Below, in pieces: positions 1 through 64,000 of a stretch of DNA of 64,000 nt; within the stretch, counting starts at the first letter, position 1; every line of letters starts with the position of its first letter. The notes beneath the pieces were generated by a model. The model ran no database searches and was not told where the DNA came from. It saw nothing but the letters and a program-made list of their open reading frames with translations. The translations under genes were made by a program, and so were the position numbers. This DNA comes from Clostridia bacterium (GTDB lineage: Bacteria; Bacillota; Clostridia; Christensenellales; CAG-138): positions 8,535-72,534 of the forward strand of contig JAFXVP010000030.1 of the NCBI GenBank assembly GCA_017524445.1. The letters run 5' to 3'.

Positions 1-441
1 CTCCATGCCCTTCAGCCCCGAAACGCGGGCGAGGTCGCAGAGCTCGTCGACGCAGACGGGGTCGACGAAAAACGCCGGTATCTTTAGCGGGTCCGCGATC
101 TCCCGCGCAATGTACGCGCCGAGGTTTGCCGCGTGTTCGCCGTAAAACGGATGCAGGATGTCCGCGATCGCGCGGTCGTTGACGCCGTAGGTGCCGGACG
201 GGATGTGGCGGAACAGGCCGCCTCTCCCGCAGACCGCATCGAGGGTCGTAAGATCGAAGCCCTTTTTCTCGAGCGCGTCGAGGATCAGCGCCTTTCGGTA
301 CGGCATCTGATCCGCGACCCGTTCAAAATGCTGCAATTCCGCGGCGCTGTGGTCGATGGAGACGCGCAGTATCTCGGTTTCCTCCTCGAACACCGCAATC
401 TTCGTGGACGTCGCGCCGGGGTTGATGACCAGTACCCGCAT
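1..441 (-). CDS. buk: Butyrate kinase, 3' end runs off the window
   Basis: Not in the ORF track. ATG at 441 on the minus strand reads MRVLVINPGATSTKIAVFEE, the acetate/butyrate kinase N-terminal signature. It starts 3 nt after the iorB stop. Confidence 0.88.
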   Translation of the reverse strand, partial: MRVLVINPGATSTKIAVFEEETEILRVSIDHSAAELQHFERVADQMPYRKALILDALEKKGFDLTTLDAVCGRGGLFRHIPSGTYGVNDRAIADILHPFYGEHAANLGAYIAREIADPLKIPAFFVDPVCVDELCDLARVSGLKGME

Positions 442-444
442 AAC

Positions 445-1017
445 TTATACCGCGTCGAAACCGGCGTGATACGCCCGAAGGTTCAGCTCGCGGAACTTCG
501 CGGGAACGACGTCGGAAATCACCGCGTCCCAGTCGATGTCCGTCATATTCAGCGCCTTTACCATGCTGCCGAAGAGCACGATGTTCGCACACTTGACGTT
601 GCCGAGCTCGGAGGCGATCTTTTCCGCGTTCAAGGGGAACACCTTGAAATGCGCCTGCATCGCTTCGAGGCAGCCCTCGGGATATTTTTCCATGCCCGCC
701 GCAATGGTTGAAGAAGCCATTTCATAATCGTTGATGATCGCGACGCCGTCGGGCTTCAAATAATTCGCATAACGCACCGCTTCCATCTTTTCGAACGCAA
801 CGATGATGTCCGCCGCACCGAAACCGATGACCGGAGAATAGACTTTCTTTCCCCAATGCACCTGCGTCGAAACGCTGCCGCCGCGCTGCGACATGCCGTG
901 GACCTCGCTCATCTTCACGTCATAGCCCGCGCGCATGAGACCCGTCACGAGAACCTTCGCGGTGAGGATCGCGCCCTGACCGCCGACGCCTACCAAAAGA
1001 GCACTCTTGTTTTCCAT
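445..1017 (-). CDS. iorB: Indolepyruvate:ferredoxin oxidoreductase beta subunit
   Basis: GVGGQG and SEVHGMSQRGGSV motifs; adjacent to iorA. Confidence 0.92.
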   Translation of the reverse strand: MENKSALLVGVGGQGAILTAKVLVTGLMRAGYDVKMSEVHGMSQRGGSVSTQVHWGKKVYSPVIGFGAADIIVAFEKMEAVRYANYLKPDGVAIINDYEMASSTIAAGMEKYPEGCLEAMQAHFKVFPLNAEKIASELGNVKCANIVLFGSMVKALNMTDIDWDAVISDVVPAKFRELNLRAYHAGFDAV

Positions 1018-1020
1018 TGC

Positions 1021-2772
1021 TTATTTCTCCTTTCGGGTGATCGCGCCCATCGGGCAGACCTGCGCGCAGACCGTGCAGCCGACGCAGGTGGTAACGTCGA
1101 TCTTCGCTTTCTTGTTTTCGACCATGACCGAGGGACAGCCGACGGAAAGGCACTTCCTGCAGCCAATGCACTTATTTGTATCGACCTCGCACTTACCGAT
1201 GTCGTGCTTAATGCGCTTGATCAAAAGACACGGACGGCGCGTGATGATCGCCGCGGGCACTTCGGATTCCGCCGCTTCGGTGACCGCCGCTTCCATGGCT
1301 TTGAGGTCCTGCGGATCAACGATGATGATCTTCTTATAGCCATAGGAGGCGAGGATGTCCTCGATCTTCAGCTTTTCCGCGATCTCACCCTCGAGCGTGA
1401 AGCCGCTGCCGGGGTTGTCCTGATGCCCGGTCATGCCGGTGATCGAGTTGTCGAGCACCACGGGGATGACCTTGCCCTTGTTGTAGATGATCTCCGCCGC
1501 GCCGGTCATGCCGGAGTGGAAGAATGTGGAATCGCCGACGACGCCGAAGACTTTCTTGTCGGTCTGGCCGGACGCTTCGAACGCCTTTGCCATGCCCATC
1601 GCGACCGTGAAGCCGCCGCCCATGCAGACGCAGGAATCGAGCGCGGAAAGAGGCGGCGCAAAGCCGAGCGTGTAGCAGCCGATGTCGCCTGCCACGACGT
1701 AGTTCTTGTGACGGCCGACGGTGTAGAAGAAGCCGCGGTGCGGGCAACCCGGGCAGAGTGCCGGGGGCCTTGAGACGGGCTTGACGCCGACGTCGACCGT
1801 TTCGGGCTTCTCACCGAAGATGCGCTCACGGAGAAGCTGCGGATTCAGCTCATAGAGGTTTCCGATCAGCTCTTTGCCGACGCACTCGACGCCCGCCGCC
1901 TTGATCTGCTCCTCCATGAACGGATCGAGCTCCTCGACGATATAGAGCTTTTTGACCTTCTTTGCAAACGCCTTGATGAGGTCCATCGGCAGCGGATTGG
2001 TAAGACCCAGCTTCAAAAACGAGGTTCCCTCCGGGAATGCGTCCTTTGCGTACTCGTAGGCGATCGACGCGGTGATGACGCCGATCTCCGAGCCGTTGAT
2101 CTCCTCCTTGTTCAGCGGAGAGGTGTTTGCGTACGCTTCGAGTGCCTTGAGGTTTGCTTCGACCTTTGCGTGATTCTTATACGCGTTTGCCGGGCTCGAG
2201 ACGTATTTCATATTGCGCTTGTAGGCGGGAACCTCGCGCTCCGTGCGCTCGCCGAAGGTCACCAGGCTCTTCGAATGCGCGACACGCGTGGTGATGCGGA
2301 ACATGACCGGCATGTCGAACTGTTCGGAGATCGCATACGCCTCTTTGAGGAAGTCAAGGCATTCCTGCGAATCGGAGGGCTCCACCATCGCGATCTTTGC
2401 CGCGCGTGCGTAGTGCCGGTTGTCCTGCTCGTTCTGCGAGGAGTGCATAGAGGGATCATCCGCCGAAACGATGACGAAGCCGCCGCAGACGCCGTTGTAC
2501 GCCGCCGTAAAGAGCGGGTCCGCCGCGACGTTCACGCCGACGTGCTTCATTGCCGAGAGGGAGCGAACGCCCGCGATCGACGCGCCGTACGCGACCTCGA
2601 CCGCGACCTTCTCGTTGGGCGCCCACTCGCAGTACAAAGCGTCTTTATACTGCGGGAGGTTTTCAAAGATTTCCGTGCTGGGCGTGCCCGGATACGCCGA
2701 GCAGACCTTGACGCCTGCTTCGAACGCGCCGCGCGCGATCGCTTCGTTGCCGGAAAGCAAAACAGGATCCAT
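1021..2772 (-). CDS. iorA: Indolepyruvate:ferredoxin oxidoreductase alpha subunit
   Basis: GNEAIARG, YPGTPSTE, LCPGCPHR, GDIGC, GDSTFFHSG TPP motif, and a C-terminal 2x[4Fe-4S] CxxCxxC domain. Confidence 0.95.
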   Translation of the reverse strand: MDPVLLSGNEAIARGAFEAGVKVCSAYPGTPSTEIFENLPQYKDALYCEWAPNEKVAVEVAYGASIAGVRSLSAMKHVGVNVAADPLFTAAYNGVCGGFVIVSADDPSMHSSQNEQDNRHYARAAKIAMVEPSDSQECLDFLKEAYAISEQFDMPVMFRITTRVAHSKSLVTFGERTEREVPAYKRNMKYVSSPANAYKNHAKVEANLKALEAYANTSPLNKEEINGSEIGVITASIAYEYAKDAFPEGTSFLKLGLTNPLPMDLIKAFAKKVKKLYIVEELDPFMEEQIKAAGVECVGKELIGNLYELNPQLLRERIFGEKPETVDVGVKPVSRPPALCPGCPHRGFFYTVGRHKNYVVAGDIGCYTLGFAPPLSALDSCVCMGGGFTVAMGMAKAFEASGQTDKKVFGVVGDSTFFHSGMTGAAEIIYNKGKVIPVVLDNSITGMTGHQDNPGSGFTLEGEIAEKLKIEDILASYGYKKIIIVDPQDLKAMEAAVTEAAESEVPAAIITRRPCLLIKRIKHDIGKCEVDTNKCIGCRKCLSVGCPSVMVENKKAKIDVTTCVGCTVCAQVCPMGAITRKEK

Positions 2773-2829
2773 ATGATTTTCCGCCTTTCTCCAATTTTTC
2801 CGTTGATACGGTTAAGTTATATGATATAT

Positions 2830-2857
2830 GAAAAGGACAGCCGAAGCTGTCCTTTCT
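2830..2857. terminator. Intrinsic terminator hairpin after the MFS gene
   Basis: AAAGGACAGC-CGAA-GCTGTCCTTT. Confidence 0.7.
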
Positions 2858-2859
2858 CA

Positions 2860-4410
2860 TCAGTCGTCTACGTCCAGCGCCTCAAGGCCTTTCTTGCGGA
2901 TCGGCTTTGCGTCGCCGTGTCTGACAAAGAACATGGTGACGAACGCCAGAATGACGAAGATCGTCGCGTATGGGAAGAGGATCTTAAGTCCCAGAGCGTC
3001 CATCAAAAAGCCGGAGAAGATCGGCGTCAGCACCTGCGCCGCCATGGACGCGGTGTAATAATAGCCGGTGTACTTGCCGACGTTGCCGCCCTTTGCGAGT
3101 TCCACGACCATCGGGAAGGAGTTGACGTTGATCGTCGCCCAGCCGACGCCCGCGAGCGCGAACATGGCGTTCATCAGCAGCGCGGAGCTGCCCTCACGCA
3201 GGAAGGATGCGACGCCGAACGCGATCGCCAGCATGATGACGCCCGCGAGGATCGTCTTTTTGCGGCCGACCTTCGAAGCGATAAAGCCGACGGGCAGGTA
3301 GGAGATGATCGCGGCTGCCTGCGCGATGATCAGCGTGGTGTTGTAGTCGAGGTTTAAGACCTTGCCCGCATAGACGGAATATTTGCTCGTGACGGCGTTG
3401 TAGCCGAAGAACCACAGGACCACGGACGCGAGGATCAGAAGCAGGGACGTAAGCTCGCCCTTAGAAAGCTTTCTCGAACCGGAGCCGTCGTCCTCCTCGC
3501 CGTCGTCGATGCCGTAGCGCTTGCTCTCCTCCTCCATGTCCTGCACGAACTTCGGTTCCTTGACCGTGAGCAGGAAGATGACGAGCGCAAGCACCATGAC
3601 CGCAGCGATCACGGTGAAGAACAGCGTATAGCTCATCATGGCTTTCGGCGCTTTGCCCGTGCCGAACACGATGCCGAGCGCGAGCACCAGGATGCCGCCG
3701 AACGTGCCCATCAGATTGATGACGGCGTTCGCCTTAGAGCGCAGCGGCTTGATCGTCACGTCCGGCATCAGCGCGACCGCAGGCGAGCGGAAGATGCTCA
3801 TTGAAACGAGCGTCACGAGCAGCACCGCCATAAACAGCACGAGGATCATGCGGTTCTGCGCGGTGGTCTTTGCCGCGACCGCCTGACGCGCGGGCACGAA
3901 GTAGGAATCCCACGCCGCGAGCGCTTCCTTGTCGCCCGCAGCGGCCTTGTTCACGACGTCCTTCATGTCGGCTTCGGAATACTTCTCGGAAAGGATGTAC
4001 TCCTCGCCCTCGTGCGTTTTGAGCTTGCCGTTGACGATGTCGGCATCGGCATAGACGGCCTGTACGCCCGCTTCGTCCATCTTTGCCGCGTCGCCGATTT
4101 TGTTTAGCTGCGCGCCGTCGATGAACGAGAGCCCGACGAACGCGACGACGGCGACGATCGTGCCGATCACGATGTACGGCGTGCGTCTGCCGAAGCGGGA
4201 CTTGCACTTATCACTGAGTGCGCCGAAGATCGGCAGCATGAACAGCGCAAGCACGTTGTCCAGCGCCATGACGACGCCCGACCAGCCCTGCGCCATACCG
4301 AATTTGTCCGTTAAGATCTTGGGGATGATGTTGTCGTACGCCTGCCAAAAAGCACAGATGAGAAAGAATGCGAATCCGACACAGATCGTGCGCTTATAGT
4401 TCAGTTTCAT
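2860..4410 (-). CDS. MFS transporter (GPH/SLC45-like sugar:cation symporter)
   Basis: About 12 hydrophobic segments and a GALSDKCKSRFGRRTPY loop motif; start taken at MKLNYKR (ATG 4410). Confidence 0.85.
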   Translation of the reverse strand: MKLNYKRTICVGFAFFLICAFWQAYDNIIPKILTDKFGMAQGWSGVVMALDNVLALFMLPIFGALSDKCKSRFGRRTPYIVIGTIVAVVAFVGLSFIDGAQLNKIGDAAKMDEAGVQAVYADADIVNGKLKTHEGEEYILSEKYSEADMKDVVNKAAAGDKEALAAWDSYFVPARQAVAAKTTAQNRMILVLFMAVLLVTLVSMSIFRSPAVALMPDVTIKPLRSKANAVINLMGTFGGILVLALGIVFGTGKAPKAMMSYTLFFTVIAAVMVLALVIFLLTVKEPKFVQDMEEESKRYGIDDGEEDDGSGSRKLSKGELTSLLLILASVVLWFFGYNAVTSKYSVYAGKVLNLDYNTTLIIAQAAAIISYLPVGFIASKVGRKKTILAGVIMLAIAFGVASFLREGSSALLMNAMFALAGVGWATINVNSFPMVVELAKGGNVGKYTGYYYTASMAAQVLTPIFSGFLMDALGLKILFPYATIFVILAFVTMFFVRHGDAKPIRKKGLEALDVDD

Positions 4411-4517
4411 ATTTGCCCCCGATCGACCGAAAGTCATATTTTTACCTTTTCATTATAACGGAAACGTGGTATAATCTCAATAGGCAAGAATCTTATATTA
4501 TCAAGGGAGCATGGGAA

Positions 4518-5348
4518 ATGGGTTGGTTGGTCGCGTTGATCTCGGTAATTGTTCTGTTTGTCGTTTATTTGTTTTTCGTACTGCCCGCCGGCGCGGACGA
4601 AGCGAAATTCGCGCCGTTCCAGGGACTGATGGCAGCGCATCGCGGCCTGTATGAAAAGGATCAGAGCGTTCCCGAAAACTCGCTCGAGGCGTTCAAAAGA
4701 GCCGCGGAATACGGCTGCGGCGTGGAGCTTGACGTACAGTTATCGAAGGACGGCAAAGTCGTGGTCTTCCATGACGATACGGTGGACCGCATGACGACAG
4801 AGAAAGGCCGCGTAGACAGCTTTACGCTCGAAGAATTGCAGGCAATGCCGCTCATGGGCACGGAGCACCGCATGCCGCTGTTTACCGACGTGATGGCGGT
4901 GCTCGACGGCAAGTCCCCGACGATCGTGGAGCTCAAGTCCACGCCGAACTACAAGGAGCTTTGTGAAAACACACTCGTGCTTTTGCGCATGTTCAAAGGT
5001 CCGTACTGCGTCGAAAGCTTCGATCCGCGCATCGTGCGCTGGTTTTATAAGAACGCGCCGGACCTTACCCGCGGGCAGCTTACCGAGGCGTTTTCCTACT
5101 GGCGCAAGGCGGGTCTGCCGCTTTGGCGCTGCGTTATGATGCATACGCTCTGCGTGAACTTTCTCACGCATCCGCAGTTTATCGCGTTCGGCAGAGGGCA
5201 TCGGCCGCTTTGCATGCTATTGGGCCGCAAGCTCGGCGCAAAGACGGTCTTCTGGACCGAGCGCCCGGATTCCGACCACAGAACACTTGCCAAGCGCTAC
5301 GACTGCCGGATCTTCGAGCACTACCGTCCGGAGACGCGGTACAAATGA
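4518..5348 (+). CDS. Glycerophosphodiester phosphodiesterase family protein with N-terminal membrane anchor
   Basis: AHRG, PENSLEAF, ELDVQLSKDG, VVFHD and IVELK motifs; TGGTATAAT extended -10 upstream. Confidence 0.9.
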   Translation: MGWLVALISVIVLFVVYLFFVLPAGADEAKFAPFQGLMAAHRGLYEKDQSVPENSLEAFKRAAEYGCGVELDVQLSKDGKVVVFHDDTVDRMTTEKGRVDSFTLEELQAMPLMGTEHRMPLFTDVMAVLDGKSPTIVELKSTPNYKELCENTLVLLRMFKGPYCVESFDPRIVRWFYKNAPDLTRGQLTEAFSYWRKAGLPLWRCVMMHTLCVNFLTHPQFIAFGRGHRPLCMLLGRKLGAKTVFWTERPDSDHRTLAKRYDCRIFEHYRPETRYK

Positions 5349-5374
5349 AGTGCTGTCATCGATCGCGTTCATGC

Positions 5375-5406
5375 AAAAAACGCTCCGAAATGCCGGAGCG
5401 TTTTTT
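5375..5406. terminator. Bidirectional terminator between convergent genes
   Basis: AAAAAACGCTCCG-AAATGC-CGGAGCGTTTTTT. Confidence 0.75.
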
Positions 5407-6715
5407 ATACGACAAGATCCCCTTCTTCGCTGTTCAGGACCTCGAAGATCTCCTCTTCCGCGCCGGACGCGGCGTTCACGTAGATGATGAAGAACGTCTC
5501 GCCGCGCGTGCATTTGAATTCGTAGCAAAGGACCTCGTGCGTGTTCGATTTCGAGATCAGCGCAAGCGCGGTATGCTCGAGCGTCAGCGAATCGCTCAGC
5601 GCGTTCTTCGCGTCCGTCTCGGTCAGGATCGCGGAGGAAAGGTCGCGTTCACGGTGGTGAAAGCGGTAGTTTTGTGCGTCGAGCCCGATCACCTGCTGCG
5701 TAATGCGGTCGACATAGACCTTGACAAGATCGGCATACAGGATCACGCCGTTCTGCACGGCGGCGTAGTTCAAGACGACCGTACCCGCGTAATACTGCGC
5801 GTAGGACGGCTCCATCTTGCCGAAGCCGTGCGCTTCGAGGTACGCGCTTGCCGCCTCGTGCAGCCGTTCGCTCTCCTCGTCGCTCGGCGGATCGTTCTTG
5901 TCGCCCGTGGGCGTGCCCATGAAATACAGCAGCAGCCCGCCGCGCTCTGTGATTGAAACGCACAGCTCGCTTTTGTCATCATTTGCGGAAAAATCGTAGG
6001 TCACGATCATGCTTTCCGTGCGCCCGTCAAGCGTCAGCGTGCGGTCCGGGAACAGCTCGCCCGCGATGCGCATGGCTTCGTTTTCGTCCACCGTCTCTTC
6101 GGGAAGGCCCAGCGGCTCCGCCTGCTCGCTGCTTTCGGAAAACGGCCCGTCGTACAGAAGCGACGGGTAGTTTGCGATATTCTCCTCGTCGGTCTCGCCG
6201 CCGTAAAAGCCGTCCTCCGGCGCGGTCGGAAATTTCCCGTCCATGCAGCCGCCGTCGTACTGCTCCGAAAGCCCGGAACAGCAGGTTTTGAGTTCACTCA
6301 GCGAGCCGAGCTGCTCCTCGGTGAGCATTTGCCCGGAAAGCACGCGGTCCATCAGCGTCTCGGCAAAGTCGCCGGTGCGGGTGAGAAACTGCATCAGCCC
6401 CTCGTCGTCCGCGTGCGCGACCGGCAGCAGCGACAGCGCGCGCACCGCGCCGGCGGAAAGCCGTCGGATATCCGCGAACGATTTGGAAAGGCGCGCGGGC
6501 GTGCCAGCCGCTTCGAGTTTCGAAAGCGCGACGTTCAGGTCGTTGAGGTCGTTACTCAGCGCACGGTACGCGCTTTCGGTCTGCGCGTCGATCACGCGCT
6601 GCTGCTCCGCGATCGTTTTGCGCTGTTTGAAAAACAGAACGGTCATCACCGCAAGCCCGATCAAAAGGATTGCGGGGACGCCGAACAGCCAGATTTTCTT
6701 GGTCACTCGTATCAT
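5405..6715 (-). CDS. ypeB: Germination protein YpeB (PepSY domains)
   Basis: N-terminal TM, YPSLLYDGPFS motif, YADLVKVYV and CYEFK; ATGA overlap with sleB. Confidence 0.85.
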   Translation of the reverse strand: MIRVTKKIWLFGVPAILLIGLAVMTVLFFKQRKTIAEQQRVIDAQTESAYRALSNDLNDLNVALSKLEAAGTPARLSKSFADIRRLSAGAVRALSLLPVAHADDEGLMQFLTRTGDFAETLMDRVLSGQMLTEEQLGSLSELKTCCSGLSEQYDGGCMDGKFPTAPEDGFYGGETDEENIANYPSLLYDGPFSESSEQAEPLGLPEETVDENEAMRIAGELFPDRTLTLDGRTESMIVTYDFSANDDKSELCVSITERGGLLLYFMGTPTGDKNDPPSDEESERLHEAASAYLEAHGFGKMEPSYAQYYAGTVVLNYAAVQNGVILYADLVKVYVDRITQQVIGLDAQNYRFHHRERDLSSAILTETDAKNALSDSLTLEHTALALISKSNTHEVLCYEFKCTRGETFFIIYVNAASGAEEEIFEVLNSEEGDLVV

Positions 6716-7383
6716 TTGCAAAAAACGTGATCGCCGATGCGCACCACGACGGGGCGGCTGCGGATCCAGCGGTTGCTTGTTTTGGCGGGGTTGTAGTAAT
6801 AGAGACAACCGCCCGTCGGGTCCCACCCGTTCATGGCGTCCTTCGCCGCCTTCAGCGCCGAATCGTTCGGCGTGAGATTGATCTGCCCGTCGTCGACCGC
6901 CGAGAACGCGCCTTTCTGATAGACCACGCCGGAGATCGAGTTCGGGAACGAACTGCTTTTGACGCGGTTCAGGACGACCGCGCCGACCGCGACCTGCCCC
7001 TTATACGGCTCTCCGCGCGATTCGCTGTAGATGCATTGGGCCAGCAGATACACGTCGCCGGACGCGGGCTTGGTCGAGGAGGATACCGTGTTTTTGAGGT
7101 TCAGTCCCATCGCCGCCGCGGTCTTTTCGCCAACGACACCGTCGACGGTCAGCCCGTTCTTTTCCTGAAACCAGCGGACCGCGCGCTCGGTCGCGTAGCC
7201 GAAGATGCCGTCGACCGAACCCGAATAGTATCCCCACTGCTTCAGCTTCTTCTGCACCGCGGCGACCTCGTCGCCCGTGGACCCGCGCTTTAATGCCGCC
7301 TCCGCCGTCAAAAGCGGCAGCGCGGCACAGACGATGAGAAGCGCGAGCACGGCGATCTTTCCGATCCTGATTGCCTTGCGCAT
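6712..7383 (-). CDS. sleB: Spore cortex-lytic enzyme SleB
   Basis: Signal peptide, PG-binding domain (VQKKLKQWGYY...DGIFG), Hydrolase_2 domain (ESRGEPYKGQVAVGAVVLNRV, DPTGGCLYYYNP). Confidence 0.93.
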   Translation of the reverse strand: MRKAIRIGKIAVLALLIVCAALPLLTAEAALKRGSTGDEVAAVQKKLKQWGYYSGSVDGIFGYATERAVRWFQEKNGLTVDGVVGEKTAAAMGLNLKNTVSSSTKPASGDVYLLAQCIYSESRGEPYKGQVAVGAVVLNRVKSSSFPNSISGVVYQKGAFSAVDDGQINLTPNDSALKAAKDAMNGWDPTGGCLYYYNPAKTSNRWIRSRPVVVRIGDHVFCK

Positions 7384-7392
7384 ACGGCCTCC

Positions 7393-7929
7393 TCAGAACA
7401 TCGACCGAATGAGATTCACGATCCAGCTCTCGGTCTCGATTTCGTCGAGATCGACCTCCTCGCCGGTCTCCGAGACGATGCACAGCGGCGGAAACAGCAC
7501 GCACCACCAGTTGTGCCCCTCGGCGGGACCGATCCGCACGCACAGCGCGTCGTACTCGCCCGCAGGAAACAAGAGGTCGCCGTAGATACGGTCCGGGAAC
7601 GTCTCCGTGCCCAAAGAAAGCTGCACGCCGTAATCGAGCCCGCGGTCTTTCAGGACCGCCTCGGCGGTCTTCTGGATCTCGTCGCCGTGCGACAGCAGAA
7701 ACGCCCGCGCGTCGTCGTAGCTTTCGGCGCGTTCGAACAGCGGCAGGATCGCGTCGCGCACGGAAAGCTTTGCGCTCTGGTCCTCGTCGGAATCGCTCGC
7801 GGCGATCACGTGCAGGCGCAGCACGCCCTCGCTCGACGCAAGGACGGATTTCGCGGGCGCGGCGCTGTTTATCACGCCGACCGCGACGGCGAGAAGCAGG
7901 ATGAGACCGGTAAAGAATCGTTTCAGCAT
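7393..7929 (-). CDS. spoIIR: Stage II sporulation protein R
   Basis: LRLHVIAASDS, FPDRIYG, GPAEGHNWWCVLFPPLC. Confidence 0.95.
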   Translation of the reverse strand: MLKRFFTGLILLLAVAVGVINSAAPAKSVLASSEGVLRLHVIAASDSDEDQSAKLSVRDAILPLFERAESYDDARAFLLSHGDEIQKTAEAVLKDRGLDYGVQLSLGTETFPDRIYGDLLFPAGEYDALCVRIGPAEGHNWWCVLFPPLCIVSETGEEVDLDEIETESWIVNLIRSMF

Positions 7930-7949
7930 TATTTTTTCACCTCGGATGG

Positions 7950-7978
7950 AGTATTTCCTGTCCTTTGCGGTTCTATAC
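7950..7978 (-). promoter_or_regulatory. SigF-type promoter of spoIIR
   Basis: Minus strand GTATA-15 nt-GGAAATACT matches the SigF consensus GYWTA-N15-GGnnAnAnT; spoIIR is SigF-dependent in B. subtilis. Confidence 0.75.
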
Positions 7979-7981
7979 CTG

Positions 7982-8010
7982 TTGACTTTTTGAAGGATTT
8001 CCTATACCAT
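7982..8010 (+). promoter_or_regulatory. SigA-type promoter
   Basis: TTGACT-17 nt-TACCAT. Confidence 0.55.
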
Positions 8011-8016
8011 TTATAT

Positions 8017-8580
8017 ATGATTTCCATGAGAGACGCGATCGAAGCCGCACTTTCGGACTTCGTCGAACGGCATACCGGCGTGAAGCCCGAGCTGAAACCG
8101 TCGAAAAAGGCGCATCTTGCTTCGAGCAGCTTTTTGCGCGGGGACGCGATCGCGGCGGCGGAAACGCTGTCCTCGCACGCAAAGGACTGCGCGCTGTTTT
8201 CTGCGCCGCTGCTTTCACGCGTGACCACGGAAAACGGCTGGCTGCTGTTCTTTTTCACGGCGGACGCGATCGACGCGTTTGCGGAGACGCTGCCGCCCGC
8301 CGAAGAACCGGACGATTCGTTTTTTATGCGGCGGCTCTGGATCATGGTGCACCACGACGACGCAAAGACGCCGGACGATCCGAAACTTCTGGACGGTTTT
8401 TACGCCGCCTTATTCCATGCACCGGACGGCGAAAAGCGCTTTCTTGCCGCGCCGAAGGCGCACGACGGAAACGCGCGCGTCGCGATCGAACAGCGTTTAT
8501 ATCGCATGGCAAAGATCTTATTATGGGAACGGAGGGACCCGATATGCAATACACCTGGCTCGGACACTCGACCTTTCTGA
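8017..8580 (+). CDS. Hypothetical protein
   Basis: 3' part of ORF 7513..8580 not overlapping spoIIR; start 8017 or 8026; overlaps the next gene. Confidence 0.65.
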   Translation: MISMRDAIEAALSDFVERHTGVKPELKPSKKAHLASSSFLRGDAIAAAETLSSHAKDCALFSAPLLSRVTTENGWLLFFFTADAIDAFAETLPPAEEPDDSFFMRRLWIMVHHDDAKTPDDPKLLDGFYAALFHAPDGEKRFLAAPKAHDGNARVAIEQRLYRMAKILLWERRDPICNTPGSDTRPF

Positions 8581-9137
8581 TCACCAACGACGCGGGCGGA
8601 CGGCTCGTCACCGACCCCGCGGACGAACGGACCAGCCCCAATCAGCCGCACGTCACGGCCGACGTAATCACCGTTTCGCACCGGCATTTCGACCACTGCG
8701 CCACGGAACGCGTCGGCGGCGAGCCGACGGTCAAAGAGAGCGCGGAACCCGAAACGCTCGCGGGCTTTTCGATCCGCGGCTTTCATGCTTTCCACGACGA
8801 GGTGAAAGGCGCAAAGCGCGGCACGAATACAATCTTTCTCTTTGAAGCGGACGGACAGCGGTTCGTGCACTGCGGCGATCTCGGACATATGCCGAACGAG
8901 GAAACGCTCGCCGCGATCAAGGGATGCGACGCCCTTTTGATCCCGGTCGGCGGCATCTACACGGTGGACGGAAAAACCGCGTGGGCGATCGCAAAGCGCA
9001 TCGCGCCGAAGACCGTCGTGCCGATGCACTATCAAACGCCCGACCTCGGCTTTGCGCTGGAGCCGGTCACGAACTTCCTCGCGGCGGCGAAGGCGGACCC
9101 CGCGCCGATCGTGATCGAACTCCCCTCCCGCGACTGA
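8544..9137 (+). CDS. MBL-fold metallo-hydrolase
   Basis: WLGHSTF, SHRHFDH, HCGDLG, VPMHY; GGAGG RBS. Confidence 0.9.
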   Translation: MQYTWLGHSTFLITNDAGGRLVTDPADERTSPNQPHVTADVITVSHRHFDHCATERVGGEPTVKESAEPETLAGFSIRGFHAFHDEVKGAKRGTNTIFLFEADGQRFVHCGDLGHMPNEETLAAIKGCDALLIPVGGIYTVDGKTAWAIAKRIAPKTVVPMHYQTPDLGFALEPVTNFLAAAKADPAPIVIELPSRD

Positions 9138-9149
9138 AAGGAGACGCCC

Positions 9150-10319
9150 ATGCTCGGAACATTTACCTTCCATAACCCGACGAAGCTGTATTTCGGCGAA
9201 GACGCGCTCAACGGACTCCGCGCGGAGCTTCCGAACTACGGCAAAACCGTGCAGCTCATCTACGGCGGCGGCTCGGTCAAGAAAAACGGGATCTACGACG
9301 CGGTCGTTGCAATTCTGAACGAATGCGGCAAAACGATCGTCGAGGACGGCGGCGTCATGCCGAACCCGACGACGGAAAAACTGTATGAAGGCGTGCGTAT
9401 CGCCCGCGAAAACAAGGTCGATCTGCTGCTTGCGGTCGGCGGCGGCTCCTGCTGCGACTACGCAAAGGCGGTGTCCGTGTCCGTGCACTGCGACGAGGAC
9501 CCGTGGGACAAGTATTATCTGCGCTATGAGGACCCGACGTGTGAGATCGTGCCGGTCGGGTGCGTGCTGACGATGGCGGGCACCGGCTCGGAGATGAACG
9601 GCGGCTCGGTTATCACGAACCACGCGCAGAAAATGAAGATCGGCAAGGTCTTCGACGACCGCGTCATGCCGAAATTCTCGATCCTGAATCCGAAGTTCAC
9701 GTACTCGCTTCCGATGCGGCAGACCGTCGCGGGCGTGTACGATATCTTCAACCACATCTGCGAACAGTATTTTTCCGGCACGGACGACAACGTGAGCGAC
9801 GCGCTGAGTGAAGCGCTGATGCGCTCGGTCGTGAACGCTTCGCGCATCGTCATTTCTGACCCGGAAAACTACGAGGCGCGGTCGAACATCATGTGGGCGG
9901 CGACGTGGGCGCTGAACAACCTGATCGGCTGCGGCAAGACCGAGGACTGGATGGTGCACATGCTCGGGCAGGCGCTCGGCGCGTACACCGACGCGACGCA
10001 CGGACTGACGCTTGCCGCGGTCTCCCTGCCGTACTACCGGCTCGTGCTGCCGTACGGATTGCCGAAGTTTGTACGGTTTGCAAAGGAGGTCTGGCGCGTC
10101 GATCCCGCAAACAAAACGGACGAAGAGATCGCAAACGAAGGACTTGAAGCCATGCATGCATGGATGCGGGAGATCGGCGTCGCCGTTTCGATGCGCGATC
10201 TCGGCGCGACGGAGGACATGATTGAGGGGATCGCCGACGCGACGATCCTGATGGACGGCACGGGCTACCATACGCTGACGCGTGACGAGGTCGTGCGGAT
10301 CTTAAAAGAGAGTTTATAA
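9150..10319 (+). CDS. Iron-containing alcohol dehydrogenase (butanol dehydrogenase-like)
   Basis: YGGGSVKKNG, AVGGGS, GTGSEMN, HMLG and HGLTLA metal ligands. Confidence 0.92.
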   Translation: MLGTFTFHNPTKLYFGEDALNGLRAELPNYGKTVQLIYGGGSVKKNGIYDAVVAILNECGKTIVEDGGVMPNPTTEKLYEGVRIARENKVDLLLAVGGGSCCDYAKAVSVSVHCDEDPWDKYYLRYEDPTCEIVPVGCVLTMAGTGSEMNGGSVITNHAQKMKIGKVFDDRVMPKFSILNPKFTYSLPMRQTVAGVYDIFNHICEQYFSGTDDNVSDALSEALMRSVVNASRIVISDPENYEARSNIMWAATWALNNLIGCGKTEDWMVHMLGQALGAYTDATHGLTLAAVSLPYYRLVLPYGLPKFVRFAKEVWRVDPANKTDEEIANEGLEAMHAWMREIGVAVSMRDLGATEDMIEGIADATILMDGTGYHTLTRDEVVRILKESL

Positions 10320-10332
10320 GGAGGAACGCATT

Positions 10333-10809
10333 ATGATCAGATCACTGGTAACGTATTTTTCCGCAAGCGGCGTAACCGCCGAGGTTGCGGCGCGTCTTGC
10401 GGAAGGCGTCGGTGCGGAGCTTTGCGAGATCGTGCCCGAAACGCCGTACAGCAGCGCGGACTTGAACTGGATGGACAAAAATTCCCGCAGCACGCTTGAA
10501 ATGAAGGACGAAAACGCCCGCCCGGCGCTGGCGAAAAAGGACATCCCGGTCAGTGAGTACGACATCATCTTCGTCGGCTTCCCGATCTGGTGGTACCGCG
10601 AGCCCTCGATCATCGACACGTTCCTCGAGGCGTACGACTTCACCGGCAAGACGATCATCCCGTTTGCCACCTCCGGCGGCTCTGCCTTAGGCAAAGCGCC
10701 CGCCCGCATGGCGGAGCTTTCGAAGGCGAAGGTCCTGCCGGGCCGCGTCTTCCCGCCCAAGGTCTCCGAGCGCGAGCTCAAGGACTGGGTGCGCACCCTG
10801 CCGCTGTAA
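10333..10809 (+). CDS. Flavodoxin (Flavodoxin_4 type)
   Basis: YFSASGVT, GFPIWW, PFATSGGS. Confidence 0.9.
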   Translation: MIRSLVTYFSASGVTAEVAARLAEGVGAELCEIVPETPYSSADLNWMDKNSRSTLEMKDENARPALAKKDIPVSEYDIIFVGFPIWWYREPSIIDTFLEAYDFTGKTIIPFATSGGSALGKAPARMAELSKAKVLPGRVFPPKVSERELKDWVRTLPL

Positions 10810-10824
10810 GCACAGAAGTACAGC

Positions 10825-10850
10825 AAAAGCGCCGCGAAAACGGCGCTTTT
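10825..10850. terminator. Bidirectional terminator
   Basis: AAAAGCGCCG-CGAAAA-CGGCGCTTTT between convergent genes. Confidence 0.7.
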
Positions 10851-10881
10851 CGTTTTTCCGAAAGTCTTTGAAGCGTGTCGA

Positions 10882-11409
10882 TCACATCACCTTTTCAAAC
10901 CGGAACATGCCGTCCGGGAACTGTTCGTCCGTTTCGTTTCCCGCGTCCGGATCGTTCGGGTCGGGATGATACTTGTTGAAAAATTCCACGATATGAAAGC
11001 CGCACCGATTCACGTAAAAATGGATGTTGCGCTTCTCGAAATACGGCGTGCAGGTCTCCCAGACCTCCACCTCGGGATGCAGCTTTTCGACGGCGCACCA
11101 CGCGGCGTAGCCGACGCCGCGGCTGTGTATGCGCGGGGAGACGAACAGCAGCTCCAGATCGCCGCGCGCGCCCTCGACCCGGATCACGACGCCGCCGACC
11201 TTTTCTCCGTCGAGCCAAATGCGGTACGCCTCGCCGCCGTCGATGGATTCCTCGATGACCGCGCGGGAAATGATCTGATCGCCTTCCTCAAAGTGGTCGT
11301 CGCGGCGGCCGAATTCCTCCAGCGCGCCGTAGTTGAACGCCTCCTGATTGTCGCGGATGAACTGCTCCCGATCGTCCGGGGAGAGCGGAAGAAGCAAAAC
11401 GTCTTTCAT
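10882..11409 (-). CDS. GNAT N-acetyltransferase
   Basis: LFVSPRIHSRGVG, RNIHFYVNRCGF; start at MKDVLL with ATGA overlap. Confidence 0.85.
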   Translation of the reverse strand: MKDVLLLPLSPDDREQFIRDNQEAFNYGALEEFGRRDDHFEEGDQIISRAVIEESIDGGEAYRIWLDGEKVGGVVIRVEGARGDLELLFVSPRIHSRGVGYAAWCAVEKLHPEVEVWETCTPYFEKRNIHFYVNRCGFHIVEFFNKYHPDPNDPDAGNETDEQFPDGMFRFEKVM

Positions 11410-12353
11410 ACGGGTTCCTTTCTGTCGATCGCGTAATAGGTAAGATCGCGCAGCTCGCCGAGGTATTCCATTTCCCGCGGGGAGAAGCGTGAGAATGTCA
11501 TGCCGCACTTTTCCATCACGCGGCGCGAGGCGTCGTTGCCGGCAAAATACGACGCCGTGACGGTCTGCATGCCCTTTTCACCGAACAGATATGTGAGAAA
11601 GCGCCGGACTGCCTCGGTCGTATAGCCCCTGTTCCAATGCTGTGAGCCGATCCCGTAGCCGATCTCGCACGCGCCGTCGGCTTCGTCAAAATACAAAATG
11701 ATACCGATGAGCCGCCCGGTCTCCTTCAAGCGGATCGCAAAGAGGTCGTCCCGTCCGGGATAGGTCGAAAAGTCGAAGGTTTCAAGCGATTCTGCGTAGC
11801 GGCAGACGAAGGTTTCGAGCACCTTTCTGTCGTGGGAAATGTTAAGGAAATAGTCCTCTTTGTCGGTCTCCCTGACCCGGTCGAGGATCAGCCGTTCCGT
11901 TTCCATGCAGGGCAGATGCTTTGCAAATTCGATCTCGTCCAGTCCGTTCGGAACGGAATGCCGGTTCCCCGTTTCCGCAAAGCCGAGCCGTTCGTAGAGC
12001 CGCCTTGCCCGCGCGTTGTTTTCGAGGATCCACAGCACGGGCGTGCCGGGACATACACCGATCGCGTAACGCAGAAGCTTCGTGCCGTACCCCTTCCCCT
12101 GCTCCTCGGGCAGCACGTACAGATCCTCGATCAGATTTTCCGTCACGGAAACGACGCCGATCGGCTTTTCTTCGATCAAAAGATAGAGCCGGCTTTTTGC
12201 GTCCAGCTTGCGCTGTAAATACGCCGCCTGCCGATCCGCCGTATGCGCTTCGACAAACGCGGGCGTGCAGAACGCGCGGTGTGATTCCCGCCACGCCGCT
12301 GCGTGCACCGCCGCAGCTTCATACAGATTTGTTTTATCGACCGGGATGATCAT
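11406..12353 (-). CDS. Tandem two-domain GNAT acetyltransferase (RimI-like plus RimJ/L-like)
   Basis: QGKGYG...ARRLYERLGF and WNRGYT...NDASRRVMEKCGM motifs. Confidence 0.88.
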   Translation of the reverse strand: MIIPVDKTNLYEAAAVHAAAWRESHRAFCTPAFVEAHTADRQAAYLQRKLDAKSRLYLLIEEKPIGVVSVTENLIEDLYVLPEEQGKGYGTKLLRYAIGVCPGTPVLWILENNARARRLYERLGFAETGNRHSVPNGLDEIEFAKHLPCMETERLILDRVRETDKEDYFLNISHDRKVLETFVCRYAESLETFDFSTYPGRDDLFAIRLKETGRLIGIILYFDEADGACEIGYGIGSQHWNRGYTTEAVRRFLTYLFGEKGMQTVTASYFAGNDASRRVMEKCGMTFSRFSPREMEYLGELRDLTYYAIDRKEPV

Positions 12354-12469
12354 GGTTGTTCCTCCGTATCATACTGTACGTTTGCGGGATTCACGCGCTG
12401 CGTCCGTTGCCCGTTCCGCCTTCTTCTCCTCGGAGAAGAAGGCTTTTGGTTGAGCCCTAACCAAATCGG

Positions 12470-12498
12470 ATTATATACACAGGACTTTGGTATGTCGA
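12470..12498 (-). promoter_or_regulatory. SigA-type promoter for the downstream GNAT pair
   Basis: Minus strand TCGACA-17 nt-TATAAT. Confidence 0.55.
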
Positions 12499-12640
12499 GG
12501 CTTCTCCCCCTTTCAGGGTGGAGAAGCTCCGCGAAGCGGTGATGAGGGGGTTCATCGGATCCGCGAAAAGCTGTCGCTTTTCTGCGTGTACTCCTCATCC
12601 GATCCCTTCGGGATCACCTTCCCCATAACAAGGGGAAGGC
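12499..12640. repeat. Inverted pair of REP-like palindromic units (CCTCATC...CACCTTCCCC...GGGGAAGGC family)
   Basis: 12499-12550 is nearly identical to 20105-20160; 12592-12640 is an oppositely oriented unit. Confidence 0.75.
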
Positions 12641-12689
12641 TTTCCGGCGTGTTGTCCATCTTCTCGAAAGGCAGACACGGCTTATTTCT

Positions 12690-13151
12690 TTATTCGGGCA
12701 TCCGCTCAATGAGCGCCGACACGACGCGCCGGGTCGGCGGCATAATCTGTTCAAGGTCGATCTCGTCGCGGGAGAAGAACCGCAGGTCCTCCATCTCCCC
12801 GTCGCACGCCTTCGGCTCGCCGTGCCATTTTCGGGAGACGTAGACGATCTCGAAATTGGAAACCTCGTCGCCGTTCGGGTAGACGTAGTGCGCCTCCGGT
12901 CCCGAATTGACGCAGAAGAACGTGAGCTCGTCCGCAACAAGCCCCATCTCCTCGAACAGCTCCCGCCTTGCGCAGTCCTCAGCACGCTCGTCGATCTCCG
13001 CCGCGCCGCCGGAATAGCCCCACATGTGATTGTCCGCGCGCTTTCCGAGCAAAATCCGCCCGTGTTCGTCGATGCACGCGACGCTTGCCGCGCACTGCAT
13101 GAGCGTCCGATGCCCGACGAGCTTCCGCATTTCCGCAATGTATCCTGTCAT
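12690..13151 (-). CDS. NUDIX hydrolase
   Basis: Nudix box GGAAEIDERAEDCARRELFEEMGL. Confidence 0.9.
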   Translation of the reverse strand: MTGYIAEMRKLVGHRTLMQCAASVACIDEHGRILLGKRADNHMWGYSGGAAEIDERAEDCARRELFEEMGLVADELTFFCVNSGPEAHYVYPNGDEVSNFEIVYVSRKWHGEPKACDGEMEDLRFFSRDEIDLEQIMPPTRRVVSALIERMPE

Positions 13152-13696
13152 GCCTGTTCCTCCGTATCAAGATCCAGTTTCAGCGTCAGCGCGTCGTATT
13201 TTTGCCCGCGCACCGTGCGCAGGTCCTTGTCCCGCGCGTACAGGACGAAGCCGAGCTTTTCCGCCGTGCGCAGCATGGCGACATTTCCCGACCACGTCTG
13301 CGTGTAGACACAACGCGCGCCGTGCGCTTTGAGATAGTCGATAAACTGCCGGAGCGCTTCCGTGCCGACGCCGTGCTTTCGCGCGTCCTGCTCCGCAAGA
13401 TCGATCCCGACCGCGGGGATCTGTTCCGGATTTTCGACGTAGCCGAGATCAAAGTAGCGGCTGACCCAGCCGACGTGCCTGCCGTCGAGCTCGATCTCAA
13501 ACTTCCGCCGCAGCGCGTCGGGCGGCAGGTCCTTCACGGTTTCATAGTATTCCGTCCAGCTTTCCCGCTCCGCTTCCTCGGTCGTCTCCTCCCATTCCCA
13601 CGGCGCATCCCATTCCGTCCCCCATTCGGTCTCGACCGTGAACCAGCGCACGTAGTCCTCGATGTCGGACGGCTTCATATCCCGCAGTCGGATCAT
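13148..13696 (-). CDS. GNAT N-acetyltransferase (RimJ/L-like)
   Basis: RKHGVGTEAL, TWSGNVAMLRTAEKLGF. Confidence 0.87.
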   Translation of the reverse strand: MIRLRDMKPSDIEDYVRWFTVETEWGTEWDAPWEWEETTEEAERESWTEYYETVKDLPPDALRRKFEIELDGRHVGWVSRYFDLGYVENPEQIPAVGIDLAEQDARKHGVGTEALRQFIDYLKAHGARCVYTQTWSGNVAMLRTAEKLGFVLYARDKDLRTVRGQKYDALTLKLDLDTEEQA

Positions 13697-14265
13697 AGCT
13701 TTTCCTCCGTGTAATATGCGTCGATCCCGCCGTAACCCCGGATCAGCTGATTGCGGCGCGTTTTTTCGATAAAGCTCGCAAGCCGTTTCTGAAACTCCGC
13801 GGGACGCTTCCGCGCGGCGTCGATGTAGGCGACGCGGATGCGGCGGTATGCCTCCGGAAAACTCCGGTAGTGTTCCCAGACGGTTTTGTCCGCTTTTAAC
13901 GCGTCCAGAATGTCCGCAGGATACACAAACGGCGCGTAGATGATTTCCAGAACGCTTTCCCGCACGCGCGGATGGATCAGCCCTAATGCGTCCAGCTTCA
14001 GAAGCCGCTCGATATTCGGGCGGGAATACGGGCTTCCCTTCCGCCGCGGCGTGAAGCGGCGGATATGGTGCCGTTCGTCCAGCGTGCCCGCCCTGCCGTC
14101 GATCCAGCCGAAGCAGAGCGCTTCCTCCACGGCGTCGTTGTAGGACACCGCGGGCTCCCCGGACGCCTTTGCGGGAAAGACAAACCAGACCTCCTGCGCC
14201 GTTTCAAAGTGCTCGGAAAGCCATGCGCGCCATTCGCTTCTGCTGTCTGTGTAAAAAAGCTCCAT
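13693..14265 (-). CDS. YdeI/OmpD-associated family protein
   Basis: WRAWL, VEEALCFGWIDG, RFTPRR. Confidence 0.88.
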   Translation of the reverse strand: MELFYTDSRSEWRAWLSEHFETAQEVWFVFPAKASGEPAVSYNDAVEEALCFGWIDGRAGTLDERHHIRRFTPRRKGSPYSRPNIERLLKLDALGLIHPRVRESVLEIIYAPFVYPADILDALKADKTVWEHYRSFPEAYRRIRVAYIDAARKRPAEFQKRLASFIEKTRRNQLIRGYGGIDAYYTEEKL

Positions 14266-14271
14266 GTGCCT

Positions 14272-14958
14272 TTACTGCTTCCCGCCGTTGACGATCGCGG
14301 CGTAAACCTCCTCCGGGATCATCGGCGAACCGATCTCGTTCATCAGCGCTTCCGGGATCGCGCCGGTCTCGGCGTACGCCCTGCCCGCTTCGCGAATGCG
14401 CGCAAGGCGCGGCTCTGTCACGGGCTTTGCCTCCGGCGCGTTGAACATTGGGCTTTCCGGCACGGTCAGGATCGTATGATCGCACGGAAACAGCAGCCGA
14501 AACTGCGCGACGGCGGGCTCGAAATTGTGCCTGCTGTTCGGGAAGCCGCAGCCGCAGATCATGACGTAGCGGAGATGCGAAAAATCCGCCTGCCCGACGT
14601 GCTCGTAGCGGTCGCCGACCTTTTCCATCGACATCGAGGAGAGCGGCAGGATGCGGTCGATGAGCGCTTTCAGCGGTGCGGGCATGCCGTAACAATAGAG
14701 CGGGAAGCTGAACACCAGTACGTCGCTTTTCAGCATTTCTTCGAGGATCCCGCGCATATCGTCGTCGTGGACGCAGGTCCCGCCGTTGTGCATGCAGGCA
14801 AAGCAGCCCGTGCAGTATTCGATGTGCTTGTCGATCGCGTGGATCGTCGTTACCTGCACGTCCGCCGCGTCCTGCATGCCCTCGATAAACGCGCGGGTCA
14901 TGTGCATGACGTCGCTTTTTTCCCGCTTGGGGCTGCCGTTCAGAACCAGTATCTTCAT
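14272..14958 (-). CDS. Flavodoxin-like / NADPH-dependent FMN reductase (iron-sulfur flavoprotein type)
   Basis: NGSPKR, CTGCFACM...C, PLYCYGMPAPLKALIDR. Confidence 0.88.
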   Translation of the reverse strand: MKILVLNGSPKREKSDVMHMTRAFIEGMQDAADVQVTTIHAIDKHIEYCTGCFACMHNGGTCVHDDDMRGILEEMLKSDVLVFSFPLYCYGMPAPLKALIDRILPLSSMSMEKVGDRYEHVGQADFSHLRYVMICGCGFPNSRHNFEPAVAQFRLLFPCDHTILTVPESPMFNAPEAKPVTEPRLARIREAGRAYAETGAIPEALMNEIGSPMIPEEVYAAIVNGGKQ

Positions 14959-14973
14959 AGACGCCTCCCCGGG

Positions 14974-15363
14974 TTACGGAAGGTCAAAATGGAACGCGCC
15001 GTTTTCACATTGCCCGCCCGTTTCCACGATGACGTAAACCGTACCGCCGGATGGCAGCGTCACGGTATTTTCAAGCGCGTCCCCCGCGCCGATCGTAAGA
15101 AGCGTCGTCTTTCCCTGCCCGCAGTCGTAATACACCGTCGCGCTGCCGGTCTCCAGCTTCGCGGTATAGTGCAGCGTGCAGGGCGAACCGCCGCGCAGCG
15201 TGAAAACCATCGTGCCGTCAAAGCGATAGAACTCCATAAACGCGCTGTCCTTTTCGTTGGAATGGACAAACGCGATCGCGTTGTAATGCGAGGCGTACTT
15301 CGAACAGCCGACGAGCCCGACGGCAAACAGGACGATAAACAGGATCGAAATTGCTTTTTTCAT
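14974..15363 (-). CDS. Hypothetical lipoprotein
   Basis: MKK signal peptide with lipobox LVGC; GGAGG RBS. Confidence 0.8.
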   Translation of the reverse strand: MKKAISILFIVLFAVGLVGCSKYASHYNAIAFVHSNEKDSAFMEFYRFDGTMVFTLRGGSPCTLHYTAKLETGSATVYYDCGQGKTTLLTIGAGDALENTVTLPSGGTVYVIVETGGQCENGAFHFDLP

Positions 15364-15397
15364 ACGGTTTCCTCCCTTTCAAACTGCAGGTGTATAT

Positions 15398-15937
15398 TCA
15401 CGCGTTTTCCGGCGCGAGCGTGATCCAGTAGCGCTGCATGATCCCGCCGTCCGCGCATACGATCTCGTTTTCGAGCACGCCGCCGTTCTTTTGAATGGCT
15501 TTTGCGGAGCCGACGTTGTCTTTATAACAGGTGACGAGCACGCGTTCGATCCCGAGCTTTCTGCACTCGGTCAGCGCAAGGCGAAGGAGCTCCGTGCCGT
15601 ATCCCTTCCTGCGCTCGCTCGGACGGACGCCGTCGCCGATGTGCCCGCCCTCCCGGAGGAGGAAATCGTTGAGATAATGACGGATGTCCACCGCGCCTAA
15701 AAGTCGGTCGCGTTCCCCGTCCAACAGGAAGAACACCGAAGTCGGTACCCTGCCGTCTTTCGGCTCTTTGAGTTCCAGATGTGCAAGATAGAAATCAAAG
15801 TCGTGACAGTCGTATTTGAAGATCGCGCCGGGAGAACGATCGGTGTGGTTTTGTTCCTGATCGGCCTTCCATTCGTCGATCATCTCCCCGAGCTGCTTTT
15901 CATATGCCCTCGTCAGCTTGATCAGTTTCAGTCCCAT
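15398..15937 (-). CDS. GNAT N-acetyltransferase
   Basis: 3' end of the 807-aa ORF; GGHIGDGVRPSERRKGYG, NVGSAKAIQKNGG; GGAGG before ATG 15937. Confidence 0.88.
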   Translation of the reverse strand: MGLKLIKLTRAYEKQLGEMIDEWKADQEQNHTDRSPGAIFKYDCHDFDFYLAHLELKEPKDGRVPTSVFFLLDGERDRLLGAVDIRHYLNDFLLREGGHIGDGVRPSERRKGYGTELLRLALTECRKLGIERVLVTCYKDNVGSAKAIQKNGGVLENEIVCADGGIMQRYWITLAPENA

Positions 15938-16023
15938 GTCCGTCCTCCGTGCCTTTTTACGTATCATACCACACATACGCCGCCGTGTCACGGTTTTCCT
16001 GTCATAACACAACCACGCGTCTA

Positions 16024-16052
16024 TTGAAAACCGCATGCATGCGTGATATACT
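16024..16052 (+). promoter_or_regulatory. SigA-type promoter
   Basis: TTGAAA-17 nt-TATACT with extended TG. Confidence 0.65.
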
Positions 16053-16105
16053 GATGATTTGAGCGATGCGCCGGAAAAACGGCGCGCACGAAAGGAGAAA
16101 CCCGT

Positions 16106-17809
16106 ATGAAGTTTTCTGAAATGCCTTACAAAAGGCCCGATCCCGACGCCGTTAAAGCAAAGCTTCAGGAGCTGACCGAACGGCTGAAAAACGCAAAGAG
16201 CTTTGAGGAAGCGAAAGCGGTCTTCCTCGAAAAAGAGGAAGAAGAAAAGGTCGTCGACACGATGGGCACGCTCGCGTACGTCCGGCATTCGATCGATACG
16301 CGCGACGAGTTCTACGACGGCGAGATTGAGTTCTGGGACGAGATCGGACCGGAATTCGAGGAATACGAGCAGGAATGGCTCGAAGCGATGCTCTCTTCGC
16401 CCTTCCGCAAGGATTTCGAGGCGGAGTACGGCGATCTTCTGTTCGTGAACGCCGAGATGGACCGCAAGACCTTCTCCCCCGAGATCATCGAGGACATGCA
16501 GAAGGAAAATGAGCTGACCACCGAATACGCAAAGCTGATCGCGTCCGCACAGATCCCGTTCGAGGGCGGCGTGTACACGCTGTCGCAGTTGACGCCGTTC
16601 AAGACCGACGCGAACGACGGCCGCCGTCTTGCCGCGTGGAAAGCGGACGGCAAATGGTACAAGGAGAATCAGGAGCGTCTCGACGCGATCTATGACGAGC
16701 TCGTCCACCTCAGAGATTCGATGGGCAAAAAGCTCGGATACGGCGGCTATACGCAGCTCGGCTACTACCGCATGGAGCGCAACTGCTACACGAAGGAAGA
16801 CGTCGAAAAGTTCCGCGCCGCGGTGCAGAAGTACCTCGTGCCGCTTGCGGACAAGATCTATAAGAAGCAGGCGGAGCGGCTCGGAAAGTCCTATCCGCTG
16901 TCGTTTGCGGACGCCGCGCTCGATTTCAGAAGCGGCAACCCGCGTCCCGTCGGCACGCCGGACGACATCCTTGCGCAGGGCAAAAAGTTCTATGACGAGC
17001 TTTCGCTGGAGACCAGCGAGTTCTTCCGCACGATGCTCGACGAGGAGCTGATGGACGTGCTGTCCACCGAGGGCAAGGAAGGCGGCGGCTATCAGACCGA
17101 GCTTCCGCTGTATCAGCGTCCGTTCATCTTCTCGAACTTCAACGGCACGCAGGGCGACGTCGAGGTCATCACGCACGAGGCGGGACACGCCTTTGAATAC
17201 TGGATGAACCGCACGCGCATTCCGATCGAATATTCCTGCCCGAGCGCGGAAGCGTGCGAAGTGCATTCGATGAGCATGGAGTTCTTCGGCTGGCGGAACG
17301 CGGACGGCTTCTTCGGTCCCGACGCGAGAAAGTTCCTGTACAGCCACCTCTCCGGCGCGCTGACGTTCATCCCGTACGGCACGATGGTCGACCACTTCCA
17401 GCACGTCGTCTATGAAAAACCGGACATGACGCCCGCGGAGCGTCACGCGGAGTGGAAGCGGCTGCTCGGAATCTACATGCCGTGGATGAAGCTCGACGGC
17501 GAGATCCCGTTCTATTCCGAGGGCGAGGGCTGGCAGCGGCAGAGCCACATCTACGAAGTCCCGTTCTACTACATCGACTACTGCCTGGCGCAGACGGTCG
17601 CGCTCGAGATCTGGGCAATGATCCAGAAGGACGAAGCCAACGCGTGGAAGCACTATATGGCGTACACGGTGCAGGGCGGCAGCAGAACGTTCGTCGACCT
17701 CTTGAAGAACGCCGGACTTACCACGCCGTTCGACGAGGCGTGCCTTAAAGAGGTTTGCGAGACCGCGAACGCATGGCTCGAAAGCTTCGACATGACCGGG
17801 ATAGAGTAA
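16106..17809 (+). CDS. M3 family oligoendopeptidase
   Basis: HEAGH zinc motif, EVHSMSME, HIYEVPFYYIDY. Confidence 0.93.
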   Translation: MKFSEMPYKRPDPDAVKAKLQELTERLKNAKSFEEAKAVFLEKEEEEKVVDTMGTLAYVRHSIDTRDEFYDGEIEFWDEIGPEFEEYEQEWLEAMLSSPFRKDFEAEYGDLLFVNAEMDRKTFSPEIIEDMQKENELTTEYAKLIASAQIPFEGGVYTLSQLTPFKTDANDGRRLAAWKADGKWYKENQERLDAIYDELVHLRDSMGKKLGYGGYTQLGYYRMERNCYTKEDVEKFRAAVQKYLVPLADKIYKKQAERLGKSYPLSFADAALDFRSGNPRPVGTPDDILAQGKKFYDELSLETSEFFRTMLDEELMDVLSTEGKEGGGYQTELPLYQRPFIFSNFNGTQGDVEVITHEAGHAFEYWMNRTRIPIEYSCPSAEACEVHSMSMEFFGWRNADGFFGPDARKFLYSHLSGALTFIPYGTMVDHFQHVVYEKPDMTPAERHAEWKRLLGIYMPWMKLDGEIPFYSEGEGWQRQSHIYEVPFYYIDYCLAQTVALEIWAMIQKDEANAWKHYMAYTVQGGSRTFVDLLKNAGLTTPFDEACLKEVCETANAWLESFDMTGIE

Positions 17810-17829
17810 GAAAGCATTCAAAGAAAGCC

Positions 17830-17863
17830 AAAACGGAGAAGGGCGAACCCTTCTCCGTTTTTT
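17830..17863. terminator. Bidirectional terminator
   Basis: AAAACGGAGAAGGG-CGAA-CCCTTCTCCGTTTT. Confidence 0.85.
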
Positions 17864-17871
17864 CAGATTGC

Positions 17872-19587
17872 TTACGCTTCCTTCGCCGCGCGTTCTTCCA
17901 ATGCGCGATAGTCGACCTTGCCAACTTTTGTGTGCGGATAGTTCTGTATAACTGTAAATGAATCCGGACGGTACACTTCACCCATTTTCGACTCGCAATA
18001 GTTTTTGATTGATTCAATTGCTTTTTCCGAAGAAAGAGACTTGTCTTTCAAAACCACATAAGCGTGAGGCGCTTGACCCAATTTCGCTGTAACCGGCACA
18101 ACCACACAGCTTTCTATCATTGGGCATTTGACCAAATGACGCTCGATATCAGGACAAAAAATCTTTTTTACCCCATCATTCCAGTAACGCATCAAATAAC
18201 GTTTTAACCTGCCTTCAATATGGATAAAACCGTCTTCATCGATAAAGCCCAAATCGCCGGTGTGTATCCATGTTTTCCCATCCGCATGTATTCTGGCGAT
18301 GTGTTTTGTTTCTGCTTCGTTATTCACATATCCCCACATCATTGACGGAGTACAAATGCATAATTCACCTTCTTCTCCGATTTTCTTTTCTTCCTGCGTA
18401 TCGATATCAAAAGCAGAAACAATATTTTTCACGAATGGTATCCCTACGGTCCCTTCCTTGTGGATTCTAACATTATTACAGGAAACAGCGGCGCATACTT
18501 CACTCATTCCGTATCCGTTCATAAGAGGATACTTGCTGCCTTGTTTTTGTAAGTATTCATTCACTTTCCTTTCAACCGGAGCCGGCAACGTGTCTCCTCC
18601 ACTAATCGGCTCTTTTAGGAATGACATATCCACATCTTTTCTTGATTCTGCCAACTGATTCCATGAATCCGGTCCGCTCATAATATGGTTCGGCTTAAAC
18701 TTTGCCAATTGATAAATAGTGTCTGTCATTGGTAGACGAAGATGAATCTTTATGCCAACCATAAGCGGGATTTGGAGAGCACATGATACCCCATATGCAA
18801 TAAACATCGGTAATACTTCAGCCCAAGTATCATTTCTTTCAATGTCTGCGCCGCCATGAATATACTGCCATGCGGTTGCAACAATATTGAAATTTGTTAA
18901 AGCAACCCCTTTTGATCCGCCTGTAGTTCCTCCGGTATAGACGATTGCCGCAACATCTTGAGGATTGTGATTTACAGTAAAGGTGTAGTCCCTTTTCTGC
19001 ATAAACTGATTCCATGAAACGAAGCGGTCGTCTTTTACGAGGGGTACAGTTTTTTGTTTCTTGAAGATTGTCGCCGCAACCTGAAATGTGATCGCCATCG
19101 ATTGTTTAAGGTTTGCAACAATCACTCTTTTAATTTTTGTTTCATCTATCAAATGGAATAATCGATCTTGAAAAATGTCGAGAGTAAACAACAGTTCCGA
19201 ATTGCAAAGATTGATGTCATGCAGCAATTCTTCTTCAGGAGAAACGGGACAAAGAAGATTTGCTATTGCCCCTATCTTATTGATTGCGTACATCAGATAT
19301 ACTGTTTCAGGCGTGTTCAGCATGCAAATTGTTACAGTATCCCCACGCTTGATGGACATTGCGGTTAATGCTGCCGCAACATCATTCACCTTTTCAAAAA
19401 AACGTTTTGCAGTAATCTTGCGACCATAAAACTCAAAAATGACTTTGTCCATGTATGCTTCGTTCCCTGCAAAAGCAGCTTCATACATCGTACATTCCGG
19501 CAACGATGTATTGATTAATTCCTCGGAATAATATTTGAGCCACGGCTTGTCGATGGACGGATAGCCCGTCAGTTTTGTCTTCTCCAT
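17872..19587 (-). CDS. Class I adenylate-forming enzyme (acyl-CoA synthetase-like)
   Basis: YTGGTTGGSKG, GYGMSE, HTGDLG, GKVDY motifs; GGAGG before ATG 19587; interior is AT-rich. Confidence 0.92.
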   Translation of the reverse strand: MEKTKLTGYPSIDKPWLKYYSEELINTSLPECTMYEAAFAGNEAYMDKVIFEFYGRKITAKRFFEKVNDVAAALTAMSIKRGDTVTICMLNTPETVYLMYAINKIGAIANLLCPVSPEEELLHDINLCNSELLFTLDIFQDRLFHLIDETKIKRVIVANLKQSMAITFQVAATIFKKQKTVPLVKDDRFVSWNQFMQKRDYTFTVNHNPQDVAAIVYTGGTTGGSKGVALTNFNIVATAWQYIHGGADIERNDTWAEVLPMFIAYGVSCALQIPLMVGIKIHLRLPMTDTIYQLAKFKPNHIMSGPDSWNQLAESRKDVDMSFLKEPISGGDTLPAPVERKVNEYLQKQGSKYPLMNGYGMSEVCAAVSCNNVRIHKEGTVGIPFVKNIVSAFDIDTQEEKKIGEEGELCICTPSMMWGYVNNEAETKHIARIHADGKTWIHTGDLGFIDEDGFIHIEGRLKRYLMRYWNDGVKKIFCPDIERHLVKCPMIESCVVVPVTAKLGQAPHAYVVLKDKSLSSEKAIESIKNYCESKMGEVYRPDSFTVIQNYPHTKVGKVDYRALEERAAKEA

Positions 19588-19597
19588 TTCCCCCTCC

Positions 19598-19629
19598 AAA
19601 ACAAAAAGTGCGCAGCCGGAGCCGCGCAC
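19598..19629 (-). terminator. Intrinsic terminator in the leader of the acyl-CoA synthetase gene
   Basis: Minus strand GTGCGCGGC-TCCG-GCTGCGCAC-TTTTTGTTTT immediately 5' of the RBS. Confidence 0.75.
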
Positions 19630-19652
19630 GAAAAACGCAAGCTCCTTTTTGC

Positions 19653-19777
19653 TGCGACACAATCATACCCACATGCTTTACAAGATGCGTGAATGAAGAG
19701 CGTACGTTTTTGCCGAACGTACACACCCTGTAAAGCATAGAAGGTGTCTATGCGGGTACCAATATGATCGTGTCGCA
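19653..19777 (-). ncRNA. Putative structured leader RNA / sRNA (family unknown)
   Basis: About 38-bp rod; all five non-Watson-Crick pairs are G-U on the minus strand; lies between a SigA promoter and a terminator. Confidence 0.6.
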
Positions 19778-19783
19778 AGATGA

Positions 19784-19812
19784 ATTATATCACGGCGGAA
19801 CGCGAAACGCAA
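19784..19812 (-). promoter_or_regulatory. SigA promoter of the leader RNA / acyl-CoA synthetase
   Basis: Minus strand TTGCGT-17 nt-TATAAT with extended TG. Confidence 0.75.
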
Positions 19813-19885
19813 CGGTTTTCGGCAAGCTTATATTGCGAAATCGGATCAAAAGAGGTGATGACGTGTTTCGCGAGCGAATACAAAC

Positions 19886-20442
19886 ACCTCATCCGGCTTC
19901 GCTCACGCTACGCCGTACACACTCCGCTTGCGCTTCGTTTCATAACATGGAATTCGCACGCTTCCACAAGCTCCACTTCGTTACGGCGGTATGTCGCGCG
20001 TTTCTCGCGCGTAACATCGCGCGTAACACGGTGCCGTCGCGCGTCAAGTCGCGCGTCGCCATCTCTTCTCCTCAAGGAGAAGGCATTGGCTGTGTGAATA
20101 CAGAGGCTTCTCCCCCTTCAGGGTGGAGAAGCTGGCACCGAAGGTGACTGATGAGGGGGTATCGCGCGCCATAGGCGCATATCGTTCCTTCAGGAATATC
20201 GTGCCTGCAAGGATATATCGTGCCAGCAAGGGCATATCGCTTACGCATCACCTCATCCGCCTAACGGCGTATACACTCCGCTTGCGCTTCGTTTCATAAC
20301 ATGGAATTCGCACGCTTCCACAAGCTCCACTTCGTTACGGCGGTATGTCGCGCGTTTCTCGCGCGTAACATCGCGCGTAACACGGTGCCGTCGCGCGTCA
20401 GGTCACGCGTCGCCATCTCTTCCCCATCAAGGGGAAGGCATT
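19886..20442. repeat. Composite palindromic repeat cluster containing a ~170 bp direct repeat
   Basis: 19919-20087 is nearly identical to 20273-20442, separated by an inverted REP-like unit and an ATATCG hairpin chain. Confidence 0.9.
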
Positions 20443-20447
20443 TTGGG

Positions 20448-20476
20448 TTGCGCGGCGAAGAAAAGCGTGGTATACT
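20448..20476 (+). promoter_or_regulatory. SigA promoter of pth-mfd
   Basis: TTGCGC-17 nt-TATACT with extended TG. Confidence 0.65.
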
Positions 20477-20538
20477 GTTTTTATATCCCCTCCCCCTTTG
20501 CGGGCGTGGGGCAATGCGTATTGCGGAAAGGAACGGAT

Positions 20539-21147
20539 ATGTATCTCATTGTCGGGCTCGGAAATCCCGGGCTGAGCTATAAAAAAACGAGGCACAACGC
20601 TGGTTTTCAGGCGCTGGACGTGCTGGCGGACGATCTCGGCGTGCGTGTGAAGACAAAGGGCTTTTCCGCGCTGTACGGCGAGGGCAGAATCGGCAGCGAG
20701 CGCGTGATCCTCTGCAAGCCGCAGACCTATATGAATTTGAGCGGCGACGCGGTGCAGCAGCTTCTGCATTTCTATAAGCTCGAACCGGAACGGCTGATCG
20801 TGCTTTATGACGACATCGAACTGCCGCTCGGGAGCTTACGCATCCGCGCGAACGGCTCCGCGGGCAGTCACAACGGCATGCGCTCGATTATCGCCTGCGT
20901 CCATTCCGAAAGCTTCCCCCGCATCCGCATCGGCATGGGCAAGGACGAAAGTCTGATGCTGCGCGATTACGTGCTGAAGCGCCCCTCGAAGGAGGAGCAG
21001 AAGACGCTCGACGAGGTCTACCGGCACGCGGCGGACGCGGCAAAGCTGATCGTTGCGGGCAACATCGGCGAAGCGCAGACGAAATACAACAAGAAGCACG
21101 AAAAGAACAAGTCCGTCTCGATCGACGGGCACGGCAAAGAAGAATGA
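20539..21147 (+). CDS. pth: Peptidyl-tRNA hydrolase
   Basis: LIVGLGNPG, TRHNAGF, KPQTYMNLSG, GSHNGMRS. Confidence 0.96.
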   Translation: MYLIVGLGNPGLSYKKTRHNAGFQALDVLADDLGVRVKTKGFSALYGEGRIGSERVILCKPQTYMNLSGDAVQQLLHFYKLEPERLIVLYDDIELPLGSLRIRANGSAGSHNGMRSIIACVHSESFPRIRIGMGKDESLMLRDYVLKRPSKEEQKTLDEVYRHAADAAKLIVAGNIGEAQTKYNKKHEKNKSVSIDGHGKEE

Positions 21148-21176
21148 TTGGTGTATTTTTGCACCATGTATAAGAG

Positions 21177-24100
21177 ATGAAAGAGCTTTTGCACGCGGTC
21201 GCGAACGACCCCGGCTATCGACAACTGCATGCGGCACTCGAAAACGGCGACGGAACGGTCGCCGTATTCGGCTTATCGGAAGCGCACCGACCGGCAGTGA
21301 ATGCCGCGCTTGCGGAGGAGCATACGGTGCTCTGGGTCGCGCCGACGCCCGCGGAGGCGATGCGCATTTTCGAGCTGCAGCGGGCGTATCGCCCGGATAC
21401 GGGGCTGTATCTTCCCCGTGAGCTGCCGCTTACCCATCTTGAAGCGGTTTCATCCGAACGGCGATCAGAGCGTCTTGCGGTGCTGTCAAAGCTTGCGCTT
21501 TCCGTCTCCTCGCTGATCGTGACCTGTGCGGAAGCGCTGATGGAGCGGCTCGTTCCGCATGAGACATTTTTGTCGCAGATCGTGCGCGTCTCCGTCGGCG
21601 ATACGGTCGATCCGCGCGATCTCATCGCAAAGCTTTCGGAAGCGGGCTACGAGCGGACGGCGGAGATCGAGGGCCCCGGGCAGTTTGCGGCGCGCGGCGA
21701 CATCCTCGACGTGTTCCCGCCGCAGGCGGAGTACCCGTACCGCATCGAGTTTTTCGGCGACGACGTGGACCAGATGCGCGTGTTCGACCCTCTGACACAG
21801 CGCAGCATCGAGCAGGCGCGTTCCGTCGTGCTGCCGCCGGCGTTCGAGACCCCGCAGACTGCAGAGGCGATGGCGCGCGCGCTGCGGCTATTGAAGAACG
21901 CGCAGGGCTTTGACGCGCAGCGCGAGTCGTGGGCGGAGCGCCGTCCGTGCGTCGGCGCGGACGTGCTTGTTCCGCTCCTCTACCCCGTCACGGAAACGCT
22001 TCTCGATTATCTGCCGGACGGTTCGCTGATCCTGATGAACGAGCCGAGCCGCATTGCGGACGAGGCGAAAGCTTTTGAGCTGATCTTTTCGGAGACGGTC
22101 GCGGCGACGCTCGAGCGCGGCGAGGGGCATCCGTCGCAGGGCAAGCTTCTGATCGAAGCGGACACGCTGATGCGGCGGCTCGACACGACCCGCAGCGCGG
22201 CGTACTACGCGCTGTTCCGTCCCTATACGAATTTCAGGCACCGCGGGCGCGTCGGCTTTACGGTCGAACCCGCGCCGGCGTATCTCAACGATTCGGCACA
22301 GTTTCTTTCCGAGCTTTCGCGGCTTTTGAAGGCGCGCGAAGCGGTGCTATCATACGTCGGCGAGGCGCAGGAGCGCATGCGCGACGTGCTGAGAGACTGC
22401 GATCTGAACGTCGCCTATGCGGATCACCTCGTCCGCCCGCCGATGCGCGGCGAAGCGCTGATCCTCTCGGAATCGCTTCCGCAGGGCTTTGCGTTTCCGG
22501 AATCGCATCTTTACGTGCTGACGGCGCAGGAGCTGTTCGGAAAGCGCCCCTCCTCGCACGCGAAAAAACGCGGCGGCACACTGAAGTTTACGGATCTTTC
22601 CGTCGGCGATTACGTCGTACACGAGGCGCACGGCATCGGCAAGTTCCTCGGCACGGAACAGCTCACGGTCGACGGCAGTACGAAGGACTATCTGCTGTTC
22701 GCCTATCGCGGCGACGATCGGCTTTATATCCCGACCGATCAGCTGGACCGCATCCAGAAATACGTCGGCGCGGACGCGGAGGTGCCCCCGCAGCTAAGTA
22801 AACTCGGCGGCGCGGAATGGCAGCAGCGCGTGGAAAAGGCGCGGCAGGGTGCAAAGAAGCTTGCGGTGGACCTTGCGCGGCTGTACGCGGCGCGATCGAG
22901 CAACGGCGGATACGCGTTTTCGAAGGACACGCCGTGGCAGAAGCGGCTGGAGGACGCCTTCCCCTATGAGGAGACGCCGGATCAGGCACAGGCAATTCTG
23001 GACGTCAAGCGCGACATGGAAGCGCCGCGGCCGATGGACCGGCTTCTGTGCGGCGACGTCGGTTACGGCAAGACCGAGGTCGCGATGCGCGCGGCGTTCA
23101 AGGCGGCGCAGGACAGCAAGCAGACGGCGTTCCTCGTCCCGACGACGATCCTTGCCCAGCAGCATTATCATACGCTTTTGCAGCGCTTTGCGGACTTTCC
23201 CGTGAAGGTCGCATGCCTCTCTCGCTTCCAGTCCGCGAAGGAATGCGCCGAGGTCAAAAAAGGGCTTGCATCCGGCGAGATCGACGTGGTCATCGGCACG
23301 CACGCGCTTTTGGCAAAGTCGGTGAAGTTCAAAAACCTCGGGCTTCTTATCATCGATGAGGAGCACCGCTTCGGCGTGAACCACAAGGAGCAGATCAAGG
23401 CGCTGCGCAATGAGATCGACGTGCTGACGCTGACCGCGACGCCGATCCCGCGGACGCTGAACCTGTCCATGACGGGCATCCGCGACATCAGCACGATCGA
23501 AACGCCGCCTGAAAACCGCTTCCCGGTGCAGACGTTCGTAACGGAGTACAACGACGCGTTCGTCGCGACGGCGCTGCAAAGGGAACTTTCCCGCGGAGGG
23601 CAGGCGTTTGTCGTATCGAATCGCGTGCTCACGATGGGCTCGACGCTGACGCATTTTCAGGCGCTTCTGCCCGACGCGCGCATCGCGATGGCGCACGGAC
23701 AGATGCCGGAAGCGCTCTTGGAAAACACGATGATGGCGTTTCTCAACAAGGAGATCGACATTCTGCTGTGCTCCACGATCATCGAAAGCGGCGTGGATAT
23801 CCCGAACGCGAACACGCTCGTCGTGCTCGACGCGGACAAGCTCGGCCTTGCGCAGCTCTATCAGCTGCGCGGCAGGGTCGGGCGCAGCACGCGCATGGCA
23901 TACGCGTACTTTACCGTGCCGCAGGCGCGCGCGGTCTCCGAAACGGCGCAAAAGCGGCTTTTGGCGATCCGCGAGTTCACGCAGTTCGGCGCGGGCTTCC
24001 GCCTTGCGATGCGCGATCTTGAGATCCGCGGCGCGGGCAGTCTTTTGGGCGCGGAGCAGCACGGACACATCGCGGACGTCGGTTATGAGTTCTACTGCAA

Positions 24101-24617
24101 GCTGATGCGCTCCGCCGTCGCCGAGGCGAAGGGCGAAACGGTCACGCCGGAGATCGAAACGACGGTCGACGTGCCGATCGACGCGTACGTGCCGAAATCG
24201 TTTCTGCCCTCGGAGCTGCACCGGCTTGCCATGTACAAGCGGATCGCGCAGATACAGGACAGTGATTCCTATACCGATCTCCTCGACGAGTTCAACGACC
24301 GCTACGGCGATCTGCCGGAGCCCGTCATGACGCTGATGCAGCTTGCGCTGATCCGCGCCTACGCGCGGCGCGCGGGCTTTTCCGCCGTCACCGTGCGCGA
24401 CGGCAAGGCAGCGCTGACTTATGACGCGAGCGCGCGTCCGGACGGGATGCGGCTTTTAGCGATCCTGTCCTCGGAACCGAACCTAAAGCTTCTCGCAAGC
24501 GAGCCCGCGGCGATCGTGTGGACCGACAAAAAGCTTGTTATTCGCGATTTTGTCAAAAAACTTCCACAATTAATTTACAGGTTGATGCATTGCGCCGACG
24601 CTGAGACCGGAGTATAA
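21177..24617 (+). CDS. mfd: Transcription-repair coupling factor
   Basis: GDYVVHEAHGIG, CGDVGYGKTE, DEEH, TATPIPRT, QLRGRVGR, TRCF C-terminus; follows pth. Confidence 0.97.
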   Translation: MKELLHAVANDPGYRQLHAALENGDGTVAVFGLSEAHRPAVNAALAEEHTVLWVAPTPAEAMRIFELQRAYRPDTGLYLPRELPLTHLEAVSSERRSERLAVLSKLALSVSSLIVTCAEALMERLVPHETFLSQIVRVSVGDTVDPRDLIAKLSEAGYERTAEIEGPGQFAARGDILDVFPPQAEYPYRIEFFGDDVDQMRVFDPLTQRSIEQARSVVLPPAFETPQTAEAMARALRLLKNAQGFDAQRESWAERRPCVGADVLVPLLYPVTETLLDYLPDGSLILMNEPSRIADEAKAFELIFSETVAATLERGEGHPSQGKLLIEADTLMRRLDTTRSAAYYALFRPYTNFRHRGRVGFTVEPAPAYLNDSAQFLSELSRLLKAREAVLSYVGEAQERMRDVLRDCDLNVAYADHLVRPPMRGEALILSESLPQGFAFPESHLYVLTAQELFGKRPSSHAKKRGGTLKFTDLSVGDYVVHEAHGIGKFLGTEQLTVDGSTKDYLLFAYRGDDRLYIPTDQLDRIQKYVGADAEVPPQLSKLGGAEWQQRVEKARQGAKKLAVDLARLYAARSSNGGYAFSKDTPWQKRLEDAFPYEETPDQAQAILDVKRDMEAPRPMDRLLCGDVGYGKTEVAMRAAFKAAQDSKQTAFLVPTTILAQQHYHTLLQRFADFPVKVACLSRFQSAKECAEVKKGLASGEIDVVIGTHALLAKSVKFKNLGLLIIDEEHRFGVNHKEQIKALRNEIDVLTLTATPIPRTLNLSMTGIRDISTIETPPENRFPVQTFVTEYNDAFVATALQRELSRGGQAFVVSNRVLTMGSTLTHFQALLPDARIAMAHGQMPEALLENTMMAFLNKEIDILLCSTIIESGVDIPNANTLVVLDADKLGLAQLYQLRGRVGRSTRMAYAYFTVPQARAVSETAQKRLLAIREFTQFGAGFRLAMRDLEIRGAGSLLGAEQHGHIADVGYEFYCKLMRSAVAEAKGETVTPEIETTVDVPIDAYVPKSFLPSELHRLAMYKRIAQIQDSDSYTDLLDEFNDRYGDLPEPVMTLMQLALIRAYARRAGFSAVTVRDGKAALTYDASARPDGMRLLAILSSEPNLKLLASEPAAIVWTDKKLVIRDFVKKLPQLIYRLMHCADAETGV

Positions 24618-24653
24618 TAGACAAAACAAACAGAAAGGAATATCTTTGTTTTT

Positions 24654-26108
24654 ATGAAAATACAGAAACGACTTCTCGCGTTCCTGACGGCAATGCTTCT
24701 TCTTTTGCCGCTCACGGGGTGCCTCGTACCGAAAGATACGGAAAATACCGCCGATCCTACGGCGTCCACCGGCTCTGTTGCCGCACCGGACGGCACGGGC
24801 GATTCCCCGTTTGCGGCGTTTGACGGCGAAGCGATCGCGATCGAGCTCGGCGATATCAGAATCACCGCGCAGGAATTCAGCGATACGTTCGACCAGTACG
24901 TCAGCTACTTCTCCTACGGCTACGGCACGGATAAAGACACGCTCAATCAGTTCAAGAGCATGACCGAGGAATGGCTGATCGAATACAATATGCCCGAATG
25001 GAAGGCAAATACGCTCGGCATCACGCTCTCCGCGGAGCAGGAAGCGGAATGCGCCGCGGACGCGCAGACAACCGTCGATGAAGAACGCGATATGCTGCTG
25101 TGCTACTACGGCGATCCCGAGGGGAACGTCGAGGACGTTTCTCAGCTTACCGACGAACAGCGTGAAAGCGCGATCGAATCGATCAACGAAGAGCTTCCCC
25201 TGTACTTCGGCGAGGGGTATACCTTTGACGACTACCTTTCCACGCGGTATGAAAGCGCCCTGAAGGACGCTCGCATGAACGAGCTCTCTTCGCTTCTGGA
25301 GGAGCACTTTGCCGCGGAGAATCCTGTGGACAAGGCGGCGATCGACGAATGGTATGAAACCAAGCTTGCCGAGCAGAAGGAGACCTTTGCCGAGGATCCG
25401 TCGGCGTATCTTGAATACCAAAACGGCGTCTCTCTCGTCGACGATCCGATCTGCCTGTATGCGCCGAAGCAAGCCGCGCGGATCGAGGTCATTACCATCC
25501 TCGCGGATGACAGCGACGCCGAAGCGCTCGACGAAACCAGATCCGCGATAGCGGCGCTGGAAGCCGAATACGGCGCGCTCGCGCTTCGCGGGGAAAACGA
25601 AGACCGGCAGGCGGAGATCGTGACCGAATACGCAAAGCTCAAGGAAACGCTCGACACGCTGGAAGCGCAGCACAGCGCAGGCGCGAAGGAGACCGCGGAC
25701 AAGGCGTATGCGGATCTTTCGGGCGGCATGTCGTTTTCGGACGCCATGGAGCAGTATAACGTGCACTACGACGAGGACGGCGGACGCTTCGAACAGGTCG
25801 TTTACCTGGACGGCGATGAACCGGAATACCCGGCGTACGCAGAGATCGCGAGTAAGCTCACGGTCGGCGCGTATTCCGAACCGACGCTCGTTGACGGCGA
25901 TTACTGCATCATTCGCCTCGTTGAGATCCTTCCCGAAGGCGTGATCGACCGCGCGTCGATTGAAGGCGATCTTGTCGCGATCGCCGAACAGGCCATTCGC
26001 AGGGACGCATGGCAGGCGCAGCAGGACGCATGGCTTGAGGAAGCGAAGTCGGCTGCCGTTTACCACCGCGAAACGTATGATATGCTGATCGATATGTACC
26101 TGAGCTGA
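24654..26108 (+). CDS. Acidic lipoprotein, probable PrsA/SurA-like foldase
   Basis: Lipobox LTGC; degenerate parvulin-like segment (GMSFSDAMEQY...YSEPTLVDGDYCIIRL); PrsA-like genes often follow mfd in Clostridia. Confidence 0.6.
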   Translation: MKIQKRLLAFLTAMLLLLPLTGCLVPKDTENTADPTASTGSVAAPDGTGDSPFAAFDGEAIAIELGDIRITAQEFSDTFDQYVSYFSYGYGTDKDTLNQFKSMTEEWLIEYNMPEWKANTLGITLSAEQEAECAADAQTTVDEERDMLLCYYGDPEGNVEDVSQLTDEQRESAIESINEELPLYFGEGYTFDDYLSTRYESALKDARMNELSSLLEEHFAAENPVDKAAIDEWYETKLAEQKETFAEDPSAYLEYQNGVSLVDDPICLYAPKQAARIEVITILADDSDAEALDETRSAIAALEAEYGALALRGENEDRQAEIVTEYAKLKETLDTLEAQHSAGAKETADKAYADLSGGMSFSDAMEQYNVHYDEDGGRFEQVVYLDGDEPEYPAYAEIASKLTVGAYSEPTLVDGDYCIIRLVEILPEGVIDRASIEGDLVAIAEQAIRRDAWQAQQDAWLEEAKSAAVYHRETYDMLIDMYLS

Positions 26109-26133
26109 CCGATTACATAAGGAGGAAGAACCT

Positions 26134-26553
26134 ATGATGTACTGTCCGAAATGCGGCGTTTCCCTGCCCGACGACGCGACCGTGTGCGATGCGTGCGGCG
26201 CGCATATCGACCCGATGCCCGATCCCGATTTCGATCCGCCGAAGAAGGAAAAAAAGTCTGATAAATCGCCGGACGTCAAGACTGCCTTCCGTAAATGGGC
26301 GGAGGATCAGGGCATGTTCTGCCTGATCGCCAAAGCCGTCGCGGTCACGGTGATGCTGTTCTATCTGCTCACCTCGGTCGTATATACGGTCACGCTGATC
26401 GTCGAACGATATTCCGGCGGCGTGATCTTCTCGGAATTCTTCCTGAAGCTTCTCACCGGTCTCGTCTACGGCGTCATCATCTGGCTCCTTTCGGACGCGG
26501 TGCTCTATCTTCAGAAGCTTTACGAGATGAAGAAGAAAGAAACGAAGAACTGA
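26134..26553 (+). CDS. Zinc-ribbon membrane protein
   Basis: YCPKCG...CDACG followed by two TM segments. Confidence 0.8.
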   Translation: MMYCPKCGVSLPDDATVCDACGAHIDPMPDPDFDPPKKEKKSDKSPDVKTAFRKWAEDQGMFCLIAKAVAVTVMLFYLLTSVVYTVTLIVERYSGGVIFSEFFLKLLTGLVYGVIIWLLSDAVLYLQKLYEMKKKETKN

Positions 26554-26570
26554 TCGAAAGGAGTATTCAA

Positions 26571-26969
26571 ATGGAAACCTATCAGAATCCCGCCGTCGCG
26601 GAACAGCCCTCGATCACGCTGCAGATCAGCGCGCTTGTGGCCGGCATCGTCAGCTTCGTATTATCCTTTATCGGCTATTTCGCGTCGATCTTCGGCAATA
26701 TCGTGCGTGTAGCCGGTTACGGCGGCAACACGGTGTCGCCCGTAAGCACCGGCATCGTGTTCGCGATCATCGCGATCACCATGATCCTCGCCGTCGTTGC
26801 CATCATTCTCGGCACGGTCGGGCTTGTACGCAGCATCCGCCGTCCGCGCACGGTCAAAGGCATCGTCCTGTCCGGCATCGGATTGGGTTTCGGCATCGGC
26901 GGACTGATCTTCTCGTTCGTCAGCTTGTTCATCACGGGTATTTTCTCGCTGATCATCACGCAGATGTAA
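26571..26969 (+). CDS. Small membrane protein (three TM)
   Basis: AGGAG RBS before ATG 26571; hydrophobic segments. Confidence 0.75.
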   Translation: METYQNPAVAEQPSITLQISALVAGIVSFVLSFIGYFASIFGNIVRVAGYGGNTVSPVSTGIVFAIIAITMILAVVAIILGTVGLVRSIRRPRTVKGIVLSGIGLGFGIGGLIFSFVSLFITGIFSLIITQM

Positions 26970-27047
26970 CGAAAACGCCGATCATCATCAAACCTTGCCT
27001 CCCTCGAAAGAGGGAGGTTTTGTTATATCTTTAAAAACCGCTCCGCT

Positions 27048-27076
27048 CACCGTTTTTTCCTTCTGCGCATAGTATA
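27048..27076 (+). promoter_or_regulatory. SigK-type promoter
   Basis: CACC-16 nt-CATAGTATA matches the SigK consensus AC(a/c)-N16-CATAnnnTA. Confidence 0.6.
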
Positions 27077-27112
27077 CAGCGGACGGCCTTGCCGTCCGGA
27101 AAGGAGTATCCT

Positions 27113-27958
27113 ATGGCTATCATTACCAATCAGGCAAACCTGACATATACCTACGGCCTGACGACGGCTTCCGTGTTGTCGAACGTGGCGACGACCGAAA
27201 TGAACGCGGCGCTTTCCGCCGCAAAGCGCGTCCTGGACGAATCGTATCGGCTTGGTTCCGATCTGACCTACATCCTGTCGTTTGAAAACGGCGGCGGCAG
27301 CGCGATCACAAACCTTCCGGTCCTCGACAACCTCGGTGCATACACGCCCGAAGGCGCGACCGCGCCGGTGCAGCCGCTGACCTACACGGGTCCCGCCGCG
27401 CTGTACATTGACGGCGTATTCTCTTCGGAGCTGAGCCCGACCGTGCAGGATGGGGGCGTGCTGTTCACGATCCCGGAGATCCCCGCGGGGTCCAACGCAC
27501 TGCTCGTCTATCAGGCGACCGTCAACGGCTTTGCACCGCTCACGCTCGGCAGCGAGATCGAAAACACGGCTTCGATCGGCACGACCGACCCGCAGACCGT
27601 GTCCGCGACTGTGCCCGCCGCGTCCTATGCGGACGTGTCGATCACCAAGGAAATGGCGCCCGATCCCGTCTCGACCGGCGATACGATGACCGTTACCTTC
27701 ACGATCGAAAACCGCGGCAACGCGGACGCGACCGGACTCTTGCTCACCGACGACTTCCCGCTTGCGCTTTCGGACGTTTCCGTGACCGTCAACGGCGCGC
27801 CGATCTCGGACTTCACGTTCGAGAACAGCACGCTGACCCTGCCCGTCGGCACGCAGACGACCCTGTCCGTCCCCGCCGCGGCCTTTACGCAGGACGAGAC
27901 CGGCGCGGTGACCGTCGTTCCCGGCAGGCTGACCGTTGTTATGACCGGCACAATCTGA
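27113..27958 (+). CDS. DUF11-type repeat protein without signal peptide
   Basis: Two Ig-like repeats (K...G..LTY.L.FEN.G; ITKEMAPDPVSTGDTMTVTFTIENRGN); Thr-rich; terminator at 27976-28008. Confidence 0.75.
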   Translation: MAIITNQANLTYTYGLTTASVLSNVATTEMNAALSAAKRVLDESYRLGSDLTYILSFENGGGSAITNLPVLDNLGAYTPEGATAPVQPLTYTGPAALYIDGVFSSELSPTVQDGGVLFTIPEIPAGSNALLVYQATVNGFAPLTLGSEIENTASIGTTDPQTVSATVPAASYADVSITKEMAPDPVSTGDTMTVTFTIENRGNADATGLLLTDDFPLALSDVSVTVNGAPISDFTFENSTLTLPVGTQTTLSVPAAAFTQDETGAVTVVPGRLTVVMTGTI

Positions 27959-28047
27959 ATTGTACTGTCTCTTCACCTTCCCACTCCGGGGAAGGTTTTT
28001 TATTTTTCTGTTGCGTTCGGCGGAAAAAGGCGGTATGATATATGGGT

Positions 28048-28488
28048 ATGAGTATGCATTCAACCATTGCCGATTCCATAAAGATCGACCGTCCGGCGGA
28101 TCCGCTGTCACTGCCGGCGCTGACGCTGGCGTACCTCGGCGACACGGTCTACGACCTGTACGTGCGCACGGCGCTTGCGGAGAACCTGCGGCTTCCGATG
28201 CGCGCGCTGCACCCTGAAGCGGCAAAGTACGTGTGCGCCGCGGGGCAGGCGCAGGCGTACCGCCGCATTGCGGATCAGCTTACCGAATCCGAACAGGCGG
28301 CTTTCAGGCGCGGACGCAACGCGCATTCCGCAACCGTTCCGAAGCACGCGGACGTGCGCGATTATCGCGTGGCGACCGGGCTTGAGGCGCTGCTCGGCCA
28401 TCTGTACCTTCTGGGCGAAGACGAACGCATCGGCGAGCTGATGCGCCTTGCCCTTCAAATTGAACGCGAAAAGGAGCCCGAATCATGA
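28048..28488 (+). CDS. mrnC: Mini-ribonuclease III
   Basis: LAYLGDTVYDLYVR, RRGRNA, YRVATGLEALLG; start uncertain (28042/28048/28054); TTGCGT-17-TATGAT promoter at 28011-28039. Confidence 0.9.
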   Translation: MSMHSTIADSIKIDRPADPLSLPALTLAYLGDTVYDLYVRTALAENLRLPMRALHPEAAKYVCAAGQAQAYRRIADQLTESEQAAFRRGRNAHSATVPKHADVRDYRVATGLEALLGHLYLLGEDERIGELMRLALQIEREKEPES

Positions 28489-29549
28489 GCGATCAGAGAA
28501 AAGACTACGGAAAGCGTCCCGCCTCCCGGGATACCGGCGCGCGCACGCAGTACGACAAGCCCTACGGCAAAAAGCCGTATCAGAGCGACAAAAAGAGCTA
28601 CGGGAACGGCGAATACCGCAAGTCCAACGCAGGCAAGTCCTACGACGGTGAGCCGCGCAGCAAGAAGCCCTATCCGGAGAAGGGCTATTCCAAGAAGCCG
28701 TTCGACCGCGATGAAAAGCCGTATGACCGCAGGCGCGGCCGTGACGAGCAGCCGAAGCGCTTCAATGAACCCGCGCCGGTCGAGAATGAGCGCGACGAAC
28801 AGCCGTACCTTCTGATCGGCAGGAACGCGGTGCGTGAGGCGATCAAAAGCGGACGCAGCATCGACCGCGTGCTCGTTTCGACCGAACACGACGGTTCTCT
28901 CGGCGAGATCGTGACCCTTGCGCGCGAGCGGAAGCTCGTCGTGCGCGAGGTCGACCGCAAGAAGCTCGACGAGCTTTGCATGCCGTTCGGACACGGCGGC
29001 AAGACCGCGAACCACCAGGGCGTCGTCGCGTACGCGGCGGGCGTGACCTATTGCGAGATCGCCGACATCCTCGACGCCGCGAAGGAAAAGGGCGAAGCGC
29101 CGTTCGTCATCGTGCTGGACGGCGTGGAGGATCCGCACAACCTCGGCTCCATCATCCGCAGCGCGGACTGCGCGGGTGCGCACGGTGTGATCATCGGCAA
29201 GCGCAGAAGCGCCTCCGTCACCGCTGCCGCCGTCAAAGCGAGCGCGGGCGCGACGGAATACGTGAAGATTGCGCGGGTGGTGAACATTTCCGCGGCGCTT
29301 ACGGAGCTGAAGGCCGCGGGGCTTTGGATCGCGGGCGCGGACATGGACGGCGAAAGCATGCGCTCCGCCGCCATGAAGGGACCGCTTGCGATCGTGATCG
29401 GCAACGAAGGCGAAGGGCTAAGCAAGCTCGTCCGCGACAACTGTGATTTTCTCGTATCCATCCCGATGCACGGGCACATCGATTCTCTGAACGCGGGCGT
29501 CGCCGCGGCGATTTTGATGTTCGAGAAGAAACGGCAGGACGCTGAATGA
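28485..29549 (+). CDS. rlmB: 23S rRNA (Gm2251) methyltransferase with long N-terminal extension
   Basis: GRNAVREA, DPHNLGSIIRSA, GNEGEG, DSLNAGVA SPOUT motifs; mrnC-rlmB-sigH synteny. Confidence 0.93.
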   Translation: MSDQRKDYGKRPASRDTGARTQYDKPYGKKPYQSDKKSYGNGEYRKSNAGKSYDGEPRSKKPYPEKGYSKKPFDRDEKPYDRRRGRDEQPKRFNEPAPVENERDEQPYLLIGRNAVREAIKSGRSIDRVLVSTEHDGSLGEIVTLARERKLVVREVDRKKLDELCMPFGHGGKTANHQGVVAYAAGVTYCEIADILDAAKEKGEAPFVIVLDGVEDPHNLGSIIRSADCAGAHGVIIGKRRSASVTAAAVKASAGATEYVKIARVVNISAALTELKAAGLWIAGADMDGESMRSAAMKGPLAIVIGNEGEGLSKLVRDNCDFLVSIPMHGHIDSLNAGVAAAILMFEKKRQDAE

Positions 29550-30142
29550 ACACGCCCACCGACGAAGAACTGCTTGCCCGCATCCGCGAAGGCGACAGCG
29601 AAGCGGAGCTAAAGCTGTACGAACGCTACAAGCAGCTCGTCCGTTCGCGCGCGCATTCGTATTTTCTGATCGGCGCGGACCACGAGGACCTTGTGCAGGA
29701 AGGCATGCTCGGGCTGTATAAGGCGGTTTGTGAGTACGACGAAAGCAAAGCGGCGGCGTTCAAGAGCTTTGCGGAGCTGTGCGTCACGCGGCAGATCCTG
29801 TCCGCGATCAAGAACGCCACGCGCAAAAAGCATACGCCACTGAACCATTACGTTTCGCTGAACAGCTCCCCGGTCACGGAAAACGGCGAACTGACGCTAC
29901 TGGATTCGATCCGGTCGCTGCGCGTCGCCGACCCCGAGGAGGTCGTGATCGGGCGCGAGAATTTCGAGCAGCTGATGCAGTACCTCGAAAAAACGCTGTC
30001 CCCGATGGAGCGGCGCGTGCTCGGGCTCTACCTCGACGGTCTTTCCTATCCGCAGATCGCGGCGCGCATCGGAAAGCCGCTGAAATCGGTCGACAACGCC
30101 ATGCAGCGCGTGAAACATAAGCTCGAAGCATTCCGGAAATAG
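29546..30142 (+). CDS. sigH: RNA polymerase sigma-H factor
   Basis: YFLIGADHEDLVQEGMLGLYKA, KHTPLNHYVSL, KSVDNAMQRVK. Confidence 0.94.
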   Translation: MNTPTDEELLARIREGDSEAELKLYERYKQLVRSRAHSYFLIGADHEDLVQEGMLGLYKAVCEYDESKAAAFKSFAELCVTRQILSAIKNATRKKHTPLNHYVSLNSSPVTENGELTLLDSIRSLRVADPEEVVIGRENFEQLMQYLEKTLSPMERRVLGLYLDGLSYPQIAARIGKPLKSVDNAMQRVKHKLEAFRK

Positions 30143-30147
30143 ACAAC

Positions 30148-30183
30148 AACAGTCCCCGAACCGTTCGGTCCGGGGACTGTTTT
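30148..30183. terminator. Bidirectional terminator
   Basis: AACAGTCCCCG...CGGGGACTGTT between convergent genes. Confidence 0.75.
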
Positions 30184-30190
30184 CTGTCTG

Positions 30191-33100
30191 TTATTTCACC
30201 TTGCAGCTCAGCACGTTCGACCACTCGCCGAAATAGGTCATGCCCCCGAACTCATGGTAGGAACGGATGCATACATAGTAGGTCGTGTTTGACTGCAGCT
30301 CCTTGATCGTCGTCCAGTACGTCGTCGGATCGCCGATCTTGATCGCTTTGACGTTCTTCGTGAAGTTCGCGTCCGTCGCGTACTTGATCTGATAGCCCGT
30401 AAAGTTCTTGGACGCTTCCCACTTGACCGTCATTTGCTTGCTGCCCGGACGGACCTGAACCAGCTTGCGCGTCGTGATGCGCACCGTCGTTCTCAGCGGT
30501 CCGACCTCGCCGAGGTTGAAGTTATCCCCCACATTGCCGCCGATCGTCGCGCCGGAGACCGGATCGGTGCGCCGCGCAAAGTATGCCTTGACGCCGTACT
30601 GATAGCGCGATCCGGCATAGACCTTATGATCGACATCCGAACCGTCAATCCATTCGGTGCCGGTCACGTTGTACCACCGCACAAAGTCCGTCCAGCCGTT
30701 GGTCGTGCTGCTCCACGCTCTGCGATAGATGACGTAGCCCGCCGCGCCTTCGACCGGATCCCATGTGAGCTTGATGCCGTTCGAAACGTTCTCTACGTAG
30801 GTATTCTTCGTTGCCGGCAGATAGATCTTGAACCAACCCTGACATTCGCCCGTATAATCGCCCTTGAACGTGACGATCACGTAGCCCGTGCCCGCGTTCG
30901 TGTTCTCACAATACTCGTAATCATAGAATTCGGGATCGACGATGCTGCCGTCCGCGCTGTTCTTGACCGTAAACCGCGGCGTCTGCGCGCTGCCGTTCGC
31001 GATCACGTACGGTGTCGTGCCCCTGAGCTGCACGTCTGCCGCGTTCCACTCGACCGTGCCCTCAATCTGTATCTGCTGAATAACCTCGATCTCGTAGGTG
31101 AGCGTTTTGTCCTCGAACGTCACCGTCAGCACCTGCGTTCCGAGAACCGAACCGTCAAATCCCGTGACCATATCCGCGGTCAGCGGCTCCTCCTCGACGA
31201 TGTCGTGATCGTAATACGTCGTGATCGCGCCGCCGTATACGCTGAGCGTATCGCCTTCCGCATACACCAGCTTCTCCGGCAGCGTCTTCCATTCGATCGC
31301 ATTAAGCGGCAGATAGTGCCATTCTGCGTCCAAGAGACTCGTGTTGGAATGCTGGATGGTGATCTTCCTCCGCATCTGCGGCGTTCCGTCATAATATACG
31401 TCCGTCAGGTGCGTGCAGCTGGAAAACGCGAAGGTTCCGATGTCTGTTACGTTGTCCGGAATGAAGATCTCCGTTAACCCCTTGCAGTCGTTGAACGCAT
31501 AAGCGTCGATGCTGATCAGACTCGAGGGCAGCGTGATCTCCGTCAGCCCCGCGCAGTTGTAAAAAGCCCATGTCCCGATGTTCAGAATGCCCTCGTCAAG
31601 CGTGACGGTCATTGCGTTGCTGCGCGACACGTACCAGGGCGTATATTCGTAAATGTTGGGTCTGTAGCCCGTCATCGTCCCCGTTCCCTTGGTCAGGTGC
31701 ACTTCCGTAACGGCTTTGCAGCCGGAAAACGCGGACTCTCCGATGCTTGCGCTGCACGGCATCGTGATCGACGCCAGGCTCGTACATTCTTTGAACGCGT
31801 TTTTGCCGACGTCCGTCACGCCGTCGCCGATCGTCGCCGACGCCAGCTGTACGCAGCTGTAAAATGCGGATTCTCCGATGCTCGTTACGCTGTCCGGGAT
31901 CGTGATCGCCGGCAGCGCCCTGCAGTTGCCGAACGCGGAATCGCCGATGCCCGTCACGCCGCCGCCGATCCCGACCGAAGTCAGCTGTGTGCAGCCGTAA
32001 AACGCAGAGACGCCGATGCTTTCCGCCGCGTCGCCGATCGTGAGCGACTCGATCCCGGTGCATTCTTTAAACGCACTCTCGCCGATGACGCCACTGTCGA
32101 TCGATGCGGATCTCAGCCCCGTGCAGCCCCTGAACGCTTCCTTTCCGATGCTTGTCACGTGCGAAAGGATCGTGATTTCGGGGAGTCCCGTGCAGGCATA
32201 GAACGCTCTGTCCCCGATGCTCGTCACGCTCGAAGGGATCGTGATCGACGTCAGTCCGCTGCAGCGGTAAAAGCCGTATTCCCCGATCTCCGGGATCCCT
32301 TCGTCCAGTACGGCGGTCATTTTTTTGCCCTGGAAAAGCGGGCTCGTCGTCTTGTTGCTGATCTTCCACTCCCCGGTTCCCACGGTGAAACGGAGCTTTC
32401 TGATCGCTGTGGAATCGTCGAACGCAGACAGCTCGATCTCCGCGCTGCACGGCATCGTAACGTTTTTCAGTGCCGAGCAGCTGTCAAACGCCTGCATGCC
32501 GACGCTCGTGACGCTGTCCGGGAGCACGATCGACGTAAGCGCCGCACATTCCATAAACGCGCGGTCGCCGATGCTCGTGACCCCCGAAGGGATCGTGACC
32601 GAGCTGAGGCCTGTACAGCCCTCAAACGCAGATCCGCCGATGTTCGTGACGTCCGAAGGGATCGTGACCGACAGAAGATTCGTACAGCCGTAGAACATAT
32701 AGTCCGAGACGCCGTTCACGCCGTTTGAGATCGTGACCGATCCAAGCCCCGCGCAGCCGTAAAACGTGCCCCATCCGATGTTCGTCACGCTGTCCGGGAT
32801 CGCAATCTCCTGTAAACCCGTGCAGTTGTAAAATGCAGAATCGCCGATATCCGTCACGCTTGAAGGGATCGTGATCGACGTAAGACCCGAACACTCGTAA
32901 AACGCTTCGTCAGCGATGTCCGTCACGCTCGAAGGGATCGTGATCGACGTCAGATATCTCTTATTACGGAACGCCTTGTCGCTGATATTTTGGACGCCGT
33001 CGTCCAGGATGACGGAGACGGAACCGCTTCCGGAGACATACGGCAGCGGTCCGGCCGCCATGGTCCCCGTTCCCTTGGTCATATGAACAGTCGTGACGGC

Positions 33101-33523
33101 GGTGCAGTCGGAAAACGTATAGTTGGTGGTCACGACCCGGACGCTGCACGGCACCGTGATCGACGTGACCGCCGTACAGCCGCGGAACGCGCCGTCATTG
33201 ATATCCGTTACGCCGTCCGGGATCACGAGTTCGGTCAGTCCCGTGCAGCTGAAAAACGCGGACTTGCCGACGCTTGTCATCCCGTCCGGAAACGCCACGG
33301 CCGTGATCTCGGACCGGACGGAATTCCACGGCGCGGTCCCGATGCCGTAATCGTACATCGCGCCGCTGCCCGTGATCGTCAGCACGCCGGTCTCCCCGTC
33401 GAACTCCCAATAGAGATCGTCGCCGCACTGACCGGACGTTTCCGCGGACGCTGTCTTGAGACTCAGCGGCAGCAGCGCGGCGATCATCAGAATGCAAAGA
33501 ACAACAGACAGCAGTTTTTTCAT
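30191..33523 (-). CDS. BspA-type leucine-rich repeat (LRR_5) surface protein with Ig-like and FN3 domains
   Basis: Signal peptide; many IPxSVTxIGxxAFxxCxxL repeats; PEKLVYAEGD Ig-like domain; C-terminal FN3. Confidence 0.9.
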   Translation of the reverse strand: MKKLLSVVLCILMIAALLPLSLKTASAETSGQCGDDLYWEFDGETGVLTITGSGAMYDYGIGTAPWNSVRSEITAVAFPDGMTSVGKSAFFSCTGLTELVIPDGVTDINDGAFRGCTAVTSITVPCSVRVVTTNYTFSDCTAVTTVHMTKGTGTMAAGPLPYVSGSGSVSVILDDGVQNISDKAFRNKRYLTSITIPSSVTDIADEAFYECSGLTSITIPSSVTDIGDSAFYNCTGLQEIAIPDSVTNIGWGTFYGCAGLGSVTISNGVNGVSDYMFYGCTNLLSVTIPSDVTNIGGSAFEGCTGLSSVTIPSGVTSIGDRAFMECAALTSIVLPDSVTSVGMQAFDSCSALKNVTMPCSAEIELSAFDDSTAIRKLRFTVGTGEWKISNKTTSPLFQGKKMTAVLDEGIPEIGEYGFYRCSGLTSITIPSSVTSIGDRAFYACTGLPEITILSHVTSIGKEAFRGCTGLRSASIDSGVIGESAFKECTGIESLTIGDAAESIGVSAFYGCTQLTSVGIGGGVTGIGDSAFGNCRALPAITIPDSVTSIGESAFYSCVQLASATIGDGVTDVGKNAFKECTSLASITMPCSASIGESAFSGCKAVTEVHLTKGTGTMTGYRPNIYEYTPWYVSRSNAMTVTLDEGILNIGTWAFYNCAGLTEITLPSSLISIDAYAFNDCKGLTEIFIPDNVTDIGTFAFSSCTHLTDVYYDGTPQMRRKITIQHSNTSLLDAEWHYLPLNAIEWKTLPEKLVYAEGDTLSVYGGAITTYYDHDIVEEEPLTADMVTGFDGSVLGTQVLTVTFEDKTLTYEIEVIQQIQIEGTVEWNAADVQLRGTTPYVIANGSAQTPRFTVKNSADGSIVDPEFYDYEYCENTNAGTGYVIVTFKGDYTGECQGWFKIYLPATKNTYVENVSNGIKLTWDPVEGAAGYVIYRRAWSSTTNGWTDFVRWYNVTGTEWIDGSDVDHKVYAGSRYQYGVKAYFARRTDPVSGATIGGNVGDNFNLGEVGPLRTTVRITTRKLVQVRPGSKQMTVKWEASKNFTGYQIKYATDANFTKNVKAIKIGDPTTYWTTIKELQSNTTYYVCIRSYHEFGGMTYFGEWSNVLSCKVK

Positions 33524-33836
33524 AATTCCCTCCCGGATGCACAGAACAGAGATATGCGGTATTCTATAAACACAATTTAACACATAAAGCGTATGCGTTC
33601 AATAGAAAATCGTAAAACCGGAGAGATATTTCCCATCCGGTCCGCCTGCAGCGTGTCGGCGAGAATTGCGCCCTGCATCCGGCGCGTACGCCCCGTCAGG
33701 CAGCAAAAGCGGGAGGGGTCTGCCCTCCCGCCTGCGTTTCCGCCGTTATTTTATCTTGCAGCCCGATACGTTCGGCCGCTCGCCGAGGACCGCATTTTAT
33801 AGCGTGACAGCTCTGCCCGATCGGGGCAAAAGCAGA

Positions 33837-35273
33837 TCAAAGCGTCGGCTCACGCAGAAGGAATTCCGCGATCTGTGCGGGCACCTTGCCGACGGCGGAT
33901 ACCGATCCGTCCCGGTGCAGGATCAGCGCATACGTTCCCGCGGGGGAAACCTCGACAACGTTTGCTTCCGCGCCGAGCCCCGTAAGATACGCTTCGCTGC
34001 AGGGGACCAACGCACGACAGACAAGACTCCCGTCCGCGCAGATGCCGACCAGGACCGACGCGCTGTTGTGCAGCGCGATCACATCCTTCCAGGAATCCAA
34101 CACTTCCTCTTCTCCGTGCACAGTTCCCTCTTCATCCAGTGCAAAGGCGGACCCTGTAACGATCGCGGCGTCGCAGAACGTGTTTCCGGAAATCCTGCCC
34201 TTCTGACGGGTACACAAAAGCGTGCCGTCGCTGCGTACGCCGATCAGCGCGGTTTCGCATGCGCTGACCGACCGCAGGTTTGACCATCCGGTCAGATCAT
34301 ACTCGGAAAAGCCGCAATGCAGCAGCGTTCCGTCCGAGCGGATCGCAAAGGTGTCCCATCCCCCGCAGGCGATCGAAACAACGTCGGACCATTCCTCAAC
34401 GGCGCACTGTCCGTATGTATTGTCGCCCGCGGCGACGACCGTGCCGTCCGATTTCAGCCCGACGGTATGCCGATACCCTGCCGCAACGGCACGAAGTTCC
34501 GTAAATGCCGCAACGTCGCACTGCCCGTATTCATTGTCGCCGACCGCTTCGGCGTGACCGTCGGAAAACAGAAACACCGCATGTGCGTGCCCCGCGGCGA
34601 TGCGGCCGACCGTCAGCGCTTCGCGTGCCTCGGTGATCTCGAGAATGCGCTGCCAATCCTCTTCGGAAAGGCCCTTTGCCTGCGCGATCGCCTTTTGGGG
34701 ATCGCTTTCCCCGGTGAGCGCGATCGCGATCTCCGTCGCGCGCGCTTCGGCGTCGGCGTACGGGATCAGCTCAGAAAACAGGCGAAACGCCTCATGGCTG
34801 TCGCCGGAATCGAACGTCTGCTCCGCGATACGATAGCGGCAGGCGCGGCCGCGCTCTTCTGCGTCCGCATACGGAACCAGTGCAAAGAAGGCCTCGGCTG
34901 CCGCGGCGTCATCGCCCGCGCGTTCCAGCGCATCCGCCTGTGCATACCGGCATTCACGCACGCGCGATTGCGCGTCCCGATACGCGCCGAGGGCCAGAAA
35001 ACCGGCTTCCGCCTCCGCGTAGCTGCCGTTCTCAAGCGCCTGCTCCGCTTCACTGTACGCAATGGAATTGCGCATCTCATCCGCTTTTTCCGGGTCCGCC
35101 AAAGCCGCATACGCGAGGACCTGTTCCGTATCGCCGTTCTGCAGAGCATTCTCCGCCTTAGCGGCATACCGTGCTTCGCGGGTCGTTTCAAGATACCAGT
35201 ATCCGACCACACCGGCAGCCGCTATCAGACCGATCAGAACGGTGCAGACAACAAACCGGGCTGTTTTCTTCAT
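33837..35273 (-). CDS. Membrane-anchored TPR-like plus RCC1/BLIP-II repeat protein
   Basis: N-terminal TM, helical YxxA repeats, IAAGHAH / VAAGYRHTVGLKSDGTV / GDNTYGQC repeats. Confidence 0.82.
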   Translation of the reverse strand: MKKTARFVVCTVLIGLIAAAGVVGYWYLETTREARYAAKAENALQNGDTEQVLAYAALADPEKADEMRNSIAYSEAEQALENGSYAEAEAGFLALGAYRDAQSRVRECRYAQADALERAGDDAAAAEAFFALVPYADAEERGRACRYRIAEQTFDSGDSHEAFRLFSELIPYADAEARATEIAIALTGESDPQKAIAQAKGLSEEDWQRILEITEAREALTVGRIAAGHAHAVFLFSDGHAEAVGDNEYGQCDVAAFTELRAVAAGYRHTVGLKSDGTVVAAGDNTYGQCAVEEWSDVVSIACGGWDTFAIRSDGTLLHCGFSEYDLTGWSNLRSVSACETALIGVRSDGTLLCTRQKGRISGNTFCDAAIVTGSAFALDEEGTVHGEEEVLDSWKDVIALHNSASVLVGICADGSLVCRALVPCSEAYLTGLGAEANVVEVSPAGTYALILHRDGSVSAVGKVPAQIAEFLLREPTL

Positions 35274-35286
35274 CGTCCCCGCCCCC

Positions 35287-36744
35287 TCACAGATACCGCT
35301 GCATCAGCTTCTGCATGATGACGTGACTGATGCCGGTCGACATGGAAATCACAATATAAATATCATCGATCTCGTGTTCCTCGACATACTGACGCACGGT
35401 CCATCTGCGATGCTCACCGTCGTAGTTGTCTTCGCGGAAATCCACCGCGTGTATCTCCTCGTAATACGGCGCCAGATAGGGAAGGAAGCAGTTGGCGTAG
35501 GAATCTCCCGTCACCAGGCAGCGTCTGCCGCTGTCAACGCCTGTTTCATAGCAGCGCCACGGGCCGCGTTGTCCGCCGAGATACCCCGCGTAATTATTCC
35601 GCTCCGGTATTAAAAACTGGCAATTCGGTTTCCCGCCGGTCCATAAGATCGTGTATCCTTTGACCGGCAGGATCGGGATCATGACGTCGATCGTATCCGG
35701 TTCCATCGTCTGCAGCACTTCCGGATGTGTATACTTTTTGGAGCCGTAGAACCCGGTATTGTGACGGTAGGTATATTCATCATAGTCCATCGCGTGAATA
35801 CCGATCCGCCCGAGCATCGCCTGCGCGGTATAGCAGGCCGCAAGCGGTTTCCAGTGATGGTCGGTGTGGAAATACAGATCCTCTCCGGCCTTCAGATGCG
35901 GCACCAGAATATCCGCCGGACTGAAAACTTCCACGCCGGGCAGTGCGTTTTCCGCAATCGTCTGCTCCACATCGGATTCCCATCCGATGTATGTCCCGTT
36001 CTGAATATCAAACGCGATCTTGGGCGTCGGCGCCTGAATGAAGAAAACATGCCCGTCCTCCGGCAGGATCGCACGGTACGCGTTGATGACGTCGATCGTT
36101 TTGCGCATTTCCTCTGCGGTGTATGCCTTAATCGCAAAGGACGTACCGTCCGGAAGGATCTCACAGAAGGTGCACGCTTCGATACTGCTCTCCTGCGGCG
36201 CGGAAGCGGACGGCTCCGGTTCGGGCGAAGGCGTCTCGGTCTCCGGCTGCTCCGTTTGCGGCGCGTCCTGTTCGCCCGAAGGCGATTCGGGCGCGGGAGA
36301 TTCGGACGGTGCGGCAGCTTCCGCCGTCGCTTCCCGATCCGACGCCGGCCCTTCCTCATCGACGAACGCCGGGTTTTCCGCATCGACGAGCGCCGGGTCT
36401 TCTTCATCGAAATAATCCGTGCCTTCCTCGTCGGTGAGCTCCGGGTCTTCCAAACTGTCGGTCGTACGGTCCAGCGACAGCATGTTCATCCAGACCGCCG
36501 TCTCGGTGATCACGCGCTCGCGCGCGGGTATGCCGTCAGACAGATAGGATTCCATGCCGGACATAAATGAGCCGTCGCCGACCGACTGTGCGGAAAGAGC
36601 GGGAAAACCGGACAGCATGCGGTTCTCCGCATCCGACGCGCGGGCCTTCTTTTCGCCGAGTGCCAGCAGCAGAACGCCGAGCACGCCGAATGCCACGACG
36701 CAGGCGTATGTGAGATAGAACGAAATACGATGCTTCATACTCAA
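35287..36744 (-). CDS. DHHW-family (AlgJ/AlgX-like SGNH) O-acetyltransferase partner
   Basis: ENRML, YFHTDHHW, GDSY motifs; acidic Pro-rich linker; overlaps the MBOAT gene. Confidence 0.85.
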   Translation of the reverse strand: MSMKHRISFYLTYACVVAFGVLGVLLLALGEKKARASDAENRMLSGFPALSAQSVGDGSFMSGMESYLSDGIPARERVITETAVWMNMLSLDRTTDSLEDPELTDEEGTDYFDEEDPALVDAENPAFVDEEGPASDREATAEAAAPSESPAPESPSGEQDAPQTEQPETETPSPEPEPSASAPQESSIEACTFCEILPDGTSFAIKAYTAEEMRKTIDVINAYRAILPEDGHVFFIQAPTPKIAFDIQNGTYIGWESDVEQTIAENALPGVEVFSPADILVPHLKAGEDLYFHTDHHWKPLAACYTAQAMLGRIGIHAMDYDEYTYRHNTGFYGSKKYTHPEVLQTMEPDTIDVMIPILPVKGYTILWTGGKPNCQFLIPERNNYAGYLGGQRGPWRCYETGVDSGRRCLVTGDSYANCFLPYLAPYYEEIHAVDFREDNYDGEHRRWTVRQYVEEHEIDDIYIVISMSTGISHVIMQKLMQRYL

Positions 36745-38129
36745 AACCTGAAATAGATAAAGGGGTTAAAACTCTGCCCGATCAGGAACAGAAGCGAAAC
36801 AACGGCAAGCAGTACGGCGCATACGGCTGACAGCGGCGCAAAGACACGCTCCGCTGCCGGATGCTTTTCCGTAAACCCGGAAACGGCGGGAAGGATCGGC
36901 ATGCCGCATACGAACGCGATCGGCAGAAACAGCGCGTAGCGTTTCAGCACCGTCAGCGTCACGGTATCGATCCATCCGCTCGCCCCGACGCCGAACAGCG
37001 CACCGAGATGTATGCCGGCCGACGACAGATCGGTGTGATAGAACAGCACCCAGCCGATCACGGCAAGCAGGAACGTGCCGAGCCAGAGCAGCGGCTTCGG
37101 GAAGCGTGTCCTGAAGCGGGAAAACTGTTTGTCGATGATCAGCAGCACAAACCAGTATAATCCCCACAGCAAAAAGTTCCACGCGGCGCCGTGCCAGAGC
37201 CCGGTCAATGCCCAGACGATCAGAAGATTCAGGATCGTTCGTGCGCGGCCTTTCCGGTTTCCGCCGAGCGGGATATATACATAATCGCGGAAGAACGTCC
37301 CAAGCGAGATGTGCCAGCGGCGCCAGAACTCCGTGGCGGACAGCGACACATAGGGATACTCGAAATTCTCCCGATAGCGGAATCCGAGCACGCGTCCGAG
37401 CCCGATCGCCATATCGGAGTAAGCGGAAAAATCGTAATAGAGCTGCAGCGTGTACAGCAGCGCGCAAAGCCATGCGCCTGCCACCGAATAGCTTGTGACG
37501 GCCATGCCGGTTTCGAGCGCTTTGCCGCAGATGTTGGCAAGCAGCACCTTCTTTGCAAGTCCGACAAAAAACCGACGCATGCCGTACGCAAAGTCCTCGA
37601 CCGTCGTCGTGCGCGAAGAAAGCGCCTGCTCCACGTCCGCGTACTGTACGATCGGACCCGCGATCAGCTGCGGGAAACAGCTGACATATAAAAGCAGACG
37701 GAACGGATTCTTTTGCTCGGCGACCTTGCCCCGGTAGACGTCGATCGTATAGGTGAGGATCTGGAAGGTGTAAAAGGAGATGCCGATCGGAAGCTTGGGC
37801 GGCGTGAAGGACAGCCCGAGCACCTCGCCGAGCAGAAAGCCCGCGTACTTGAACCAGAACAGCGCTCCGAGCGAAAAGGCAACGCCGAGCGCCAGCCAGA
37901 GCTTTTTGACGGCCGGCCGTTCTGCGCGCACGATCATGTGCGCGCAAAGCGCGTGCAGCATGGTGGAACCGATCAGCAGCAGCACCATGATCGGCTCGCC
38001 CCATGCATAGAAGATCAGGGAAAAAACGACCAAAACGGCGTTGCGCCAGCGAACGCTGCCGCTGATAAAATACAACAGCAGCAGCAGCGGAAGAAACAGT
38101 AACAGAAACGTAAGACCGGAAAAGACCAT
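36741..38129 (-). CDS. MBOAT family O-acyltransferase (AlgI/DltB-like)
   Basis: LPIGISFYTFQ, FPQLIAGPI, DFSAYSDMAIG, EFWRRWHISL, GLWHGA. Confidence 0.95.
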   Translation of the reverse strand: MVFSGLTFLLLFLPLLLLLYFISGSVRWRNAVLVVFSLIFYAWGEPIMVLLLIGSTMLHALCAHMIVRAERPAVKKLWLALGVAFSLGALFWFKYAGFLLGEVLGLSFTPPKLPIGISFYTFQILTYTIDVYRGKVAEQKNPFRLLLYVSCFPQLIAGPIVQYADVEQALSSRTTTVEDFAYGMRRFFVGLAKKVLLANICGKALETGMAVTSYSVAGAWLCALLYTLQLYYDFSAYSDMAIGLGRVLGFRYRENFEYPYVSLSATEFWRRWHISLGTFFRDYVYIPLGGNRKGRARTILNLLIVWALTGLWHGAAWNFLLWGLYWFVLLIIDKQFSRFRTRFPKPLLWLGTFLLAVIGWVLFYHTDLSSAGIHLGALFGVGASGWIDTVTLTVLKRYALFLPIAFVCGMPILPAVSGFTEKHPAAERVFAPLSAVCAVLLAVVSLLFLIGQSFNPFIYFRF

Positions 38130-38379
38130 ACGACCATTCTCCTAACACGGATGGTCACAGTATAGCAGTTTATCCGTGATTCGTCAATTCTCGCGCACAC
38201 TTTACGGAAAAGTGTTTTGTTTTGATTTCAAAACGATCTGCCTGTCGGCATGGATCCGCTGCGCTTACGCTTCATTACATTTGGAAGATCGCACGACGAC
38301 GTGACGTCATCCGGCGCATACAATGCTGCGCCGTGGATTGCACTTGCGGTCATGAATTGCGCAGGCGCATGAATTCTCC

Positions 38380-38408
38380 TTGCAAAACGCGGATGGATAC
38401 CCTATAAT
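38380..38408 (+). promoter_or_regulatory. SigA-type promoter
   Basis: TTGCAA-17 nt-TATAAT. Confidence 0.7.
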
Positions 38409-38447
38409 ATAAATGTATTAATATGCTTATGAAAAGGAGAATGGATT

Positions 38448-39764
38448 ATGTACGAAAACAACATCGGCGTTCTGGTCCCTAACGTGATGCTGCCCCCGAA
38501 GGGCACGGATTTTTCGAAGTGGGCGGTCGTGGCATGCGACCAGTTCACCTCGCAGCCCGAATATTGGGAAGCGGCGCGCAAGTTCATCGGCGACGCGCCC
38601 ACGACCCTCGACCTCTTCTTACCGGAAGCGTTCCTGGGCAAAGAGGGCGAAGCGGAGCGCATTGCGACCATCCGCAAGAACATGCGCGAGTATATGGCAA
38701 AGGGCGTCCTCGAGACCAAGCCGCAGGGCTTCGTGCTTGTGAAGCGCTCCGTCGCGGGAAACACGCGCTGGGGTCTTGTCATGGCGCTGGACCTCGAATG
38801 CTATGATTACAACAAGGGCGCGACGACGCTGATCCGTGCGACCGAGGGCACGATCGTGGAGCGCATTCCCCCGCGTCTCCGCATCCGCGAAGGCGCGCCG
38901 CTCGAGCTTCCGCACATTCTCGTTCTCATCGACGACCCGCAGCGCACGGTCATCGAACCGCTCGCGGCAAAGACGGACGCGCTCGACAAGCTCTATGACA
39001 CCGACCTGATGCTCGACGGCGGGCACATCACCGGCTGGCTCGTGGACGGCGCAAACGACGTGCAGGGCGCGATCGACGCAATGACCGTGCTGACCGACGC
39101 GGACGCGTTCCATGCAAAGTACGGCGATCACGCGCCGCTGCTGTTCGCAATGGGCGACGGCAACCACAGCTTTGCGACCGCAAAGGCGAACTGGGAAAAG
39201 GTCAAGGCGACGCTCACGCCGGAAGAACAGAAGGATCATCCGGCGCGCTACGCGCTCGTCGAGGTCGAGAACGTGCACGACGACGGCATCATCTTTGAGC
39301 CGATCCACCGCGTGCTGTTCGGCGTCGGCGGCATGGAAGGCGCGGAAAAGCTTCTCGCGAAGCTCAAGGCGCAGAATGGCGACGCAAAGATTGTTCTTTC
39401 GGACGACATGCCGAAGGCATCCGGCGGCGAAGTGCACACCATTCCGTTCTGCACGGGCGATATCTTCGGCGCGTTCGTCGTCGAAAAGCCCGCCGCGCAG
39501 CTGGCCGTCGGCACGCTGCAGAACGCGATTGACGCGCTCCTCAAGGAGACCGAGGGCGCGGAGGTCGACTACATCCACGGCGAAGCGGTCGTACGCGATC
39601 TCGCAAGCAAGCCGGATACCATGGGCTTCCTGCTCCCCGCGATGCAGAAGAGCGAGCTGTTCCCGACCGTCGTGTTCGACGGCGCGCTGCCGCGCAAGAC
39701 CTTCTCGATGGGCGAAGCGAACGAAAAGAGATACTACTTGGAGTGCAGAAAGATCGAGAAGTAA
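38448..39764 (+). CDS. DUF1015 family protein
   Basis: KWAVVACDQFTS, IRATEGT, GDGNHS, LPRKTFSMG. Confidence 0.85.
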   Translation: MYENNIGVLVPNVMLPPKGTDFSKWAVVACDQFTSQPEYWEAARKFIGDAPTTLDLFLPEAFLGKEGEAERIATIRKNMREYMAKGVLETKPQGFVLVKRSVAGNTRWGLVMALDLECYDYNKGATTLIRATEGTIVERIPPRLRIREGAPLELPHILVLIDDPQRTVIEPLAAKTDALDKLYDTDLMLDGGHITGWLVDGANDVQGAIDAMTVLTDADAFHAKYGDHAPLLFAMGDGNHSFATAKANWEKVKATLTPEEQKDHPARYALVEVENVHDDGIIFEPIHRVLFGVGGMEGAEKLLAKLKAQNGDAKIVLSDDMPKASGGEVHTIPFCTGDIFGAFVVEKPAAQLAVGTLQNAIDALLKETEGAEVDYIHGEAVVRDLASKPDTMGFLLPAMQKSELFPTVVFDGALPRKTFSMGEANEKRYYLECRKIEK

Positions 39765-39783
39765 CAGGATCTACCGAGCATAA

Positions 39784-39916
39784 GCCTTCCCTTAGAAGGG
39801 GAGGTGGCGAGGAACGAGCCGGAAGGGTTGTCCGCGCCGTGAATTGACCTTGCGGTCATGAATTGCGACTGCGTCGCATGAATTGGCTGCGCCGTGAATT
39901 GCGGGCAAGCCCGCAT
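39784..39916. repeat. REP-like unit followed by a chain of RTGAATT-linked hairpins
   Basis: Four RTGAATT linkers each followed by a different GC hairpin; related copies at 38325-38376 and 54760-54937. Confidence 0.8.
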
Positions 39917-39931
39917 CAAAAAGGAAACCAA

Positions 39932-41245
39932 ATGCTGAAAACCGTCAAGTTCGGCGGAAGCTCCCTTGCCTCCGCCGAACAGTTCCGAAAAGTCAAAGCG
40001 ATCCTTTTACGCGACGCCGCGCGGCGGTACGTGGTGGTGAGCGCGCCCGGAAAACGCTTCAAAGGAGACGACAAGATCACCGACCTCCTCTACCGCTGCC
40101 AGGCATTGCGGGCAAAGGGCGAGCCGTTCGACGCCGAGTATCAAATGATCGCGGACCGATTTGTCGGCATCCGCGACGGGCTCGGTCTCGACGTGTGCAT
40201 CGAGGCGGAGCTTGACGAGATCCGCTCGCGCATCGAGGCGGGCACGACGCCGGACTTTGCCGCAAGCCGCGGCGAATACCTGAACGGCAAGCTTTTGGCC
40301 GCATACCTTGGCTTTGATTTTCTCGACGCGGCGGAGATCATCCGCTTCCGCGACGACGGTACCTTCGACGACGACGCGACAAGCATACGCGCGAGCATTC
40401 TGACGGCGCACGAAAAAGCCGTCATTCCGGGCTTTTACGGACGCACGCGCTCCGGTGCGATCCATACGTTCTCCCGCGGAGGAAGCGACATCACCGGCGC
40501 GATCACAGCTCGGCTGAGCAACAGCGACGTTTACGAAAACTGGACCGACGTTTCCGGCTTTCTCATGACCGATCCGCGCATCGTGCCGGACGCGAAGGTG
40601 ATCGAAACGGTGACGTACTCGGAACTACGCGAGCTCAGCTACATGGGCGCGACGGTGCTGCACGAGGATTCGATCTTCCCGGTCCGGAAGGCGCGCATCC
40701 CGATCCACGTTCTGAACACGAACGATCCGGAAGCGAAGGGCACGATGATCGTGCCGGACAGCATGGCGACCGACAAGGAGCATACGCGCCCGATCACGGG
40801 CATTGCGGGACGGCGCGGGTACACGGTCATCACGCTCACCAAAGACAATCTGCATAACGACCTCGGCTTTTCTTACCGGCTGATGGGAATCCTCGCCCGA
40901 AACGGCATCTCCGCTGAGCGCATGCCCTCCGGCATCGACACGGTCTCACTCGTCATCGACGACAAGCGGCTCACCGGAAAGATGGATCAGCTCTACCACG
41001 ACATCATGATCGAGTGTTCGCCGGACACGGTCGAGATCGCAAGCTGCATCGCGCTGATCGCCTCGGTCGGCATCGGCATGGTGCGCAATCCCGGCGTCGC
41101 CGCAAAGCTGTTCAAATCCCTTTCCGACGCGGACGTCAACACGCGCCTGATCGATCAGGACAGCAACGAAATGAACATCATCATCGGCGTCGAGCAGCGC
41201 GACTTCGAGCGCGCGATCGAAGCGATCTACCGGGCGTTTGCGTAA
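39932..41245 (+). CDS. lysC: Aspartate kinase
   Basis: KFGGSS, VVVSAPG, SRGE, FSRGGSD, WTDVSG, C-terminal ACT domains. Confidence 0.92.
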   Translation: MLKTVKFGGSSLASAEQFRKVKAILLRDAARRYVVVSAPGKRFKGDDKITDLLYRCQALRAKGEPFDAEYQMIADRFVGIRDGLGLDVCIEAELDEIRSRIEAGTTPDFAASRGEYLNGKLLAAYLGFDFLDAAEIIRFRDDGTFDDDATSIRASILTAHEKAVIPGFYGRTRSGAIHTFSRGGSDITGAITARLSNSDVYENWTDVSGFLMTDPRIVPDAKVIETVTYSELRELSYMGATVLHEDSIFPVRKARIPIHVLNTNDPEAKGTMIVPDSMATDKEHTRPITGIAGRRGYTVITLTKDNLHNDLGFSYRLMGILARNGISAERMPSGIDTVSLVIDDKRLTGKMDQLYHDIMIECSPDTVEIASCIALIASVGIGMVRNPGVAAKLFKSLSDADVNTRLIDQDSNEMNIIIGVEQRDFERAIEAIYRAFA

Positions 41246-41329
41246 AAGGCGGGCTGACAGAAGGGCCGTCCCTTAACACGTCTCTTTGACACGCGAAAAA
41301 CAGAAAAAACCCAAATATTATAAAAACCA

Positions 41330-41358
41330 TGTAACATTTCGGCGCGCTCAAATGTCTA
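41330..41358 (+). promoter_or_regulatory. Putative ECF sigma promoter
   Basis: TGTAAC-17 nt-TGTCTA, same layout as the motif upstream of the ECF sigma gene (59533-59560). Confidence 0.55.
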
Positions 41359-41458
41359 TATATCGGAGGGCGTGGAAAAACATATCAATAGAATCATCCC
41401 TTTGATAACGTCCTTTTGACAATACGATAAAATATGCGCGAACAGGGAGGTTTTTCAA

Positions 41459-41950
41459 ATGAAGAAGAGATTCATAGCCATTGCATGTATACTGCTTTTC
41501 ATCACTTTTTCTTTGATGCGTTCAGAAATCACACCGGTTCCTGCGCTCTATATAAACGGGAAAAAGACCGCAATAAAAGATTTGGTTATTGAAGAAGACT
41601 ATGTGATTCTGCCGCTTTATAAGATTCTGGATTCTGTCGGGAAATTAACCCATGCTGATTATAATTCCTATTATGCAACGTGCATATCAGTAAACGGAGC
41701 GCGATACGTTATCAATTTTGCAGGACGCGTGTTAAAAACGGAAGAAGATTTCATTAACAAGACAGACACGCGTGGACTTTTGCCGGTATTCAACAATGAA
41801 AATGGACCGGATACAAATCGATGGTATGATAAAGAGGTGGATATCGGGAATCAGGTTTTTATCAAGCTCATGCAAGATATGGGAATGAATGCATCTGTAG
41901 AGTGGGATTATAAAAAACAAACGGTATATATCCGGACAGATATTTCCTAA
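41459..41950 (+). CDS. AT-rich secreted hypothetical protein (copper-amine-oxidase N-terminal/stalk-like motifs)
   Basis: GGAGG RBS, signal peptide, LYINGK and VEWDYKKQTVYI motifs. Confidence 0.75.
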   Translation: MKKRFIAIACILLFITFSLMRSEITPVPALYINGKKTAIKDLVIEEDYVILPLYKILDSVGKLTHADYNSYYATCISVNGARYVINFAGRVLKTEEDFINKTDTRGLLPVFNNENGPDTNRWYDKEVDIGNQVFIKLMQDMGMNASVEWDYKKQTVYIRTDIS

Positions 41951-42019
41951 AGGTTGTCAAGGCGGAAATGGAGATTATAGAAAGGTGTCAGATTTCTTCT
42001 TGAATTGGGAGGATGTTTT

Positions 42020-42529
42020 ATGAAACGAATCAAAAAAAGATGGATTCTTTTAGGCATACTTTGTTTCTTCATTGTTGCATTTTGCATCAATATGTTTGTC
42101 CTGAAAGTTGTCCTTGCACAACCCAAAACCGCGTTCAAAAGTTGCTTTGGCTTTTCGCTGCCGGAAGGGGCTGAAGTTATAACATGTAAAGTGAAAAGAT
42201 CATTCTACGTCGGTCGACCAAACTATGCTTTTGAGATTAAGCTGACTGAAAAGCAATATGAGGAAATGAAAAACGGTCTTGAACAATATGCAGAGAAGAA
42301 TGAATCGACATGGTCCAAACCGTTAGAGGATGAATTTTTCTCAATATTTACATGGGTATGGCGCGAGGATGGGATTGATTGGAAGGAAACGAATCCAAAG
42401 GAAATCGTTTTTTATGCTGAATCTGGACACTCCATCGGATATGACCTTTCAAAAAACATACACCTTACAACTGTAATGATAACAAAACAAGCCACGGATT
42501 CTTATCGGATGTATGTGATTACTTCATGA
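42020..42529 (+). CDS. AT-rich membrane-anchored hypothetical protein
   Basis: GGAGG RBS before ATG 42020; basic N-terminus plus TM. Confidence 0.75.
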   Translation: MKRIKKRWILLGILCFFIVAFCINMFVLKVVLAQPKTAFKSCFGFSLPEGAEVITCKVKRSFYVGRPNYAFEIKLTEKQYEEMKNGLEQYAEKNESTWSKPLEDEFFSIFTWVWREDGIDWKETNPKEIVFYAESGHSIGYDLSKNIHLTTVMITKQATDSYRMYVITS

Positions 42530-42547
42530 GGAAGTGTCATGAGGGAG

Positions 42548-42643
42548 TGTCAAGGGGACGGTTAGCGTGGGATGAATTCGATATTTCGTCCGCATTCCGT
42601 ATATGTGTCCGCTCGCCGGAGCATGGTTGTTCTCTTGACAACC
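42548..42643. repeat. TGTCAAGGGGACGGTT / GTTCTCTTGACA palindrome split by a ~65 bp insert
   Basis: Both halves match the intact copy at 44455-44479. Confidence 0.75.
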
Positions 42644-42938
42644 ATACTCCGCGTGTGCAGTAAAAGAAAACAAAAAACACAGAGATAAGAATACCCCCGA
42701 AAACGCAGTGTTTTCGGGGGATGGCGTCCTCAGCGCGTTACGGCGCTGCTTTGGATTTGAAGGACAGGGAAGCATGGCGACGCGCGGGAAGCGTGCGACG
42801 GCACCTCTGTAACGAAACGAAGTGAAGTGGACGCCGGCGACACGGCTTCGCCGCCTGTACAAACGCGCGGCGTTCTGCTTGGGAGTCCCGCTGTTGCTGC
42901 CGGGACATTTTAACAGTCCCTTTCGCTTTACACGAAAA

Positions 42939-43490
42939 TTATTTGCCGGTGCTGTTTCCGAGCAGCAAAGTGTTCAGCGACTCGCTGAGAGAGTGATCCC
43001 AGCCTTCTGCCGTATCGCAGATCGAAACGAAGAGCTTATCATTGCCGCCGATCACATTGCTGAGCCTGTTGCCGAACATCTCGGGACCCTTATCCGCGTC
43101 GAGACCGTTCAGGATCTGCATATCGTAGGTGTATTCCTTGCCGTCCTTCTTTGCGTAGACAATATAGGCATAAACGGATTTTTCCGGATCGCCTTCACCC
43201 TCGAACGCGACAACACTGTTCGCGGTAAACGGCACAGCCTTGTTTGCTTCCTTGCCGTCGACCGTGACCTTAAAACCCTTGATTGAATCCGTCACGTGCA
43301 GGTCGAAGTAGATTTCGCCGTCCTTCACAAAGGACAGTTTGTCGACGAACTTCGTATCCTCCTGAACGGCGGCAGCGTTTCCGCTTCCGTTCGGATCAAT
43401 GGGTTCTACGCGCGTTTCTTCGATCTTCGTGCAAGCAAAGACTGAAAGGGACATCACGATGACGAGTAACAATACAACCGGTTTCTTCAT
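42939..43490 (-). CDS. Hypothetical lipoprotein
   Basis: MKK signal peptide with lipobox VFAC; AAGGA RBS. Confidence 0.8.
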   Translation of the reverse strand: MKKPVVLLLVIVMSLSVFACTKIEETRVEPIDPNGSGNAAAVQEDTKFVDKLSFVKDGEIYFDLHVTDSIKGFKVTVDGKEANKAVPFTANSVVAFEGEGDPEKSVYAYIVYAKKDGKEYTYDMQILNGLDADKGPEMFGNRLSNVIGGNDKLFVSICDTAEGWDHSLSESLNTLLLGNSTGK

Positions 43491-43534
43491 TTGTTCTTTC
43501 TCCTTCTGTTTACTGCTTTTATATTACTGCATCC

Positions 43535-44338
43535 TCAGCTCTTTGAGCCGCCGCGCACCTTTATCAGAATCTCCAGTACCCACTGGATGACGCGCAGGAC
43601 TTCAAGAATGAAGTCGCAGATATACGAAATGATGTATGTGTCGAACACCTTCTTCATGACCGCCATTTCGGACTCGTTCGCGAGACCGTATTCGCGGATC
43701 ATTTCAAGCGCAAGCTCGTTCGCCTTCTTTTCGACCGGGATGTTCAGCATCGTCACGATGAAGCCGGCAATCAGCAGCAGACCGCCGAGCGCCATGCCGA
43801 TCATTGTAAACACGCCGCTCGTTTTCATCAGGAACAGATCGATCACAACGCTGAGCAGGATCACCGGGAGGAACAGGAACGGTCCGAAAATTCCGATTAC
43901 AGATAGGCGGTTGCGCAGAAGCGTTGCTCTGTCGCCCTGTTCGCACAGCTTTGCAAGACCCGCCTTCTGCACGGCGAGCGCCGTTGCAGTAACGGACTTC
44001 TTATCGTCAATCTTGAAGAGAATGCTGCGCAGATAGATCGTCTTGGTAAAGACGTTGTAATAATTTCCGAACAGCACGCCGCGGATGACGCCCGCCTTCT
44101 TGACCTTGATGTGCGTGAGCCCGTCCCTGTCAAGCACGAACCGCGCTGCTTCCGCGCCGGTCATGTGAGAAGAGATCGGCATCTTGTTTGCTTTCCAGTA
44201 GCGAACCGCGATGAGAATCTTCATTACGAGAGCAACGATCGCCATGATAACGACGAGCAACGATACGACCAAATACGCGATCGAAAGCGCGTCGTGATTC
44301 ATTACGCCTTCCAAAATTTCCCTTCCGACTTCTTCCAT
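43535..44338 (-). CDS. YugP-like (Zn_peptidase_2) membrane protein lacking HExxH
   Basis: MTGAEAARFVL, NYYN...KTIYL and PVE align to the family; the HEVGH position reads QKAGL. Confidence 0.75.
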   Translation of the reverse strand: MEEVGREILEGVMNHDALSIAYLVVSLLVVIMAIVALVMKILIAVRYWKANKMPISSHMTGAEAARFVLDRDGLTHIKVKKAGVIRGVLFGNYYNVFTKTIYLRSILFKIDDKKSVTATALAVQKAGLAKLCEQGDRATLLRNRLSVIGIFGPFLFLPVILLSVVIDLFLMKTSGVFTMIGMALGGLLLIAGFIVTMLNIPVEKKANELALEMIREYGLANESEMAVMKKVFDTYIISYICDFILEVLRVIQWVLEILIKVRGGSKS

Positions 44339-44419
44339 AGTTTTCTCCCTTTACTTCGATTAATTTTATAGTATAGCATATATACACCTGAATTACAAGG
44401 AATGCGGACACTTTTCTTT

Positions 44420-44480
44420 AGGTTGTCAAGGGGACGAGGTTGTCAAGGGGAGGTTGTCAAGGGGACGGTTCTCTTGACAC
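44420..44480. repeat. Three stuttered AGGTTGTCAAGGGG units ending in the full palindrome
   Basis: AGGTTGTCAAGGGGACG-AGGTTGTCAAGGGG-AGGTTGTCAAGGGGACGGTTCTCTTGACAC. Confidence 0.9.
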
Positions 44481-44505
44481 ATGAAAATGAATTATGGCAA
44501 AGCAA

Positions 44506-44537
44506 AACAGCCGGACCGCGATCGCGGTCCGGCTGTT
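44506..44537 (-). terminator. Terminator hairpin
   Basis: AACAGCCGGACCGCG-AT-CGCGGTCCGGCTGTT downstream of the 44548 gene. Confidence 0.7.
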
Positions 44538-44547
44538 GGTTTTTGGG

Positions 44548-45594
44548 TTATCCGAGCATCCACAGCGCGCGCTGATCGCGGTCGGTCGTGAACACGATCG
44601 CGCCGTCTTCGTTTACGGCAATGTACCGATCGCCGCAGCGGATCGACATGACGTCAAAGCGACCGCCGTCCCGGATGAGCTCCTCCGTTTCGATCACAAG
44701 CTCGCCCGCCTTGAACGGATCGTGCGTGGACTTCGGCGCATCTGCGTCCGAAGCGTCGATATAGAGCTCATTGAACGACAGGCGGCCCATGGTATAGGAA
44801 GGACGCGCAAACGGATCGTCCTTCTTCGTACCGAGGAAAAAGGCGTCCTCCGACGCGGTCAGATAAAACTCGCTGTCCCATGACCCGTTGAACAGCCCCA
44901 GAGGGATATCCATCCAGCCGGGCGTGACGCTTCTGACGCTGTCGCCGTCCCTGCCGTAAATGAAATCCATGACCAGGGCATAGCCGAATTCGTCGCCGAA
45001 TTCAACGGAATAATGCGCCGTCCGCGCCTGTTCCGTCATCGTGATCACCGCCATATCGCCGTTCCACGTCAGCACGAAATCGTTCTGCTGATCCACCGGG
45101 ACCTTCAGCTCGCCGTCCGTCTCGTTTTCCACAAAAACGGACAGATCGGAAAAGCCGGGCCAGTCCGGGAAGGCGATTGTCATATGCGTGCTGTCGATGA
45201 TGTCAAAATCCGGCGAACCGTCGACGTCGGTGCTGTTCCAGCAGAGATTGTCGTATACGATGCGCCGCTTTCCCGCGGGATCCGCATCTTGCGCGTTCGC
45301 TTCGCTTCTGTACGCTGCCCAGTCAAAAACCGGTTCGGACGCGGGCGCCTGCGCTTCCGGCTCGGGTTCCGGCTCTGTCTGTTCGGGTTCCGGCGCGACC
45401 GGTTCGGGCGCGGGTTTTTGCGCCTCCGGCTCGGGCGCGGGCGCTTCCGGCCCGGATACTTCGGTGATCGAAACTTGCTCGGTATCCGCTTTGTTCGGCG
45501 TCTTCTCTTCCGGCGCAACGACGGTGATCTGCACACAGGCAAACAGGCCGCACAGCAACGCGGCGGCCGGCAAAATGATCCATTTCTTTTTCAT
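44548..45594 (-). CDS. Lipoprotein with Pro/Glu-rich linker
   Basis: MKKKW signal peptide, lipobox LFAC, APEPE repeats. Confidence 0.8.
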   Translation of the reverse strand: MKKKWIILPAAALLCGLFACVQITVVAPEEKTPNKADTEQVSITEVSGPEAPAPEPEAQKPAPEPVAPEPEQTEPEPEPEAQAPASEPVFDWAAYRSEANAQDADPAGKRRIVYDNLCWNSTDVDGSPDFDIIDSTHMTIAFPDWPGFSDLSVFVENETDGELKVPVDQQNDFVLTWNGDMAVITMTEQARTAHYSVEFGDEFGYALVMDFIYGRDGDSVRSVTPGWMDIPLGLFNGSWDSEFYLTASEDAFFLGTKKDDPFARPSYTMGRLSFNELYIDASDADAPKSTHDPFKAGELVIETEELIRDGGRFDVMSIRCGDRYIAVNEDGAIVFTTDRDQRALWMLG

Positions 45595-45814
45595 GATGGT
45601 TCCCCCCCGTTTTTTCTGCATTATACCGGCGGGATGTGTTATTTTTGCGTTATAGATGCGTTATTTTTGCGTTATAAGTGTAAAGAAATCATGTACTCCG
45701 GAAAAGCGCAAAAAACCTCCCGTGTGCCGGAAGGATAAGGAGTTTACAGTTATGAGTTCGCCTGTGGCGAACGTTATGATATGATTGCCTTGCCTGCAAA
45801 CTTGCCGCAGGCAA

Positions 45815-46651
45815 TCATAACTGCTTCAGTTCCGGGATCCGTTCAATCAGCGCGGCGATCGCGTCGTCGTCGTTCGACGGAAGCACGACGTCGGCAAGCT
45901 TCAGCGCGTCCGGATGCCCGTTCTCGGGAACCGCGGCGACGTCCGCGGCGGCAAGCATTTCGAGGTCGTTGTTGTAATCCCCGACGCCGATCATGGTGCG
46001 GCCTCTGAACTTTGGAAGCGTCCGGCACATGTTCAGCGCGGAGCCCTTGTTGACGCCTTTCGGAAGCAGCTCCAGATAATAGGACCCGGGAACGATATCC
46101 GTTGAGGCAAACACGCGGTCAAACCGCCCGGAAAGCCCCTGCTCCTCGATCCACCGGTCCACCCGGTGCATCTGCTCCGGCACGCCGAACAGAAGCGCCT
46201 TGAACCACGGATACGCCTCCGCCTCTTCGATCGAAACGAACCGGCTCGTCTGATGCAGCTTCCAGAACGGGATGTTCAGCGTTTCCTTCGGCGAGACGTA
46301 CAGGATCCCGTCCGGGATATAGACCTGCAGGTCTACGGTCGGCATCTCCCTCTGCGCATAGCGCAGCACCATGGCGATCGCGTCCCGGTCCGCGAACTGC
46401 GTAAACAGAAAGCGGTCGCTTTCCCGGTCGTACACGCCGGCGCCGTTCAGAACGATGCTCGGCGCGTTGAAGGCGACGCCTTCAAGATACTGCATCATGT
46501 TGGAAGGGCAGCGCCCGGTCGAGATCGCAAACAGCCCGCCTTCCTTTGTATATGCTTCTATCGCCCGCCTGTTTCTTTGGCTGACGTTTCCCAGATGATC
46601 GAACAGCGTCCCGTCCAGATCGCAGAAGATTGCCGTTTCGTTCCAACGCAT
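45815..46651 (-). CDS. Cof-type HAD-IIB hydrolase
   Basis: DLDGTL, STGR, NKG, GDYNNDLEM; TTGATA-17-TATAAT promoter upstream. Confidence 0.92.
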   Translation of the reverse strand: MRWNETAIFCDLDGTLFDHLGNVSQRNRRAIEAYTKEGGLFAISTGRCPSNMMQYLEGVAFNAPSIVLNGAGVYDRESDRFLFTQFADRDAIAMVLRYAQREMPTVDLQVYIPDGILYVSPKETLNIPFWKLHQTSRFVSIEEAEAYPWFKALLFGVPEQMHRVDRWIEEQGLSGRFDRVFASTDIVPGSYYLELLPKGVNKGSALNMCRTLPKFRGRTMIGVGDYNNDLEMLAAADVAAVPENGHPDALKLADVVLPSNDDDAIAALIERIPELKQL

Positions 46652-46757
46652 CCTGTCGTCCCCCTTTTTTCGATAAACTGATTATACCACATCACCGCGC
46701 AGGTATCAATTTGATCGTTCAAATCCTGTAAAACTTGCCGGTTCCGGAAAAAAAGAT

Positions 46758-46786
46758 TTGTCATTCCGTCGGGTACATGCTATAAT
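46758..46786 (+). promoter_or_regulatory. SigA promoter of the ABC importer operon
   Basis: TTGTCA-17 nt-TATAAT with extended TG. Confidence 0.75.
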
Positions 46787-46843
46787 ACATGTCGCAGACC
46801 GAAAAACACGATCTGCAAATGCAATTTTTTCAGGAGGAAAAAC

Positions 46844-48172
46844 ATGAAAAAGTTTGTATGCATGATGCTTGCGCTTGTGATGGTCCTCGGACTGATCGCA
46901 TGCGGCGGCACGACGACGCCCGCACAGCAGGGTGAAGAACCGGCGGCGCAGCCCGCAACGGAAGGCGAACCGGCAGCGCAGCCCGCAGCGGAAGGCGAAC
47001 CGGCAGCGGAACCCGAACAGCCCGCCGAGCAGAAGGATTATTCGGGTTATACGATCCGTATCTATTCCAACTCCAACTCGACCGAGCGTGTGACCTGGCT
47101 GATCAATGCCGCGAAGGAAGCGGGCTTCACCATCAGCCTGGACACCAACGAAGTCTATTCCGGCGACAGCGCTGCGATTCAGGCTGCCAACGAGAATAAG
47201 GACGGCGACCTGATCTTCGGTCTCAACGAGACCCGTTGGAGCCAGCTGGTCAACGGCCAGTATGAAAACCTGAAGATCATGGACTGGACCCCGTCCTGGG
47301 CCGACGAAGTCGGTGAGTACAAGTATGACGGCAAGGCCTACGGCATCGTCATCCAGAACGTGCTCATGCTCTATCGGAACGATGAGCTCGGCACCAACGG
47401 TCAGGAGCTCCACTTCGACCATTGGGCGGACGTGGTGAACTGCGGCTACACCTGGTACCGTCAGAACAAGGTCGGCGGCACCACCAACGCCAACATCAAC
47501 TCCGCGATCCTCTTCCCGTTCGCGGATGCAGCGTCCCCCGCGGGCGGCATCACCGTGGACGGCTGGAAGACCCTGTGGAAGTTCTGCGCGGACGGCAAGT
47601 TCGGCGGCGACGACTGGAAATACGGCTTTGATCCCTTGAACAGAGGCGACGTGGCCGTGTCCGAGTACTACTCCTCTTCCCTGTACGGCTCCATCGACAC
47701 CGCAGCCGACGGCAGCAAGACCCCGCTCGTCGGCACCATAAACCCCGAGAACTGGGCGCTCGTGGACATCAAGGACGGCACCTACTACATCGCTGAGTAC
47801 GTCGGCATCCTGGATCGTGACGGCCGTACCGAAGAACAGACCGAAGCTGTGAAGGCATTCGCAGAGTGGTTCGGTTCCGCCGCAACGCAGGCTGCCTGGG
47901 GCGAAGAGTTTGACTCCTTCCCCTGCAACACCGTTGCTGCTGCCACCCTCTATCCCGACGGCATCCCCGCCATCTACCAGATCCCCAACTTTGCTCTGAA
48001 CAAGGTTGCAGGCACCGACATGACCTATGCCGAGTACGTTGCTGCCCACAGCGCTGAATGGACCAACATCCTCACCAACCTGGGCTTCTACTGGAAGGAC
48101 GCCAACGACGCGAAGGCGGAACCCGACTGGGCAAACCTCGACTGGAGCGTTCTCACGCAGAAAGCAGAATAA
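46844..48172 (+). CDS. ABC transporter substrate-binding lipoprotein (Fe3+/AfuA-like cluster)
   Basis: Lipobox LIAC, EPAAQPA linker repeats, GGTT motif; first gene of the ABC operon; hairpin at 48194-48222 follows. Confidence 0.85.
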   Translation: MKKFVCMMLALVMVLGLIACGGTTTPAQQGEEPAAQPATEGEPAAQPAAEGEPAAEPEQPAEQKDYSGYTIRIYSNSNSTERVTWLINAAKEAGFTISLDTNEVYSGDSAAIQAANENKDGDLIFGLNETRWSQLVNGQYENLKIMDWTPSWADEVGEYKYDGKAYGIVIQNVLMLYRNDELGTNGQELHFDHWADVVNCGYTWYRQNKVGGTTNANINSAILFPFADAASPAGGITVDGWKTLWKFCADGKFGGDDWKYGFDPLNRGDVAVSEYYSSSLYGSIDTAADGSKTPLVGTINPENWALVDIKDGTYYIAEYVGILDRDGRTEEQTEAVKAFAEWFGSAATQAAWGEEFDSFPCNTVAAATLYPDGIPAIYQIPNFALNKVAGTDMTYAEYVAAHSAEWTNILTNLGFYWKDANDAKAEPDWANLDWSVLTQKAE

Positions 48173-48257
48173 CACACCTACGTTTACGATCCGTATGGCG
48201 AGCCGGTCTCCGGCTCGCCATACACATAAAACAGATCCCTGAATAAGGAGTAAGGTA

Positions 48258-49295
48258 ATGATTCAGTTAAAAGACATTGTTGTCAAATTTGGTGATTTCA
48301 CCGCGCTGCACGATATCAATGTCCACGTGAAAGAGGGGGAATTTTTCACTTTTCTGGGACCGAGCGGCTGCGGCAAGACCACGACGCTCCGGACGATCAC
48401 AGGGTTTATCGAGCCGGTCAGCGGCACCGTGGTCGTCAAGGACCGCGACATCACGCACGTTCCGATCGAAAACCGCAACATCGGCATCGTCTTCCAGAGC
48501 TACGCGCTGTTCCCGACGATGACGGTTTACGACAACATCGCGTTCGGCCTCAAGATCAAGCATTTCAAGAGAAAAGAGATCGATCGGAAGGTGCGTGAGA
48601 TCGCAAAGAAGGTCGATCTATCCGACGATCAGCTCAAAAAAGCCGTTTCCCAGCTTTCCGGCGGTCAGCAGCAGCGCGTCGCGATCGCCCGCGCGCTCGT
48701 GACGGAACCCGCCATCATCTGCATGGACGAGCCGCTTTCGAACCTGGACGCAAAGCTGCGCGTGCAGCTTAGAAACGAGCTCAAAAAGATGCAGAAGGAT
48801 TTCGGCATCACGACGATCTACGTCACCCACGACCAGGAGGAAGCGCTGACGCTGTCCGACCGCATCGCCGTGTTCAACAAGGGCTACATCGAGCAGATCG
48901 GCACGCCGAACGAGGTTTACAATTATTCCGCGACCGAATTCGTCTGCAATTTCATCGGCGACATCAACCGTCTGGAGGAGGGCGTGCTCAAAGCGCTTCA
49001 GGCGGCGGGTGCCGACGTGGATCCCGATAAGCATAACTACATCCGTCTGGAGCGGCTCCATGTGAACCAGACCCCCGCCCCCGGCGAAGTCATCCTGAAG
49101 GGCGTGGTGGAAAGCCGCGAGTACTACGGCCTGTACATCAAGTATTACATCACTCTGGAAGGTCAGACCATCAAGGTCATCGAAAAGAACGACGGCGTGA
49201 ACATCTACGAGCCCGGACAGGCGGTGGACGTGCTGCTGAATCCGCGGGACATCATGGTCTACGACGCGCCGGAACCGACTGAGGAGGAGGCCTGA
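48258..49295 (+). CDS. ABC transporter ATP-binding protein (FbpC/PotA-like)
   Basis: GPSGCGKT, VFQSYALFP, LSGGQQQR, DEPLSNLD, VTHDQEEA. Confidence 0.95.
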   Translation: MIQLKDIVVKFGDFTALHDINVHVKEGEFFTFLGPSGCGKTTTLRTITGFIEPVSGTVVVKDRDITHVPIENRNIGIVFQSYALFPTMTVYDNIAFGLKIKHFKRKEIDRKVREIAKKVDLSDDQLKKAVSQLSGGQQQRVAIARALVTEPAIICMDEPLSNLDAKLRVQLRNELKKMQKDFGITTIYVTHDQEEALTLSDRIAVFNKGYIEQIGTPNEVYNYSATEFVCNFIGDINRLEEGVLKALQAAGADVDPDKHNYIRLERLHVNQTPAPGEVILKGVVESREYYGLYIKYYITLEGQTIKVIEKNDGVNIYEPGQAVDVLLNPRDIMVYDAPEPTEEEA

Positions 49296-49296
49296 G

Positions 49297-51195
49297 ATGA
49301 ACGCCGACAAAAGACGGTTCACCCCGGAGCTGGTGCTCAGGATCATACTGCTGATCCTGTTTGCCTACCTGTTCTTCGGCTTCATGCTCGTTCCGTGTCT
49401 GAATACGCTCACCAGCATCTTCACTGCGAAGAACGCGTCGGGTCAGACCGATCCGTTTGCCGTGATCCGGTTCTTTCTCGCAGGAAGCATGGGCAAATAC
49501 GTCTGGAACTCGCTGAAGCTTGCGATCCTGCTTGTCATCACGGTGAATCTGGTGGGCATCTCTCTGGTGCTGCTGACGGAATACTTTGACATCAAGGGCG
49601 CCAAGATCCTGCGCATGGGCTACATGACCACCATGATCTACTCCGGCGTCGCGCTCGTCACAGGCTACATGTTCCTCTACGCGGGCGACGGCATGATCAC
49701 GGAGCTTCTGAAAAACGCCTTCCCCGGCTTCAACCAGAACTGGTTCTCGGGCTTCAACGCGGTGCTCTTCACCATGACCTTTGCCTGTACGTCGAACCAC
49801 ATGCTGTTTTTACGGAACGCCATCCGCGGCATCGACTACAACACGGTCGAAGCCGCGCGGAACATGGGTGCGAATCCGTTCAAGGTGCTGTGGAAGGTCG
49901 TTTTCCCGACGCTGATCCCGACGCTGTTCTCGCTGACGGTCATGACGTTCATCACGGGTCTTTGCGCGATGTCCGCGCCGACGCTGCTCGGCTACGACTC
50001 GATCAACCCGGAGATCGTGCGTCTGGCGGGCTCGTCCACGGCGGACGAATCCTTCCCGCAGGCACGCGCAGCGCTGCTTTCCATTATCCTTGCGGCGTTC
50101 ACCATCGTGCTTTTGACGGTGCTCTCCGCGTATGAGCGCAAGGGGCATTACCTGTCCGTTTCGAAGACCAAGGCAAAGCTGCAGAAGCAGAAGATCAACA
50201 ACCCGGTGGCGAATGTGATCGCGCACATCTACGCCTACATCCTGTTCATCATCTACATGACGCCGGTCGTGATGATCATCGTGTTCTCCTTCCAGAACTA
50301 CAGCGCGATCAAGGCAAGGCGTCTGGACTGGAACGGGTGGACGCTGATCAACTTCTTCGGCACCGCCGATTACTCCTACACCAACGACCGCGGCAAGCTG
50401 AAGACCGTCACGGGCGCCATCTCCGGCGTGTTCTCCAACGAAAAGACCCTCGGCGGCATCAAGCTCAGCTTCCTTCTGTCGGCGGCAGCAGCGGCGCTGG
50501 CGTGCATCATCGTCATCATTGCCTGCAACTATATCTTTAAGAAGAAGGGCAAGAAGATGAGCACTGTCGTGGAATACGCGCTGCTGTTCCCGTGGCTTCT
50601 GCCCACCATCCTCATCTGCTACTCCTACCGGACCTTCTTCAATTCCAACGCCGTCTGGTATGTGGGGAACCAGAATCTGTACTTCGGGCAAAACGTGAAG
50701 CTTCTGATCATAATGGCCTACACGGTGGTGAAGCTGCCGTTCTCGCTGCGCATGATCAAGGCCTCCTTCTATGCCATCGACGAGGAGCTGGAGGACGCGG
50801 CCCGGAACCTGGGCTCCAGCGGCTTCCGAACGTTCCTGCAGGTGAAGCTGCCCATCATCTTACCAAGCGTGCTGGCGGTCTTCGCCCTGAACTTCAACGC
50901 GCTGTTCACGGAATATGACATGTCCGCCACCTTCCAGAGCCCGAACGGGATCACCTATGCCATGGTCATTCAGGGGATGCTCGCCGACGCCACCCGCGGC
51001 GCGAACATGAACGCGCTCGGCCGCCGATGCGCCTCGACCGTGTTTATCATGATCGTATCCGGGCTGATCCTGTACCTCGTCTACGGCGTCGGATCGCGCG
51101 ATCTCGGCGAACGGCTTCAGCGGCGCGAACTCCGGAGAAAACGCATCGAGAAGCTGTCAAAACCGTTCCGAAAAGGAGTATCTGCAAAAGGATGA
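49297..51195 (+). CDS. ABC transporter permease (fused FbpB/AfuB-like)
   Basis: Two EAA loops (VEAARNMGA, LEDAARNLGS); many TM segments. Confidence 0.92.
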   Translation: MNADKRRFTPELVLRIILLILFAYLFFGFMLVPCLNTLTSIFTAKNASGQTDPFAVIRFFLAGSMGKYVWNSLKLAILLVITVNLVGISLVLLTEYFDIKGAKILRMGYMTTMIYSGVALVTGYMFLYAGDGMITELLKNAFPGFNQNWFSGFNAVLFTMTFACTSNHMLFLRNAIRGIDYNTVEAARNMGANPFKVLWKVVFPTLIPTLFSLTVMTFITGLCAMSAPTLLGYDSINPEIVRLAGSSTADESFPQARAALLSIILAAFTIVLLTVLSAYERKGHYLSVSKTKAKLQKQKINNPVANVIAHIYAYILFIIYMTPVVMIIVFSFQNYSAIKARRLDWNGWTLINFFGTADYSYTNDRGKLKTVTGAISGVFSNEKTLGGIKLSFLLSAAAAALACIIVIIACNYIFKKKGKKMSTVVEYALLFPWLLPTILICYSYRTFFNSNAVWYVGNQNLYFGQNVKLLIIMAYTVVKLPFSLRMIKASFYAIDEELEDAARNLGSSGFRTFLQVKLPIILPSVLAVFALNFNALFTEYDMSATFQSPNGITYAMVIQGMLADATRGANMNALGRRCASTVFIMIVSGLILYLVYGVGSRDLGERLQRRELRRKRIEKLSKPFRKGVSAKG

Positions 51196-51812
51196 TACGG
51201 AATATTGTATGTGATATGGGCGGCGTCCTGATTGCATGGGACCCGCCCATGCTCGTCGATCGGCTCGGCCTTTCTCCCGTAGACAAAGCGCTGCTGCTGC
51301 GCGAAGTGTTCCGCTCGGCCGACTGGGTAGCCCAGGACCGCGGCGTGGTCCCGCAGGAAGAGATCGTAACCAACATGTGCAGGCGGCTCCCAAAACGTCT
51401 GCACCGCTATGCGGCGGATTTCGTGTACGGTTGGTGGAAGGGCCCGTTCGTTCCGATCGAGGGCGTCGACGCGCTGCTGCACGAGCTGAAGGCGAACGGC
51501 TATACGCTCTACGTCCTCTCGAACGCGTCCCGCGCGCTGCACGACTACTTCCCCCGTCTGCCCGCCTCCGACGTGTTCTCGGGTCTCATTGTGTCCGCCG
51601 ACTGGGGGATCTTAAAGCCGGATCGCGAGCTGTACCGGATCCTGTTCCGCGAATACGGTCTGAACCCGGAGGAATGCTATTTTATCGACGATTCTTCGCT
51701 GAACGTCGAAGCCGGGATCACGCTCGGCATGCAGGGCTCCGTGTTTGACGGCAGCATCGCACGGCTCCGCCGGGAGCTCACGGAAGCCGGCGTGACCGTT
51801 TCGATCGAATAA
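51192..51812 (+). CDS. HAD family phosphatase
   Basis: CDMGGVL, LSN, LKPD, FIDD; ATGA overlap with the permease. Confidence 0.9.
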   Translation: MIRNIVCDMGGVLIAWDPPMLVDRLGLSPVDKALLLREVFRSADWVAQDRGVVPQEEIVTNMCRRLPKRLHRYAADFVYGWWKGPFVPIEGVDALLHELKANGYTLYVLSNASRALHDYFPRLPASDVFSGLIVSADWGILKPDRELYRILFREYGLNPEECYFIDDSSLNVEAGITLGMQGSVFDGSIARLRRELTEAGVTVSIE

Positions 51813-52002
51813 GGCATAGCGGGGCGTCGAGGACTTCCCACTTCGTTACATAGGCGGATCGCCTGTCCTGTTGAACGAAAACCGCATCTTGGAACGAGTA
51901 TCCGTTTCCGGGCGGTTTTTTTGTTCAAAATTCTTGCAATACAAAGCTGTTTATGATAAAAAAGCATAAAGACAACAGTTTGTGAAAGAGAGCTCTGTGA
52001 CC

Positions 52003-53007
52003 ATGATCGAGGTAAATGACTTAACAAAGGTATTCAGAAAACCGATCCGCGGAAACGGTCTGTCCGGGATGGTGAAAACGCTGTTTTCGCGAAAATACGA
52101 CGAGGTCCGGGCGGTGGACGGGATCAGCTTTTCCGTGCCCGACGGGGAGATCGTGGGGTATATCGGCGCGAACGGCGCGGGAAAATCGACGACGATCAAA
52201 ATGATGTGCGGCATCCTCACGCCGACCTCCGGGACCGTTCTCATCGATGGGGTCGAGCCCTACCGCAAGCGGCGGCAGGTCGCGCAGCACATCGGCGTCG
52301 TCTTCGGTCAGAAGACGCAGCTGTGGTGGGATATCCCGCTGATCGAATCGTTCAAGGTGCTCAAGGAGATCTATCAGGTCTCCGACGCCGACTACAGGGA
52401 ACGCATGGACTTTCTCGGCGAGGTGCTGGACATCACGCGGTTTCTCTCGCAGCCGGTGCGCACGCTTTCGTTGGGCGAACGCATGCGGGCGGACCTTGCG
52501 GCGTCGATGCTTCACAACCCGCGCATTCTGTTTCTGGACGAGCCGACCATCGGCATGGACGTGCTGGTAAAGGAGAAGATCCGGCTTGCGATCCGCGCGC
52601 TGAACAAAACGTACGGCACCTCCGTCGTGCTGACCACGCACGACATGACCGACATCGAAAATCTCTGCTCGCGCATCATTCTGCTCGAAAAGGGAAGCAT
52701 CCTCTACGACGGTCCGCTGAAAAGTCTCAAAACCCGCTTCGGCAATATCAAGACCCTGACGCTGACCGTCCCGGCGGACATCCATGCCGAAACCGCGCCC
52801 GTGCTCTCGCCCGAGGTCGCCGTCTCCGAGGAGGACGGGCGTCTTCTGCTGCGCTTCGACGCGGACAAAATCGCGCTTGAACAGGTGGTCCAGTATGCGT
52901 TCCGCGATCTTAGGGCAATGGATATGAAGATCGCCGAGATCTCCATCGGCGACGTGGTCAAGACGATCCTGGAACAGCAGGAGGCGGAGCATGCTGAAAA
53001 AGTATAA
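52003..53007 (+). CDS. ABC-2 type exporter ATP-binding protein
   Basis: GANGAGKST, VFGQKTQLWWD, LSLGERMR, DEPTIG. Confidence 0.93.
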   Translation: MIEVNDLTKVFRKPIRGNGLSGMVKTLFSRKYDEVRAVDGISFSVPDGEIVGYIGANGAGKSTTIKMMCGILTPTSGTVLIDGVEPYRKRRQVAQHIGVVFGQKTQLWWDIPLIESFKVLKEIYQVSDADYRERMDFLGEVLDITRFLSQPVRTLSLGERMRADLAASMLHNPRILFLDEPTIGMDVLVKEKIRLAIRALNKTYGTSVVLTTHDMTDIENLCSRIILLEKGSILYDGPLKSLKTRFGNIKTLTLTVPADIHAETAPVLSPEVAVSEEDGRLLLRFDADKIALEQVVQYAFRDLRAMDMKIAEISIGDVVKTILEQQEAEHAEKV

Positions 53008-53824
53008 GCCCTTCCTCCGCGCCGGCGCGATCGACACGACGGCCTACCGATTCAATATCCTGATCTGGGCTGTCATCACGGTTTGCGAGGTCGCCTGCAT
53101 GGTCTTTCTGTGGCTGGCAGTCTACCGTTCAAGCGAGGGCGGCATGGACGCCGAGATCCACGGCTTTACCTACCGCGAGATGATCGCTTACGTCGTGCTG
53201 ACGACGATCTTCAATTTTGTGACGTACAACAACGACACGCTGTGGAACATCAATGCCGACATCAAGAAAGGCACCGTCGGCAATTATCTCATCAAGCCGA
53301 TCAGCTACCGCGGCAAGTTCGCAGCGACCAGTCTCGGCAACCTGTTCACGATGACGCTGATGTTCGGCGTACCGCTGTACGCCGCGGCGCTCGTGACGCT
53401 CGGCGTCCTCGGTTTTCTGCCGGATCTCAGCTTCCCGGCGTTCTTCGCGCATCTCGGGCTGTTTCTGCTGTCCGGGCTGTCCGCGTCGCTTCTGAACGAC
53501 ACGATCGCCTATATCTTCGGCGTCCTGTGCTTCTACACCTCCTCCGGCTGGGGATTGAATTCGCTCAAGGTCACGCTGATCTCGTTCCTTTCCGGCACGC
53601 TGCTGCCGATCGCGTTCTTTCCGAAGGGGCTTCGTGACGTCGTGAGCTGGATGCCCTTTGCCGGCATGAGTCAGAATCCGGTTCTGATCCTGATGATGAA
53701 ATACGACCTTACAGAATCGCTGCGCTGCGTTGCGCTGTCGTTCGCATGGATCGTCGTGCTGGAACTCTTCGCAAAGCTCCTGTTCTCGCACGCAGTCCGC
53801 AAGGTCACGGTGCACGGAGGCTGA
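52991..53824 (+). CDS. ABC-2 family permease (DUF990-like)
   Basis: YR...W.AVY, IKKGTV...KPISY, FLSG..LP..FFP. Confidence 0.88.
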   Translation: MLKKYKPFLRAGAIDTTAYRFNILIWAVITVCEVACMVFLWLAVYRSSEGGMDAEIHGFTYREMIAYVVLTTIFNFVTYNNDTLWNINADIKKGTVGNYLIKPISYRGKFAATSLGNLFTMTLMFGVPLYAAALVTLGVLGFLPDLSFPAFFAHLGLFLLSGLSASLLNDTIAYIFGVLCFYTSSGWGLNSLKVTLISFLSGTLLPIAFFPKGLRDVVSWMPFAGMSQNPVLILMMKYDLTESLRCVALSFAWIVVLELFAKLLFSHAVRKVTVHGG

Positions 53825-53825
53825 T

Positions 53826-54617
53826 ATGCGGTACGTTCATCTGTATTTCACCTGCATCAAGCGCAGCATGATCTCCCGGCTGGAGTATAAGAAGGACACG
53901 ATCGTTGCGCTGTTCTCGTTCTTCTTTTCCAACCTCTGCTCGCTGGCTGCAATATACTTCATCCTGCAGGCCATCCCTGCGCTCAGCGGCTATTCCCTGC
54001 CCGAAGTCGGATTCTTCTACGGTTTCTCGATGCTGCCGATCTCGCTCGACCACCTGTTCAGCGACGAATTCTGGCTGGTCGCCTATCGCCGGGTCAAGGA
54101 CGGGGATATGGACATGCACTTTTTGCGTCCGGTGCCGGTCATGTTTCAGGTGTTTGCCGAGACCTTCCAGCCGGAGGGCTTCGGCGAGCTGATCCTCGGC
54201 GTGGCGCTGATCACGGTCTGCGCTCTGAATCTCACGGTAAACGTCACGTTCGGGGCAATCGTCGTGCTGTGCGTCGGCGCGGTCTTCGGTGCGATCATCA
54301 TCACCTCGCTCAAGGTGGCGATGTCCGCGCTTGCCTTCATCTTCAAGCGCAGCGGACCTTTGCTTCAGGTCATCTACAACTTCTCGTCCTATGCGAAATA
54401 TCCGCTCGCCATCTATCCGGGTCTCATCCGCGCGCTTCTGATCTTCGTGCTGCCGTTCGGACTGTTCATTTCGCTGCCGGTCGACACGCTGCTCTACGGC
54501 AAGTACAACCCGTGGCTGCTCTCCCTTGCGATCATCGGCTGCGCCGCCGTTTTCTTCGCCCTCGCCACATGGATCTGGACCATATGCGAGCGCCGTTACG
54601 AATCGACGGGCAGTTAA
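53826..54617 (+). CDS. ABC-2 family permease (DUF990-like)
   Basis: GDMD..LRPV, KYPLAIYP, RYESTGS C-terminus; GGAGG RBS. Confidence 0.88.
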   Translation: MRYVHLYFTCIKRSMISRLEYKKDTIVALFSFFFSNLCSLAAIYFILQAIPALSGYSLPEVGFFYGFSMLPISLDHLFSDEFWLVAYRRVKDGDMDMHFLRPVPVMFQVFAETFQPEGFGELILGVALITVCALNLTVNVTFGAIVVLCVGAVFGAIIITSLKVAMSALAFIFKRSGPLLQVIYNFSSYAKYPLAIYPGLIRALLIFVLPFGLFISLPVDTLLYGKYNPWLLSLAIIGCAAVFFALATWIWTICERRYESTGS

Positions 54618-54635
54618 GGTCGGTACGAACCCAAA

Positions 54636-55012
54636 GCCTTTCCCCGCGGACAGCGTGGGGAAGAGATGGCGACGCGCGACCTGACGCGCGATAGCTCCGC
54701 TGAAACGAAGCGCAGCGGAGTGTGATCCGGCGCTGAAAGCGCCGGATGAGGGTCCCTTGTGAATGAATTGCGCCATACGGCGCATGAATTGTCCTGCGGA
54801 CATGGCGGGGCGCCGGGGTCGTCGCCCCATGCACGGCGCATGAATTGTCCTGCGGACATGAATCCACTTCGTTACAGAGGTAGATCGCGCGACGACGCAA
54901 CGCGTCGTCTACCGCGTACCATGGCTGCGCCATGAATGTTTAGATTGTCTGTAGGGGCGGATATCATCCGCCCGCCAAAACAGCGGTACGGGAAGATGAT
55001 ATCTTCCCCCAC
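54636..55012. repeat. Composite cluster of REP-like unit, ATGAATT hairpin chain, CCACT mini-element and GTAG-REP doublet
   Basis: Shares blocks with 19886-20442, 39839-39916, 42775-42830 and 60741-60930. Confidence 0.85.
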
Positions 55013-55020
55013 GACATGAT

Positions 55021-55752
55021 TTACCGATACAATTTTACCCGGTCCCCGAAGACCTTCAGGATCGCCTCTGTGAGGCGGTTCTTTTCGTTTCCGGAAAGAT
55101 CGTAGACCGTGAGACGCATCGGCGCCATGTTGACAAGCAGGTTTAAGATGCCGTCCGGCGCGCAGTCGACGTATTCGATGTGCACGTCGTTGTCATCGGA
55201 AAGCGTGATCGTCCCGTCCGCGTGGATGCAGACCGAAAGCTGATTCACGCGGCTTGCCCGCCCCGCAACGAAGCGCCGAAGCGCTTCGATCAGCTCGCCG
55301 TATTCCTTGTTCATCAGCACGCGCGCCGCCGCCTGCTCAACCGCAAGTTCCCAGAGCATCAGAAATTCCTGCATGCGAAAGCGCAGAAAGCCCTCCAAAA
55401 CGAGCGTGCGATGCGTCACAAGATAGTCCGCGATCTTCTGTTTCAGCACCTTTCGCTCCTCGCGGCAGGCCGCGGCTTCCAGCGCGTCCTTCAATACGCT
55501 CTGCTTATCCGAAAGCGAAAGCGGCAGCGCGTCCGCGTACTCCGCAAGCGCAAAATACCGGAGATCGCGTCCGAGCACGAAGCTCAGCGCCTCCGCCGCC
55601 GCGTCCTCCGGCGCTTTGCCGCGCAGCTTCAGCACGACGCCGTCCGGGATCGCCTCGAGCGCGTACGCGCAGTCGAGCTCGCTCATGCGGCGGTTCATGA
55701 GCTTCAATAGCGGCAGATCATATTCGTATGTCAGGATCTCGTAAACGGTCAT
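55021..55752 (-). CDS. ytxC: Putative sporulation protein YtxC
   Basis: LEGFLRFRM, EY.ELI..LR.FV, AP..L.VY, ILKVFGDRV; CATAGGAT (SigE/SigK-type -10) at 55771-55778. Confidence 0.72.
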   Translation of the reverse strand: MTVYEILTYEYDLPLLKLMNRRMSELDCAYALEAIPDGVVLKLRGKAPEDAAAEALSFVLGRDLRYFALAEYADALPLSLSDKQSVLKDALEAAACREERKVLKQKIADYLVTHRTLVLEGFLRFRMQEFLMLWELAVEQAAARVLMNKEYGELIEALRRFVAGRASRVNQLSVCIHADGTITLSDDNDVHIEYVDCAPDGILNLLVNMAPMRLTVYDLSGNEKNRLTEAILKVFGDRVKLYR

Positions 55753-55875
55753 TCCCTGCTCCTTTTCTGTATCCTATGCCCGAACGCGGTTAGTTTGTGC
55801 CGCCTGCTGCAAAGATATTACGCGCAAAAAAAGAAGACCCCCGAAAGGCTCTTCTTTCATCTTTTCAATCACCCG

Positions 55876-58800
55876 TCACGCTCCGCCTTTCATATTCCAA
55901 TGCGGGTCGGCGGTACCCCAGTATTCGACTTGATTACCGGACACCATGTTTGTCAACACGATCACACCGTTTTCGATCGTCACGAGATACCGGACCGTCC
56001 ACGGCTCATTCTTGGCAAAGACAAACTCGAGGCTCAATCCCTTATCCAAAAGGACGAAGTTCGCTGTTCCGTAGTCCATATTGAACGTATTGCGGTAAGC
56101 AAGCGTTCCGTTGCGGTATACCGTGAACACAACCGTAAAGAGCCCGGAAGTCGGACCGAACGAAAGTCTGCACGATTCAAGCTGTCCGTCGCCGTCGACG
56201 TCGCAGACCTCGACGTCCGTGAGCACGTTCAGGATATGCTCCGGATCGTCGACCTGATAAGCCGTTTCCCCGGATTCCGAGGACTCTGTCAGGAAAGGCG
56301 CAGGATTCGGCGTACCGTTCAGCAGCCAGACAAGCTTTTCCGTATACGCCTCGTCGATCTCGTACCAATAACTCGAAAGCGGGTTGCGGAACGGAACGAC
56401 CTCGACGTCAATGTCGTTATCCTCTGTTTCGTAGGTATTCAGAATCAGCAGCATTTCCTCGATCGTCGTGCCCTTCATGCCGCCGATCTCAACGTCCGTT
56501 TTGTTGTCCGACCCGGCAAGCAGCGCGCAGAAATAACCGTCATTGCTCATCTGCCACACATAGACCTTCAGCCCCTTCGATATATCAAGCCCGAAGTATT
56601 CGGGGTACTGCTTTTCCAATCGCTTGTATTCCTGCTGCAGCGCATCGACGGCGCTGTCCGGTGTCAGAGTCGGGATCACCGCGTCCGGCATGCGGGAGAA
56701 GATGCTCGTAACAACGTCGTGCGGTGCAGCGGGGTTGGAATACGATACATCTGCGTCCAAACGGAGCGTGTCCGTTGCCGGGTCATAGGTCAGCGTTGTA
56801 TGCGCGGTTGCATCGTCTTTCCGAAGCGCGACGGCATTTCCCGAAACGCTGTACCGATATTGCTCGCTGCGATAGTTCCCTACTGCGGCGTCGTATTCCG
56901 TCCATGTCACGCTGTTTTTGCCGGAGAATTCCAGAAATTCTTCATGCATCCATGAACCGGAAGTGTCGGGACTGCCGTTCAGCTCGACCCCTGTCACCGT
57001 CCACTTGCCGACAAGGTCCGGCGTGCGGACAAAAACGCACGTTCTGCCGTCGTCCGATGTGAAAAGCCGCAGCGTGTCCGTTTCCGGATCGTATGTGATC
57101 TCCGGGTCGTTTACGTCCATGCCGTTGGCACGAAGCAAAACGGAATCGGCTTCCGTGAGATACCGGTATTCTGTTCTGGAGGTGAGGCCGTTCGCGTTTA
57201 CTGTCCGCAGCTCGGTCATCGTGCCGTCCTGAAATGTCAGTGTGCTTTCTACACCGGCTTCTTCCGCGGAAGCATGCCTTCCGTCATTCCAAATCATTTC
57301 GGTCATCGTCCAAAAGCTATTCGCAAGGTCCGGAATGCAGCGCTCGTACTCCGCCGTCTCTCCGTTCATGGTGACCGCAAGCACGTCCCGCTCCGCGTCA
57401 TAGACAGCGGAAAACAGCGGATCATTTATTCCCGTGTCCACGCTCATAAACCGCAGCTCGCCGTCCTGTTCCGTATAGGTAAGCTGTATGTCCAAAGCAT
57501 CCGGAACGCCCGCCCATTGTTTGAGCGTCGCCGTGCCGTCGGCGCGGATCGTGATCCGCTGTTCATAATCGACGCTGTACGCGTACGACCATGCGCCAAC
57601 CGAGGTTTTTTCATACAAATTAATATTTGTACTCATTGCATATGTGTTACTATACCCCTCGCCAACATGACCGCAGACTACCGTATCGCCTTCCGAATGC
57701 AGTTCATAGGTGAAGATCGTTTCGTCCGCCCGCTTTACGGACAGCAGCACATTTCCGTGCCCGTCGTTCGGGTCGAGATCAGCAAAGATCACGCTGTCCC
57801 AGACAAGCACCTCATTTGCCGTCCATTCGCCGCGCCCGATCTGCACCGTCAGCTCCGGTTCTTCGCCTTTTTCGATAAACCAATTCGGATCGTTGGAAGT
57901 CACCGTCACGCGCACCGGATTACCGTCGCCGTTCAGATCAACGGCAGCCAGAAACCCTACAAATCCTTCGCCTGCGCCATAATACTCCGTATATTGCATC
58001 GGCAGCTCGTCCGCTTCGATCGGTGGGCACTTCAAATAGGTTTTCTGTCCTTCCTCGCTCTTGTCGAGGTTCCAGTCCATGTAGATCGGCTCCTTACCGT
58101 CCGTGTCCATGCATAGGTCAATCGTGAGTTCCTCGTCTCCACCGATGAAGGTGAACCGATACCACAGATTGCCTGTGTTCTTTTGGCTCTGTTCCCATTT
58201 CTCCACTGTGTAGGAATAACCGTCACGGGAGATTCCGTCCTTAATTATTTCCGCTTTTCGCTCACTTGTGGCAGCATCCGTATAAAACCGGATTTCCAAC
58301 AGCAAAACCTGATCCGGATCACCGCTCAAAGCGCACCACAGACCTTCGAGCATATCCTCGGGCAACAGCGTCTTCACGGCGTCCGGCGTGCGTGAGAAGA
58401 TCAACCCCAAAGTCAGATCATACTCGCCCGAATAGGTATGCTCCATATACAGCGTATCCGCCGCGGGATCGTAAGTCAGTTCCAGCGTGTCGCCCTCTTC
58501 GTCCGTGAGAATGACCATGTTCCCGGTCACGGTGTATTGCCCTCTTTCCTGTATATCGCCCCGGATGTCTCCCTGGGGGGCAACCCCCGAAAGCGTCGCG
58601 TTTCCGTCCTCGGAAAGCTCCAGAGTGATCTGAACGTCACCGATCGTCTTCGGATCAACAATATTATCGTCAATTCGGATTTCGGTTACCGTCCACTTGC
58701 CAAGCAGCGGATCGACGACGGGATCGGTCGCGCCGTGCGAACTGCGCCCGATGCCCGGAGCGAACACCGCGATCACGACGCTTGCGGCGACGAGCACCGC

Positions 58801-59010
58801 CGCGGCCGCGCCCGCAAGCACCTTGCCGATGGGGAATCTGCGCTTTTTCGGTTCCGCGCCGGTCGCGGACGATTTCGCCGCGTCCGTTTGTGCCGATCTA
58901 TTTTGGGTCCCTCCTGCCGTTTCCGCCGCGCGCAGCAGTCCGTCCGCAAACGACTGCGGCATCTCGGGAAAGAGGCCCCTCTTTAATCTTGTATCGAAAC
59001 TGCTGTTCAT
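55876..59010 (-). CDS. Large membrane-anchored anti-sigma factor candidate with tandem lipocalin-like domains
   Basis: ATGA overlap with the ECF sigma gene; short cytoplasmic N-terminus, KKRR plus TM, repeated GxW...TYDPxxDTL...R(T/M)PD modules. Confidence 0.75.
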   Translation of the reverse strand: MNSSFDTRLKRGLFPEMPQSFADGLLRAAETAGGTQNRSAQTDAAKSSATGAEPKKRRFPIGKVLAGAAAAVLVAASVVIAVFAPGIGRSSHGATDPVVDPLLGKWTVTEIRIDDNIVDPKTIGDVQITLELSEDGNATLSGVAPQGDIRGDIQERGQYTVTGNMVILTDEEGDTLELTYDPAADTLYMEHTYSGEYDLTLGLIFSRTPDAVKTLLPEDMLEGLWCALSGDPDQVLLLEIRFYTDAATSERKAEIIKDGISRDGYSYTVEKWEQSQKNTGNLWYRFTFIGGDEELTIDLCMDTDGKEPIYMDWNLDKSEEGQKTYLKCPPIEADELPMQYTEYYGAGEGFVGFLAAVDLNGDGNPVRVTVTSNDPNWFIEKGEEPELTVQIGRGEWTANEVLVWDSVIFADLDPNDGHGNVLLSVKRADETIFTYELHSEGDTVVCGHVGEGYSNTYAMSTNINLYEKTSVGAWSYAYSVDYEQRITIRADGTATLKQWAGVPDALDIQLTYTEQDGELRFMSVDTGINDPLFSAVYDAERDVLAVTMNGETAEYERCIPDLANSFWTMTEMIWNDGRHASAEEAGVESTLTFQDGTMTELRTVNANGLTSRTEYRYLTEADSVLLRANGMDVNDPEITYDPETDTLRLFTSDDGRTCVFVRTPDLVGKWTVTGVELNGSPDTSGSWMHEEFLEFSGKNSVTWTEYDAAVGNYRSEQYRYSVSGNAVALRKDDATAHTTLTYDPATDTLRLDADVSYSNPAAPHDVVTSIFSRMPDAVIPTLTPDSAVDALQQEYKRLEKQYPEYFGLDISKGLKVYVWQMSNDGYFCALLAGSDNKTDVEIGGMKGTTIEEMLLILNTYETEDNDIDVEVVPFRNPLSSYWYEIDEAYTEKLVWLLNGTPNPAPFLTESSESGETAYQVDDPEHILNVLTDVEVCDVDGDGQLESCRLSFGPTSGLFTVVFTVYRNGTLAYRNTFNMDYGTANFVLLDKGLSLEFVFAKNEPWTVRYLVTIENGVIVLTNMVSGNQVEYWGTADPHWNMKGGA

Positions 59011-59495
59011 AGCATTGCCTCCTGTTCCGAAAGCTTTTTCCGAAGCGCCTCCCGTGCGCGGGAAAGCCGCGAGCGCACCGTGCCTTCGCTGACCTCGCAG
59101 ATCTTTGCGATCTCGCGGGTCGAATAACCCTCAAAATAAAACAGCGTGATCGCAAGCCGCTCGTCCTCCGTCAGCGTGTCGAACGCGCGGTTCAGATCGA
59201 GGTCCGGCACCTCCATGTCGTAGCCGATGGGTTCGCATGCGTCGAGGTTGACCGTGCGCTGTGCGGAGCGCACAAAATTACTGCATTCGTTTTTCAGAAT
59301 GCGGATCATCCATGTCTTGAAATATCGCCGTTCTTTGAGCTTGTCTAAATGGGTGTACGCCTTTAAAACCGCGTTCTGCGCGGCGTCCTCGCAGTCCGCG
59401 CGGTTCCGAAGGATCGCGAACGCGACGCGGAACATCGTCGGCGCCATTGCTTCGATCTCATGCGAAAACCATGCGTCCCCGTTCCTGTTTGTCAA
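59007..59495 (-). CDS. ECF sigma-70 factor (SigV/SigW-like)
   Basis: Regions 2 (DCEDAAQN, FKTWMIRI) and 4 (LFYFEGYSTREIA, GTVRSRLSRAR); TTG start after AGGAGG. Confidence 0.93.
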   Translation of the reverse strand: MTNRNGDAWFSHEIEAMAPTMFRVAFAILRNRADCEDAAQNAVLKAYTHLDKLKERRYFKTWMIRILKNECSNFVRSAQRTVNLDACEPIGYDMEVPDLDLNRAFDTLTEDERLAITLFYFEGYSTREIAKICEVSEGTVRSRLSRAREALRKKLSEQEAML

Positions 59496-59532
59496 AACGC
59501 GCTCCCCTCCTTTCGTTTTGCCCTATACCTAT

Positions 59533-59560
59533 TAGACACGCGGCAGCGGCAAAATGTTGC
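59533..59560 (-). promoter_or_regulatory. Putative autoregulatory ECF promoter
   Basis: Minus strand GCAAC-17 nt-TGTCTA about 40 nt upstream of the sigma start; AAC/GTC boxes are typical of ECF promoters. Confidence 0.65.
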
Positions 59561-59612
59561 GTGAATTTCGAAAAAAAGAAAAAAGCGGAGAAAACCCGCC
59601 CGAATGTACGAT

Positions 59613-60209
59613 CTATCTCCGCGTAAGCGTCACGACCGCGCCGTCCCGGTCGAGACGCAGGGTGTCGGTCAGCCGGTCGTAATACAGGACCGCGCCGTTC
59701 GCCGCGACAAGCTTTGTATAGCGGTACGCATTGCCGATCTCGCCGTCAGTGAACGCGTCGCGGGTCCATTGGATCTTTTCGCCGTCGAGCGTGCCGGAAA
59801 GGTCGTTTGCGATCGAAAGCGCCGTACCGTTTTCGGCGATCCACTCCCCCGCGATCACGGTCTCAGGAAGGACCGTCACGTCGACGACGGCTTCGAGCCC
59901 GTCGAGGGTCGCCTTGACCTGACACGCGCCCGGCGCGAGCGCAACGATCATTTCGTTCTTTTCGTCGACCCACGCGACGATGCCGTCCGGCGCGGTCACC
60001 TTGTATTTCAATAGCCGCGTCGAGGCGCGCTCCGGTCCGATCGTGTGCACGACGCGCCGCCCTTCGTCCATTTTCAGCGTCAGCGCCGTTTCGGAAAGCG
60101 TCAGCGTTTCGGCGGGCACGGTGCGCACGAGAAGAAAGAGCCCAAAGACCTGCGCCGCCGCGAACACGCCGAGCGCAAGAAGGATCAGGATCTTTTTCCA
60201 CCGTTTCAT
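59613..60209 (-). CDS. Membrane-anchored protein with Ig-like (Big_2-like) and lipocalin-like domains
   Basis: GGAGG RBS, N-terminal TM, ALAPGACQVKAT, IAGEW...YYDRLTDTLRL; TTGACA-17-TACAAT promoter at 60238-60266. Confidence 0.75.
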   Translation of the reverse strand: MKRWKKILILLALGVFAAAQVFGLFLLVRTVPAETLTLSETALTLKMDEGRRVVHTIGPERASTRLLKYKVTAPDGIVAWVDEKNEMIVALAPGACQVKATLDGLEAVVDVTVLPETVIAGEWIAENGTALSIANDLSGTLDGEKIQWTRDAFTDGEIGNAYRYTKLVAANGAVLYYDRLTDTLRLDRDGAVVTLTRR

Positions 60210-60279
60210 CTGCCGTTCCCTCCGTTTTGATACCTCTATTGTACCCGCCCGGAAGCAGGATGTCAACGGCGCCGCAGGC

Positions 60280-60698
60280 GCGCGTACACGCAAGCGATTT
60301 TTCCGCCCGCAAAGCGCGCGAAAACAATGCAGAATGTAGAATGCAGAATGTAGAATGAATGAAGATTTTCCGCCGGAAAATCTTTTTTATGATGACTTTG
60401 CCGTCAATTCATGCGACAAGCGCGTACACGCAAGCGGTTTCTTCCGCCCGCAGAGTACGCGAAAATAATGCAGAATGCAGAATGTAGAATGAATGAAGAT
60501 TTTCCGCCGGAAAATCATTTTTATGATGGCTTTGCCGTCAATTCATGCGAGAAGCGCGTACCCGCAAGCGGTTTCTTCCGCCCGCAGAGCGCGCGAAAAC
60601 AATGAAGAATGCAGAATGCAGAATGTAGAATGAATGAAGATTTTCCGCCGGAAAATCATTTTTATGATGGCTTTGCCGTCAATTCATGCGAGAAGCGC
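60280..60698. repeat. Tandem repeat of three 134-141 bp units with internal AATG(C/T)AG heptamers
   Basis: Units start at 60280, 60420 and 60554. Confidence 0.95.
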
Positions 60699-60740
60699 AA
60701 TACACCCGGCGCGCTGCATCAGCCATTGGTGTGTAATCAA

Positions 60741-60930
60741 TGCCTTCCCCTGCGTACAGCATGGAGAAGAGATGGCGACGCGCGGGAAGCGTGCGACGGC
60801 ACCGCTGTAACGAAGCATGGTACGCGGTAGACAACGCATCGCGTTGTCGCGCGAATTACCTATGTAACGGAGCGCAGCGGAGTGGTAAGCGAAGTGTGAT
60901 ACGGCACCGAAGGTGACGGATGAGGTTCCC
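60741..60930. repeat. Expanded REP-like unit with nested mini-element
   Basis: Reverse-orientation homologue of 19886-20087; same orientation as 54636-54755. Confidence 0.8.
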
Positions 60931-61160
60931 TTGTGAATCCGCGCCGCCGGCGCGCAATACCCGCAAAAGGTTGGCAGCGACGGTTTTTCGTCGTGAGGGC
61001 GTTTACAACCGAGCAGAAAAACCGAGCGAGACCTTTTGCGGAGAGGAGCCGCAATGTGAATTGTGAGCGGTGACGTTTGATTATAAGTCACGAACCACCC
61101 GTGAACATGAACACATAGCGGGTGGTTTATTGTTTCGCTTCGCTCAACTGTATGAAGACG

Positions 61161-61195
61161 TAAAAAAGGCGAAGCCGTGCGGCTTCGCCTTTTAC
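61161..61195 (-). terminator. Terminator of the large surface protein gene
   Basis: AAAAGGCGAAGCC-GTGC-GGCTTCGCCTTTT. Confidence 0.8.
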
Positions 61196-61235
61196 GGGGC
61201 GTCGAGGTCGACGCCCCCTGCATTCGTCGGTTGGT

Positions 61236-64000
61236 TCAGTTTTCCGGCTGCGCGTCCTTATACGCCTTTGCCGCGACGTAGTATGCGTAGATCGCGCAGA
61301 CGCCGTTCTTTGCGGCCGTGTTGTCCGCATACGCGCTCGAGTTCAGTATGCTCCTTACGTACGAGAACACCGACACCTCGACTGTCGCGTCGCCGCTGTC
61401 GGTCGTCGCGACGATGGTGTAGGTCGTGCCGAGCAGATGCGCGCCGATATTCGGGATCTCCACGACGTACCGTCCGCCTTCCGGCGTCGCCGTATACGGA
61501 TCGCCGTCGAGCGTCACGGTGAATTCGCCGCTGTAGTTTTTGACCGGCTTGAAATACACCAGGATCGTCGTGTCGCTGTCCAGACGCACGCTGTACGTGA
61601 TCTTCTGGATATCCGTGCTCTCGTTGTTGCGCACGAGTGCGAACTCCGCGACATCCTCCGCGATATCTTCGGCGTTATAGCCATCCTTCTCATAGAAGAT
61701 ATCCATCGGGGCGTACTGATCGTCGCCGTCGCCGAGCGACCAATCCTTGACGCCTTCGAGGAAGAGCTGCACGTAGTGGCCGTAGTCCGCAAGCGCGTGG
61801 ACGAGGCTGACCGTCGGTTCGTCATACTGGTTCTCCAAATCCTCGAACGTTTCGATATACTGCGCGATCGAGTACTCTTCGGAGACCGTCAGCCCGTCGC
61901 CGTAATGGAACGTCGCGGTGATCGTGTCCGCCATCTGGATCGGGGCCACGTAGCAGGTGAAGCCGTAATACGTGCTGTCCCCGTTCATGTTGTCCTCGTC
62001 AAGCGGGACCGGATCGGAGGGTACTTCGCCCGCGCCGGAGATTTCAAACGTCATGTAGCTTTCCGTATAGTCGACGCCTGCGATCGCCGGAAGATCCATA
62101 AAGAAGTTCACGCCGATCTTGCCGTCCAGCGTCAGCGAATGCGTCTTGAATTCCGGCTCCGCTCCTTCTCCGATGTAGAAGTATCCGCCGAATGCGCTCC
62201 AGGCGTTGTTGTAGGTCGTCTGGAAGTAGATATTCACGCTGCCCGCGTGCGCGGCGTCGACGTGGTACTGCGTATACTCTCCGTCCGGATACCATGCGTC
62301 GATCACGTTGTTCGTGAGGTGGACGACCTTGATCTCGTCACCCTCCGCGAGCGTCGTGCTGAGCATGTACTCGTTCTCGTTGCCCGGGTTCACCTCGAAC
62401 TTTTCATCGGCGTTGATCGCCGTGAACGTCCAGTCCGGTCCGATCAGGTAGTAGCCGTCTTCGAGCTCGTCCTCCGTCCACTGCGCGATCAGCGTGTAGT
62501 CGTTTGCGTAGTAACCGACGCCCGGATTGGCTTCGGCTGAATCCTCGCCAAGCACCAGCAGCCAGTTTGCGAAGGTATGGTTGTTCCAGGTGAACGGATT
62601 GTCCGGAAGCGTGAAAGCGTCGAGGCCGACGCTGTACGGCGAGAACTGTCCGTTCATCGAAGAGGAGAGATCCTCCGCCCAGACGCCTTCGTCCAAGCTT
62701 GTGATATAAAGCAGATCGCCGCCCGCGTCGCCCGGATCGAGCGTCACGGTATACTTCGGACCGAACTCTGCGATCACCGTGACGGCGCTTCCCGGCATGA
62801 TGAAGTAGTTTTCTTCGATCTCGGTCTCTGCTTTGACGACGCTGACCGGCGCGCCGCTCTTCGTAAGGCCGGCAGGCGTTCCGATCTTCGCATTCGGTGT
62901 GAGCTTGCCTTCGGGCTGCTTTGCGATCTGCATCGGAGCGGAATCAAGCGCACCTTCAGGCGCCGCGATCACCGTTTCCTGCCCGTCTTCGTCGACATAG
63001 GCGAGATATTCAAGTACCGCGCCCTGATCCGGCGTGACGTTCAGCGGAACGAAATCGCCCGGCTTTGCCCGCGTGACAAACGTAACGACGGTACCGTGTT
63101 CGATGTTCTCGTCAACCGTGACGGGGTAACCGCCCGGCAGGATCACATCCGCCGCGGAAACCGGCTGCATGCCTTCCTCGTCCAGATAATAATATCCGCA
63201 GACGTCGCAGACGTAATACGCGATGTTGCCGTCTTCCGTTTCGGTGGGTTCCTTTGCGGGAACGTACGTCATCGAGTGGTTGCCCGTCTCGCACGGATCG
63301 ACGGGCGTGCCTTTGATCGAAACGTCGTCGATGTTCAGCCAGTACATATCGGTGACGTTATAGTGACGGATCGCAATGTGAACGACCGGCTCGCCGACAA
63401 ATTCGGACAGATCCGCCGTGTATTCCCGATACTCGCCGTCCGTCGTATAATCCTCCGAAACCTTCACCCAATCGTCCGGGTTATACGTCGTTCCGGCATA
63501 GAACGCGAACACTTCACCGTTCGCGCTGCTGTCCTGTCCTCTTGCCCACGCGGAAAGCGTCGCGTCGGTGCATTCGGCAAGCGAGAACGCCGGAGAAACG
63601 GCGATGTTATCGGGCGAAAGCGCGCCGATGTTGTTGATGTAGGACGCGGAGTGGATGATACCGACGCCGCCGTAACAGGTCCAACCTTCGTCGTAGACCC
63701 AATCCCAGTTGTATCCGTCGCCGTCCGCGTCATAGAACCACCAGTCGACGGGCTCTTTCTCAAAGTCCCAATATGCGATCAGATCCGAATGGACCGTATA
63801 GCCGCATTCGGTGCAGACGTCGACGACGACGCCGTCTTCCATATGCATTTCAAAGGTGCAGTCCTCGGTCCTCGTTTCGTGGCAGCGGTCGCAGGTATAG
63901 GTATGCGTGCCGTTGTTGTTGCTGACCGCCTCGCCCCAGTTGTGACCGAGCGCGGGCGAATTAAACACGTCGCCCGGCATTGCAGGTTCCGTGCCGTCCT
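61236..64000 (-). CDS. Large multi-domain surface protein, 5' end outside the window (choice-of-anchor J/cleaved-adhesin-like domain, Cys/His repeats)
   Basis: Open frame to the window edge; DFE...DADGDGYNW...IDDVSI domain; H...CxxC repeats; HSLTLDGKIGVNF C-terminal module. Confidence 0.82.
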   Translation of the reverse strand, partial: DGTEPAMPGDVFNSPALGHNWGEAVSNNNGTHTYTCDRCHETRTEDCTFEMHMEDGVVVDVCTECGYTVHSDLIAYWDFEKEPVDWWFYDADGDGYNWDWVYDEGWTCYGGVGIIHSASYINNIGALSPDNIAVSPAFSLAECTDATLSAWARGQDSSANGEVFAFYAGTTYNPDDWVKVSEDYTTDGEYREYTADLSEFVGEPVVHIAIRHYNVTDMYWLNIDDVSIKGTPVDPCETGNHSMTYVPAKEPTETEDGNIAYYVCDVCGYYYLDEEGMQPVSAADVILPGGYPVTVDENIEHGTVVTFVTRAKPGDFVPLNVTPDQGAVLEYLAYVDEDGQETVIAAPEGALDSAPMQIAKQPEGKLTPNAKIGTPAGLTKSGAPVSVVKAETEIEENYFIMPGSAVTVIAEFGPKYTVTLDPGDAGGDLLYITSLDEGVWAEDLSSSMNGQFSPYSVGLDAFTLPDNPFTWNNHTFANWLLVLGEDSAEANPGVGYYANDYTLIAQWTEDELEDGYYLIGPDWTFTAINADEKFEVNPGNENEYMLSTTLAEGDEIKVVHLTNNVIDAWYPDGEYTQYHVDAAHAGSVNIYFQTTYNNAWSAFGGYFYIGEGAEPEFKTHSLTLDGKIGVNFFMDLPAIAGVDYTESYMTFEISGAGEVPSDPVPLDEDNMNGDSTYYGFTCYVAPIQMADTITATFHYGDGLTVSEEYSIAQYIETFEDLENQYDEPTVSLVHALADYGHYVQLFLEGVKDWSLGDGDDQYAPMDIFYEKDGYNAEDIAEDVAEFALVRNNESTDIQKITYSVRLDSDTTILVYFKPVKNYSGEFTVTLDGDPYTATPEGGRYVVEIPNIGAHLLGTTYTIVATTDSGDATVEVSVFSYVRSILNSSAYADNTAAKNGVCAIYAYYVAAKAYKDAQPEN

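Follow-up and report, generated by a model that had tools for sequence, protein, structure and literature searches.

The leader preceding an AMP-binding enzyme gene on the minus strand of the window (the whole 64-kb stretch of DNA analysed) is a member of a previously undescribed, uncatalogued RNA family of Clostridia. Strong covariation among its relatives indicates that it is a structured RNA encoded on that strand, and the comparative evidence set out below suggests that it is probably one copy of a family of self-promoted transcription-attenuator leaders of ~150–210 nt, distributed across the class.

Architecture of the leader

The elements of the locus, in the order in which they would be transcribed, are as follows.

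19812–19807, minus strand: promoter −35 box TTGCGT, read from the sequence.
19792–19791 and 19789–19784, minus strand: TG and −10 box TATAAT, a perfect extended −10 following a 17-nt spacer.
Predicted transcript start: the first P1 nucleotide or its neighbour, with ~6 nt between the end of the −10 box and the rod.
19653..19777, minus strand: rod of 47 pairs, with P3 and J inside it.
19777–19765 with 19665–19653, minus strand: P1, from folds and covariation.
19764–19759, minus strand: internal loop UAUUGG.
19758–19751 with 19673–19666, minus strand: P2a, from folds and whole-rod covariation.
19750–19738, minus strand: side hairpin in the rod.
19737–19723 with 19688–19674, minus strand: P2b, from folds and whole-rod covariation.
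19722–19702, minus strand: P3, apical hairpin GUACGUU-CGGCAAA-AACGUAC, from folds.
19701–19689, minus strand: J, a 13-nt internal loop on the 3′ side, GCUCUUCAUUCAC, containing the decoy GCUC.
19652–19640, minus strand: linker GCAAAAAGGAGCU, with GGAGC at 19645–19641.
19639–19630, minus strand: pre-terminator UGCGUUUUUC; linker and pre-terminator make up the switch segment 19630..19652.
19629–19608, minus strand: intrinsic terminator GUGCGCGGC-UCCG-GCUGCGCAC, from a consensus scan.
19607–19598, minus strand: U-tract TTTTTGTTTT, directly 3′ of the terminator hairpin.
19597–19590, minus strand: SD GGAGGGGG; the ATG of the downstream gene is at 19587.
17872..19597, minus strand: SD and gene for an AMP-binding enzyme of 571 aa, from Pfam.

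The initial annotation had proposed a TTGCGT-17-TGnTATAAT promoter with a rod starting near +1, and both are present on the minus strand as described; a consensus scan missed the promoter because its −35 box agrees with TTGACA at only 3 of 6 positions. RNAfold of 19585–19785 recovers the rod and the terminator with an MFE of −77.6 kcal/mol, compared with −55.8 ± 4.2 kcal/mol for shuffled sequences (z −5.22; 0 of 200 as stable). The 47 pairs of the rod comprise 42 Watson–Crick and 5 G-U pairs in helices without internal mismatch, in agreement with the earlier description of a continuous rod whose five non-Watson–Crick pairs are all G-U, and the side hairpin and apical hairpin that had been drawn with it are both found in the RNAfold structure. 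The intrinsic terminator that had been placed directly before the RBS was detected by the consensus scan as a 9-bp stem with 7 G-C pairs, a UCCG loop and a TTTTTGTTTT tail, followed by the SD. The A-rich 3′ arm of P3 is also able to pair with the U-tract of the pre-terminator.

The helices of P1 and of the terminator were also seen to be nearly the same, with their order swapped. A leader-peptide reading was considered and rejected: the long TTG ORF from 19662 crosses the terminator in frame only in the window copy.

Absence from catalogues

A search of the whole window against Rfam 15 returned no match at gathering thresholds, in keeping with the initial annotation, which had recognised no T-box, known riboswitch, SRP or 6S RNA in the leader; around the site itself only chance matches to miRNA, snoRNA and CRISPR-repeat models appeared (E 2.2–9.2). 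The same search on 10 other loci of the family gave just three tRNAs and sub-threshold chance matches. No description of the family was found in the literature, including the available portions of Weinberg 2017, Fremin & Bhatt 2021 and Narunsky 2024, whose supplementary motif lists could contain the family.

Size and distribution of the family

Five copies of the leader are present in its own genome. BLAST of the leader against this genome identified three further places, sharing the promoter and P1 start together with a near-identical linker and terminator, their middles being unrelated; the window terminator recurs at three other own-genome loci as identical or one-mismatch copies, and the fifth copy, with a different terminator, was recovered by a covariance model (R1). 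As a pattern, the terminator occurs at 78 loci in species-representative genomes, all of them in MAGs of Clostridia from gut or rumen, with labels such as Oscillospiraceae, Faecousia, Ruminococcaceae and Acutalibacteraceae.

The seed of R1 consisted of three near-identical sequences from terminator-pattern loci and a hand-given structure, a choice made because MAFFT misaligned P2 and P3 and a six-sequence seed was mis-registered in P2. The model retrieves all forward copies at 60–205 bits, reverse-strand matches scoring 19–31 bits. With the own genome included in the counts, the element is carried by 10 of 28 genomes in the genus, by 16 of 151 genomes (8 of 50 genera) in a family sample, by 17 of 151 (13 of 96 genera) in an order sample, and by 35 of 151 (26 of 108 genera) in a class sample, with a maximum of 13 matches in one genome. 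Tandem arrays lacking ORFs were also found, of three copies at locus L086 and two at L029, and the class sample holds at least seven tandem pairs, 31–53 nt apart.

The canonical terminator pattern has no match among 2.9 million viral contigs, and none was found among 72,556 plasmids, which argues against classing the family as phage- or plasmid-borne. Two faecal contigs labelled ‘UNVERIFIED Bacteriophage sp.’ contain full copies (100 and 93 bits); in one of them the flanking ORFs look bacterial, judging from translations read by eye. Two metatranscriptome runs yielded 13 and 1 contigs with the conserved 19596–19663 part only, which are assigned to relatives because all run on into unlike sequence; these contigs may be DNA carry-over and are not evidence of function.

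Covariation and coding strand

Support for the secondary structure comes from one structure-blind alignment and from alignments fitted to the model. Where 80 leaders were aligned by MAFFT with no structure supplied, double-sided changes occur in 10 of 12 P1 pairs, one position reading GC46/CG28/UA3/AU3; RNAalifold recovered only P1 and the terminator from MAFFT-aligned leaders, P2 and P3 being misaligned. When 92 sequences (89 distinct) are fitted to the model, pairing is kept in 95.7% of cells and both sides have changed in 40 of the 47 pairs; among 36 divergent members the corresponding values are 93.2% and 46 of 47, with the proviso that the P2 and P3 counts rest on alignments fitted to, and hence leaning towards, the model. 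The covariation scores are 0.521 for the model-fitted alignment, against 0.169 when shuffled (0 of 500 shuffles as high) and no more than 0.042 with partners slid, and 0.541 against 0.188 shuffled for the divergent set, where 9 of 9 terminator pairs also covary. Strand preference is evident in the 275 G-U as against 39 A-C pairs of the family rods, bearing out the earlier suggestion of selection on the RNA of this strand, and in an MFE that is lower for the forward strand than for its reverse complement in 79 of 85 cases (−50.7 vs −43.1 kcal/mol).

Conservation is unevenly distributed along the leader: the sequence of P2 is free to vary with its pairing kept, and the near-invariant parts are the U5:A5 tract of P3, J, the linker, the pre-terminator and, within lineages, the terminator. 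The P3 consensus of the family, GYRUUUUUAC..YGGYAAAAAYGC, is nearly invariant, and the invariant or conserved unpaired nucleotides are AAUA, the GG of the P3 loop, the A5/U5 tracts, the CUCC..UUU of J, and AGCAA. We propose that these segments are near-invariant because each has two partners. An aptamer-type junction core is not evident. A K-turn reading of the AAUA loop was also rejected, the sequences misfitting the K-turn pattern and AAUA being base-paired in the own-genus subfamily.

Promoter and genomic position

A TAnnnT box whose end lies 2–10 nt (mode 5) upstream of the first pair of P1 is found in 115 of 118 unique upstream regions, accompanied in these 115 by a TG extension in 82 and by TTG at −35 spacing in 89; given the position of the −10 box just before P1, the RNA would begin at the closed end of that helix. 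At the other end, an ORF with an SD before it lies on the same strand within 60 nt of the terminator in 64 of 80 leaders; 8 have no called ORF, and another 8 have one only 63–230 nt away. In the copies examined, the leader keeps a single orientation towards its downstream gene.

Downstream genes

The product of the window gene matches Pfam AMP-binding (7.8e-62) and AMP-binding_C, as well as NCBIfam long-chain-fatty-acid--CoA ligase models at 1e-75, a match that falls short of the cut-offs of those models. AMP-binding acyl-CoA-ligase-like enzymes make up 8 of the 69 scanned downstream ORFs in addition to the window's own. Other downstream genes encode nine BspA-type LRR_5 surface proteins (five of them among 14 ORFs from two high-copy genomes, all five in the genome with 13 matches); five PlsC-type acyltransferases; four DUF6809 and four AbrB/MazE-like proteins; two ABC ATPases; an SLH protein, Peptidase_M23, SPFH, zinc-ribbon/TM2 proteins and lipoproteins; and small regulators of the XRE, HTH_17, HTH_59, RHH and HicA types. 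Pfam gave no match for 31 of the 69, and signal-peptide- or TM-like N-termini were seen in 28 of 72 called downstream ORFs by a crude pattern.

Taken together, these annotations point to the cell envelope, the variable surface and accessory functions as the theme, not to one metabolite or a single pathway. The initial annotation had proposed a novel attenuator, riboswitch or sRNA gating the acyl-CoA synthetase: the terminator/antiterminator architecture and the covariation bear out the broad lines of this proposal, but the specificity falls away because the downstream gene types are heterogeneous.

Alternative pairings of the linker

The antiterminator originally proposed, between the 5′ strand of the leader and the left arm of the terminator, does exist in the window copy (−12.8 kcal/mol) but is not conserved, reaching −10 kcal/mol or better in just 41 of 89 members; it is treated as unselected because the changes (G/C/U/A) at the covarying position of P1 have no counterpart in the terminator. 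A duplex between the linker and the left arm, by comparison, reaches this value in 89 of 89 members (−16.5 kcal/mol in the window). With the right arm withheld, an antiterminator of at least six pairs forms in all 89 (10 pairs in the window), as exemplified by linker GGAGCUGUGCG with left arm plus loop UGCGCAGCUUC; RNAfold chooses the linker:left-arm pairing in several members, and compensatory changes between linker and left arm are seen in L054, L051, L129, L111 and L099. On predicted pairings, the family has a conserved alternative helix that sequesters the left arm of the terminator. The terminator state is the more stable of the two by 5.5 ± 2.5 kcal/mol.

The linker has another complementary site at the top of the rod. 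This decoy, AAAAAYGCAnGCUCC (the P3 3′ arm plus J), resembles the left arm plus loop of the terminator and is complementary to linker plus pre-terminator GGAGCnnnGCGUUUUU, with a mean of −16.8 kcal/mol. Within the rod, the linker finds its best site at a constant relative position of 0.76, in the 3′ half in 114 of 118 members and near the apex (0.42–0.48) in the remaining 4. The three segments J, linker and left arm read GCUCC/GGAGC/GCUYC in the canonical form and GUUCC/GGGAC/GUUUC in the fifth own-genome copy; elsewhere they read CCUC/GAGGC/GCCUC (L054), GCUUCC/GAAGC/GCUUC (L019) and CUUCG/CGAAGC/GCUUCG (L122), and, in other families of the order, UUCCAU/UGUGGAA/UUCCAU (L145) and CUUCGC/GCGGAG/UUCCGU (L146). 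In these separate lineages the three segments change jointly.

Because J and linker residues fall in insert columns, column-wise counting of J:linker pairs was dropped, and duplex-energy tests replaced it for the J:linker and linker:terminator pairs. Linkers pair with cognate rods at −18.6 vs −16.9 kcal/mol for non-cognate ones (cognate better in 91 of 117) and with cognate left arms at −15.7 vs −14.2 kcal/mol (88 of 117), a modest advantage of ~1.5 kcal/mol for which kinship among the members means that p-values are overstated; relative to shuffled linkers, z is −2.7 for the rod and −2.9 for the left arm. The decoy:linker helix is absent from every MFE structure in which the rod is closed, and after in silico removal of the rod 5′ strands it enters the MFE of just 36 of 88 members, so that the step from P1 opening to decoy pairing is weakly supported.

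A proposed model of attenuation

In the attenuator model that we favour, an extended −10 promoter of the sigma-A type would start the RNA at the first nucleotide of the rod P1–P2, which is capped by P3 (U-tract/A-tract) and J and followed by the linker ..GGAGC..GCGUUUUU, the terminator and the SD. Comparison across the family shows two mutually exclusive and conserved partners for the linker: paired with the terminator left arm plus loop it would act as an antiterminator and permit read-through, and held by the decoy of J plus the P3 3′ arm it would leave the terminator free to form. Five segments would in this way form a chain of alternative helices, namely P3, decoy:linker, antiterminator and terminator. 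During synthesis the rod would probably close first and the linker:left-arm antiterminator form next, so that the right arm must displace the linker; the terminator would be the more stable end state.

Pairing of decoy and linker is expected to exclude a fully closed rod, because the two lie at opposite ends of the rod, the linker at the base and J at the apex, and only ~7 nt of the linker are free; the opening of P1, or occupancy of J/P3, would therefore decide the outcome. Once P1 is open, P2 and decoy:linker could form an H-type pseudoknot. Termination would be favoured by any agent keeping the conserved 5′ strand of P1 unpaired, or by a decoy supplied in trans, and read-through by whatever masks J/P3; candidate triggers are a protein, an RNA, a small molecule, or terminated sibling RNAs. 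As the terminator is more stable than the antiterminator, it may be largely constitutive.

A more elaborate version of the model, to which we give little credence, treats the leader as a portable promoter–sensor–terminator cassette. The copies of a genome, sharing one decoy/linker code, would release abundant terminated RNAs of ~165 nt that act on the nascent linkers of their siblings; the ORF-less tandem copies would be regulator genes, and one RNA-only feedback circuit would join 5–13 loci, which encode variable surface proteins, lipid-acylating enzymes and small regulators. Alternatively or additionally, the A5 tract, its two U5 partners and the U-rich J might form a U-A-U triple-helix pseudoknot sensing a global signal.

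Alternative explanations

Two rival readings also place the function in the RNA. The leader might be a stand-alone or dual-function sRNA, a stable ~165-nt rod acting in trans by protein titration or by pairing of the J CUCC with GGAG targets, sibling linkers included, its location before genes being secondary. The own promoter and strong terminator on every copy, the ORF-less arrays and tandem pairs, the leaders with a distant ORF or none, the J/linker code common to all copies of a genome and, weakly, the 13 different contigs with the conserved part in one metatranscriptome run are all in keeping with this; yet most copies (64 of 80) have an SD and start codon within 60 nt on the same strand, and a conserved, covarying antiterminator with its own left arm would be purposeless in a pure sRNA gene, which leaves the reading unlikely. 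We consider it rather improbable that the leader is a constitutive 5′ UTR, in which the rod shields the mRNA from 5′-end-dependent decay, a leaky terminator fixes low expression, and the alternative pairings are by-products of similarity. Such a UTR would account for an RNA that begins at a closed helix, for a terminator state favoured by 5.5 kcal/mol, and for the lack of both a ligand-like conserved multi-helix junction and a common downstream pathway, but not for the way in which J, linker and left arm have changed in concert in different lineages, nor for two-partner segments that are near-invariant while single-partner helices vary freely.

The regulons of RfaH, LoaP and UpxY consist of variable, accessory, surface-related genes, as do those downstream of the leader, and a start-proximal UGCGACACAA..AAUA is conserved at a fixed distance from the −10 box; a Q-like protein or specialised NusG (LoaP/RfaH-like) could accordingly be imagined to load at the P1 5′ strand and AAUA, so that the polymerase ignores the terminator, much as at phage lambda pR′–tR′ with its short terminated RNA. 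This processive-antiterminator reading is very unlikely, since the own genome (84.7% complete) yielded one NusG gene only and no specialised NusG, most units stand before single genes or short operons, and the conserved antiterminator and decoy pairings would be left unexplained. Readings at the DNA level fare worst among the rivals and can be given hardly any weight. A MITE-like repeat, an integron-attC-like hairpin, or a P1-bounded invertible segment for phase variation of surface proteins would fit the dispersed multiple copies with conserved inverted-repeat ends and a variable centre, the patchy distribution among congeners (10 of 28), and downstream surface proteins typical of phase-variable loci. 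The initial annotation had named many dispersed copies with target duplications, as of a MITE, as a refutation, and dispersed copies there are, but those of the own genome are alike only in promoter, P1 and linker/terminator, their middles being unrelated with no common P2 sequence, and across the leaders examined the orientation to the downstream gene is fixed, so that a MITE was rejected. Inversion is opposed by the position of the linker partner, 3′-sided in 114 of 118, apical in 4 and inverted in none. The same-strand downstream gene in the copies examined, forward model scores far above the reverse, the G-U to A-C ratio of 275:39, and the lack of terminator-pattern matches in viral contigs and of matches in plasmids, as counted above, further disfavour a DNA element.

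Implications

Should the attenuator model be right, an unrecognised RNA device would be at work in roughly one in four of the Clostridia genomes sampled (35 of 151), many of the carriers being uncultured gut and rumen species and often holding several copies per genome. Its targets would be variable surface proteins (BspA-type LRR, SLH, lipoproteins), fatty-acid-activating and acyl-transfer enzymes, and regulators of the AbrB/XRE/HicA type. It would constitute a new orphan riboregulator class in which the sensor helices are variable and the expression platform near-invariant, and a natural model in which to study decoy-based switching and the covariation of expression platforms; the identity of the trigger would reveal a global signal governing how major gut anaerobes compose their surface and envelope, and the compact, self-contained cassette could be used as a genetic part.

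Comparison with known systems

Transcribed palindromic intergenic repeats such as Correia, ERIC, BOX and RUP resemble the family in their dispersed copies, long RNA hairpins and possible promoter or terminator signals. Copies of those repeats are alike over their full length and lie in either orientation, whereas in the family only functional segments are conserved, the helices covary and the orientation is fixed.

The pR′–tR′ unit of phage lambda, which gives a short, constitutive terminated RNA and is subject to Q antitermination, has in common with the leaders a strong promoter, a terminated transcript of ~160–190 nt, and downstream genes expressed only on read-through. The family differs in not being phage-borne and in having a conserved RNA-level antiterminator, and the own genome (84.7% complete) yielded neither a Q-like gene nor a second one of the NusG type.

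Regulon-type riboswitches and T-box leaders likewise occur in many copies before diverse genes, with a terminator platform, covarying helices and tandem arrangements, and the c-di-GMP-I/II regulons of Clostridia include surface proteins. The family shows no evident conserved multi-helix junction and no match to their models, and a GGDEF gene was not found in the own genome (84.7% complete); compared with typical riboswitches, its conservation runs in reverse, the sensor rod being variable and the expression platform the most conserved part.

There is also a likeness in design to the Firmicutes leaders that combine terminator, antiterminator and anti-antiterminator. The pyr leaders of this kind are bound by PyrR. 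Other examples are the rplJL leader of B. subtilis, to which L10(L12)4 binds (PMC4538822), and the infC-rpmI-rplT leader bound by L20 (PMC1865079). Such leaders share with the family a three-layer choice, in which an upstream partner can hold the antiterminator segment, and an intrinsic terminator directly before the gene. The family is without sequence or Rfam relation to them and stands apart in that the partner is a decoy inside a long variable rod at the 5′ end of the RNA, and in that each leader has its own promoter and occurs as 1–13 matches per genome before unrelated genes.

Resemblance of the basal and terminator helices

The basal helix of the leader's rod (P1) and its terminator helix are near-identical in sequence with the order of their arms swapped, as read from the sequence of the window:

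within 19653-19777, minus strand: P1 helix, UGCGACAC / GUGUCGCA
19608-19629, minus strand: terminator helix, GUGCGCAG / CUGCGCAC

The alternative pairing of the leader 5' strand with the terminator left arm, proposed in the initial annotation, arises from this likeness. The terminator does not mirror the covarying P1 position, and the cross-pairing therefore looks unselected; it may have been left over from a duplication.

Flanking sequence and the second downstream gene

Two repeat features recognised from sequence, and one gene compared with Pfam and NCBIfam, flank the leader and its AMP-binding enzyme gene in the window:

19985-20052, minus-strand reading: direct-repeat array, five closely spaced ACGCGCGA copies
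about 20058-20080: inverted repeat CTTCTCCTTGAGGAGAAG, adjoining the array
15398-17821, minus strand: gene for an 807-aa protein, next after the AMP-binding enzyme gene

The array, laid out as gacgcgcgac ttgacgcgcgac .. acgcgcgat gtt acgcgcgag aa acgcgcgac, lies between pth and the leader promoter, and could serve as a set of operators through which a regulator acts on pth/mfd or on this promoter; a CRISPR-DR57 match at the inverted repeat is sub-threshold. In the 807-aa protein Pfam recognises nothing but a GNAT domain near the C-terminus, at residues about 644-780; the ~640 residues ahead of it belong to no family, and the protein has no match among the NCBIfam models.

Leader copies in other contexts

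Full leader copies were found on two human faecal virome contigs, MT835845.1 (L177, 100 bits by the family's covariance model) and MT837627.1 (L178, 93 bits), both labelled 'UNVERIFIED Bacteriophage sp.'. By-eye reading of the ORFs neighbouring L177 gives an MBL-fold/ComEC-type protein, a lipoprotein and a YicC-like protein, identities which suggest bacterial DNA within the virome rather than phage.

Small proteins recur 3' of the leader. One of 40-65 aa, with the pattern M(P/D)(N/D/K)Y(E/Q/K)(Q/E/K)(L/M)Y..(M/L)(V/F)NA..(E/D)A.. and no Pfam match, follows copies L021, L037, L071, L160 and L162, in genomes from different orders; another (MELKLELIK../MDIRLELLKK..) follows L157 and L161. A short second conserved box, ATGTGCACTAnGG, lies after the U-tract, about 10 nt past the terminator, in three leader units of a single genome, G486 (L160, L162 and L163); L159 and L164 share a different downstream box, ending aaaacccgccga.

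Within the leader's own genome, L103 (C9:27386-27446; 22.7 bits, E 0.016) is a degenerate partial copy retaining the apical hairpin P3, the 3'-side internal loop J, the linker and a terminator-like hairpin, with no clear P1. Copy L004 (C17) precedes the gene for a 138-aa protein (1572-1988; MVVMFCGHKEISEPDK..) by a gap of about 50 nt carrying no obvious SD; the protein has no NCBIfam match, and may resemble SLOG/DUF1273-type proteins.
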